From Azolla caroliniana (Eukaryota; Plantae; Polypodiophyta), in NCBI GenBank assembly GCA_043228905.1, contig JBHGNT010000013.1, positions 10,850,001-10,914,000 of the forward strand: a stretch of DNA of 64,000 nt. The letters are read 5' to 3'. Positions 1-64,000 of the stretch are shown here, one piece after another. Numbering within the stretch: the first letter of the stretch is position 1; each line of letters opens with the position of its first letter. The position numbers and the translations under genes were made by a program. Below the pieces are notes generated by a model. The model had not been told where the DNA came from, searched no databases, and worked only from the letters and a program-made list of their open reading frames with translations.

Positions 1-3000
1 CGGGGAAGACAACGGAACCGGAGTCCGCAAAGACGGGAGAAGTCGGGGACCCGGTCGCAGTCAAGAGGAAGGCCCACACGCTTCCACTATGGGAAGCCGG
101 GGCACTTCCGGAAGAACTGTCGGCATTACCGAAAAGACAACGGAGCCGACGACACCGATTTGAAGAAGTCACCGGAGCGAAACGGTGCATACCGGGGAGC
201 CACGGACCGGAGAGGTCCGGATCGGCGAGGGCAGGACCGGAAAGGAACGACGGCACTCGCGGCAAGTGAAGAAGAGATAATGCTCATTACCGAAGAGAGG
301 GAGCTGAACCTTGCCGGTGAAGAGATGACCTGGGTGGTCGATTCCGGAGCGTCGTTCCACCTGACCCCGGAGAAGAAATACTTCTCATCCTACACAGCCG
401 GTGAGCACGGCTGTGTTCGGATGGGAAATGAAGGTACATGCTGGATTGCCGGCATAGGAGACGTGTGGCTGATGACATCAACCAGATGCAAGATGGTGCT
501 GAAGGATGTTCGACACGTTCCGGAGGTTCGATTGAACCTGATTTCGGCCGGGAGGCTAGACGATGAAGGCTACACAGGTAGCATCCGGAACGGTGTCATG
601 AAGTTCAGCAAAGGGAGCCTGATAGTGGCTCGGGCCCGGAAGGTCAACACACTGTACCTGATGAATTCCCGGCTATGTCCGGAGGAGCTGAACGTGGCAG
701 TTGACACTGCCGGTGAGCTGTGGCACAAGAGACTGTGCCACATGAGCGAGAAGGGGATGAAGAGGCTTGCAGAAGACAACCTTATTCCAGTGAAGCATGT
801 GTATCTGGAGAAGTGCACCGATTGCCTGGCCGGTAAGCAGAACCGAGCCTCCTTCCACTCAAGGCCACCGACGAGACGTAGCGCACCATTGGAGTTGGTG
901 CATACTAACGTGTGTCAAGTAGAAACGAAGTCACATGGCGGAGCCCAGTACTTCGTGACATTCATTGATGACCACAGCCAGAAGCTGTGGACGGCACCGT
1001 TGAAGACAAAGGACCAAGTGTTGTGCGTCTTCAAAGAACTCCACGCGAGAGTGGAAAGGGAATCCGGCAAGAAGCTGAAAGCGATACGAGCGGATAACGG
1101 AGGGGAATACCGGGGGCAGTTCGCGGAGTACTATCGCTCGAAGGGAATCCGGCTTGAGTTTATTGTGCCGAAGACGCCGGAACTGAACGGGCTGGCCGAG
1201 AGAATGAACCGGACCATAATGGAGAGGGTTCGGAGTATGCTGGCGCATGCGAAATTACCCAAGGGCTTTTGGGCTGAGGCAATGTCGACGGCGACATACG
1301 TGATAAACAGATCACCCTCAGTACCTTTGGACGGAGACACGCCGCAGAGAGTGTGGACCGGTAGGGAAGTATCCTACCGGCATCTGAAGGTGTTCGGGTG
1401 TCTCGCATATGTGCATGTGGCAAAGGACCGGAGAGGAAAGCTAGATCCAAAGACCCGACCATGCATATTCCTCGGTTACGGCGACGACGAGTTCGGCTAC
1501 CGAGTATGGGACCCGGTCAACAAGAAGATATTCAGGAGTCGTGATATCATCTTCATGGAGGACAAGACACTCGCCGACTGGGAGTCGGAGAAGAAGATGA
1601 AGAGCTCCAAGTCGACCGGTGAGGATCAACTCTATGAGGAGCAGTCCCGACCGGCAAGGGACCGGTTAGCACTCGAGGATCCGGCCAAAGACGGTGAAGA
1701 AACAGAACCGGCCGAGGAAGATGAAACTGATACCGGAACCGGCCCCGATCCCGAAATGGATTCGGATGAAGAGGAAACGAAAGAGCCAGTTACCGAAGCT
1801 CCGGAACGGAGATATCCTCTAAGAGAGAGAAGGGCCCCCCCGGAGATTTCCGGAACCAGAGCACGTGCTGCTAACCGACGAGGGGGAGCCGGAGAGTTTT
1901 GAAGAAGCAAAGCTTGACACCCATAGCCGCAGGTGGTTAAGTGCCATGCAGGAGGAGATGGATTCCCTGCATGAGAACCACACATATGAACTTGTGGAGT
2001 TGCCGAAAGGAAAGCGGGCACTTCGGAACAAGTGGGTGTTCAAGCTGAAACCGGGAGATGCCGAAAACCCCCCGAGATACAAAGCCAGGATCGTGGTGAA
2101 GGGGTTCCAGCAGAAGAAGGGCGTCGACTTCGACAAAATATTTGCCCCGGTAGTGAAGATGACCTCCATCCGGACGGTGCTGAGCATAGCGGCAAGCATG
2201 GACCTCGAGGTAGAACAGATGGACGTGAAGACGGCATTCCTTCACGGTGACCTCGAAGAAGAGATCTACATGCAGCAACCGGAAGGATTCGAGAAGAAAG
2301 GGAAGGAGCACCTGGTATGCCGGTTGAAGAAGAGCCTTTACGGACTGAAGCAGGCTCCCCGGCAATGGTACCGGAAGTTCGACTCCTTCATGACCGACGA
2401 AGGGTACCACAAAACGCAGTCCGATCACTGCGTGTTTGTGAAGAAGTTCGAAGGAGGAGACTTTCTAATACTCCTCCTATACGTGGACGACATGTTGATC
2501 GTCGGACGGGACCAGGTCAAGATACGGACGCTGAAGAAAGCGCTTCACCGAACCTTCTCAATGAAGGACCTGGGTCCGGCGAGGCAAATACTAGGGATGC
2601 ACATCATCCAGGACCGGAAGAAGAAGCAGTTGTGGCTGTCACAGGAGAAGTACGTGACAAAGGTGCTTCACCAGTTCAACATGTCGGAAGCAAGACCGGT
2701 CGGGTCAACCCTCCCGGCAAATTGCAAGTTGTCCAGCAAGCAAAGCCCCAAGACAAAGGCTGAGAAGGAGGACATGATGAAAGTACCATATGCCTCTGCC
2801 GTCGGAAGCTTGATGTACGCAATGGTGTGTACAAGACCGGACATAGGATATGCAGTTGGAGTGGTGAGCCGGTACATGAGCAATCCCGGCAAAGAGCACT
2901 GGAACGCGGTCAAGTGGATACTCCGATACCTGAAGGGCACGGCAAACGTGTGCCTCCGATTCGGCTCCGGTAAGCCCGAACTCGACGACTTTACCGATTC

Positions 3001-3457
3001 GGATATGTCAGCTGATGAAGATACCAGCCGGTCCACATCAGGGTATGTGATGACGTATGCAGGGGGAGCTGTTTCGTGGCAGTCGAGGCTGCAGAAGACG
3101 GTTGCGTTGTCAACCACGGAGGCGGAGTACATGGCGGCTGTTGAAGCCGGCAAGGAAATAATATGAATGAAGGACTTCATTAGAGAGCTCGGTATCCGGC
3201 AAGAGGAGTACTGACTCTACTGCGACAGTCAGAGTGCCATCCACCTTGCGAAGAACGCGGCCTATCACTCCCGGACGAAGCACATCCAGCGAAGATATCA
3301 CTGGATCCGGGAAAGGATAGAAGACCAGGAGTTCGTGCTGACGAAGATCCACACGGACGAGAACGGGTCAGATATGCTGACCAAAGTGCTCACACCCGAC
3401 AAGCTAGAAGCGTGCCGGAAGAGGATCGGATTGGAGAAACATCCCATGCCGAAGTGA
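1..3457 (+). pseudogene. copia gag-pol polyprotein with one frameshift and nonsense mutations
   Basis: ORFs 160-1902 and 1865-3166 are joined by a frameshift at the C7 run near 1835-1841. RT motif LYVDD is present. In-frame TGA codons at about 3164 and 3212 fall in RNaseH (CDSQSAIHLAKN, KHIQRRYHWIRE). Confidence 0.92.
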
Positions 3458-3467
3458 AGGGGGAGTT

Positions 3468-4137
3468 TGTTGGGATTACGGTCCCTCCGGATGGGATGGT
3501 CAGATGTCCGGAGATGAATGACGGCAAGCCCGGTTGCGATTACGGAACCGGAGGTTGAAGAGTACCCGGCATGAAGCCGGATGAAGAGACCCCGGCTACG
3601 GAGCCGGATGACGGCTACGGAGCCGGATGATGAAGACCCCGGCTACGGAGCCGGATGATGAATGTACCCGGAGAGAGATCCGGATGCGGGGACATATTTG
3701 TGAATATGTTTGCCAAGGGCCCTTGAGGCTATATTTGTAAATAGCCCGAAAGTCATATGTGTATAAATATGACTTAGGGCAAACAGTTTGTTGTTGTTGC
3801 TGCTCATTTTTCTGTTTTCCACTTAGGGGGAGCGAAGTGAGAACAGCAGAAAGAGAGAGAGAAAGGAAGAGGTTGACGCCTCTGTGTAATACCGCCGCCT
3901 GTGGCGAGGACAGCGAGCTCAAGGTCGTCGCCTTGCAGCTCGCCATTGTACATTCCCTGCGTATAGTGATAGTTGGAGTCTTGCACTCCCGTGGTTTTTC
4001 CCGTCTAGGGTTTTCCACGCTAAACCCTGTGCCTTCGAGTCTCTCTCTGTGTTGTTGATTTACTGTTGCATTGATCCGTGTCTTCTCGGTTGTGGCCGAG
4101 AGGAGAAGTTTTTTCTTGGAAGCGTCATTATCCATCA
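3468..4137 (+). repeat. copia 3' LTR
   Basis: Follows the PPT, has TG...CA ends, TATAAAT near 3762 and CCGG-rich short repeats in U3. The GGGTTTTCCACG motif is shared with the other copia LTRs in the window. Confidence 0.85.
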
Positions 4138-4334
4138 GGTACTCCTCATCCCGTTCTCACCGGGTCTGCATCATCCGGCTCTCCGTAGCCGGGTACTCCT
4201 CATCCAGTTCTCACCGGGTCTGCGCCATCCGGCTCTCCGTAGCCGGGTACTCCTCATCCCGTTCTCACCGGGTCTGCACCATCCGGCTCTCCGTAGCCGG
4301 GTACTCCCCATCCGGAGGGACCTGTCTCCCAACA
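4138..4334 (-). repeat. U3 start of another copia LTR (opposite strand) with about 3.3 copies of a 54-bp repeat
   Basis: The reverse complement begins TGTTGGGAGACAGGTCCCTCCGGATG, similar to the LTR at 23398. It appears to have been interrupted by the copia at 1-4137. Confidence 0.8.
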
Positions 4335-6262
4335 CATTTGATCATCAAAAACTAATCATATTGGGGCCTAATCGGTTACGACTATTAACTAAATGTCTCT
4401 CAAGCATTTGAAGATTCAATCCGAATAGATATAATTTCTGATGAATTTTCTCAAGATATATTGAATCATATAATTTCAGATCACACTTCTTCTTCAAGCT
4501 CCAAGAATCCTCGTAAAGATTATAACTAGTTTAAATGGGAAATGGTTTACTTTTTCGCAACACTCTTTTGTATGTCCCAAATGGTTCGTCTCGACTTCAA
4601 GTAATGTAATATTGTCACGACAATCCAATGGCCAGGCATGTTGGAATCCACAAAACTTTGTATCTAGTTTCTTGAAACTATTGTTTGCCTCACCTTCGAG
4701 AGTTTGTTGAAGATTATGTTTGTAGTTGTGATGTGTGTTGTCGGTCAAAGATTCCACGACATCGACCATATGGGTTATTATAACCATTTCCAGTTCCTAC
4801 TGGTCCGTGGAAATCCATCTCGATGGATTTCATTACAGATCTTCCAATTTCGAAGAGTTTTGATGCTATTCTCACTATAGTAGATCGATTCACAAAGATG
4901 GCGCATTTTCTTCCATGCATGAAAACCATCAACAGTAAAGAAACTGTAGACATCATTATGAAAGAAGTATTTCGGCTTCATGGTCTTCCAAATGACATCA
5001 TTAGTGATCGTGGCCCACAATTCATCTCAAAATTTTGGAAACACTTGCTTGAGATGCTCAAAATCTGTTGTAAAATTTCGTCAAGCTATCATCCACAAAG
5101 TGACGGTCAAACCGAGTAGATGAATCAAATACTAGAGCAATATCTTCAGTGTTTCATCAATTACCAACAGGATGATTGGGTGGATTTTTTACACTTTGTA
5201 GAGTTTGCATACAATAATTTAATTCATTCCTCAACATGGTATACTCCATTTTTTGCAAACATAGGATATCATCCTAGTTGGACAATGATGACACATCCAA
5301 AAATCTCGAAAAATCCTGATGTTGAAGATTGTCTGCGTCAACTCCAAGACGTGCATGTTGCACTTTCTCAACATTTGCAAACTACTCAAGCCACACACAA
5401 AAAAGTCGCAGATCGTCACCGTCTCGACTCTTCACCAAAGGAACTGAAGTTTCGAATTAGGGATCGTGTATGGTTACTACGACGCAATGTGAAGACTACT
5501 AGATCTTGTGACAAGTTGGATTATGAACGACTTGGTCCATTTATTATCTCCAATCAGATTAATGATGTTGCATTCCGCCTTGATCTACCTCCACAATTGC
5601 ATCTACATCCGGTATTTCATGCCTCATTGTTGGAACCCTACATTGGTAGTTCCGTTCCAAATCGGGTTGTTCTACCCCCACCTCCAGTTCAACTTGTTGA
5701 TGGCCCAGAATTTGAAGTCAAAGCTATTTTGGACTCCAAGATAATAAGTAAAAAGCTTTATTATCTCGTGGATTGGTTAGGATATACACCAAATGATTGT
5801 ACTTGGGAGCCAGCTGAGAACCTTGATAATGCCTCTAACTCGGTGGCTGAATTTCATCGCCAATATCCAGATAAGCCAAACTTGTGGAACTCATTGTCAA
5901 AGGAGAGGGATGGTGTCATGTGCATATAAAACTCAATAAGCTTTATGGTGATTCGAACCCATGACCTCCTCAAAGAAGGCATACAACCCCAACCATTAGG
6001 ATACATCATATTGTATACACCAATAGGAAATATATATAATAATATTATTGAAACGTCGCCACCTTGCATAGGCTAACACATGATTGCCAAGGGGCATGCT
6101 TGCATGAATGCCAAGTAGCGATCATGTGTGCCTATGAGGCGGCGAGCATGCATGTATCCAAACCATGCTATATAAACATGTATTTGACTATTGATCTTTC
6201 ATATCTTTCGCATCTCATTCTCTTCTTCATTTTAAAACTCGTTCCTAGCTTTGGCCCTGACA
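4335..6262 (+). mobile_element. Ty3/gypsy chromovirus (Tcn1-like) 3' remnant: integrase, chromodomain and 3' LTR
   Basis: Integrase motifs MDFITDLP, SDRGPQF and YHPQSDGQTE, a GPF motif and the chromodomain FEVKAILDS..YLVDWLGY..TWEP. PPT AAGGAGAGGGATGG precedes LTR TGTCA (5914) to TGACA (6262). Internal stops are present. Confidence 0.93.
5944..6010 (-). promoter_or_regulatory. tRNA-like Pol III A-box/B-box cassette in U3 of the LTR
   Basis: A-box TATCCTAATGG starts at 6003. GAGGTCATGGGTTCGAATC has G53 at 5958, a spacing of 45. A T4 run lies at 5931-5928. Confidence 0.7.
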
Positions 6263-7590
6263 GCTTCTACTAACATCGGGGGCAGACTGAACTCTGCTCT
6301 AATAATGTCATGTGGTACTGTCGATTTGCTTCGGAGTTGACGTGATAACATCGTCACCAAATGTCTCTCTCATTGCATCCACATGAAAGATGGTAGACCT
6401 AGAGCCCATACTACTGATGCATACATGAGGGAAGGGGTCACTAATGAGTTGAAGAGCCATCCCTTAGTCCTTGGCTCTTGAAAGTATGCCTAGTGGCATT
6501 GTCTCTCTGAGAGTGAGAGGGATGCATACCCTCTCGTTAGCCTATCTTTGGTTGCTTGGGTCATTGAGAATTTACTTGAGCGAGCACTAAAAGTGATTGC
6601 CAAGTATACATATGATCCAACTACCTCAACTAGTTTATGAGAGAGGATTAGGTGACATTTACTCCTAACTCGGGACGATGTATGAAAGATAAGGACTTTA
6701 GTTTTCGCTAGATTCACTACTAGTCCTCGTTGTGTACAAAAGTCATCTAGGGCATTAAGATGCTTTTGTAGGTCGTGTTCTGACTCCGAGAGCAAGACAA
6801 TGTCGTCTGCGTAGAGTAAGAGACTAACTTGCGTATCCCCAATAGCTACTCCCTTGCCTCCCTTACGAGCAATAAAATCAGTTATCTCATCAATGTAGAT
6901 CCCAAAAAGAGTCGGTGATAGGGGGCAACCCTGTTTTACACCAATGGTGCTAGTGAAACAATCGGATAGGCCACCTGGGCATCTTACGCACCCAAAGACT
7001 TGCTCATATAGGGCATAAATGGCCTAGATCATGTCATTTGTTATCTCCAAGCTCTTAAGTCTATCAAACAACTTATCCCTAGGAACTGTGTCAAAGGCTT
7101 TGCGGAAGTCCACAAAGCAACAATATAGTTTCTTCTTACGAGCCTTCGTCTGGTCAATTAAGCACTTAAGTGTGAAGATGTGGTTAGTAGTGGAGAAGGC
7201 TCGTCTAAAGCCAACATGCTCAGGTGCTCGAAGACTTAATGTTTCCATATAATCGTTGAGCTCCGCTTCCATTACCGCACCATATAGTTTAGCGAGCATA
7301 TGACCTATCATAATGGTCCTATATGTATTTGGGTCCATTGGGTCCCCTCCTTTATGTATAGAGGCCACTGTGTTCATGGTCCATTGTGGTGGAAAACCCT
7401 CGGCGAGGGCGCGGTTGAAGATTAGAGTGAGAAAGGAGGCTAGGCACTCTCGAGCATATATGATGTGCTCGGCTCACAATCCTGTGTGGTCCATGGATTT
7501 CCTATGTTGTAAATTTTTTATGACCTTTGTGACCCTAGAGGTCATGAAAAGTGTCCCCATGTTAGGTCGGGGTGTGGAAGGCATAGTACA
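6263..7590 (-). mobile_element. non-LTR retrotransposon (RTE/RTEX-like) RT fragment, degenerate
   Basis: Motifs YRTIMIGH..AKLY, GFRRAFST, CFVDFRKAFDTV, GVKQGCPLSPTLF and LLYADDIVL, with stops. Confidence 0.9.
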
Positions 7591-8284
7591 CCGTATCGAC
7601 ACTAGATTTACCATTGAAGAGGAATGGTCATTACTATTATGTCCAATATCTATGGCCTAAGCACACGTATAGTACATGTGAAAGAATATATCAAAAGTAT
7701 CACAAGTTGTAAATCACATGATGAGGAGTTTTTCAATTAACGAATACCATATTGATGGTACTGATAGAAGAATCTTCAAACATACTTGAAAGCTCATTCT
7801 GAAAGCAGTGAAAAATCACGACATGAAATGTCTTATATTTAAAACAATTGGTGCAAGAAGCCACAAATGACAAAGCTCATAATGAAGCAAAATATATAGA
7901 ATCATGCAATTTAGAAAGCTCATATTCGAGAATAGGTTATGAGAAACACAACATATTGATAAAGCTCAAATCACATGATGAGACTCAACACATGTTTCTT
8001 AAATCCCAAAACAAAGATAAATAGATGGCATGGTGGAAGAAAGTACTTACCAGGCCCAAGTACCCAGTAGTTATTCTGATGTAGGTGTAGGTGTGGGTGT
8101 AGGTTTTGGTTCTGATGCACTTGCTGATGCAAGTGTTGCAGGTTTCAAATTTTGAAAATTTGAGGAAAAAGAATTTATGCAGGGTTTTAATAATGTTGAA
8201 GTTGTGCTCGGTGTCGTGATGTTTCTAACACAGTGTGAAACCACCTCAAAAAGAAGCAAAATAGTAGTTTAAATAAACTAGTAT

Positions 8285-10089
8285 TGTGAAGTCAACTTTA
8301 TTGGTAGCAAAAATACTTTTTCATTTTGCCAAAGATAATTCCTTCTAAATAAAAGGTCAAAGGATTGAACCTTACAATAAATAATGATGAATATTATATT
8401 AGAGGCGGTTTTCAAAAGTAGAGAAAAAGATGGAGGGAAAAAAAAAAGCACACGTGGATATGAGGACTTAGGAGCACAGTAGAGAAAAAAGCTTATAATT
8501 TCCTTGTCAGATGTCCAAATGAGAAAAGAAAAGATTCATAAGAAAGCTAACCCAAAGAGCTTTCAAGAATATTTTGGATGTGAAATTTGGGGCTAGAAAA
8601 TAGAAATAGTGAGGAAAAGAAAAGTCGACTCATATATACAAGTGTTTTTTTAGGGGAAAAAGCAAGCAATCCTAAACCTATAAATAAGAGCCTATTCTAG
8701 TGAAGAAGGGGGGGGAGGGAGAAGGAACGCAAAAGCTCTACTCAATTGAAAGTTAAAAGAAGAAGGATCAACAACATAGAGAGGCATCGTCAACAAAGAA
8801 TCACCTTCTTCTATATTCCACTCTCTTCTTTCCTCCACCTCTCTTCCCCCTTCCTTTATAAATTACCTCTCATTATCATATTAAACCCGTTGTAAAATTG
8901 ATTTTTATTTTATAAAAGAATCTATTATATTGTAATAAACTAATGTTTGGTTTCACCTACGTGTCTTATATGTTATTGTCATTTGTGCTTATTTGTTTGT
9001 GTGTCTTGTGACAAGGGAGCGTTTCGGGCTTGCCCATGCACCTCTCCTTTCACAAAGGCATTCAAACTTACATGTCTTATATGTTATTATCATTTGTGCT
9101 TATTTGTTTGTGTGTCTTGTGACAAGGGAGCGTTTTGGGCTTGCCCATGCACCTCTCCTTCCACAAAGCATTCAAACTTACGTATCTTATATGTTATTAT
9201 CATTTGTGCTTATTTGTTTGTGTGTCTTGTGACAAGGAAGCGTTTCGGGCTTGCCCATGCACCTCTCCTTTCACAAAGGCATTCAAACTTACGTGTCTTA
9301 TATGTTATTGTCATTTGTGTTTATCTGTTTGTGTGTCTTGTGACAAGGGAGCGTTTCGGGCTTGCCCATCCACCTCTCCTTTCACAAAGGCAATCAAACT
9401 TTCGTGTCTTGCTTGTGTGTTCGTGCGACTTGTGGCAAGGGAGCGTTCAGGCTTGCCCATGCACCTCTCCTTTTACGAAGGCGTTCGAAATTGTGTCTCC
9501 CGTGTGTAAACCTTGCTTGTGTGTTCACATGTCTTGTAAGAAGGGAGCGTTCAGGCTTGCCCATACACCTCTCTTTTCACAATGGCATTCGAAACTATGT
9601 CTCTCGTGTGTGTAAGTAAGCATTTTCCTTGTGTGTTCGTGTGTCTTGTAACAAGGGAGCATTCGGGCTTGTCCATGCACCTCTCTTTTCACAACGGCAT
9701 TCGAAACTCTGTCTCTCGTGTGTGTAAGTAAGGCTTTTCCTCGTGTGTCCATGTGTAAGCCTTCCTCACGTGCATTCGTTCACCTTGTGACTAGGGGTTG
9801 ATTCGGGCTTGCCCATGCACCTCTCCTTTTCACAAACACGTTCGAATACTCGTGCCTTTTCCTCGTGTGTCCATGTGTAAGCCTTCCTCACGTGCATTCG
9901 TTCACCTTGTGACTAGGGGTTGATTCGGGCTTGCCCATGCACCTCTCCTTTTCACAAACACATTCGAATACTCGTGCCTTGTTTGTGTAAGCCTTCCTTG
10001 TGTTGTGCGCATGAGCCCTATTTCCCTCCCGTCCATAACCTCGGCGGTTCCGCCTCACGATCCGCACATAGTGACGGATTTTCATGACA
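8285..10089 (+). mobile_element. long gypsy-type LTR-like sequence (left boundary uncertain)
   Basis: CCTATAAATA near 8677. The 3' end GTCCATAACCTCGGCGGTTCC...CATGACA resembles the U5 end of the solo LTRs at 49263 and 60886. No TSD was found. Confidence 0.5.
8960..10010. repeat. tandem array of about 9 units of roughly 111 bp with a conserved hairpin core
   Basis: The core TGTGACAAGGGAGCGTTTCGGGCTTGCCCATGCACCTCTCCTTTCACA starts at 9007, 9118, 9228 and 9339, followed by five more diverged copies. Confidence 0.95.
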
Positions 10090-10392
10090 CCGAGTTAGGT
10101 TTGAAGGACCGGGTTAGGATTATAGGATTATAAGGCCTGGGTTAGGTGAAAGGACTCCAGGTTAGGATTATAAGATTACAAGGCCCGGGTTAGGTAACCA
10201 AATGGCATCATCACTGCCCGGGTTAGATGTGACAGGGGCTCGTCAGACCTGGGTTAGGTTTTACGCGCGTCCTTTTTATAGATAGAGATCGAACGGTGCA
10301 TATCACACGCGCCATTCAAAACGTGTTATGCACCGTCTATGTCTGAGATTTCCTCACCAAGACTAATTATTATTTGGTAGCAAATAGAAACG
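10090..10392 (+). mobile_element. right end of a Mutator-like element with GGGTTAGG subterminal repeats
   Basis: About seven (CCG)GGTTAGG motifs, then GAGATCGAACG..CGCGCCAT..TGCACCGTC..ATTTGGTAG, homologous to the MULE right end at 38060-38150. Confidence 0.6.
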
Positions 10393-10394
10393 TC

Positions 10395-10435
<41 letters not shown>

Positions 10436-13400
10436 ATGTAAGAGTGATCGTATATATGTATGTAAGTATGTATGTGCAAGTGTATAAAAGATATGCAAGG
10501 TATATATTTATGAAAGAAATATAAATTTGTGCTTGAGCATATGTGCACTTGAGTTTAGGTACATATAAATGTATTAGAATTTAGTATACAAGGATTTGTA
10601 TGTGTGTAGGAAGGAAGTTGAGTTTCTGCTTAATCAAATTGGGTAGTGTATAATTGTGACTGTGAGAGTTTATGGTTGCATACAAACTAAGTGTGTGTAT
10701 TTATGTGTATGTCTTTGTTTGAAGTGAATATAAATATATATATGTATGTATTTAAATATTAACGTGATAATGTGAGTTTATGTGCATATGTTTCGAGCTT
10801 CAAATGCTAATGTATGTGTTAGTAAATTATTGTTTGGGTGATACATACGTGTATACTATATGTGTAAGTTAAAATGTGTTTGTGACAATGGTTAATTATG
10901 TTAGTAATTGGAAGGTATTTCAAGAAAGGGGAAAGGGGTTTAAGCTTAAGTGGCTTGGGGTCTTAGAAGAATTATAAGTGTAAAAAGTAAACTACGGGAA
11001 AAGAAAGATAGAAATTTATAATAATAAGTAATAACACCAAGTGACGTGGGAGGTAGCAACCAACGGGGTAGGTGGCATCAAATATCATCAGTTTATATCC
11101 AATGACAACCATCCGTCAACAATGTCAGCATCGAGCAGTGACAACTGCGACAACACTTGAGGGCATACGACAAAGGAGACGGCAAAGACGGGCGTCAACC
11201 AATAGTAAATGCATTCGGATGTAGAACTAACGGTCGATGACACTAGATGGAGATGAGACGAATGACAAAGATGGCAACAACATGTGACAGTGGGTGACTA
11301 CGAGGTGTAGACGATGGCAAATGACAACGGGTGGCTAGTTTCCTGACACGATAGACTGAAGATTCATCTTTCACCAATTTTGCTCCAAATCACATAACTT
11401 CACACCTTGATCTCATATTTTGAGTTGGAAAGTCTAACATGATCCTCATTTAATCATGAATAAAATATAATCAAAAGATTTGGAATATGTCCAATTTTTT
11501 TATCTTTGGTATATGTGAACCTCTAAAATTTACAAAAGTTTTGAGCTATGTATACATGTGATGTGATCTCTAAGTTTTTTCAGACTCTAAAATTGTTTGG
11601 ATACTTTTTTCACTCTACGTATATGATGCTAATAGATTATGTTGATTGCATAATATTACAATCAATGTTTGATGCAAATAGATTTGCAGGTTGATATGGT
11701 ACCAAAGAAAGTGTCTATAGTTTGGATCTTATCATACTCATACAAGATATTAGATGTTATTCTCTCGTGATCAAATATTTGTTTGAACAATTTCCTTCTC
11801 TTTTGAAAGTTGTCTATAGTGGTCTTTAGATGGGCAATTTATTGTTTTAAGAGGCATTGTATAATTTGAATGTAGGAATTGCGTGATTATTCAAGTTTGT
11901 AATGCCAAATTGTCTAATTTATGTTTATTATTCCACATCTAGTTTTGCAGGTACATCAAGATTTTCAAGCATTTTGGCATGTTCATGTTTTATTTGGATA
12001 ACTTGTATTATGGTACTCTCAAGATTGTGAGCATGGGTTTTTTATTCATGACTATGTTATGGCCCCCATAACTTGGCTTATTCACATTATTTCATGAATT
12101 CGGCTTATTCTTTTACTTTGATATGCGAGGCACCAAAATATCATAGAAATATAATCATATACTTTCAGAATATGATGATTGAATGTATTTGAAAATTTGA
12201 AATCTGAGATAGTAGTTGGACTGAAATCTGAAATCTGAAATCTAATAGTAATTTCACGTCTATATCTGAAATTCATGGCTTTACTCATTTCTTCATTGTC
12301 AGATTTGCATATAAGAGCTAGGTATATATGTATGTGATCAAGGCATATATCATCACCCATTATAAGCATAGATAACGGTCATTATGGCACATTGAAATAT
12401 CCAAATATAAGCATAGATAACGGTCATTATGACATATTGAAATATCCAAATATAATGGTATGCCCAATTATAGAGTTCCAGAGTGTGGCTTCCTACAAAC
12501 TTGCCATACCTTTAAAATCCTTATAAAGGCTCAGACATACATACATACATACATACATATAAGAAGGATCCAATCATATCTCTAAATCAACATCACGAAA
12601 TGTGCTAACATCAAAATGGAACCATTCACATATCTAAACTCATTCACTAACTATCAATTTGATTGATGGTATTGACATACATAATTGCGATATCCTAAAA
12701 ACTATTGACAACTGAAAAGATTCAAGTCAACTATAAATAATACAATAGGTGAATCCGAAAACAATCGACAATGGAAGGTGAATCTTATTCTAGTAACCAT
12801 CTCAATGGACTTGTGGATTGAGAAATTTGACCATTGTTCAAATCAATGTTGTTCTCTTTTGCCACCGTTTGCAAACCCTTCATATCAATTGTCTTGATGG
12901 CCTTTGTCGATAACCTCATCTTCACAACACGGCTGCCTTCTTCCCACCCAAGGATTTTGTATTGCAAATTCACTTGTTGGAGCTTCTTTGTCTTGTGGTG
13001 AGAGAAGGAAACCTTGTACCCATTGTTCCTTCTCTAACCAATCATATCACAAACTCTACCTATAATTCAAAGCACAATCTCTCTCTCTCTCTCAAACACA
13101 CACACACACCTTCACACGTGTATGCCTTATTCACACGTGAAAACTTCACACTTCGAAGTGTGGATATCCCATTCTTAGGAAGGATCTACACACATCAAGA
13201 AAACTTTTGTACTTAGGTCCAATGGGTTTGGCCTCTCAATGGACGCTAAAAAAGATCTAATCTCTTATCGCTCACTCAACATACACACACATGTCTCTTG
13301 ATCTATTTTGCTTAAGATCTCGTTATAACCATGAATCAATCCATTTATCTCTCATACATAAACACACACATTCATACCACCCATGTCTTAGTCGCAATCT

Positions 13401-13579
13401 AGTATTAATCAATAGTTAGGGCATCATGTGAAATCATGGACGATAGTTTAACTTACAAAACCTGCATCACAAGATTTTGCTACTTTTATTTTAGGTTATA
13501 GATAGCATTTGCATTATGTTTTGGACAAAGGTTGTTTCACACATTTTAACAACACATTTCCCTATACTTCCCTCTCTTC

Positions 13580-14084
13580 TGTTATCCTCTCAATAACACG
13601 GGTTGGATACCTTATCACAAGATACCCTTCACCAAAGATTGTGGTCAGAGAAATGGTAATAAACTGAACCGTAATTAGTTGATGGGCAAATCGGCAACAA
13701 CCGAAATGGCTTATGAACAACACAACCCTTAATTTATGAAATCAAAATATAACATACGCACATCAAAACACGAAGTTCACAGACAATGTATAGCCAAAGG
13801 ATATCTCTGTATTAAGCATCCCCTCTACAATAAACATGCCCCCTTTATATAGGAAAAACATGGAGTTACAATGCCATTCGACACACCTTTTCAAATCTAC
13901 AAGTTATAATGACATCCCTTCAGATATACCTTTTCAGATCTAAATTATAATACCTCGTTTTGGATCTACTATTATCTATTTACATTTTACTATATTTCAG
14001 CAAAAATTATTTCAGTTATATCTAATTCGGCTTCGGTTCCATACTGCTTTTCGGTCATTTGGCTATAAACCCCTATGGGTAACA
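13580..14084 (-). mobile_element. solo LTR
   Basis: TGTTA...TAACA ends, flanks TCTTC/TCTCC (4 of 5 match), and CCTATATAAAG on the minus strand near 13850. Confidence 0.7.
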
Positions 14085-14890
14085 TCTCCCTCTCAGATTT
14101 TATGGGGAAGCTCTAAAATATACTTAGTTTTTCTTTATTTTCCATGGTATTCCTCAATGTAGAAAGAGAAATTTGGGAGGAATAATTGCTCAGACAGAGC
14201 ATATAATCAAGAGAAAAAGGATGAATCATCATAATACCGTAAGCTCAAGGGCATTTTGGGGAAAGGTTGTAACATTGGTTTGAGAGAAAAATGGGCAAGT
14301 CACTCTTTTCAAATCTATCTTTCCACATCACATTCCATCTCTATAAAAAATATCAAAATAAGAAAAACAAAAGAAAATACGCAGATGAAAAAAAACCTTA
14401 CTTGCAAAAGGTTAAACAACGAGAGGTCAAACGGAGACAACAACGCATGAGGTCCAAACCGAGAGGAAAGGTGTAGAGGTTGCCATAAGCATAGCCATAT
14501 TGTGGGGAAGGACCTTGGATTGGGGGGGGGGGGGGGGGGGGGGGAGTGTTAAGTATCTGGCACGTGACACAATACTTGTGAAGATCTTCAACAAAAGACA
14601 CTTAGTGTAACCAAGATTCGGAAAACGGGGAATAGAACACACCAAAGAAGAAACAATGTAGGCCAATTGGCACCCTAGTGAAAAAAGAGCACACTTGCTT
14701 TGTCAAAAGCTATAAAAGCCATTTTATGGTGAATTTTGTAGTTCTTTCACTCTTGAGATTTCTCTTTCTATTAGCAAATTAGAGTTCCTCTTTTATTTCC
14801 TTAATTTCTATGAGAGATAAGAAATATTAGGGTTATTGACTAAGTGAGCTAAACCCTAATCTTTACCTTTTGTATGTTGCTAAACCTCTT

Positions 14891-16040
14891 TGTAGTAAGG
14901 AGAGTGGTTAATAGACATGGAGAGTCGACTAAGAGAGAGTCGACAATAGATGATCAAAGTCAAGGACAAGAGCGACTAGTCAGGCCGACTGGATAGTCAG
15001 CTAGTCAAATAGACTAGTCGATCAGTTGGATGATTAACGACTATCATTATTATTAGATAATAATAATAACAACTATATTTGTAAATAGCCCATACTGTGT
15101 ATAAGTATAAATACACCTAGGGCAAACTTTATGAGTGAGTAGAACACAACGAAGTGCTCTGTAGATAGAGAGTGAGAGAAGAAGAGTGATGCATGAGAGA
15201 GAGCTTGTGCGCAGACACATTCAAAGAGGTACTTGTTGTCTGAACCCTAAAGGTAATACTCTGTTGCGCAGAGGTTGTAATCTTGTTTCCTTCTCTTGTA
15301 TACCCACTATTATAGTGAATATATGTTCTCTTGTGGTTTTTCCCCGTTTTAGGGTTTCCACATTAAGCTTTGTGTATTTGTTGTTTTCGCGTTCTGTTTG
15401 TACATTTCAGCATATCTTCCTCACATATCTACGATTAGATCTCCACATGTTGCTCATGAGTAGTCTTCCCCCTTCTTGGGAAACTTTCGTCACAACTGTG
15501 TGCAATGCGTCGATTGCAATAGTAAAATATTCCGAAGTCACCAGTGCAATCCTAACTGAAGTAGCTCGAAGAAAATTGTTTGCAAACAATTCGGCTAGTG
15601 ATGCCTATGTAGTACAAGGTTCTACCGACTGATTGAATAGTTAAGGAAGAAGTTCTTCCCGACCGTTGAACAATCAATGAAGTTAGAGCACGTCTCAGGA
15701 CAATCGAATCTGCAACTATTGCAAGAAACCTGGACACATCAAGGCCGATTGTCGCGCCCTCAAAGCTAAGAATGATAAAGCTCAGTGAGCTGATAAGAAG
15801 GGTGGCTGGCATGAGTAAGTCAACTACGTCAACTCTTCAGACGAAATATTGATGAATGACCCGAATATCCTTTTTATAGAAAAATCAGGCGAATCAGAAG
15901 TTCTACTTATGACTGAGGAATCGAGCACATGGCTCTTGAATTCGGGTGCATCCTATCATGTGATCCCTCATCGATCCCAATTTCGGCAAGATTCGGCCCG
16001 ACACTCCGACTCAGTCAGAGTCAGAAATTCCCAACATTAT
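14891..16040 (+). mobile_element. degenerate copia remnant (partial LTR, gag and protease)
   Basis: Copia LTR motifs (TATAAATA, GGGTTTCCAC), gag LLMSSLPPSWETFVTTVC, zinc knuckle CNYCKKPGHIKADC and protease WLLNSGASYHV. Confidence 0.8.
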
Positions 16041-16059
16041 TGACCGTTGTTCCTCTTAT

Positions 16060-17070
16060 CACACCAATTTGTTGCTTTTGACTTTTGGATCTTGTGCCTT
16101 CTTTGTTGATTGATTTAGGTGCGTGCACCTAAACCATACATATTTTGCTGCAAATCTACCATTTGTTACAAAAAATCCTCAATAGAAGCCCATTTGAGGG
16201 ATCCTAACTCTTGCCCAACCCATTGAATAGCTTCCTTGGTTGTTTGTATTTGAGACTTCCATGATTCCATGTCAGATTTCATAGGGTGTTTCTCTATGTC
16301 TGATTCTACCTTCGTCTCCAACTTTGTTTTTGTAATATCTCGCATATGCATTTGGGGTTTGCCTTACAGCTTTGCAAGGAGTCCGGGTCGATATACCGCT
16401 TGAATACGGAGCATGTCCACTCTTGATAGCAATGGCCCCTCCCGAACCCATTACTACCGTAGATGTAACCAGGACGTCCCGGGAGGTCACCCATCCTAGT
16501 ACTGTTCTGGCTCAAACACACTTAACTTGCAATGCTTAAAGCATCCAAACAACCACAAAACTCATGGCATGTGAGTTGCCAAGGTATGTACATTGATCCC
16601 CGACAAGTGGTTGGCGGTCACCTGCAAGTGGATGGTATATCGATTGCAAACGTCACACCAGTTACAAGCGTGAACTACACAACCACCAGAGGCCCGTGAT
16701 TAGTAGTCACCTCATGACGACGGGTTCTACGCTCAGGTGTGATCCCTCCATAGTATATTAGGGTCACACTTTAGGGTTTGTCTTACGGATTTGCAAGGAG
16801 TGTGGGTCGATATACCGCTCGAATACAGAGCATGTCCACTCTTGATAACAATGGGCCCCCCTGAACCCATTACTACTGTAGATGTAACCAGGACTTCCGG
16901 GGAGGTCACCCATCCCAGTGTTGTTCTGGCTCAAGCACGCTTAACTTGCAATGCTTGAAGCATCCATCCAACTTTGTTTTTGTAATATCTTGCATATGCA
17001 TTTGGGTCGCATGATCTATAAATGGCAATGACCGACATAGGGTTGGCATATGCGTCTCAATGATAATCTG
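16060..17070 (-). pseudogene. C-terminal fragment of a MULE transposase, interrupted by a 5S-bearing insert
   Basis: IIETHMPTLCRSLPFIDHATQMHM matches IIERHMPHLCGSLPFIDHATQMRM at 37040-37115. Confidence 0.75.
16357..16966 (-). mobile_element. 5S rRNA-derived repeat, 1.5 units of 419 bp (Cassandra-TRIM-like or SINE3-like)
   Basis: Two copies (16462-16546 and 16881-16965) of AGTTAAGCGTGCTTGAGCCAGA..GGATGGGTGACCTCC..GGAAGTCCT, matching the plant 5S A-box/IE/C-box region. Flanked by a 40-bp direct duplication. Confidence 0.8.
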
Positions 17071-17429
17071 ATTTTTTTTTTCCAAAACAAAATATCCTTC
17101 CATTAGTTATAAAGAAAGGTTATAACAGTTCAACATACAAAGTATTTTTTCCCAAGCCCGTCTTGTGTATAATGGCTGAGGAAACAAATCTATGTACTCC
17201 AACATAGAGAAAACAATCCAACATACAATTTATTCCCCAGACACATTGCAAGGTATCCATATCCATTGATAACAACAAAAGTAGCTCAATTCATAAAGAA
17301 ACCCTCTCAGGTCATAGTTATGAGCCATTCAATACTTCTTCAACCTATACATCTCGGATTTGAAGAAGATCCACTACTTTGTTTGGTTTTTCAAGAGAAC
17401 CACTATTCACATTCGTGATTGTAAAGTCA

Positions 17430-18687
17430 ACAACTATGATTCCTCTTTCCACATCAACCATCTTGCCGGGTTACACCAAATTCCTGTACATACAGGTCAT
17501 TTTCACCACTACATTGAGTAGAAATCGAAGGGTGGTCATTTTCACCATTGGCAAAAAAATCTCATCGAAGTCGACGCCATATTGTTGTCGGAAACCCTTC
17601 GCGACTAATATGGCCTTATACTTGGCACAGGCAAAATCTGACATCTCTTTGAGTCAATAAACCCATTTGCATGGAAGAACATGTTGGTTTTTCAGTAGTT
17701 CGACTAAGTCCCATGTCTTACTGTGATGGATGGAGTTAATCTCTGACTCCATCGTTGAGTGCTAAGTGGCCAAGTCGGCACATGTCGATGCTTCTTCGTA
17801 GGACGTGGGTTTGCCAACGACAATGAAGAAGATTCCAGGAGAGTACCTCTCTGGAGGCTACGACAGTCTTTCGAATCTCCTTGGTATGACTAGACTAGCC
17901 TATTCGGGTGTCTGGGTCAGATGGTCTAGACTATGGAGCCAAGGCATTCGGCTATGTCAAATTAGTTGATTCGGTGCTAGAGTTTTCGGCTACCCGTGAA
18001 GCCGACCTCGTGTTATGGGTTGGGCCATCATGAAGGGCTGGCACTTCCGAAAAAGTTGCCCTTCAGACTTCAATAGGCCTTTCGGTCGTCTTATGCATAG
18101 CCAACTTGTTGAACCCGATGTCCGAACTTCAGACGATTTGTTTGTTCTTGGGGTCCCAGAGTCGGTATCATATCTCGTTGTTTGGTCCATAGTCGAGGAA
18201 AATGGATTTCCTGGACCTCGGTTCAAGTTTGCGGCGGTCGTCTTTTAGTATGAGGGTGTATGCCTCACATCCGAAAATCCTCAGCTTGTCATAATTTGAC
18301 TTGCTACCAGTCCATAATTCCTGAGATACTTGAAGTCCTAGAGGCCTACTCGGCGACATATTGATTATGTGGCACAACTCTTCACAATGTTCTACACTTT
18401 CTGTTCAACACTCTACAACAAGTTACATAAGTTTTCCCTAGGTGTATTTATACTTATACACATTCTGGGTTATTTACAAGTATGTCTTGTATTATTATTA
18501 TCTAACAATAACACTAACAGTCGATAATCAGTTGACTCGTATGTCGATCGTCCAGTCGGCCCGACTAGTCACTCGTGTCTTCAACTTGGATCACTTACTA
18601 TGTTGTCGACTACTCCTTGTCATCGACTATCGGCTCTCACTCAACCGAACAATTGGCTCCTCCCACAGGAGGGACATATTCCTAACA
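17430..18687 (-). mobile_element. internally deleted, degenerate copia element
   Basis: LTR starts TGTTAGGAATATGTCCCTCC at 18687 on the minus strand. INT C-terminus LRIFGCEAY..RRKLEPRS and RT N-terminal fragments (YGVDFDEIF) follow. Confidence 0.8.
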
Positions 18688-18729
18688 CCTATGTCATATC
18701 CAACACATGCAATGATGATGCCATTTGAT

Positions 18730-21700
18730 TACCTAACCAATACTCTATTAACCTAACCCGGGGAGTGTAATTTTCTAGAACCAACCCAGGCTATGCTAAC
18801 CTAACCCGGGCAATGTAATTTCCTAAGCCTAACCCAAACTCTACATACCAAACCCGGTCCTTGTAATTATGTAAAGCGAACCCAATCCTTTGAACCTAAC
18901 CCGACGAGAGCACCTAACCCAAAACTTTTGACATAACCCGAGGTTCGGTCCTAACCTGAAATCGTGGTGCACCTAACCCAAGCACAACTACAATGATGTT
19001 AAATCCCTACACATTTACTTTTTTCCCCTATTTTTGAATATTTCAAGCCTGCGCTCAACCAACGACACTTCCACTTGGTAAGAACTTTCTTCTTTTCCTC
19101 ATATGTATTTATCTTTGTTTAGGGATTAGGAAAGGTATGGTGAGTTTCATATTGAGATTTGTAACTTCATTTTTATCAATATGTTGTGTATGCATGAAAG
19201 ATTGATTGAATAGTTCAACCTTACAATCCCATATAAGATGCAAAAGATAAAGTGGAGTGTCATTTACTGTTGGGAATTAGGAACACAAGCTAAAAGACTA
19301 TGGCTGGGAGTTTGGAAACTACAATTTGAGGCTCGGGAAGACCTCTAGGATACATAAATCTCAACATTTCTTGATCGAAACATGATGCTCGAAAAGCTAC
19401 TTCTGGTGCAAAATCATTGGCATTAATGTTGACATTAGGAGCGTTCACATTAGCATTACCAAGCATCGTGGTTGATCCCAATCCAATCGAAGACAAAGTT
19501 GTGCTATTTGAAAGAAATTTGAAAGCAAACCTTAATGGCATAACATTGTCTTATTAATGCAAAGGTAGAAATAATCACAATACCTCAATATTTGTTCTTC
19601 TCTAGCAAAAGTTTAATGTCCTCTGAACAAGTTTGTAGCTTTGTAGGTAAATTTTTGAACTGTTGAAAGCGATGACGAATAATTTTTAAGTAGATATTTC
19701 TGAACCAATTTGCATAGATGGTTGCTCGGTCCTTATAATTACTTGACATGGATGGAGTTGGGGTGAATGAAAACCCCGGTGAGGAGAGGTGTTATTCAAA
19801 TTCATTTATAAAAAATGTGATAGTCATAAAAGGTTGTAATGAATGTGTTCTATTTTCTCTCATGGTAGCAAGGTTTACATATGAAGGAGTATAAAAACCA
19901 ACCATTCAAGATGGATGGAGGCCCAAAACAGAATGGTGGGGGCAAAGTCTTTAGAAAGTGTGGACACGCGAGCCAACAAACCCAGTGTGAGCCAACAGAT
20001 GCTGATGTGACTCCAACAAGTAAGGGTTTAGATCAGGCTAATTGATACAAATTTTTTTGTTGTAATGCGTATTATACATTACGGACACTATGAAATTAGG
20101 TGGAGTTGACACCATCCCAATCTTCAAGTCTGTTTGAGATCCAATGGGGATCAAATGCTGAGTATGCATAGTTGTCGAGTCGTGTCGAGAAAACCCACGA
20201 TGGTTTCATAAGAAAGTGGATCTAGAGGCACAATTATGGAAGGAACGTGGCATTAGGACCGTGCTTCCAAGAGGGTTGAAGATAGTGGACAAGGAGGAAG
20301 CATTGTAAGGTAGTCCGAAATACTTCAAACAACTACGAACGAGAAAGATCAAGCAAGCACTTTTTCAATCCTGTCGACCTCCTACGCCTTGCGATTGCAA
20401 AGTGGGCATGCCGTGTTTTGGCCCTTCACAACTTGTAACTTCATTCTATTTTTTGCCATCCCATATTGGGCTTGTACATTCTGTTATATTACTTCTCGAT
20501 ATTGTAATTGGGTTACTTGTAAGTTGTAACAACAACACTTGCCTCTCGATATTATAATATTGGTTCTTTTGTCAACACTATATGGGACGTGTAAATTCTA
20601 TTATTTTGACTCTCAGTATGCCCTTCATGTATTGTAATTTTCCGGTGTGTAATTTCCCCCACAATATATTGTTTTTTACACAGTACAAACCAAGACTAAT
20701 TGATAAATTCTTGTACATATTGTAGCTTTTTTCGTGCATATTAAGCTATAAACAATCATTCATATGTGTCACTTCTTTATTTGTGCAAACATAAATCTGT
20801 CAATAATAGTGCAACAAGATTATAATATATTGATGTTGATAAATCGGGATGATATGTTGTATATTGTCACCTAACCTGGGACAATAATGTATGTTTACAC
20901 CTAACCCAGGAAAGAAATGTATGTTTGGACTTAACCTAGGATAGAATATTCAAAAGGGACCACGAAGGGTGCACCTCTCATAATCTTAGCATAGAGGCCC
21001 ATGAAAGCTCGACTCATGCTAAAAAATGAGATTGAACTCTACTTAAAGTCATCACCACATCTAAGGGTATCATATGTAGAGCAATGGCAGTCAATCATAT
21101 TGCACACGCATGGGGGTACATCCCATCACCCACTCTCACAAACTCTTAAAGAGTTAAAGAAACACTAGGCCATGGATCTTTGTGATCATGGAATAGCTAG
21201 TGCATACGTAAAAGCACTAATTGACCTATGTGGATGTCAGTTAATACAAAAGGTGAAATCTATTAACATATTGCGAAGATGACCTAATGTAATAGAGTGT
21301 TGCAAAGATGATCTTTTTGACGTTGGTTGTGCAAGGCATGTTGCATGGATTTGTGAGTGTTGTTCAACGTCGGTCTGTCGCTTTGAATGTGGCTTCAAGC
21401 TCCGCAAGGAAGGCATGAAAGTTGTCTAAGAGTGGGGATGAGGTCTCGATCAATGGCGCAAACCACGCTTGTGCCAGGATGGAGAGTAGGGTGCCAACGA
21501 GGCCGACCCGAGAGAAATCGCTAGCATAATGTTGGGGCTGTAAACGGATGATAAGCTGAATTTGATTGATGAAGCTGCAAAGATGCGATGAAGAAGCATA
21601 TCGCAAGTCCATTAGAACTTGTTTCTTTTAGTTAGACGTGATAAGTCCGATGGGCTGAGTCGTGTTGAGTTTTAGGCGTGCACTTTTTTTTGTGTGGATA

Positions 21701-21830
21701 GAGAGAGAGAGATCGAACGATCATGATTCGAAATGTGACCTACACCACCGTTTGTGACCGCGATTTCGTGACCAAACCTCATTTTTATACGATTTGGTTA
21801 CAAATGGTAGGAATGAGCAACATTTAGAGC
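18730..21830 (+). mobile_element. non-autonomous Mutator derivative
   Basis: CCTAACCC(GG) motif clusters at 18730-18980 and 20870-20940. Segments 20955-21350 and 21582-21620 are homologous to the transposase N-terminus (34440-35200). The right end, 21700-21830, is homologous to 38060-38189. Confidence 0.65.
21364..21580 (-). pseudogene. Tcn1-like gag fragment embedded in the MULE derivative
   Basis: FINQIQLIIRLQP..SRVGLVGTLLS..AQAWFAPLIETSSPLLDNF matches the gag at 30750-30920. Confidence 0.85.
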
Positions 21831-23397
21831 TACATACATACATATATGATATACATCGTGGTGTCTAACTACCACCAAATATTTATGAGGGCAAGTGAGG
21901 GAATCACGGAGAGGGACGGTGCAAGTCGCTAGATGAGGGCACGTGCGATCTGCACCGTCCAATTTGGATGAAGAAAAAGCGCGAAAAAGCGCGCCATTAA
22001 AAGTCCAATTTTTGAGGAGCCCGTCTCATTAAAGAAGGAGAAAGGGAGCCTAACTCATTAGTATATGATTGAGTATAAAAACCCATACCTGTCATTTTTG
22101 CTTGTTTACAAACAGGTAGCCAGAGGTTTAGGGTTTAGGGTTCTTCAGTGAGGCGCACCACCTGCTGTCCGCGAGCACCTGTTGTCCTGTTGTCCAAAGG
22201 TATGTATCATATTTCTTGTCTATTTATGAATTGATTAAGATTTGTGTGTTCAATTTGTGAAAGCTCAAAAATCTCATCCTATGTACTGAAGATGACATGC
22301 CCATGTATTTTTCTCTTGGAATTGTTGGAGAAATTTTTTTATATGATATCTATCCTAAACGAGTCTTTCTAGCCGTTAAGTTGATTCACAACGTTTCTAT
22401 GTACTCGGTTTTTTGATGAATGAGGAACTACTTAGAAGGCTATGCATGCTAATGTGACAACAACTATGTTACTTAAAATCCTCCATGAGATAACAATAAT
22501 GTTCTTATGGTGTATCCTACTCCATTTTGTATTCAATCAACCCAAACAAAAATAGTCTTCTCCAGTTTTGGCCATGTTGCAATACTTCCTTCTCAAGTTG
22601 GTGACTTACTCTTGACAAACTTAGGTAATTAGAAAAAACCTACACAAAACATAGATTCCATTTAATAGTCCATAAACTCCTCAATATCATAATACGGTGA
22701 AGGATAGGATCATGATGAAATTGTTCTCTCACATAATCTGAAGCGTTTAGATTGTCCGTAAAATATGATGATGAGCTTCTCTATGAGCATGGCATAATCA
22801 TGTAATTGTTCTCTTGCATAGTTTGAAGTATGATAGGTTAAGTGTTTAAGTTGTCCACTAAAGCAACCACAATGAGCTTCTCTATGGGCATAGCATAATC
22901 ACGGTCTTGAAGCCCCTTTATAAATTCTTCTTGTCTCTACATTTGGTTGCATTCTTAATGTTTGAAAAGCTTAACATTGGAAGCAATGAAAGTGATGTGA
23001 CTATTATCCTTATAAATGAAGGGGTCAATCTTTTGCATCAATTTGCTTTATAAAAACCATTCAAGTTAGTTTGGGATGTCTTATAAAGTAAGATTGATAC
23101 AATTAGTAGTAATTCTAAGTTATTTTTAGATGTCCAAATATGATCGTAGATCCATTGGTGGTTTTTGAAGATGGCACGTGTTTTGTACAAATGGCTAGTC
23201 AGTCCAAGACCTTCATAGACTTTGATGCAGATTGGGGTGAAACAATACCCTATGAAGGGAGGTATGGCCTGAATCATTTCTCAACTATATATTGTGTATA
23301 AATAGTGATGTTTGTGTGCTAACTTGAATGATGGTTTAGGTTTTTTATAAGAAAGGGTGCTAGGTGCCCCAAATCCAACGATATGGATGTTGACAAT

Positions 23398-24124
23398 TGT
23401 TAGGAAATAGGTCCCTCCGGATGAGGACTACTCGGCTACAAATGACCCGGTGAGAACCGGATGATGAAGACCCGGTGAGAACCGGATGAGGAGTACCCGA
23501 CTACGGATGACCCGGTGAGAACCGGATGATGAAGACCCGGTGAGAACCGGATGAGGAGTACCCAGCTACGGATGACCCGGTGAGAAGCGGATGATGAAGA
23601 CCCGATGTGAACCGGATGAGGAGTACTCGGCAAGAGCCGGATGGTGAAGGCCCGATGAGAAGTGCTCACCGGATGAAGGGACATATTTGTAAATATGTTT
23701 CTGAGAGTCCATCAGGGCTATATTTGTAAATAGCCGAAAAGTCATACTAGTATAAATATGACTTAGGGCAAACTTTAGTGATATATGAGTTGTTGTCATT
23801 CTTGTTGATGCAAGACTAGAGAGCGCGTAACAGTGTACAGAGAGAGAGAGAGAGGAAGAGGTCGTTGCCTCTGTTGTAACCGCCGCCTGTGGCGAAGATC
23901 GTGAGCACGAGGTTGTTGCCTCCATGAACTCACTGTTGTAATCATTGTGATCATAGTTCTAGCCATACGTCCCATTCATGTCATACTCAAACGCCAATAT
24001 TCGTATCATACTCATACGTGAAAAGGCTCCAAGTATGATTGAAATCCATACGCGGTACATAGATATATTATATATACATATGGTGTATATGGTGTACATA
24101 GTGTGTGTGTGTGTGTGTGTGAGG

Positions 24125-24173
<49 letters not shown>

Positions 24174-24737
24174 TGTGTGGTCTAGAGAGAGAAGCCATGT
24201 TTTGCATGTGTGAGGAGACAGTGATTGAGTGTATATCTAGACTCTAGAGAGAGAGAGAGAGAGAGGAGCTATGGGTTTTGTCTGTGTGAGGGAGTATGTA
24301 ATATGTATATTAGATATCTAGATTTTGTAGAGAGAGAAAATCTGTCAGTTCTCGTGTGAGAGAGAGAGAGAGTGTGTATGTGTGTCAGATGTCACTTCTA
24401 TTCACAAAATATTATGAATATCAAAAATTAAAGAAACAAAAAAAAAGTCAAAAAAAAAAAAGCCAAACGAATATCGCGTATCATACGCGTACGTTTGCAA
24501 ACGTTCGCGTACGTCCAGTAAATTGGACGTACGCGAATATTAGGAACTATGATTGTGATATAGTGATAGTTAGCAGTCAGTGGACTGCCGTGGTTTTTTC
24601 CCGTGTTTGGGTTTTCCACGTAAACATCTTGTACACTTCTCTCTATCGTGTTGAGCTTTCATTCCCTGTTTTCTGTGTTTTATTCTAGGCTCAGTTGTGG
24701 CCGAGCGTTGTTCATCGGGAGCGTGTAGTTCCTGTCA
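23398..24737 (+). mobile_element. copia solo LTR interrupted by a hAT MITE
   Basis: Runs TGTTAGGAAATAGGTCCCTCCGG to TTCCTGTCA, with CCGG tandem repeats at 23440-23670 and TATAAAT at 23751. The TSD is degenerate (ACAAT/AAAAC). Confidence 0.8.
23952..24551. mobile_element. hAT-type MITE
   Basis: TIR CATAGTTCTA / TAGGAACTATG with a perfect 8-bp TSD ATTGTGAT (23944-23951 and 24552-24559). Confidence 0.9.
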
Positions 24738-26031
24738 AAAACATCATTACTGAAGACTCGAACATGGATACGAACCCCATACATGACGTGGGGCCAGGTG
24801 TTGAAGATATCAGTGTAAATGGTGAGTTGATGTACATTCTTATAATCATTATTGAAGTAAGTATATATTGGGTTTTTCTAATGCAAATGTCACACCATTG
24901 TTGTAGTGGACCCTATGTCCCTCTTCAAGGCGGGAAGAGACTCGATAGGTATCAAATGTCACACATGTATCGTTGGAGATTCATGTAGAAAAGAGGTACG
25001 ATGGTTTCACAAAAAAACTGACATGGAGGCTCACTTACAGAAGGCATATGGCATCCGTGTAATACTGCCTCGGGGGCTAAAGATAGAAGAATAAGAGCAA
25101 TCGACCTCCATGAGGAGTACAACCATGTCATTCTTCAACCACTACAAAAGACAACGATCAAGAAAGCGTTTTTTGGATCGGGAGCTAAAGTACAACAAAT
25201 CCCGCCAATCACACATGAGGACGTTGAGGACAAGAGCGATTAAGATCTTCAAAGCCACTCTAGACGCACTTCGAACATCCAAGGAGGCCGATTTCATTTC
25301 CCAATTCGTCAGCCAAGAGATGGGTATGACGAGGGAAAGGAGCATAGGATGGCAAAATTGAAGTTGAAGATTGTGGTTGGGTCTGAAGCTTATGTAAGTA
25401 TGGTTTATGATTATGTGTGCATCTTATGTGAGTCTAAATCTAGTGTGTGAATGATTATGTGTGAATCTTATATATGAATTTTAATGTAAGAATCATGGAA
25501 TTCCCATGCCAGAAGATGAGGCACATGTCGAGATCGATGGTGGTCAAAACCAATTGTCAGAATCAACAACTCGACAACCAAGGAGGCCTAAAATCCAAAT
25601 CCGCAAGAAAAAAGTGGACCCTGGTAAATTGTCGTTCATTACATCATCTGACACAGATGAGGGTGTTGACATTGGGATTGTCTTTGTTGGTCTTGGGACA
25701 ATCACGAAAACATGGGATAACACAACAAGAAATAAGTTCACTAGGTACGTCGTTATGGTGGGGGCATGAGATCAATAGTTAACTTCATGTTTTTTTTCGT
25801 AGTTACTAATCTGGCCTAATAAACAGGTTTCAGGTGGCTTGCCGACGACTATATCTAGCGGTCTTTTTGATGGAGGTAGAACTATGTTCGTTGTGCATTG
25901 TAGGGGAGATGGCATCCACATGGATGATGACCCTCTTCCACTTATGGATGGAGTACTCGTTGCCCCCCGAGATCAACAAGCAGTTTCATATTGTGGATCC
26001 ACTATGGGTACAACTAGAAGGCCAAAGTGAT

Positions 26032-26464
26032 TGTCAGGAATAGTACTAAAACAGAGATGGAATTAGTACTAAGAACAACAGTACTATTAGTACTAAGAGG
26101 ACGGGACTGCGTAAGATTCCCGAGAGAGGAAGTGAGAAGAGGAGAGAGAGAGAGAGATAGCGAGAATGAGAGAGATGATGACAGCAGCTATATATTATGT
26201 GAAAAGATAAGTACAAGCGGCTAAGAGGCTTAAGACTGGCGTTGAACCAATTTGGTTCAAAACAATGCCTTGTGCCTCCTTTTATAGTGTTTTTAGGAAT
26301 AATCTTGAAGCTTCTAGAATGTTCCAGAGAGATTTGGAATATACATCAATTTTCTATGATAAAGTATAAATGAAAATAATATCCTACAAAATACAATTCC
26401 TAATCTAATGGTAAGAGCTCGACCCATGTAGCATAAAGTCATGGGTTCGAGTCTTGCCATGACA
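26032..26464 (-). repeat. 3' LTR (433 bp)
   Basis: Direct repeat of 31270-32466, adjacent to the PPT at 26465-26477. Confidence 0.97.
26394..26460 (+). promoter_or_regulatory. tRNA-like Pol III A/B-box cassette at the U3 start of the 3' LTR
   Basis: A-box TAATCTAATGG starts at 26401. B-box GGTTCGAGTC has G53 at 26445, a spacing of 44. Confidence 0.7.
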
Positions 26465-26475
26465 CTATCGCCCCC

Positions 26476-29400
26476 TTAAAGACAACGAGTGGAACGAGTC
26501 GGCGCTAACTGCGGACCGGGTTTGTCCGGATACTTTCGGTGGAAATCAGCAAGAAGATCTTGTGCATTTGCAACATTCTCGACGGGTTCCCAAGTACGTT
26601 CGCTCGGACTATAACCGAGCCAATCGACCAAGTAATAAAGTTTGTTGCGAACAAGTTTGGAATCGAGGATGGCTGCAACTTCATACTCCGGGCCGGCGTC
26701 CAACTCCAGCGGGGGCGGCGGTGGTGTCACACGATCGGGAATGGTGTTTGCTTTATAAGGTTCAAGAAGAGAACAATGGAAAACCGGATGTATCTGAAGC
26801 TGCGGAGGGAGATCCAGGCGGAAGGTGACATCATTAATCTTCCCCGTAATACGAAAAGGACCGAGTCGTCGATAATCCAACTTGTCGCACGGTCGAGTAG
26901 TCTTGATGTGACAACGTAAGAGCCATACTCGATCTCCGATGGCAAAAGAGGAGGGAATCCGATGACGATCCGCATAAGTCTTCTGTGTGTGTTGAGCATG
27001 ACGAAGGTGAGTAGAGAGATCCATCTGGATCTTGCGTAGCCTCTCCAAATGGTCCTCGGCACGAGGGTTGGTAGGTAGCTCCGGAGTGTCGATCACCGAC
27101 CAGCGAGGATGGAAACCGGTATAAGCGAGAAATGGGGAGACCCGAGTCGAGGAGTGAATAGCATTATTATACGCAAACTCCGCAAAGTGGAGAATCTCGG
27201 CCCAATCGTCCTGTTGATAACTCAGGAAACACCGGAGATATTGCTCCAACGTTTGGTTTGTTCGTTCCGCCTGTCCGTCAGTTTGAGGATGGTAGCCGGA
27301 GGAGAGGTTGCAGGAGACCTTGAGCATCCTGAAGAGATGCTGCCAAAATTTGGAGACAAATTGCGGGCCTCGGTCACTGATAATACTGTCTGGTAGGCCA
27401 TGATGCCGAAATACCTCACGCATAACAAGAGCGGCGGTTTCCTCGCTAGTGATGGCTTTAGTACATGGCACAAAATGTGCCATCTTCGTATATCGATCGA
27501 CGACGGTTAGGATAGCATCGAACCCCTTCGAGACTGGCAGATCTGTAATAAAATCAAGACAAATAGACTGCCATGGCTTACTTGGAATTGGTAAAGGTTC
27601 CAACAAGCCATATGGATGGTGTCGTGGCATCTTTGCTCGGCAGCAAGCATCACAGGTCCGAACGTAGTCGTCAACAAAACGGCGCATGTGGGGCCACCAA
27701 AAAGATCGCTGCACTAACTCCAACGTCTTGGTACTACCGAAATGTCCCGCCGTATGGGTGTCGTGACAATGTTGGACGATTTGAAGGCGACAGGAGCAAT
27801 CGGGGACATATACGCGCTTTTTAAAGAATAACAAACCATCATGATATTCGAATTGTCGGTAGTCAATACCTGGTTGTTGAGACTGAGAACAGGATGCCCG
27901 AGAAGTATCAATGTGCGCCAGGATGTCTTGAGCAAAACTATCCGTCTTCAAGGTTGCACGTATGTCATCGGTAATCCGTGAATCCATCGGGGTGTGAAAA
28001 ATCCGCGTCGTGTGCAATCGTGTTGGTCCCAAGATTACTTGCTTTTGATTATCAAATGTTGCGTCACCAGGACGAGGTGCAAGATATGAACGCCGTGATA
28101 GTGCATCTGCTTTTCCTTGCTGCTTCCCTGGTCGATATGTGATTTCGAAGTTGAAACGCGTGAGGAATTGCGCCCACCGAGCTTGCCGTCGATTTAGTAC
28201 GTTAGCGTTCTGAAAATAAGCAAGATTTTTATGATCGCTAAAGACAATGACCTGATGTGGAGAGCCCTCTAAGAAATGCCGCCATTGTACAAATGAATCC
28301 ACGATGGCTAATAACTCCTTGTCATGTATTTCGTAGTTGATTTTTGCGACATTGAATTTGCGCGAATGGAAAGCCACCGGATGCAACTCTTCTTTATCGC
28401 CTTGTTGAGAAAGGATGCTACCGAGGGCGAAATCTGATGCGTCGGCCTCCATGATGAATGGTTTGCTTGTATCCACATGAGCTAGAATCGGTGCTGATGT
28501 AAAGGCTTTCTTAAGATGCCGAAAAGCCATATCTGCTTCGATGGACCAAAGAAATGCTTGGCCCTTCTTCGTAAGTTGTGTGAGAGGTAAAATAATCTTC
28601 GAGTAATCCTGTATAAACTTACGGTAGAAGTTAGCAAAGCCTAGAAAACATTGTACATCTCGTACCGACCGTGGAATTTGCCACTCTAGTACAGTTTGGA
28701 TTTTAGCTGGATCCATGGCGATGCCCTTTGAGGAGATGACGTAGCCTAGAAATTCCACTTGCTTGCAGTCAAAGCTACATTTCTCTAGCTTGGCATAAAG
28801 ACCATTCTCGCGGAGTCGCTTTAGTACTAATAGTACATGAGAATCGTGCTCTTCCTGGGTCTTCGAATAAATCAACAGATCATCCAGATAAATGATCAAA
28901 CAGATATCCAAGAGGTCTCTGAATATATCATTTGCCATGTGTTGGAAGACTGCGGGTGCATTGGTTAGGCCAAACGGCATAACAGTATACTCGAAATGCC
29001 CATACCGCGTGCGAAAAGCGGTCTTCCACTCATCTCCCGGTCGGATCCGCACGAGATTATACGCTCCTCGTAGGTCGATTTTAGTAAAAAACTTGGCACC
29101 ATTAACTCGCTCTAAAAGACTTGATATAAGAGGAAGTGCATACCTATTCTGGATGGTGACTTTATTCAATCCGCGGTAATCAACGACAAGACGAAGTGAG
29201 CCATCTTTCTTCTTGACAAAGAAGATGGGTGCACCGGCCGGAGATTTCGAATGACGGATGAACCCGCTTGCCAAGTTCTCCTCTATGTAGGCTCGAAGGA
29301 CTTCTAACTCGGTGGGTGACAAGTTGTAAATTGGTCCCCATGGTGGCTCGGTTCCTGGTTGTAAATCGATGGGACAGTCATAGGGACGGTGATGAGGAAG

Positions 29401-30057
29401 GGTACCGGCTTTTACCTTGTCAAATACATCGGCATAAGGATGATATTTTGCCGGAAGTTGTATTGAGGAGTCCTTCTTAATAGTGCTAGAAGGATGTACT
29501 GATATGGCAAATAGGAACATTGCCTCCTTGGGTCCTTCTTCGTGTAGTTGATGGAGTGAAATGGTCGAAACTCGGTGAGTTGATTCTTGGGGTGGTCGAT
29601 ATCGGACTTCTCTTGTTCTCCAATCTATGGCTGGATTATGTAATTCAAGCCAAGGTAATCCTAGGACAATGGGATGCTCTGGACTACTAATTATATTAAA
29701 TGATATTATACACACAAAATTACCTAGGACAACTTGAATGGGTTCTGATTCTTCTACAATATTCCCGGAAGCAATGGGACGACCATCAATGACCACTACA
29801 GATGCGGGACGAGGAAGTTTTCTTAAGGATATCTGAGAAGCTTGGGCAAAATTTCGATCCATGAAACAGGAATTAGCTCCGGAATCTAAAAGTGCTAGGA
29901 CGGGTACTGGGGGAGTACTTTTAGTACTAACAATGACTTGGGCTAGGAACACATTGCTAACTTGCTTGGAAGGAATGGAACCACTAATGGACTGTACAGA
30001 TCTAGGGCTGCTGTCCAACCAAATGGCTCCTATTTTGGCTGGACTCAATCGTTTAAC
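26476..30057 (-). CDS. pol polyprotein (PR-RT-RNaseH-INT-chromodomain), uninterrupted, about 1190 aa
   Basis: Motifs ALLDSGANSCF, IYLDD, ADASDFALG, HHCC zinc finger, SDRGPQF, TDGQAE, GPF and chromodomain YEVAAILDS..YLVDWLGY..TWEP. It lacks its own early ATG and lies in the -1 frame of gag. Confidence 0.97.
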   Translation of the reverse strand, partial: VKRLSPAKIGAIWLDSSPRSVQSISGSIPSKQVSNVFLAQVIVSTKSTPPVPVLALLDSGANSCFMDRNFAQASQISLRKLPRPASVVVIDGRPIASGNIVEESEPIQVVLGNFVCIISFNIISSPEHPIVLGLPWLELHNPAIDWRTREVRYRPPQESTHRVSTISLHQLHEEGPKEAMFLFAISVHPSSTIKKDSSIQLPAKYHPYADVFDKVKAGTLPHHRPYDCPIDLQPGTEPPWGPIYNLSPTELEVLRAYIEENLASGFIRHSKSPAGAPIFFVKKKDGSLRLVVDYRGLNKVTIQNRYALPLISSLLERVNGAKFFTKIDLRGAYNLVRIRPGDEWKTAFRTRYGHFEYTVMPFGLTNAPAVFQHMANDIFRDLLDICLIIYLDDLLIYSKTQEEHDSHVLLVLKRLRENGLYAKLEKCSFDCKQVEFLGYVISSKGIAMDPAKIQTVLEWQIPRSVRDVQCFLGFANFYRKFIQDYSKIILPLTQLTKKGQAFLWSIEADMAFRHLKKAFTSAPILAHVDTSKPFIMEADASDFALGSILSQQGDKEELHPVAFHSRKFNVAKINYEIHDKELLAIVDSFVQWRHFLEGSPHQVIVFSDHKNLAYFQNANVLNRRQARWAQFLTRFNFEITYRPGKQQGKADALSRRSYLAPRPGDATFDNQKQVILGPTRLHTTRIFHTPMDSRITDDIRATLKTDSFAQDILAHIDTSRASCSQSQQPGIDYRQFEYHDGLLFFKKRVYVPDCSCRLQIVQHCHDTHTAGHFGSTKTLELVQRSFWWPHMRRFVDDYVRTCDACCRAKMPRHHPYGLLEPLPIPSKPWQSICLDFITDLPVSKGFDAILTVVDRYTKMAHFVPCTKAITSEETAALVMREVFRHHGLPDSIISDRGPQFVSKFWQHLFRMLKVSCNLSSGYHPQTDGQAERTNQTLEQYLRCFLSYQQDDWAEILHFAEFAYNNAIHSSTRVSPFLAYTGFHPRWSVIDTPELPTNPRAEDHLERLRKIQMDLSTHLRHAQHTQKTYADRHRIPSSFAIGDRVWLLRCHIKTTRPCDKLDYRRLGPFRITGKINDVTFRLDLPPQLQIHPVFHCSLLEPYKANTIPDRVTPPPPPLELDAGPEYEVAAILDSKLVRNKLYYLVDWLGYSPSERTWEPVENVANAQDLLADFHRKYPDKPGPQLAPTRSTRCL

Positions 30058-31201
30058 TCTTCATCTAATTGACTAAGGATTTCAAATTTATTTGAGATAC
30101 TTGGGCTATTAGTACTATGAATACTATCTGACACTCTATTAGTACTATTAATACTATCAGACACTCCAAAGGGAAGAATTGACTCGGGTTTAGTACAGGC
30201 GACGATTTGATTTACCTGTCTTCTTGGCCTATGGGGACAATTGATGGCGATATGTCCTGGTCCACCGCAATAAAGACATAATCGATTGGCACGTCGTCGT
30301 TGCTTTTCTTCTTCCGATAACGGGCCGCGTCGACGCATGGTATCGATCTCCATCGGTGTCGAAGTATTTGCTTGAGGTGTGTCTCGTGCAAACGGTTTAG
30401 CCGCGACTGCGGCGTAAGTGGGCTCTGGCCTAGAGCGTAGTATCTGTAATTGACGTTCTGAACGCCGTTCAAAAAGGCGGTTGTCACATCGAACTGCTCG
30501 ACTGATTGCCTCCGTAAGAGACTTTGGTTCTTCGGGGAAAGTTAGAAGTAGATCTTTGACATCGTTTCGCAAGCCATAGCGAAACTGCTCCATTAGTGCT
30601 TGATCATCCCAGGGTATATCTGAAGCAAGTAGGCGGAAATCCGCCGCGTAGGCAGAGGCTGGACGATCGCCTTGATACAATCGCCGGATCTTGTTGATCG
30701 CCGTCCTGATGTTGTCGGTGTCTCCAAAGCAGGCTTTAAACTCACCAATAAAATCTTCAAAGTTATTAAGTAAGGGTGATTGTTTTTCTAGAAGCGGAGC
30801 AAACCATGCCAAGGCTAAGCCGCTAAGTAGCGTGCCTATTAGGCCGACTCGAGATGCATCAGTGGGAATCGGGAAGGATGCATCTGGATGACTAAGCGTA
30901 CCTGATTAAGGAATCCCCGGAATTGCGAACGCGTTCCATCAAATTTCACAGGAAGTCCAATCTTGGGCTCTTTATGAAATCCTTGGGGACTGGATCCTTG
31001 TTGTTGCAACGCTGCTTCGAGTTGTTGTACCCGTAACGCTAACTCCCCATGTTGTTGTTGCGTTTGTTGTTTTTCTAGAGCGATTTGTTGCAGATCCCCT
31101 ATCAGCCGTTGGTTTTCTTGTTCCAGGGCAACAAACTTTTCTTTTAGGCACTGTAGCTCGGAGAAAACGGATTGGTATTCTTGGGCGCTAACAATAGCCA
31201 T
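30045..31201 (-). pseudogene. gag (coiled coil, capsid, CCHC knuckle) with a 1-bp deletion near 30865
   Basis: ORFs 30839-31201 and 30045-30812 join by one frameshift (..HPSRFP/TDASRVGLIGTLL..). Motifs KFDGTRSQFRGF and CLYCGGPGHIAINC are present. Confidence 0.92.
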
Positions 31202-31255
31202 AGTATAGGGAAAAGGGTAGGAGGATGAGGGAGAGTGACAAGTAGGCTAGAGGAA

Positions 31256-31267
31256 AAATTGGTTCAA
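31256..31267 (-). promoter_or_regulatory. self-priming type primer binding site
   Basis: TTGAACCAATTT lies 2 nt after the 5' LTR, is not a TGG-type tRNA PBS, and is exactly complementary to AAATTGGTTCAA (32255-32244) about 33 nt after TATAAAA. Confidence 0.85.
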
Positions 31268-31387
31268 ACTGTCAGGAATAGTACTAAAACAGAGATGGAA
31301 TTAGTACTAAGAACAACAGTACTATTAGTACTAAGAGGACGGGACTGCGTAAGATTCCCGAGAGAGGAAGTGAGAAGAGGAGAGAGA

Positions 31388-32146
31388 AAGGTGTATTAAC
31401 GTCTTCTAAGGCCAAATTTGGCCCATGAGACAATTGGTTTACAACAATAGAGTATTTATCCAGTCATCATAACTAAAAATAAAATTAAGTAAAAAAAAAA
31501 AAATAGAACTTAAACTAAAAGAGTTCTAGTAGTGTACAATATGTAGTATACTCGAAAGTGACTATACACTAAGCCTAATTTTATTTCCACCCAAGCCTCT
31601 CGAAAAGAAGTGGGGGGTCAAAGGGTCTTGATGTGGGTTCCAATGTAGAGAGTGCCCTAGCCATGGCTTCTAGGCGGTGTAGCTCACGTTCCCTTATTTT
31701 CAATATTGCGTCCACATCACGTTGAGTTGTTTTGAAACCCGGCACCCGAGGACGTCTGGTTCTTCTCTGGTTTTCTGCCTCATCAATGGAAAGGCCGAGT
31801 GGTGCAAGTGTGTCGGCATTCGTTGTCTCCTCAGGTTCCTGAAAAACTGCATTTGTTACATGTTCGTGATCATTAGCAGCATTATTGTCAACATTTTGTA
31901 ATTTATTCTCTCTGTGTTGTTTTAGCGCTAGAATGTATTTGCCTAATTTCTTTATATCTAGAGTATCTAATAGTTTGGGGAGGGTGGGAGACGGACCAAG
32001 TATGTCTTGGTATTGTGCCCTTATCTCGGCATAGGTTGGACACTTGCAAGTAAAGTGGTACTCATCCTCTATCTCTATGTGACATAACCTACATATCCTT
32101 TCCTCCCTAGGGACTCCACTAGTACGGCCATTTTCAATCTCAAGTT
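31388..32146 (-). mobile_element. 5'-truncated LINE (RTEX-like) 3' end inserted in a (GA)n tract
   Basis: C-terminal zinc finger QLEIENGR..PREERICRLC..EDEYHFTCKCPTY, stop at 31581 and a 3' UTR. Probable TSD GGAGAGAGA. Confidence 0.88.
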
Positions 32147-32395
32147 GGAGAGAGAGAGATAGCAAGAATGAGAGAGATGATGACAGCAGCTATATATTAT
32201 GTGAAAAGATAAGTACAAGCGGCTAAGAGGCTTAAGACTGGCGTTGAACCAATTTGGTTCAAAACAATGCCTTGTGCCTCCTTTTATAGTGTTTTTAGGA
32301 ATAATCTTGAAGCTTCTAGAATGTTCCAGAGAGATCTGGAATATACATCAATTTTCTATGATAAAGTATAAATGAAAATAATATCCTACAAAATA

Positions 32396-32462
32396 CAATT
32401 CCTAATCTAATGGTAAGAGCTCGACCCATGTAGCATAAAGTCATGGGTTCGAGTCTTGCCAT
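32396..32462 (+). promoter_or_regulatory. tRNA-like Pol III A/B-box cassette in the 5' LTR, pointing outward
   Basis: Identical to 26394-26460. Confidence 0.7.
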
Positions 32463-33109
32463 GACAGTGATAAGGGTGAAGACATACTCACTCAGGTCCC
32501 TGAATGGGAATGTGTCTTCATTCCAATATTGCACTCAGGGCATTGGGTGCTTTGGTTGAAGATGCGACAGACTCCTATAGGTCTCGATGCCAAGGCGAGG
32601 AGCCCAATTGTTTTTTGTGATCCACTAAATAATCATCTGGCTACCGGCATGAAGGCATTGGGTGATTTGGCTGTATGACATATCTCTAGCGCCACACACA
32701 ACCATTGCATCATCAACAACGAGCGGTTCCAAGTATTGCATATCCCAACCCAACCTAATGGGACGGATTGTGGGTATTACGTGATGCAAACCATTCGAAT
32801 GTTGGTTGAGGAGTTCATTCAAGGATTTGAGTCCGATCAATTTGTAAGTATTTATGAGAATTGAATTTGAGCATTTGTTTTTGTAAGGGCTTAGGTGGAT
32901 GGCATCTTGTGGTGTAGGGTAAGGAGCAATGGTTTGGATTCGAAGACGTGGAGCTCCTTCGGAAAATCATGGCAAAATGGACACGAAGGACTCTGGGCAT
33001 AGGGTTATTTTAATCACTAGCATGTTGTACTTGTAACATCAAACATATGAGCTCGATGTACTATCTCATGCGGATTGCCAACTTTTTTGTAATATCAAAT
33101 CAATAGTTG

Positions 33110-33815
33110 AATCTCATTTTGGTTGTATATGACTCAATTTGATGTACATTCTGGTTGTGAGTATTATTATTTGAATCTCCTTCTAGTTGTGAGTCTTATT
33201 ATTTGAATCTCATTTTGGTTGTGAGTCTTATTATTTGAATCTCATTCTGGTTGTATATGACTCAATTTGAATCTCATTCTAGTTAGCGTGTGACTCAATT
33301 TGAATCTCATTCTAGTTAGTGTGTGACTCAATTTGAATCTCATTCTAGTTAGCGTGTGACTCAATTTGAATCTCATTCTAGTTAGTGTGTGACTCAATTT
33401 GAATCTCATTCTAGTTAGTGTGTGACTCAATGTGAATCTTATTCAAAAGCAATGTACAATAATGCAATACTAGTCAATAATGGAGAAGGTATCAAAAGCA
33501 ATGTACAATAATGCAAAACTAGTAAATGCAATACTAGTCAATAATGGAGATTGCCGACAAAGCAATGTACAATAATGCAATACTAGACAATGCAATACTA
33601 GTCAATAATGGAGAAGGTAGACAAAGCAATGTACAACAATGTTATAGGAGGAACCTGACTGATTAATGAGGAGCCCGACTGATTAATGAGGAGCCCAACT
33701 AATTAATGAGGAGCCCAACTAATTAACGAGGAGCCCGACTCGTTACAAAAGAGGAAGCCCGACTGATGAACGAGGAGCCCGACTTGTTACAAAAGAGGAA
33801 GCCCGACTCATTAAT
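33110..33815. repeat. three adjacent minisatellite blocks between the ULP1 and transposase genes
   Basis: A 33-bp unit (TGACTCAATTTGAATCTCATTCTAGTTAGYGTG) at 33250-33440, AAAGCAATGTACAATAATGCAA units at 33446-33640, and roughly 20-bp GAGGAGCCCGACT units at 33646-33815. Confidence 0.92.
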
Positions 33816-34173
33816 AGTCAATTGCCCAACTACGTGTAATGATGGCGTTTCAACGATCATACTAATGACTACAACAAATTGATTCACCAAATTCAGTAGC
33901 ATGCACTAAGAGGTAGACTCATTCACAAAGGATTGAACTCATTCCCTTCCTTAACAGTCTATTAATCACTCGCACTCATTTCATTCATCCTCATTCTTGA
34001 TCGTTCACTAATAGCCCTAAACATTCTCGAACTAATTCATTGAAGAAGAGCTGAAATAATCCACTCCATTCATGTGAATTATTTGAATTCATTCACTTCA
34101 TTCATTCACATAATCTCTCACATTCACTTCATTCACCTCAATCCCTGGGATTCTCGATCATATTGTATTTGCT

Positions 34174-37100
34174 ATGGAGAGCACAATGCATCATGGTGTC
34201 TTCACCATGTCGGAAGATGAATTGGAGGATATGTCATGGTCATCCAATGCATCGTTTGTATCTGAGGACGAATTGGATATTCCTTTTGAGTCATTAGATT
34301 CTGATCGTGAGGATGAGGCGGTTGATCCCTTCATGTATTGTTCCCCTAGGTATTTTGCATTTTCAAGAGGTACGTATAATTTGATGGTTAAAGATTTATT
34401 GGGACAAGTTAAGGTAACATTGGAAGCATTACGTGATGTCGCGAGGGGAGCACCTCTTTCACTTCATGCATGGAGGCGCATGAAGAGTCGTCTCATACTC
34501 GGGAATGAGAGTGCAATTTACCTTAAAGCATCACCTAATCTTCAAGTATTATACGTTGAGAAATGGAGGGAACTAGCATTTGCGTAACAGGGTGACACAT
34601 CCCATCACACGTTTTCAAAGACTCTTAAAGAGTTAAAGCTAGTTTATGCGACTGATGTACGTGATTATGGCATCCCACTAGAGTATGTAAAAGCACTCCT
34701 TACAAGTCGTGGTTGCCAAATGGTATCGAAGGTCGACCCGATAGAAGGTTTGGGATCAAGCATGGCCAAATATAACAAGATCCTACCCATAGAAGTGATC
34801 AAGGTAGAAACCCACTAGTTAGATGTTGCACTCATAGATTTGCAAACCAAGTACCACACACTTTTAAGGAAAGGAGTCAAGAAGGGCATGCGTGTGACTA
34901 GGTATAGTTGCCATCGTGCTGGGACATCTCGACTTGCATCTAATTCCACTCGACGAGGCAGGTGCACACTCCGATGTGGATGTTAGAATGAATGACGATG
35001 TTGACAATGAGATACTTACCATTTCAATATATGGACCTCAAGTGGTCATGTACCATGTAGTAGGTCGGATGTGTACCATTTGCCAGTACACCCCAATGTC
35101 ATAAGTTGTTGCAAAGATGACCTATTTGATGTTGGGTGTGCAAGGCATGTGGCACGAATGAGCATGCGTAAGGAAGCATATCATAAGTCCAAGGCTAGTC
35201 CATTAGGGCTTATTAGCTATCGGTTCTTTATGATAACAAAGGAGGTCCATAACATGGCAAATAGGTTAAAAATCAGGAGTGCCATGACTAATGTTGATTG
35301 GGCTTTGATGATGCAAGATGCCTATGCACTCCGAGATCTTGGGAAAGTGGCTCATGTTCAACCCTACCTGCCTAGTGAACCAGGATCTCCCGCCAAACAA
35401 CCATTTATCTTGATACTTCAAGATCAATGGATGTTGGAAATGTGTGAGCGGTTGACCCTGAACAACTCTTGGGCAATCGACTCAACATTTAAAACAAACC
35501 AATTCGGGCTACCATTATATGCAACAGTTGCCCCCAACGCCATGGAAATTGGGATCCCATTATGGTACATGCTTTGTAGTTCTAATAAGGGGTCAAACCA
35601 TGAGCAAGTCGCATTAGAAACTTGTTTGAGAGTCATATTCGCAAGGATGCCCACGGTGAGGCCAAATACGATAGTGATTGATAAATGTTGGACATCATAT
35701 AATGCCATAACTAATGTGGTTGCAACAGACCGTCAATCTTGGATTGTTGTAAATGGGCAACGATTGCAAGCACATTGTCGACTTTTGTTGTGTCAGTTTC
35801 ACGCCAAAAAGTCATGGGTGGACAACTTGTTGCCAAAAGTAAGTGCAACTAAGAGAAACCATCTTTATCAACGAATGTGCCAACTGATGCAATGCATTAC
35901 TGAATCCGCATTCAATGCGATGTGTGAGGAGTTAAAGGTAGAATATGCAGACAAGCCTGATGTTTGGCAATATATAGAAGGAGGATGGTGTGGTTTGACA
36001 TGTGTGTGGAGGAAACTCTGGCCCAAGTTTGGTAGAATGTTCAACTATGGACATGTTGACACTACCAATATTGTGGAAAGACATTGGCAGTTTATCAAGT
36101 ATACTACCTTGAGAGGAAGAATAAACCGATCAATTTGTTGAGGAATCGTTGCGGAATTCAAATCACAATAAACAAACAACGCTAAAATAGAATCACACCC
36201 GAATAACAGAAAAGACAAGATAAACAATGGTGCACAAAGATTTACGTGGAAACCCTAAAACGGGGAAAAACCACGGGAACAGAACTTCACTATACAAATA
36301 GTGGATATACACCAACGAGAAGGTTACAACACTCTGTCGAGTGTATCAGCCACACAAGGCTCTTCGCGTCTACTGTTACAAATACAACTATGGCACGGCT
36401 CACGCTTCTTCTCTCTCACACACACGCTCTCTCGTTCTAACTTTGTTCTACCTCTCACTGTTTTCTAAAAGTTTGCCCTAGTTGCATATATACTTACGCA
36501 ACTTTTCGGTTATTTACATACGTAGCCCTCATGGGGCGCACACTTAGACTATTCACAAGTATAGTCTCCCGAGTTGGCTATTTACCCGATTCCGGTTTCG
36601 GCCTCGACCGAGTCCCTCATCAACTCGGCTCCTCGACTGTCGGCTTTCCGGACGGTCGGATCTTCCTCCCACTGGAGGGACATATCCCAACACAATTATT
36701 GACCTTCTGCATGTCTTAATTAGGGACAGTGAAACAGGCACTTGCATAGGATGAACGGTAATAGAGTGGTATAAGCAACGACAAGAAAAATGTGAGAGTG
36801 GTCGGTTTGCACCCTGTGAGAATTGTAGGGATCAAAGGTCCCGACTTAAAGAAGCGGAGAGAATATTGGAAAGGTATGTCGACGATACTTCCACAATGGA
36901 AATTGTCGACGAGGCTCGATATTGGTTTAGAATCTTGAGCATGACGACTCCCACTCTATGGTATAATGTCTCACTCCAATGTTCATATTGTGATTGCCAA
37001 GACATTGCGAGTAAATGTAAGCATTTACTCGGTATCCGAATGATTATTGAGAGGCATATGCCACATTTATGTGGCTCATTGCCTTTTATAGATCACGCGA

Positions 37101-37634
37101 CCCAAATGCGAATGGACCATAATACAGAAATAGAAGTGGTGCAGAGGTAGAAGAGTCGAGGAGACAAACCCCACAACATCCAAGATTGAATCATTCAAGT
37201 CCAAAATACAAACGGTCGTGAAAGCACTTCAATATCTCGAGCAAGGGTTAGGAACCTTCGACTGTGCAACTATTGTTGAAGGTATACAAACATTGGAAGA
37301 TGTGGCTGAGAAGGTGTATCGCGTTGGTGCACCAAAATCAACCAATAAAGAAGATGGCATATCAATAAGTCGCAACCAACAAATCGGTGCCAAAAGAAGT
37401 GCAACAATATACATCTCGCAAGAACTTATTGGTAGCTCCCCAAACACTTCCAAATCCCACTCTGGAAAACTACAAAGAGGTGCAAGTTGGGCTACGAGGC
37501 GATTGCCAATAGGTGACCATGAGAAGGTTCGGTGTTTGCGTTGCGATGGCTTGACCTTGACTTCAAGGGACTCGAATGTTACATGTTGTAAAAATTGTGG
37601 TTGCATCTTACAATCATCCCGACATGAGCCATAA
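34174..37634 (+). pseudogene. MuDR/MULE transposase with SWIM zinc finger, degenerate and interrupted
   Basis: WAIDSTFKTN (D), IVIDKC (D), CQFHAKKSW (CxxH), DTTNIVERHW (E) and SWIM CDCQDIASKCKH. Contains stops, frameshifts and a solo LTR insertion. Confidence 0.92.
36136..36692 (-). mobile_element. copia solo LTR
   Basis: TGTTG...CAACA ends and a perfect 5-bp TSD CAATT. The minus strand starts TGTTGGGATATGTCCCTCC like the other copia LTRs. Confidence 0.95.
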
Positions 37635-38337
37635 TCTTAATATGTAACGTGTATATTCATATTTCATTTTAGGGTTGTCAACATTTGACGTTTTAATATT
37701 TTATGTAAGACTTGTTATTTGAATCTTTAGGGTTTTTTGAGAAATTCTATGATTAGTTTCATGGCAAATATTTGTTGTACACTTACCATTTTTTGGAGTT
37801 TTTGATGTTTGATTTTAAGTCGGGCTCCTTCCCTGAGTCGGTCGGGCTCTTGATGACAGAGGTTGTCAAACAACGGGGCTCCTTTTGACAGAGTCGGGCT
37901 CCTTCTTACTGATGCTGTCAGACAGCGGGGCTCCTTCTGACAGAGTCGGGCTCCTGCGTAAAGAGGCTGTCTAACAGCGGGGGTTCTTTTGACAGAGTCG
38001 GGCTCCTTTTCACAAAGTTGGGCTCCTGGTGACAGACATTGTCAGCTTTTTATCCATCTCGGACGGTGGAGATCGAACGCGCCATCAACGGTGCGACCTG
38101 CACCGTCCCTCTCCGCGATTCCCTCACTTGCCCTCTTAAACATTTGGTAGTAGTTAGTCACGAGCGTAGGAACGAGCAGCATTTAGAGCTACATATGTAC
38201 ATATATATACATATACATATACATATACATACTGATACATACATATCTTCCCATTTTCCTTATGACTTTTTTGGTGCGCGCTGCAGGTAGATATACATAC
38301 ATTATTACATACATACATAATTTGAACGCTGGTGGCG

Positions 38338-41300
38338 ATGAAGACGACGGAGATGGAGCTCCCCGTCATCGATCTTGGACCTTACCTCCGATCCTCAGGT
38401 CGCCTCGCCGATCCCCACCTTTTCCCTGCCTCTGCAGATCCAGATGCAGATGCAGATGCAGCTGCAGAACCTCAGACCACCTTCATTAATGGCGATGCTG
38501 ATGCCCATGTTTCCGCGTCGCTCTGCAGTAGAGTCTCTGCTTCTCTGAGAGACTATGGAGCTCTGGTCGTCCGAGACCCTCGCTGTCACGCGCAAGACAG
38601 TGACAAGTTCTTGGACATGATGGAGGCCTTCTTCCAAACGCCGGATCTCTTCAAACGCCAACAAGAACGACCCCTCCTCCACTATCAGGTTACATACTTC
38701 CTCCCTCTCTATTTTATATCCAATCCCTCCCATTCTTTGCCGTACTCTCCATTCCCGCTCTCATATTTCTGTGTGTTTATTTGCAATCTGTGTCATTTTC
38801 TTGCATTATCATTCTCTAAGTTCTTATATGCAAAAATCTGACATTCCAATGCTATATGATATCTGTCTCCCTTTCTCTCTCTTTCTCTATCTGCGTGTCT
38901 GTATGCAGAAAGTGACATTTTGTTTCCTTAAGACTCTTTTTCCCATCTCACTGTATTTGTTTGTGAGACAGGTAGGCGTGACTCCTGGTGGCGTTGAGCT
39001 ACCTCGTAGTGCAGTGGACAAGGACATGGAGAAGGCTGCATCCCTGCTTCCTGAAGATTCCCGTCCTTGCATTCCTACTGGACCTGATCGCAAATGGCGT
39101 TACATGTGGAGAATAGGCCCTCGTCCTCCCCAAACCAAGTTCCAAGTAGGTCGTTCTCACTTTGTTTGATATGAAATGGCGTTTCTATGTAGACTTAAGG
39201 CTCCTTTAAGCAGCTACTTTTACTTGCTTGATGTGAAATTATGTTTCTATGTGGAGACTAGGTCCTTCAGAGTAAGCTATTTTACCTTTGTTTGATACGA
39301 AAATGGTGTTTCTATTTGGAGATTAAGCTCTGTAAAAGTAAAGCTATTTTTCCTTTATCGATGTGAAAAGTGGCATTGTGTGCCAAAGTATGACAGTTTT
39401 ATACGTGGCTTCATTTGATGTAAAAAGGGTGCTCATTAAAACTTTGTTGAGTGTGTGAATTTGGCTGCTTGAAATTGTTATGAAAAGACAGAATCTAATA
39501 GAAATGGATAAAATTCCTACTAAATTGCTAGAGATTTAAGGTTATTTTCTCATAAATTCATTCTAGTTCATATCTGATAAGGGAACATGGCTGATTGGCA
39601 ACATTTCTTGTTGAGACTGAGGATTAAGATCACTGTGTCCTGTTTGCATTTTCAAATGTCACAACTGAACTTTAACTTCACATTCAAGAGTCTGTTAACT
39701 TTTTAACCATAATGTAGCTTCATTGCAGCTGCTGCTATGTATTTCTGGATTTGTTCTCAATATTATTGCTACAAATTTATTTTACAGTGCCGCGGCGTTT
39801 TGCACTTCAGTTTGTAACCACATTATTCCGTTGCATATACATATTGAAGTCAATAATGTGAAACAGTCACTCGTTGGTCTTCTGCATATATTTCTTGTTT
39901 ATGAAATTGCAATGATCATTCAAGCAATGGAGTCTCTGTTATTGTGAAGAAGATGGAACTTTAAAATAATTAGGGCAGACCAAAAAGTAAAGATATCATG
40001 AAATGAGTTTAAACTATTAACTATGACGACAATGACTTTTATAGTTGGGCATATTTGAATAGATTAATAGTTATCCTTGGAGGTGAAGATGCGATCAATC
40101 TTCCCTGTCTAGACAATCCAAAAATGTAGTCCTACTAATGCGATCTGATTTGCAAATTGTAATGAGATTCTGAAGTGGGAATTGGTATTCTACTAGAACA
40201 ATTTTAAGAGTTGATCTGCTGGACTATTCGATCAACTTGATGTCTATAATAAATACTGGTCATACATGTAAGCTTGATTCTTTTAGATTTGGGCTAAATT
40301 TGAGCTGCAAATATGCTTCATAAACATGAATATTCTTAGATTAGAGGAATTCGCATGTATGTTTGAACTGATTTTATAATGTTGAGGAACCTGAAAAGAT
40401 TGGATGACAGTAATTGTGTTTCTGGTAGTGCAGGAATTAAATGCAGAGCCTGTAATTCCAGAAGGTTTTCCAGACTGGGTGGATATAATGAATGGATGGG
40501 GTTCAAAGATGATTGCTGCTGTTGAAGTGGGTCATCTATCTAGTGAAAAATCATACGTTTCTTTTTTTCGTATTGATTCCATTGATGCTCATTGTGGATG
40601 AAATCAGGTTGTCGCAGAGATGGCAGCAATTGGGTTTGGGCTTCACACGGAAGCATTCACTTCATTAATGTTTCAGGTATCAAGGCAACCTGAACCATTC
40701 TTCGTAAATAATGATTTATGGTTTATTACATTTCCAAAAATATGTACATTGTGCTGAAGTTCTGGCCCTGAAGGCAGGGGCCACATTTACTTGCGCCTAC
40801 TGGGAGTAACCTTGAAACGGATGGGCAAGAAGGAACAATATTGGCTGGTTATCACTATGATTTAAACTTCCTCACCATTCATGGGCGGTGTCGATTTCCT
40901 GGCCTTTTCATTTGGATGAGAAGTGGAGAGAAAGTAGAAGTAAATGTCCCCCCTGGCTGTCTTTTGCTTCAAACTGGCAAGCAGGTTAATTTCGAAATTC
41001 CTCTTATTTCTTATGCTTTGTAATTCAAGTATCTGTTGATGTACATTTTATATGCTTACCTTCATTCATATATAGAAACTCAATGTGATAGTTTATGTAC
41101 CTTAGCGTTGCATGTTGAATTACTGATGTTATTTGTTAGGATGTTACTTACAGCATCAGTGCATGAAGCTGTCAATTAGTATATAAAGCCTTAAAATGCT
41201 TAAGTTCTACTTTTTTTACCCAAATGTCCTGAAATTTCTTTATTTCCCTAAACGCCATTAATTAATCCCTGAGAAGGAAAAAGGGACAAGTTGGCCATAT

Positions 41301-42133
41301 AATTGCTCAATAGCACCTATAATTGCTGTTCGGCGTTTCTGTAGGTCATTGAAAAATAATGGAAACTCAGGGTCATTTAGGAGAATATAAAAAATGTGTA
41401 TTTTAAACTTTCCCCCTTCTTTTATCTTGTTTAAGTATCATATACTAAATTTTATGAGCCCAGAATATTTTATTCTTATAATGATATGCATGAAATGTTT
41501 GACCATATATGTCATGTTTTTCAGTTTGAGTGGCTTACAGGAGGAGACTGTAGTGCTGGGATGCATGAAGTGGTTGTGAGCAAAAAAACAGTAGATGCAA
41601 TTCACTCAGCAGTTCAGGATGGAAGATGTCTTTGGAGAGTCTCATCAACGGTATGTCGATCTTTGTCGTTTTGAGTATTATTGGCCAAGCACCAAAGTTC
41701 CTCTTGAAGGTCTCAAATTTAAGCATGGCATATTATAGAATCAGCATTAACATTACATTTTGCTAGTTGATTGAGAGACAATAAAATTTTGCTAGTTGAT
41801 GGTTGACCTAGTGTATTTGAGGAAATAACAAAATCTTACGGGAATTTGGGGAATAAAGAAAACTGAAGGGGTATTTCTGAGTTTTTCTGTGTAAAGCAAA
41901 ATAATTTTATCTCTTTCACTGTTAAGTACAATAGGAAATTTGTCTTCACTTCCTCTTTCCATCACTAAAACTTCTATTGTGATCAACAGGTATTCGGACA
42001 TATTGCATCAGATGCGATTCTTAAACCATTGGGCCACTTTGCAAATCAGCCAAATGCTGATAAATACCCTGCCATTTGTGCAGGAGACTACGTAGAGTCA
42101 GAACTATCAGTGATTAAGCTGAAAGGAAAGTAA
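38338..42133 (+). CDS. 2-oxoglutarate/Fe(II)-dependent dioxygenase-like protein, 7 exons, 387 aa
   Basis: Exons 38338-38688, 38972-39145, 40434-40526, 40608-40676, 40778-40984, 41525-41650 and 41990-42133. All introns are GT-AG and phase 0, and the frame is open throughout. Motifs ELPVIDL, HYD (HxD), GMHEV (distal H) and RVS (RxS). An alternative ATG lies at 38353. Confidence 0.93.
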
Positions 42134-42649
42134 GTGAAACTCCAGAGGTTAGGTTGAATGTGCAAATATTGTAAGAACTAGAACTGAATTCTATGTGGTG
42201 ATAGCTTGACCCAATATTTACTGGGTTATCACTATCTTAAAACATCTTATGAAAGGTCTTTTCCCAAGTTCTTGTTGAGATCAATTGTAGACTAACCAAG
42301 TTCATTTCATATTACTCCTGTTTTTCATATAATAACCATGTTAATAAACTAGAACCTTTGGATAATATGGATTTTTTGTGTGTGGGTTCAAGTGATTCAC
42401 GAGTTCACATTAGTGCTAAATATTCCGTTAGGTGTTCAAATATAAAGTGAAAGCATTGCATGACATAACATGATTGTTGCGCATGTGGGTTTTCCTGAGA
42501 GTCAGCTCCAGAATTTTGTGGTACAGGCATAGAAGCTAGGGGAGGTTGTCAAAATATGGCTTCAATTAGAAGAATTTTATTAGTGTTGTATCTTGATGTG
42601 ACCGTCCAATATCCTGACCTTGGATCATCCTGTCACCCTGTGTTTACGA

Positions 42650-45500
42650 TCCAATGGGGCCTGGCCCACTGTATTCAAAGTCTGCTGGGCATGAGGCCTG
42701 ATCGTTAATAGAGAAGTGTATCTCCTGGTGCTGTCATTGCTTATCAATATATGCCTTAATGACATTATAGGACCTTAAGATGTAGCAACATCTTGATTCA
42801 ATCTTTGACCATGGGGAGTGGTTAGACTTCATGTTCGTACCAGGGTATATCTTTGTCAAGCCACTCCTTGATTTGAATGTGGGTCTTGGAACCTCACCAA
42901 TCATAGTACACAAGCAAATGGATTGGCCATGTTGACAAAATAACGTTTCAGCATGTACATAAGACAATCACAAACAAAACCGCACAGAATGGGACCAGAA
43001 GCTCAATTCAACACTTTGGGCATATGGACCAGCTGTATGACATATGTGTAGGTGGCACTATTTTTCTTGGTGTTAGCCTCAAAGAAATCACCAAAGTGTT
43101 GAGTAGATGGGTTCTGCGATTGTTGACGAGCCTGATTGGCATCCAAATTGGCACCAAATATGAGCGTACAAGAATCTTAGCATTGAGGTTGCCATATTAT
43201 CTTGCAATGCCTTCACCTCCACCCACTTTGTACAATTGTAGCGATTGCAGGTTTAGGTTGTGTTGAAGAGTTCAACAAAATCCAACACTCCATTTTTGAA
43301 ACGGTTGTAGGGGAAGTATAGGGTTTTGTGGTATCTAGGCCATCTCCTTTGGCTGATCCATCCATTTGCAATGCTCACATTCCTAGCATTGGTGATGCAT
43401 GTCACATTGCATGGTCAACTGTACCATTTGGCTGTAGTTGAGTCCATGTAGTGATTACTTGTGAGATTGCAATGGGCTTCCTTGAGAATGCTTGTCTGTC
43501 TTCTCATGGTTCCAATTCCTCGGTGCCAAATTCCAATAGTGCCAGAATTGTGGTACATTTTGCCATTGAGGCAAATATTCTGGTTGTGAACGGCCAGTTG
43601 CTTGAGGTAATCGTTATTAGTCATGTTGGTTGGCACTACGCCATCATCCAAGAAGAATGAAGCGTGTAGAAGCCACTTGTCTAGGTTGTCTTTGTGACAA
43701 TGTTTGTCATCTGCACTGACGAGTAGGATGACAACAGTAGGAAAGTTGTCCATGCACCTATAGAGCTTCACTAGGCTCTAGTTGGACAAGTAATACACCA
43801 ATGTGCGTTGTGTTTAGGCAAAGGAATATCTCAAACTCAAACTCAAACTTGTGAAGTAAGATCTTCTAATGTGCAAGTTTGCCAACCAAAGCGGTCTTAG
43901 CCACTAGGTAGAAGAGCCTTCCTGATATATATGAAAGGTCAATGTCTGGCCTAGCAACTAGTGCCGGAACTTTGTGATGTTGTAGATCATCTCATGGTTT
44001 TATGCTCCATTATTGAGTTCCGCTCAACTTTTGATATTTTCTTGTCGGCGGCATAGTACACCATTTGTTAAGAATTGGAATCATACAACTACATCAATAG
44101 TTTTTTGATCTGTGAATCAAAAGCATTGAAAAAGACATGAAAAAGACATTAGTACTTGAGCTAGCATAACTGAGGGCTATGAAGGCCTGTTCCTCAATGT
44201 TCCAATTAAATGATGATTTATGAAAATTGACATGGAGGCGTGTTGTAAAGTCGGCTAGGTAGCGGACCACATAGCAATGCCACTGTTGCTTGAGGAATTG
44301 GGCAAGGCCTTTTGTGTTCATTAGGTAGGGCGTTGGCTTTACTGGGGTTTGATGAGGATGCCATCCTTGTTGAAACTGTGCTTGCAGAGCATGTTTTGGC
44401 TACTCCGAATGCAACATGATTCCAGACATAGCCATGAGTGTTGTAAGTGTCGGCTTGGTTGTCAAACATGGAGAAAGAATTGAGAAACATGCATATAAAG
44501 GATGATATGGACTAGAAAATCTTAATGATGATACTTTGGAATGTGGTGAGAGCCTTGTTGATGCCAAACATCACATAGTCGACTGCTGTGTAAACACCAA
44601 ATTCCATAATGAAGGCCTCCGTTTAGATCTGGTTATAGCTGTTGAAACCTTTGAGTAAACTGTAAATTATATGTGACCCACTGCATTATCGACATTGTCC
44701 GTAAAGGGAAAAAGGTGTAATAGATGGTGGCCACATTGAACTTGTGATAGTTTATGTAGACTTGTATTTTTCCATTCATGTTCAAAACAACTATCCTGCT
44801 CAGCCATATGGCTTTCTTGACAAGCTGAATGAATCTCACCCAAAAAAGTTTGTCTATTTCTTCTTTGACGAGGGTCGTATAATAGAGTTTCATTTGGTAT
44901 TGTTTGTTTCTGGATGGGGGTTGAATCTTGTATCAAATGGATTGATGCTAGTAGAATCCAGGATCCACACCCTGCTTATCTTCATAGGACCAAGAGAAGA
45001 TGTCTCAGTGATTGCTAATTAGGTGGAGCTCTTGGAAAAATAATGGGTTGAGGCTTTTAGTGATCTTCACTTGTTGGGGTGCAAAGATTGACTTCTATTG
45101 AGTTAATCGACAAATGTTGGGATGTTGACAACTCCCAATCCAAGGAAACCCGTGCTTGTGTAAGATTAACGAGTGATTTAATTGATGGTTTTGATACTTT
45201 AGGTTGCTTTGTTGTTAGTAGGGTTGCTAAACTTGCCCCACATTGATCTCGAAAAGTAATGTGATATTTGGATGATCATTTGTGCACACCTTAAGGTTAT
45301 CGTCAGTTATTCCTTCAAGCCTATTGAGGGGGGTGTTGAGTGGTGGTGAGGTTGCAGTGGCTTGGGAGATTTTAGGAGCTTGATATGTCTTGCATTATTA
45401 GACGATGTGGCCAAGTTGCCAATTTTGATTGATGTAGGTGTAGCTATGGGTGACCCAACAGCGAAGGGTAAGCCCCACCTTTGCAACAAATGAAGGTTCA
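42650..45500 (-). mobile_element. highly degenerate Ty3/gypsy (probably non-chromovirus) pol remnant
   Basis: RT fragment LVKEEIDKL..FIQ..WLSRIVV..NGKIQVYINYHKFNVAT and integrase zinc-finger fragment SILKEAHC. Many stops; boundaries are approximate. Confidence 0.7.
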
Positions 45501-48284
45501 ACTGTTTAGTTTCGGCCAGTTTGGGCAATGGTGGTCATCAATTGATGGAGGTCGAAAATAGGTAGCTTGCATTGGATATACCGATGCCATGTGCTCTTTA
45601 GACTTTATTAGATATCGATCGCTTAACTACGTCACAAATAAAGGTTGGGGACACTTAATATAGAAAGCTAATTAGGATAATATTAACGAAAGCATGACAA
45701 ATTGTTTGATTAATAGTACGATTGCGTGATAGTTCTTAGTGGTAACTTAAGGTGGTTAGGAGTGAAACTCAACTAATCTCAAATGAACATAAGAGTGCAA
45801 CTCTACTTTGAGGATGGATAGGCTTAGGAGAATTAAATGGGTATTATTCTTCTATATGCAAACTATGCTTTGTGTTCAGATATCTCCCTTTCCTTGGTCT
45901 TCTTCTCCTCTTGCATTGAGGGCTTAGAGTGGTGTTTGTATTGGTTGTATTGACTGTGTCACTCATGTATATGATATTATAACCATGTTGGCCATACATA
46001 TCATTAGGTCCTTTACCTTTACTCTAGGAGAAAACTTAAAATTTATTAATTGCGTTGTAGTTCAATCTTGTATCTTAGTTTTCTAATTAATTGCAACCTA
46101 TCTAATAATGATAAAACTAATAATATAATTACAAGCTATCATATGAACAACAAATATAATATCATAAAGGCAAAATTGTGTTCATGTTGGATGCAAGATA
46201 TGACAATGGTTTGGAAGATGGGATACAATTGCTTCATGATGCATTAGTAGATTCCTTTGTGAACAATGACGTTTTGTAATATTGATGGATCATCACTTGG
46301 GATAAATGTGGAGGTTCATGCGTCACACATTATTATAAATATATTGCACCTAACTACAAAATTGTATCGTTTGCCAATTTGGGAAACCATACATTGATGC
46401 ATGTTAGAGCCTATCCTATTGTCTTCATTCTAAACCATTGCTTTCATGTAACTTGGTTTGTATATGCTTCGATGTGAGACATGACATTGGGGTGTAGGTG
46501 ATGGTAAACTATCCACATTTTACAATGCTTTGTCCTAGATCATATTTAACTATAAGTTCCACAAATCTTTGATCCAACCCAATCTTACCACGATTTCCTC
46601 TCACAATCATAATGTGCATGATCAAGTACAATATTCTTGAACATTGATAACTACTACTCACTTTCTTATGTATTGCATGAAAATGTTTTAAGTGTGGTCT
46701 CATAGGTTATATTTGACTTATAAAGACAATAATCAAAACTATCTTTCTATTTATCTATCTATATATCCATCAAGATTTCAGGCATCCCATTGAGATTATA
46801 CACATCTAAAGGTTAGAAGATAACCCTCACAAGGGAAAACAAAATTTGAATGAAATATGAAAACCAAATGTTGATTTTGAAGATATGAAAAATGGTTTGG
46901 AAGATAAATCAATAAATTCTTCCATGAATGTGGCCCTTTTTTGCAATGCCAATCTATAATGTCTTGGGAAAGATGTTGAGGCACATTTTTTCACAGAATA
47001 TATATTACACATTGCATCGAACCATAAAGCCATCTTCTTCTCCGAACAAGGAAACAAGTCTATTAACCAATACATGGTAAGAGCCCATCTCTTTGTTTAA
47101 ATCCACACCATAGCTTGCATATGACTTGACTCACATTTTATTCAATGTGAGATGGGGCACAAGCGAAGAGACTCATCAATAAAGCATATTTTTCTTGAAC
47201 AGGTTCATGAGTTTACAATGCTCTACCTTCAACTGTGCATTTGAGTTTATTTTCAAAATATTATCAATCAAGTTCCAATTATCACACACATTTCTCTTAC
47301 AACCTTTGGGTGCAATCTTAATTATAAAGTTCATTTGTAAACAAATGTTAGCATTGAGATTCACTATTGACCACTACATATGCCATGTGAAAATATTTCA
47401 GTTTTGGTTCCATAGTTCATATTTGATCTATATTATTGCCGTTGGACTATTTCCATAGTTCAAATATGACCTATGAGACTATATGGGAATCCTTTTTACG
47501 GAGTATGTGTGGAATTTAGTAGTGATTCTCAATTTTCAAGAAAATTGCTAATAAATGTTGCAATCAAGAGTACACATTGTGATTATGAGAGGAAGGTATG
47601 AGAGACTGGACAAGAGAGAGATATTATAAGTATATGGAAGAAAGAATATGTATGTATGTATTATTTCTTCCATTTTACCTTCTTGATGAAGATGAAATAT
47701 ATATTACATTTGAGATCATGTTATCGTGTTTGCTTCTCCACCGTAAAGGAACTTGTTGGAAAAGTACAAAACCCAACATACATGGCTCTTTTTTCTCACA
47801 TTTCTATCATAAACTTGTTGACAATAGATAATGTTTTTATTGTGCCCCAAAAAATGATGACGTTATATTGATGTCTCTTATGGTTGTTCGCATAGGTAAG
47901 TGATTATGTGGATAGTGAAGGGAGTAGGTTGTTGGAAAGGTTGTGCCCTTGAGTTGTTCAGATGTGGGAATTTGTTTTTAACATGCATTCTCTATTCTTG
48001 GGGCATGAAGGGGACATTAGGATATTGCGTATTAATGTCTCTTCAATTTTTGATCACGCAGAATTCGTTATAACATCTCTATGAATCCAAAATTATGTCA
48101 TGTGGTTTCCAATCAAATCTTCATATCCCGTTTATTCGTTTATTTGCAAAACTTTGTACAAGGCACCGTCTTTTCAACCTTGGGCCATAGAATTTTCATT
48201 TATAAAGCCAACCCTTCCAGTGAAAAGCTCTCATTAATTGCTAGTGTAAAAATCTCTAAGTCCTGTTTTACATCATATCCCATC

Positions 48285-48938
48285 TAGGAATGGGCCCGAT
48301 TCGGTTCAGTTTCTTGGCCTTGAAACCAAACCAAACCATTTATTTATAATAAAAACCAAATCAAACCGTTTACGGAAATTTTAGAACCAAACCAAACCGA
48401 TTTATCATAAATCAAAACCAAACCAAATCATTTTTTTGAGATATTGATTATCATACATGTTATGAATCTATGTGAGAAAATCATTATAAATTTGGTCATC
48501 ATATTTATCATAAATTTGATAATCATATATCAAAAGGACACTCTACTTAGAGTGTAGAGTGTATATAAAATTTAATAAGTTAGAGCGTAGAGGTTTAAAA
48601 TTAAAAGTTGAAAGTTAGCCTACAGGGATTTGTATATACTAATCTCATATGTAAAATTTTATAACTAATGGAAGGAGTATTTTTTGGAAAAAGAAAAAGA
48701 AAGAAAGTTAGCTTAGAGGTAAAAATTTAGGAATATTTTTTAACTTATAAACCTTTAAACCAAACGACATAAACCGAAATAGCTAAACAACTAAACCATG
48801 AAATTCAAAACCGAACCGAACCGAAAACCGGATAATAATATTTGAAACCAAACCAAATGGTTTATTTATTTTTGAACAAATAAACCGTTAAGCCACAATG
48901 GTTCTATTCGGTTTGAGCCAAAACTAGGCCCATTGCTA
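48285..48938. mobile_element. hAT-type MITE
   Basis: TIR TAGGAATGGGCC / GGCCCATTGCTA, perfect 8-bp TSD ATCCCATC, and AAACCG/AAACCA subterminal repeats. Confidence 0.92.
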
Positions 48939-49262
48939 ATCCCATCTACTTGCGTTGCCTTTTATGAGGCTGTGCTATCATTATTATCTCAAAATGTTTT
49001 CTTCTTCCCCAAAAAAACTCCTTCCATTAGTTATAAAGATTTTATTGATGAGGTTATTATATACACTCCCTATAGAGACACGATAGGTCCATCTTATGTG
49101 GATTCCTACTACCTCAAGAAAGGGAGAGGACGACCATTGTTGGATAAAGGCCAATCGTTGTCTTTCAACTCTATTGGAGTCGCCCTTGAGGCGATCATAT
49201 TGGCTGTTTAGAGTGGCTACAACTTCACTCCATATCTCTTGCATTAACATTATTGGTTGCGT

Positions 49263-49974
49263 TGTCGTGCCTTTCGGTGCCGGATCGTTTGCGTGAGTCG
49301 TATGGGAACTGCTGAGGTTTTGGACTAGGAGAAAGAAGAATATGAGATAATGTTAGTTAGGAAGAGATTGTAAGAAGAAGATATGAAACTCATGAATCCC
49401 ACGAGTATAATGTATTAATGGGTAATTAGATTGTAAGAGAGAATTAGATGGTAAAATCGTGAATCCCACGAATATTTTGTATTAATCAATCCTTCTAAAA
49501 AAAAATCAACGACGACTATACATCTTTCTCTCTTCCTTATATAGTGTTGGAAGAGTCTAAGGTTATCACATGCAAGCATCATGCTTTTCCTAACTTTAGT
49601 TTTCATGCACAGTGCATTTGCATGATTAGCTTTCTATCCCATCTTTTCTTTTAACTCGAGTGTGTATGCATGAATAACTTTTTGTACCATGCATATCTAG
49701 AATATTTACATGGGATAAAGTTTAGTATAACTTTAAAATTCATAATATGCTAGTATAGTGGTAAAGCTTAAAAATCGTTTACATGGAGGTACATGGTTCG
49801 AATCCTGTCCTATGGATGTAACAATCTTTTCTTCTATTTACAAATTTGTCTCTTCATCCAGTGAGAGATTCTCACCGACCTTCTTTATCCGGCTCTTGCC
49901 GGTTCTCCTTACCAATTCCATCCGAAGGGACAAAAAATGTAATTTTCACGTAGTGTGCGCATTACACTACGACA
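49263..49974 (-). mobile_element. gypsy-type solo LTR with antisense tRNA-like cassette
   Basis: TGTCG..CGACA ends, with both termini homologous to 60886-61613. CACTATATAAGG on the minus strand near 49540. TSD is degenerate. Confidence 0.85.
49744..49812 (+). promoter_or_regulatory. tRNA-like Pol III A/B-box cassette
   Basis: A-box TAGTATAGTGG starts at 49751. GGAGGTACATGGTTCGAATCC has G53 at 49796, a spacing of 45. A T4 run lies at 49827-49830. Confidence 0.75.
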
Positions 49975-51744
49975 ATGCGCTTTGGTTGGAGAAGACCCGT
50001 CTACACCGTTGTTTCCATAGAATCCAAAGACTTATTGGGTTGACCAAGTCCATCACAACTTGAGATTTGGCACTAATAGGAGTTGAGTGGATATTGTTGA
50101 TGGTGGAGAAAAAAATTTCTTGTGCTTTTATAACCAACGTCATCCCCTCTTCCTGATGCTCATAGCTGTCAATTGGGGCTTGCCATGATAGTCAACATAC
50201 ATTCCCCCACTTGATTAAGCCTTGCACTTGACATAATTGCAATTAGCAGCTAACCCCCCACCATATTCGATGGGACTCTAGGCAGTCCCATAGAGCATGT
50301 CGTATGGATTCTAATACAGTTGGACACGCTACACAATTAGGAGAGCTGAGGTTCCCACGTTGCCATGCACCAACCGATAGTGACTTATGTATTAATAGCC
50401 ATTGGAAAGTGGTGATTCGCCTCGCGTGTTGTTGTTTCCAGAGTTTCTGCCAAAACTTGGTGATAATTGTGTAAGGAACATGATATGTGTGCCAAACCTT
50501 TGTAGTAGCCGACTCTTGGGCAGATTGAGCGGCTATAATATGGTGACCCAATCTAGTTGTGAATTGAAAGAAAGGGATAGGTTTGCTTCCTTGCCCCGCG
50601 TAAGGATCACACCATGTCCATTGCAAAGGGTCCCAACTGATCTTACGTAGCCATGTATTTTCATGAGTACATATGTGCCAATTTGGTTGTACTTTGATCG
50701 GATAAGGATCTACAATCCAGTTATGCCCAATATATGATAGTACTCGAATTGCCTTATGTTGTGTTGATGTCTCGTTGTCCTACAATTCAGAACCTTCGAT
50801 CCTGTCCGGTGTGTCCCTACCTCTTGGGATGAAAGAGCCCTCGTCCTTGTAGCCTATCCATTTCTCCGTTGTCGTCATTTGATGAGCAACTTCTCTAATA
50901 AGTAGAGCGCTAATGATTTTAGATATCGTAGCCCATCCGCCCCTGATTCCATGGAGGATGTTGGCTTGGTCTTGAATTGGCAATGACATAAACCGTCTCC
51001 AACATTCTATACTTTTTACTGGACCTTCCAACATGTATCCCCATGACAACCCCTTACTTGATCCAATTAGTTGATTAGATTCATCCCTAATATATGGGTT
51101 CCATAGGATACGTTGATTGAGCCAGGCAGGTTCGGAATTGGGTTGATCGCACTTGGGTCCTCGTCTAAGCTATTGTTTTAACATAAAAAATGTTACTAAC
51201 TGTTAGAGTGATAATGTTAAAATTGAAACATGAATGCCTTTTAATTGTTGTGTTTGGGTTCCCTTTATTTTAATATTGCCTTTTTATTAGGAAATGCAAT
51301 CATTTTCAATCCTTAGGTTGTGAAAACCATAAAGCTGTTTTTGACGAAAAATGCATTAGTTAATAGTTTGTTGGATTATGACGTTGCCATTGTTATTTTC
51401 ATATTCCATTCATATTCACTAACAAATGGGATCATTTTTAAACCTCAGTCGTGGAAAATGTATTTGTAGGACATTTTCGAAGAAACATGTCAATGAAATA
51501 TTTTGAGCATAATGATCTCAAACTAAAGAATCAAATAAACAACATCGTCTTATATTAGGCAAGGTGATTGTTTTGAACCCTTGGGTTGTGGGAAATGATT
51601 TTGCTAAACTTGTTTTCCATAATGGTCTAAAAAAGAATACAAAATGCTTTTTATAATCTATTTACAATAAACATTGCATTAGCCCCATCACTTCATATAC
51701 TTGGACTGATGACCTCAAGTTAATATAAATCATATGTGTTATTT

Positions 51745-52560
51745 TTTCCCAAAAAGAAGTTACTTTCCCATTAATTAGGAGAGATTATTACAGAAAGACT
51801 ATACAAGGTGGTTTATAGATAAATTGGGGAATCACCCTCCGACTAAGTTCAAGAATATGAGACTACATACATATCTTTTCAAACTAATTACTTAATGTAA
51901 GTAGGTACTTCATCACCGGTCAGTACAAGCCAGATCTTATGGCCTATAACGAAGGGAGGGTGGGAGGTGAGTAGGAAACAACCAATGTGGGGGCTGGTAG
52001 TTCCTTCCACCTTGGGCCGTTTCCTCCTTGCGTCATCATCGGTGTGTTCCGTCATTTTTGCCAGAAGCGCAAACGGGTAGTGACCTCATTGTTGGAGTGA
52101 CCGTAAACCTCGTCCAATTACCCTTGTAGGCAGTTGATAACCATGAACTATATATCCATGATCAATTCCTCTAGGGCTTACCAGATCTTGGAAGACCTTT
52201 AGGCATCGTGCTTTCCATATATACCACAGGGTGAAGCCCACGATCAATATTCAAATCTCCTAGAACCGAGGGGATGCGGTCTTCAAGCCTCTATCAAATT
52301 GGGTCTTGACGAGTTTACCTCTTGTGCATTCATTGCACCAATTGTCTACATTGAAGGTGCTCGTCTAGCTATCAACCGCGAGATCGATTCAAGCCGCCGC
52401 GCTCTACGATGTTGTTCCTTCCACTTTGCAGGCAGCTAGGAGGCGAGCCAATCTGTCCCATACCCTCTAAGTGTCACGACAGGCACACTGAGCTTGAGGG
52501 CAATCCCACAAATAGTGTCTCAGAGTCTCAATAGGTGAAGAATAGATTCGTCAAGCTATC
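51745..52560 (-). mobile_element. L1-like LINE 3' fragment
   Basis: The minus strand reads LIVGFTLWYIWKARCLKVF near 52190-52250, followed by a 3' region with an A-rich end. Confidence 0.7.
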
Positions 52561-53095
52561 AGTCCTATAAATCATAATCGTTGGCACTTCACCATCACAT
52601 TTACACATTTTATCATGGCACTATACATTTTAATGAACCTTTACAATCATATTGCAACACCTTTAGATTATGGGTTAGTGAATAATGTATTGTTTTAGTG
52701 AAAATGATCAATAAACTATTCTTGGTTAGAAGATATAATCGAATCGTGTAAGAGCTTGATTGGGTTACCCTATCAACTTGAGTGTTGGGTATTATTAAAT
52801 AAATTCTTCGAAGGATTGGTTGTATGATAGTTGTATGTTCACATAAATTGTATTATGTTACTTTTTGTTGTAAGAAAGTACTTGAAACGAGAGCAATCAA
52901 GTTGTTTAACAAACTAAAAACGGTTCTTGAAAGAAAGCCCATTTGATTGTAAACAAAAAATATCATTAGATAAAGTAAGGAACTTGGTTGAATGTTTTTT
53001 TTTCCATGTTTAGGTTTAGGGTTATTTTCATGTTATTTTACGAAACCATGCACAATCAAGTCTAAACAACTACTTTTCCAAATGCCATCACGAAA

Positions 53096-53326
53096 TGTGG
53101 GGTTTGAAAGCATGTTCTTTTCGGTCTCCATAAAAAACCTTAGCAATTGAGCTACATCCATTTGGGCTAGTTTTTTATTTGTCTTTTTATTTTTCTTATT
53201 GGGATCATAATGTAGTGATATTTCATTCTTTTATTAACTCGCTTTCTAGATTCCACTTTCGAATGTAGGGGTTAAATACACCACCTCAGGGTCTCTACTT
53301 TACAAGCTTAACAATTGAGCTACATG
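53096..53326 (-). other. two highly degenerate tRNA-derived (SINE-head-like) motifs
   Basis: TGTAGCTCAATTG A-boxes with T8 at 53154 and 53322. Each has a decayed B-box (TTTCAAACC, ATTTAACCC) 45 nt downstream. Confidence 0.4.
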
Positions 53327-53819
53327 AGGGCACTCAATATCTCTCTTTCTTTGAAGTTTCCCCCATTGTATCACCCAATGCACCAATCTCATACAACTCC
53401 ACACTAGCCACCACCATCCATGCCCTGAAGGCACTTACATTTACTACATGTTTGAGCATAGGAGGAAACTTGTAACAAAGTTGGTACCTCACTAGAAGAG
53501 ACTCTTTTTAGTTGTAACACATTTGTTAGTCCCATAAGTCCTATTGTTTAGCTAATTGAGGACATTAATAGATTGTTGTCTTCACTTTAACATTGAGTAC
53601 CCAAGTCCAATAGCATGAGCAAAATCAAAATTTGATATTTTAATTCAATAGGTTTGGCTCTTATAGTTGATGTGGCATGAAATTTTATTACTCTAGATTT
53701 AGATTAAACTCCCTATTTATAATGCTAGCCAACCTATTCATTTATGATGATCCAACTAGTACGAGCTCATTGTCATTAACATGACCACTTGATAACATGT
53801 AAGTGAGGTTGGTTCATGA

Positions 53820-54200
53820 TTATGGACGAGGTTTGTGGCCACTCTGACGACGTGGTCACTACCTGCTTATGCTTTTGGTAGAAATGGAGGAACATACAGA
53901 TGGTGACACAAGGAGGAAACAACTCGAGGTGGAACTAGCAAACCCCATGCTAGCTGTTTCCTACTCACCTCCCACCCTCCCTCCATTGAAGACCAGAGGA
54001 TCGGGCTCGTGTTGGTTGGCGATGATTGCCACTAGTTTATAGCTCTAGATACCTAATTACATTAAGTAGAAAGTAAGAAAGGATATGTACGTAGTCTCAT
54101 ATTCTTGAACTCAAGTAGAGGGTGATTCCTCGACTTAATATATACTTACTTGTATAGTTTTTTTGTAAAAATCTCTCCTAATTAATGGGAAAGTAGCTCC
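53820..54200 (+). mobile_element. second copy of the same L1-like 3' end in opposite orientation
   Basis: Diverged inverted homology to 51755-52120, for example TGTTTCCTACTCACCTCCCACCCTCCCT and TCTCTCCTAATTAATGGGAAAGTA. Confidence 0.7.
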
Positions 54201-55679
54201 ATATAGTTGTATTATAAAAATAAACCTTCCACATAGTTGGAAAAAAACTCCTTGTGAGCAAATGGCTTATGGTTATAAATACCTTCTATATAGTTGTATT
54301 AATGTTTTATGCTTATTGAATTTAGTTCATAAAACAAGTTAATTACCAAACAGGAATAGAAAAATTTCAATGATAAACATTGACGTCATAATATGATTGA
54401 CAAAAATGAAAAAAGGAAGCAATAATGACAATGGCATAAATACTTTGTAGAGCCATGCGATAATTGATTTGAAAGAATCAATGCACATTTCACCAAAAAG
54501 AAACAAGTATGTATCCATACATTGGAATTGATGTGGGTATTCTAATACAATTTATTTCCCAAATGTAGATTGCCATTATCCGCCCATGGGAAAGAATGAC
54601 ACAGAGTTCTAACATGAAAGTTCCACAAATTCATGTATTTGCATGTGATCCTTCTAGATATTCATGATGGCTCTAAATTTCTTGGATCAGTGTCTAAGAT
54701 CTCATTACGAATGCCCCCATGCCCTTAGTCTTGAGAACATATTGATCAATGATAACCAACAAAGGTGAAGGTACATAGTAGTTGTGATGATACATACCAT
54801 CAAAAAGTACATTAATGAGTATATGTGATAGTATTTGTATTGGTAACATACCTATATGTATACATTTTCATGTGTTTAATCATTAGCTATCGCCATCATA
54901 CACTAGATTACACTCAATCCCAACACAAATAATATGTCAAGGCACTCTAGAACATCTACCACAACACAAAATGCATGCACGTGATTATATATAGATAATA
55001 GATCACATTGCAACCAATTATATATCATTAGATTTCGAAGTAATGCGTATCCAAAATAAAAATATAAGAACAATCCAACATGCGTTTACAAATCCATGGG
55101 TTATGAAGGATCATACGAAGGAAATTATGAAAATAGTGGATATAATTTATTAGTGTCTCTACTTCAACATTTAAGAGGACATCATACTTGAGGAACAATA
55201 AATGATATCGTATGTGATCCAAATTGAGGAGCAACACTATGTACTTGCTCGATCGATATTCTTAGCATTTTTCAAGTCTATTGAAGAGAACAAAGTTGAA
55301 TTTTTTTCTTCGACCACATTTACGACTTCATTGAGACTCTAAGATATCCAAAACAAATGTGGTACATCTACTAGGAACAAAGGCAACGTTGGGCCCAACA
55401 TCAATCCCTTCAAACCATGTCAATAATTGCTATCAAGCATTACTTTTGAAGACTTCTAAGCTAAAAAACACAACAACTCTTGACAATTCTAACATTAGTA
55501 AATTCATAACTATTCTTCACTCTTTTTTTTTTGCAAGGTTCTCAGCTTGAATGTCAATCCAAGAGTCGTTAACAGCTCCTTTTATAGGAATATATTGGAC
55601 GCTTTCAAATGTTAATTATGTTTTTTCTTTAAAATATTGATTTATTTTCCCCTTTTCTTCTTCTAGTAGAAGGAAGCTG

Positions 55680-56181
55680 TAACAATCGGCAACGGTTCGG
55701 TTTGAGAGGGTCCAAACCGAACCGTTAAATTTTTTTGAAACTTGAACCAAACTGAACTGAACCGTGAAACCGTGAAACCGAACCGTTTAACATTTTTCAA
55801 ACCGTTAAACCGTAAAAACCGCGGTTTCGGTTTTCAACATAGGTCAAAATTTTAATTATTTAAAATTTACAATATTTCATTATTTTAAAATTTTAAAATT
55901 TTAAAGATGTTCCTAAAATGTGAGAATAAGGGCTAAAAATGAAAAGATTGTTAAAAAACAATTTTTAAAATTTTTAGAATTTTTTTACAATTTTTACAAT
56001 TAAAAAAAAAACAAAAAAAACAAAAACCATTAAACCATTTTAACCGTGGTTTTTGACTGTTGAAACCGAATCGAAACTGAACCGAACCGTTTTAAAAAAG
56101 CCAAACCTGAACCGAACCGAACTGTTGAAACTGCGGTTTCACAGTTAAGTTCGATTCAAACTGAACCGTTGTCGATTGTTA
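55680..56181. mobile_element. hAT-type MITE
   Basis: TIR of about 26 bp, TAACAATCGGCAACGGTTCGGTTTGA. TSD GGAAGCTG/GGAAGCAG matches at 7 of 8 positions. AACCG repeats are present. Confidence 0.9.
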
Positions 56182-56777
56182 GGAAGCAGCTGCTACTTTT
56201 GTTATCATTAAAGTAAATATGTGGTGCACATGTCTTGAGCGATGCCAAAACACAATTTCCTTAAAAAGAAAATCTATTTGAAACGCTTATAGTGAAAATG
56301 CACATAATATCATAAAACAATATCTTCTTCATCAAATGATAGCTATGATAGTAATGGAGGAAATTTAGCATGTAAGAAGAAATGCCCTGGATGCAAACTA
56401 GAAAACCCAATGCTAATCAATAGGAAGGAAAGAAAGAAACAAGGAAGAAACATAAAAAGCTCATAAGTAATTATATTGTACTTAGCATTGTGTCGTGACC
56501 TTGGTAGGATAAGATGCATTTAAATTACACATGAATAACTCCCTTTCTTATAAGCGTACCACGTTATTAAAGGAACTTGCATCAAGCATCAATGTACAAT
56601 AGCCTAAACACACATATTTACACACGTAAACAAAAATAGTATACTTTTAAGCCACATAGACGTGTAAACACACCCAAAGTTGATTAAGTTTTCAAATCAC
56701 ATTGCATATATAGGATCACACACTTTTCACCCACACATACACTAGATTATTCCACATGTAGGTGCAAACTTACTACA

Positions 56778-58837
56778 CACTCCTCAAGTGTGGCATGTCG
56801 AGCCGTTGTAGCCCAAGCATCTTTGAGAAGTGTTGCAACTTGTCTAATCCGAGTGCCTTGGGTGAAAATATCGGCAACCTACCAATCGGTTCGAACGTAC
56901 CTCAGTTCGACATCACCGTTCAGGACCCGCTCAAGCACAAAGTGATAATGCAATTCTATGTGCTTCGTGCGAGCATGGAACACAGGGTTCTTTGCGAGTT
57001 ATATGCTATTGATGTTGTCACAATAGATTGGAATCGGATCGGCAAACACCACTTGCAAATCCTACAACAACTGCATGAGCTATATAGCTTCGCAAGTAGT
57101 GACAATGGTGCCTTGATATTCAGCCTCAGTGCTCGACAAGGCCACTGTCGGATGTTTCTTGTTGCTCCACGCTATCGCCACGATCTTGAGAGAGAACACG
57201 AATCCTGATCTTGAAGGGCAGTCCGTGGCGTCTTCGGCCCAATGGCATCTGTGTAGCCGACTAACTATTTGGCTATGTTGTGCCGATACAGTAAGCCACG
57301 TCCTACGTGCCTCATGTATCACAATATTTGATGCGTGCACTGAAGATGCTCGGTTGTAGGTCTCTGCATGAATTGGCTTATCATGCCGACCGGATAGCTG
57401 AGATCGGGTCGAGTGATCGTTAAGTATATCAGGTTTCCAACAATTTGCCGGAACCATTTCTCATCGCAGGCCACTCTTGAGTCATGTCGAAGCTTCATGT
57501 TTCAATCGAGAGGAGTGGTGGCGGATCGACAATCCATCATTTCGAATTTGTACAACATATTCAAGAAATAATGCCGTTGAGTGAGTAATATGCCATTGGG
57601 GGTGTGGATCACTTCAATCCAGAGGAAGTAATGAAGGTCCCCTAAATCCTTCAGCAAGGTTGGCGTCGGTGACGACTAGGTCGTCCACGTACAACAATAT
57701 GCATAGCGAGCCTTTCTGATCTTTTTGGATGAACAATGATGAGACCTCAAACACCATCTTATGTAGTCATTGCACGATTTTGGAGTTCCAAGCACGTGAG
57801 GTTTGTTTGAGGCCGTAAAGTGACTTCTTTAGTTGGCATATTGCCGACTTGTTCATCTCTGACTGAAACCCAGGGGGTTGGAGCATAAATACCCGCTCTT
57901 CAAGGTTCCCTTGAAGAAACACGTTCTTAATGTCCATTTGATGAAGATGTCATCCCCTTGCCGCTGCCACCGTTAGCACCACGTGAACTGTCGTCATCTT
58001 CGCTACTGGTGCAAAAGTCTCATTGCAGTTGATGCCGTGGTTTTGCGCGTAGCCTTTGGCCACTAATCAAGCCTTGTATTGGTTGACCGAGCCATCGAAA
58101 TTGTATTTTACCTTATATACCCATTTACATCCGATCGTCTTGCAATGTCGGGGAGGGTCAACTAAGTCCCATGTCTCGTTGGCAGCTAATGCCCACATTT
58201 CGTCCTCCATGGCTGATTGCCATTTGGCATCCTATGATGCCTCTACGTAGCTCTTCGACTCGTGGACTTCGGCCACTTTTGTCATGTATGCATAATGATG
58301 CACCATGTACTCATTGTATCCATACTAGATCACTGGGTTCTTGTGGTGAGTTGATCGATGTGATTTCTCGTTGGCTGGTTTCAAGGCCCTCCCAGTTGAT
58401 TCCGACCTCAGCTCTAGAGGTCCGTCTTAGCTCTTGGGCTCGTTGGACTCACTCCGATCTGACGGTCTTTCAATATTTCCATGCTCCGACATCTTCTTCT
58501 TCCCTTTCTCTTTGCGGGCAAGCCGTTTCCTTGGCTTCCTCCGAGGGGATTGTATGGCCGAGTCCTTGTCGCTCGTCAACATGTCAATTGGTTGGCTGTC
58601 ACGATCTAGATCCTCATTCGGCCCACTTAACCGGAATGAAATCTAACTCTCTTCCAGAGTGTCTATTTCTTCTTCTTCCGAGATCATGTCGGTCTCATTG
58701 GCCTCATCAACAATCAACACAGAGTCGTAGGGAGTCGGAGACAGACGGGAGTATCAAAACGCCGATTCGTCAAAGACGACGTCGTGGCTCACTCTCACTT
58801 GCTTCATCCGGGGGTTGTGGCACTTGTACCCCTTCTG
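56778..58837 (-). mobile_element. degenerate copia (INT C-terminus, RT, RNaseH), cut by the copia at 58838
   Basis: QKGYKCHNP..VRVSHDVVFDES, LYVDDLV and AIAWSNKKHPTVALSSTEAEY. PPT-like TTGAGGAGTG near 56780; an LTR probably continues leftward from 56777. Confidence 0.85.
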
Positions 58838-59282
58838 TGTTAGGAATATGTCCCTCCTATGGGAGGAGCCAACTGGTTGAACCAAGAGCCGGCAATCGAA
58901 GACAAGAAGTAGTTGACTAATCAGTTGAGTAAGAGACGAAAGTCGAAGACATGGAGAGTCGACAACATTGCGTAAGAGATCCAAGTCGAAGATACAACCA
59001 ATTGGTCGGGCTGGCTAGAGGGTTTGTTGAGATATCGGTCCCTCTGGATGTGGATCAGAGAAGCCGAGGAAGAATGGATACCCGGAAACTGGATCGGATG
59101 GACCCAAAAGGGGTTTGGCTGGATCCGCATGAACCGTGAAGAGAGACAGATTTGTAAATATGTTTCTTATGGGCCGTTGAGGCCACATTTGTAAATAGCC
59201 CGTAAGTTATATAAGTATAAATATAACTTTGGGCAAATATGATAGTATGTTGTTATCATTCTGTATGAGTTAGTTGTTTTGG

Positions 59283-59342
<60 letters not shown>

Positions 59343-59520
59343 CTTCAGTTGTACCCTTCCTCTCTCATAGTGATAGTTGGAGCCTGTGGGCTGCCGTGGT
59401 TTTTCTCAATTAGGGTTTTCCACACCAACATCCGGTGTCATCTCAATTTGAATGTGTAAGTGTATTGAATCTTCTTTGTTCAATCTTCCATTTACATAGT
59501 GCAATGACCTCGAGCTCTGT

Positions 59521-59573
<53 letters not shown>

Positions 59574-60885
59574 CTTCTGTTGTAACCACCAATAGGTGAG
59601 GATAGAGCTCGAGGTCATTGCCTCTGAGTCTCCCATTGTACCCGTCCTCTCTCATAGTGATAGTTGGAGTCTGTGGGCTCCCATGGTTTTTCCTGATTAG
59701 GGTTTTCCACGCCAACATCCGTTGTTGTCTCGGTTTGATTGTGTAAGTGCATTGAATCTCCTTTGTTCAATCTTCCATTTACATAGTGGAACTCGGTTGC
59801 GGGCCGTGGCTGAGCACTATTCCTATCAATCTGGTATTAGAGGATGGAAGATCCATTCGATGGCATGTTCAAGCTCACCGACTCCAACTACCTATTATGG
59901 AAGTAAGAAATGAGGGACATGTTGGTGGTCAAAGATCTCTAGCTGCCAGTATAGTTCGGAGATACAAAACCAGACAAGATTGGTGCCGCGACCTGGGAGG
60001 TAATGCACATGAAAACAACGACATACATTCGATGCATCATCGACATGAACCTGTACAATAACTTTAATGAAGAAAACAAGGCCAATGAGCTCTAGGAGAA
60101 GATTGGCACAATGTTGGAGAACAAGAACGCCATAAATAGGGTCTCAGTATTCTAGAAGATAGTGAGGCTTTGGTATCAAGACGGCGCCTGCATGATAGAG
60201 CATATACACGCCTTCCAAGGGATGATAAATCAGACTACCTTGCTTGAAGTACCGTTAACCGACGAGGTACTGGCATTGTTATTGCTCAGATCCCTCCCGA
60301 ATAGATGGGAGACGTTGGTTGTCACTTTGGGAAATGCCGAGCCGGAAGGAAAGAACTTATCCCTAGCAAGAGTGAAGTTAAGTTTGCTAAACGAAGAAGC
60401 TCATCGAAAGGACCGGGAATCCGGAACCGATCCAAAGGCCTTGGTTACAGAAGATGAAAATAACCGGGGAAGGGGCCGGAATCAGAGTCCCCAGAACCAG
60501 GAAAAGTCAGGGATGAGGTCAAAGTCAAGGGGGAGGCCCACATGCTTCTATTGTGAGAAACCGCGACACTTCTAGAAGAATTGTAGACACTTCTGGAAGG
60601 AGAAAGGAGGAATCGACAATCCTAATTCTAAGAAGGGTACATACCAGAAGAGTTCAGATAGGAGAGGAACGTCAGCAATCCCGACAAGCGAAGAAGAACT
60701 ACTGCCTATCACCGAGGAGAGCAAGCTACATCTTGTCAGCGATGAAACGATATGGGTGGGCGACTTTGGAGAATCGTTCCATCTGACCCCTGATCGGAAG
60801 TGCTTCGCATCCTACAAAGCCGCTGATCATGGTTGTGTTCGATGGGGAATGAAGGTGTGTGCTGAATTGTCAGCATAGGAGACGT

Positions 60886-61613
60886 TGTCGTGCCTTTCGG
60901 CTCCGGATCGTTGCGTGAGTCGGGTGGGAACCGCTGGGGTTTTGGACTAGGAAGAGGAGAGTTTTAAGGCTAATAAGAATATAAATATGTTGTAAGAAAG
61001 AGTTATAGCAAACTCGTGAATCCCACGAGTGTATTGTATTAGATTAATCAATATGAATATAAGAATATAAACTTCGGTTGAAAGAGAATGATATAGAATT
61101 CTTGTGAATCCCACGAGTATAGTTTATTAATTGGTGTTTTTTAGAAACATATCTAGTTTCCAAATATTTTTCACACACAATTACATTGTGCTTCCCATCC
61201 TTATGTAGTGATGAGGAAGTCTTAGTAATCCATGCTTTTTCTCTAACTATAGACCCTATGCTTTTCCTATAGATAGACTATATGCTTTATCTAAAGTGAT
61301 CATGCTTTTTTCTAACTTGTGCGTTTTTTATCATGCACGCTAGATGTGTATGTGTAGCTTTTTCTTTTGTTATGCGTTTTTCTAATGTTTATCCTAGCGT
61401 GAATTTACGTTTCTATGTGGGACATCTATGCTTTAACACTAATGAAATGCTAGTGTAATGGTAAGACATTACATTATTAACATGGAGGTGCAAGGTTCGA
61501 ATCTTGCCCTATGCATGTTCCATTTATTTTGCTATTTTCTTCTATTTCTTCATTTTTTATTGAATCTAATACTATATACGTTTTTCACGTAGTGTACAAA
61601 ATACACTACGACA
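60886..61613 (-). mobile_element. gypsy-type solo LTR with antisense tRNA-like cassette and 4-bp TSD
   Basis: TGTCG..CGACA ends with TSD ACGT/ACGT. Removing it restores the copia protease sequence GGAGACGTATTGCTG. Confidence 0.93.
61444..61510 (+). promoter_or_regulatory. tRNA-like Pol III A/B-box cassette
   Basis: A-box TAGTGTAATGG starts at 61451. GGAGGTGCAAGGTTCGAATCTTGC has G53 at 61495, a spacing of 44, with a GCAAG/CTTGC stem. A T4 run lies at 61527-61530. Confidence 0.75.
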
Positions 61614-64000
61614 ACGTATTGCTGACAATGTCAACTAGGTGCAAGTTGTTGCTGAAAGATGTCTGACACGTTTCGGAGGTTTGGTTGAACCTGATAACAA
61701 CTGGTCGGCTGGATGAGGAAGGCTACATGGGTAGCATCCGGAACGGAGTTATGAAATACATCTTGTCAGCGACGAAACGACATGGGTGGTCGACTCCAGA
61801 GCGTCGTTCCATCTGACCCCCGATTGGAAGTGCTTCACATCCTACAGAGCTGGAGATCACGGTTGTGTCCGGATGGGGAATGAAGGTGCGTGCCGAATTG
61901 TCGGTATAGGAGATGTATTGTTGGCAACATCAACCGGGTGCAAGTTGCTGTTGAAAGACGTCTGACACGTTTCGGAGGTTCGGTTGAACATGATATCAGT
62001 CGGTCGGTTCGATGCTGAAGCTACTACATGGGTAACATCCGAAACAGAGTTATGAAATTCAGCAAAGGAAGCTTGATCGTGGCTCAAGCTCTAAAGATCA
62101 ATACGATGTATTTGATTCATGCCCGGATATGCCAGGAAGAAGTGAATGTGGTATCCAACACTGCCAGTGAGCTGTGGCACAAGAGGTTGTGCCACATGAG
62201 CCAGAAGGGAATGCGGAAACTTGCTGAAGATAACCTCATTCCGGAGGTGAAAGACGTGCAACTTGAGAAGCGCACCGATTGTTTGGGTGGCAAGCAGAAC
62301 CAAACCTCTTTCCGGTCGAGACCACCGTCAAGACAAGAAGAACCACTAGAGCTTGTGCATACCGATGTATGCTAGATGTACACGAAGTCACATGTTGGGT
62401 CACAATACTTTGTAACATTTATTGATGACCATAGTCGGAAGCTGAGGGTCTCACAATTGAAGACGAAGGATCAGGTACTGATCGTCTTCAAGGAGCTCCA
62501 TGCAAGAGTGGAAAGAGAAACCAGCTTGAAGCTAAAGGCGGTTTGAGCCGGCAACGGTGGAGAGTACCGGAGGCAGTTCGAGGAGTACTGCCAGTCAAAA
62601 GGAATTTGGCTCAAATTTACCATGTTGAAGACACTGGAGTTGAACAGATTGGCCGAAAGGATGAACTAGACTGTGATGGAGAGAGTCTGGAGTATGCTGG
62701 CACATGCTAAGTTGTCGAAGACATTTTGGGGTGAGGCGTTGATGATGACAATCTACGTAATAAATCGATCACCCTCAGCACCCTTGGACGGAGACACACC
62801 ACAGAGAGTATGGATTGTTAAAGACGTTTCTTATCTGCATCTAAAGGTATTTGGTTGTCTCGCCTACGTGTAGGTAGCGAAGGACAAGAGAGAAACATTG
62901 GACTTGAAATCCCGACCGTGCATATTCCTTGGATACGACGATGATGAGGTCCGCTATGAGTGTAGGACTTGGTTGACAAGAAGGTTTCCCGGAGTCGAGA
63001 CATAGTCTTCATGGAAGGCAAGACCGTTGCCGACAGGGAGTCGGAGAAGAAGATAGTGGACTTCGGGTCAACCAACAGAGATTAGTTGGAAGATACTAGG
63101 CTACATTCAGTTGGAAGCCAGATGATGAACCAGCCAGATTCTCACAAAGAACTGAATCGACCGAATAAGAAGAATCAGACACCGAAACTGGACAAGACCC
63201 TGAATAAGATTCGGATGAAGAACAGATGGAGGAACCGGTCGTCGAAAACCAAGGACGGAGATAGCCTAAAAGAGAGAGAGCCCCCCACTACCCCCTCCCC
63301 CTGGAGATTTCCAGAAGAAGAGCGAATACTGGTGACTGAAGAGGGGGAGCCGGAAAGCTTTGAAGAAGCAATGAGGGACGCCCACAGTCGAAAGTGGTTA
63401 AGTGCCATTCATGATGAGATGGATTCCCTGCATGAGAACCACACATATGAATTGATGGAGCTACCGAAAGGAAAGAGAGCACTTTGGAACAAGTGGGTGT
63501 ACAAGCTGAAACCAGGAGACGCCAGAAATCCACTAAGATGCAAAGCCCGCATTGTGGTGAAGGGCTTCCAATAGAAGGGGTGGACTTCGACGAGATCTTT
63601 GCTCTGGTAGTCAAGATGACGTCCATCCGGACTGTGCTGAGCATAGCGGTGAGCATGGACATCGAGGTCGAACAACTCAATGTTATGATGACGTTCCTTC
63701 ACAAGGACCTCGAGGAGGAGATCTACATGCAACAACTGGAGGGATTTGTCAAGAAAGGGAAGGAGAACCTGGTGTACCGGTTGATGAAGAGCTTATACGG
63801 ATTGAATCAAGCTCCCTCACAATGGTACCGGAAGTTCAACTCCTTCATGACCGACCAAGGCTACCACAAGACGCAGGCGACCACTACGTGTTCGTGAAGA
63901 ATTTCGACAGAGGCAATTCCTGATACTTCTGCTATATGTGGATGACATGCTAATCGTTAGACTAGACCGAATCAAAATTGGGAATCTGAAGAAGGCCTTG

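Follow-up and report, generated by a model that had tools for sequence, protein, structure and literature searches.

Known tRNA-type and Pol III sequences in LTR elements

The prevailing view of LTR promoters is that they are Pol II units; descriptions of Pol III promoters in LTRs mainly concern non-autonomous TRIMs, which use them to produce their own RNA. In yeasts and animals, host loci with A- and B-boxes act as tDNA/TFIIIC barriers that keep chromatin open or insulate, and a tRNA-like stretch is known in the U3 of HIV-1. A search of PMC12789967 for the latter gave no match. Helenus TRIMs/TRIMp3 carry tRNA-derived sequence in their LTRs that is conserved around boxes A and B and is proposed to have originated by SINE insertion into the LTR; the same source states that tRNA-like parts occur in 'not a few' Repbase LTRs, its analysis being restricted to the TRIMs (PMC10886601). 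Cassandra TRIMs have a Pol III promoter within plant LTRs that is of the 5S type, lies in sense and transcribes the non-autonomous element (PMC10886601, PMC12786077). Pol III units of the A/B-box type are present in the U3 of foamy virus, an autonomous LTR element, together with conserved hairpins, terminators and miRNA products (PMC3993851), and in the bipartite PBS of the tRNA-primed Ty3, U3 is complementary to the T and D arms of one matching tRNA (PMC5371799).

The cassettes described here, from the 64-kb stretch of DNA that was analysed as a whole (the window), resemble Helenus in being tRNA-derived LTR sequence with conserved boxes A and B that is not a functional tRNA. Helenus is short (311–1263 bp), non-autonomous and without coding capacity, whereas the carrier E2 is 5.7 kb long with open gag and pol and a retained Pol II TATA box. 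The Helenus promoter is moreover proposed to drive the element's own RNA, while the cassette runs antisense and faces outward from the LTR; since it points away from the element, it cannot make the genomic RNA. This orientation, the tRNA-type boxes and the autonomous carrier also set it apart from Cassandra, with which it shares a Pol III promoter layout within plant LTRs. Foamy virus provides the parallel of A/B-box-type units in the U3 of an autonomous element, but no counterpart of the hairpins, terminators and miRNAs reported for it (PMC3993851) was found here. Like the U3 of Ty3, the U3 sense strand is complementary to tRNA T and D arms; unlike Ty3, E2 probably primes itself and the stem positions vary among lineages. 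With tDNA/TFIIIC barriers, the cassettes share an A/B-box DNA site whose insulating role would here be putative, and they differ from these host loci of yeasts and animals in being mobile and in lying in a plant LTR (PMC11346459).

The initial annotation knew of no description of the arrangement in autonomous plant chromoviruses. This stands in so far as no description of such a cassette in autonomous plant elements was found in the open full-text literature, including passages of PMC2864245, PMC7466625, PMC12786077, PMC13570524 and the preprint of the last (subscription journals and Repbase lie outside this scope); it is narrowed by the tRNA A- and B-boxes known from Helenus LTRs and the Pol III units known from foamy-virus U3.

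Cassettes in the window

Both strands of the window were scanned for A-box plus B-box pairs at a spacing of 40–50 nt against consensus motifs, and a pair had to match 15 or more of the 17 consensus positions. Exactly five pairs reached this cut-off in the 64 kb, all antisense in U3, and these are the five cassettes that had been annotated before, at the places given for them; in 100 block-wise dinucleotide shuffles there were 0.31 pairs on average and never more than 2.

5950–6003, minus strand: cassette in U3 of the E1 3' LTR (T8 at 6003, G53 at 5958)
26401–26453, plus strand: cassette in the E2 3' LTR, antisense to E2 (A-box 26401–26411, variable-loop block 26436–26440, B-box 26444–26453)
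32403–32455, plus strand: same cassette in the E2 5' LTR
49751–49804, plus strand: cassette in solo LTR S4 (T8 at 49751, G53 at 49796)
61451–61503, plus strand: cassette in solo LTR S5 (T8 at 61451, G53 at 61495)

The A-box start of the E2 3' LTR cassette was refined to 26401 and its G53 is located at 26445. The boxes and the T8–G53 spacing of 44–45 nt first noted for these sequences hold in all five, and the distance from the LTR start to G53 is 20, 45, 119 or 179 nt among the window versions. Three cassettes are carried by E1 and E2, two Tcn1-type chromoviruses, and two by the solo LTRs. A profile built from the cassettes detected no further strong copies in the window, the five matching by construction. 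ARAGORN called no tRNA genes in the window, and Rfam gave no tRNA match at E ≤ 5. Six copia or other LTR-like control regions in the window have A+B scores of at most 13, in agreement with the reported absence from copia LTRs. A pair of score 14 near 26255/32257 overlaps the self-priming region, is unmatched by the cassette profile and was taken as chance.

Carrier elements

Element E2 is a full-length chromovirus, E1 comprises the 3' portion of another family, and S4 and S5 are solo LTRs:

4541–6262, plus strand: E1, 3' portion of another chromovirus family (integrase–chromodomain, PPT, LTR at 5914–6262)
26032–32466, minus strand: E2, full-length Tcn1-type chromovirus (TSD GTGAT, LTRs 99.3% identical)
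26032–26464, minus strand: E2 3' LTR, 433 bp, preceded by the PPT, with a Pol II TATA box near 26280–26286
26476–30060, minus strand: E2 pol ORF, 1194 aa, open (protease, RT, RNase H, integrase, SH3, chromodomain)
30045–30905, minus strand: E2 gag ORF, overlapping pol by 16 nt in another frame
31257–31269, minus strand: E2 PBS, without complementarity to any tRNA end; 11 of its nt are complementary to LTR sequence starting 34 nt after the TATA box
31270–32466, minus strand: E2 5' LTR, split by a 757-bp insertion (31391–32147) in a GA microsatellite
49263–49974, minus strand: solo LTR S4, 712 bp (TGTCGT...ACGACA), own TSD ambiguous
60886–61613, minus strand: solo LTR S5, 728 bp, in a copia pol region, with the 4-bp TSD ACGT (NCGN, Phygy-like)

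The E2 LTR pair is identical at 431 of 434 aligned bases, which marks E2 as a young element, and its length without the insertion is 5678 bp. The integrase ends in a chromodomain (PF00385, aa 1126–1176). The Tcn1 clade is known from non-seed plants and has a chromodomain in 100% of cases (PMC6317226 and its Additional file 5). E2 shows the Tcn1 traits of a self-priming PBS, a 5-bp TSD, a gag/pol overlap and a size in the range of 5.5–9.4 kb, and by PBS, TSD, size and ORF layout matches this clade. From the PBS we infer that E2 primes itself in the manner of Tf1; apparently, it therefore needs no tRNA. Among the best 120 protein matches of E2 few are named, and those are fungal.

Both E2 LTRs contain the cassette, within the boundaries set by the 5-bp TSD. 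It is covered by contigs from three DNA runs in the same way as the remaining LTR, so it is not a private insertion. One additional run, presumably of RNA, yielded just a few contigs of low depth, which carry no information on expression. An independent SINE insertion, for which an own TSD or tail and a patchy presence would be expected, was rejected, as the cassette occurs in both LTRs and across the clade without a shared tail. The only insertion in a cassette-bearing LTR is the one of 757 bp in the 5' LTR, located within the microsatellite at some 255 nt upstream of the A-box. It contains a 202-aa ORF without Pfam match.

E1 and E2 share 61% amino acid identity in protein. The LTRs of S4 and S5 are related and can be aligned block-wise at 74–78%, cassette included. 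In other copies of the S4-type LTR on contigs, a purine tract precedes the TG terminus, which fixes the U3 side of S4 and S5 and shows their cassettes to be antisense. The S5 TSD fits the pattern NCGN, loose ends in two runs hint at the same preference, and the S4 TSD gives no clean match; a 4-bp NCGN TSD is the hallmark of Phygy (PMC6317226), a non-chromovirus lineage with a tRNA-Trp PBS. The target-site pattern may point to a Phygy-like lineage, and the S4/S5 group is likely unrelated to the Tcn1 clade. No internal region of S4 or S5 was found in the window or in the 102 related loci fetched (see below), and viral contigs searched for relatives gave none useful. Of the cassettes earlier assigned to at least three gypsy families with non-alignable LTRs, the copies at 26394 and 32396 lie in the two LTRs of one element, and those at 49744 and 61444 belong to the alignable pair S4/S5. 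E1 and E2 are separate families with chromovirus proteins; for S4/S5 gypsy membership is putative, the window holding no protein that shows their superfamily.

Distribution among related chromoviruses

We fetched 102 loci with an integrase–chromodomain alignment and located the PPT and LTR start in 64, four of which were too short. The scored set comprised the remaining 60 loci plus E1 and E2, the other 38 loci being outside that pass. In a quick integrase–chromodomain tree of 63 rows (the 62 scored plus L002), all cassette-positive rows (20 of 20) were placed on one branch (SH-aLRT 95) and the 43 negatives outside it. Weak copies were labelled positive under a relaxed rule, the label of L002 was set by eye, and L025 and L033 (score 12) were left out manually. 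At a fixed cut-off of at least 14, the cassette was found in 15 of 19 loci in the clade versus none of 43 outside; at a cut-off of at least 13, these numbers were 18 of 19 versus one of 43 (relatedness ignored in both comparisons). Sense-strand scores in the scored loci never exceeded 13. The cassette profile, run over 100 of the 102 whole loci at E < 0.001, matched 18 clade members, six of which were absent from the training set.

Among the related loci, the cassette marks one Tcn1-type clade. All its members from outside the window derive from one assembly series; element clade and host lineage are therefore confounded and inseparable. The single profile match outside the clade (L037:11643–11709, minus strand) is a free relic in AT-rich DNA and not in an LTR. 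This relic has a tRNA-like head with the same pattern of boxes and variable-loop block followed by a T run, and represents a possible type of source element. Loci L082–L102 are chromovirus-like contigs in prokaryotic genome assemblies and are probably eukaryotic contamination.

Conservation of the promoter layout

Among nine lineages, mean pairwise identity is 0.74 in the A-box (constrained positions), 0.86 in the B-box and 0.91 in the variable-loop block, versus 0.38 for the anticodon arm and, for the flanks, 0.39 on the upstream and 0.32 on the downstream side. The difference between boxes and anticodon arm has a P of about 2e-5 with positions treated as independent. Positions outside the scoring (16, 20, 44–48) are also conserved (0.87), and an unanchored MAFFT alignment has its conservation peak at the B-box, so the result is not only circular. 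Between S4/S5 and the Tcn1 group, the boxes are 0.80–0.93 and the arm 0.22–0.61 identical; variation within the S4 family is too low for separating boxes from spacer. The T8–G53 distance is 44–45 nt in 19 of 20 cassettes, with indels excluded from the spacer and common on both flanks. Boxes and spacing are hence more conserved than the U3 sequence between and around them, a comparison that had been put forward as a check on the cassette.

Distances in the Tcn1 group are 20–58 nt from the LTR end to G53 and 115–208 nt from T8 to the TATA box. The AT content at −45 to −10 of the A-box is 0.80–1.0 in 19 of 20 copies, and AT-rich upstream DNA belongs to plant tRNA promoters (PMC13437025 and PMC7544208). 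The layout of a type 2 Pol III promoter is thus present, comprising A-box, B-box, tRNA-gene spacing and AT-rich upstream DNA, with G10 of the A-box often lost (0.44). The B-box CpG has changed to TG or CA in nine of 20 copies, mostly on low-coverage contigs, and is intact in five of six high-coverage families, a pattern that suggests selection during replication and methylation of old copies.

No conserved cloverleaf or terminator

Loss of the acceptor and anticodon stems, as described initially, is borne out, with 38% and 45% of cells paired, respectively; in the D and T stems some pairing persists (67% and 62%). Covariation of the whole structure does not go beyond shuffles (92/500), and RNAalifold predicts no pairs for the consensus. 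A conserved cloverleaf or tRNA gene was rejected on the grounds of lost stems, missing covariation and the absence of an ARAGORN or Rfam match. The 11–24 pair of the D stem is kept in 16 of 16 rows, with few independent events, which gives a hint of RNA-level constraint.

The T4 run reported for three of the four window versions is present 27–32 nt after G53, but the E2 copies have no T4 for about 220 and 1429 nt and the relatives are variable. Measured from the predicted start, the first T4 follows after 66–1429 nt overall and after 66–1092 nt in the relatives. As the terminator is not conserved, the discrete RNA of 85–90 nt that had been predicted was dropped.

Proposed function and alternative explanations

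The boxes are conserved, no product is, and E2 apparently has no need for a tRNA primer, which together indicate recognition at the level of DNA and point to selection on a DNA promoter rather than on a defined RNA. From these sequence comparisons we propose, with a probability of roughly 0.5, that the outer-U3 cassette is an outward-facing docking site for TFIIIC/TFIIIB that would hold the adjacent Pol II promoter of a newly inserted copy open or insulated. Its origin would be a tRNA or SINE head captured once by the ancestor of this Tcn1 clade, and the S4/S5 lineage would have obtained it by a second capture or by LTR exchange. TFIIIC would bind at the outer U3 edge, and TFIIIB would occupy the AT-rich tract that separates the cassette from the Pol II TATA box, which is 115–208 nt away, so that Pol III and Pol II promoters would stand back to back. 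The putative benefit to the element is more genomic RNA from young copies, and a Pol III transcript, if any, would be a by-product of variable length. Classical TFIIIC recognition requires neither a variable-loop block nor a fixed spacer length. That this block is conserved like the boxes and the spacer is nearly fixed in length speaks against docking, which explains neither fully. Methylation impairs TFIIIC binding (PMC11346459); with the B-box of old copies probably methylated, shielding, if any, would not be lasting.

If the docking site is real, autonomous, heterochromatin-associated chromoviruses would have a new cis-acting means to stay expressed, and one high-copy family would spread Pol III factor sites genome-wide. 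No paper demonstrating a TFIIIC barrier in plants came up in our literature search, and the cassette would allow a direct test of such activity there. We put forward more tentatively the general form of the proposal, in which captures of a tRNA promoter by autonomous LTR elements have recurred, the promoter being oriented outward at the U3 edge and maintained as a mobile TFIIIC/TFIIIB module for opening or insulating the element's Pol II promoter at each landing site. One plant lineage would then hold at least two such origins or exchanges (Tcn1 clade and Phygy-like).

In Ty1, copy number is limited by antisense RNA. An antisense RNA could likewise be the functional product here if the cassette were a productive Pol III promoter; transcribed from the 3' LTR into the PPT and integrase end, it could limit copy number or seed small RNAs. 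Retention of a full promoter (A-box, B-box and AT-rich tract) instead of a B-box alone would suit this, as would a T4 within 66–107 nt in eight of 13 copies tested and the Pol III units in foamy-virus U3 (PMC3993851), but the wide scatter of the first T4, the lack of a conserved fold and the low identity downstream of the B-box make it unlikely. A different RNA constraint might act on the sense genomic RNA, which just past the PPT is complementary to the D-loop, variable loop and T-loop of tRNA and could anneal a host tRNA for packaging, dimerisation or strand transfer. Such annealing accounts for the variable-loop block and the fixed spacer without TFIIIC, fits the antisense orientation and has a precedent in Ty3, in which U3 base-pairs with tRNAiMet along the T and D arms (PMC5371799). 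We nevertheless rate it as less probable still, given that E2 appears to be self-priming, that T-stem positions expected to track one tRNA vary among lineages (0.33–0.62) and that the AT-rich upstream tract is left unexplained.

The docking site would also be dispensable if a tRNA or SINE relic now provided binding sites for transcription factors of Pol II or formed a short hairpin together with the LTR terminus, with no Pol III machinery involved. On the sense strand, the variable-loop block indeed gives a TGAC core, and in several families it is a mirror of the LTR terminus, L011 showing a matching change. The mirror is broken in L004, L006, S4 and S5, and both boxes and the tRNA-gene spacing would be left without explanation, for which reasons we place this reading lower again, as improbable. 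Least plausible is a neutral passenger, in which case a tRNA or SINE head acquired a single time long ago would have been passed on with no function. One origin would account for the Tcn1 distribution, the free relic of the same pattern in L037 lies outside any LTR, and single old copies do decay at the B-box; however, over lineages about 56–78% identical in protein the spacer is near-random (0.38) and the boxes are not, and indels are excluded from the spacer and common on both sides. The contrast in identity between boxes and spacer largely refutes neutrality.

Other features of the window

The U3 of S4 (49835–49909) is 82% identical, in inverted orientation, to a copia-LTR-like region at 23619–23695, which suggests that LTR pieces were exchanged between lineages. 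The LTR start of S4 and S5 (49943–49974 and 61582–61613) forms a short hairpin, and their U5 contains a repeated palindromic motif conserved between both subfamilies. Two 5S rRNA-like segments on the minus strand at 16317–17006 are part of a repeat with a 419-bp period that is flanked by a 40-bp direct repeat; this region is Cassandra-like, with clear TG...CA ends not seen. A long inverted repeat at 51758–54198 (about 380 bp, 74%) resembles DNA-transposon ends, and a MULE transposase fragment is located at 35011–36138. Tandem arrays with periods of about 111 and 33–64 bp occupy 8955–10013 and 33104–33641, respectively.
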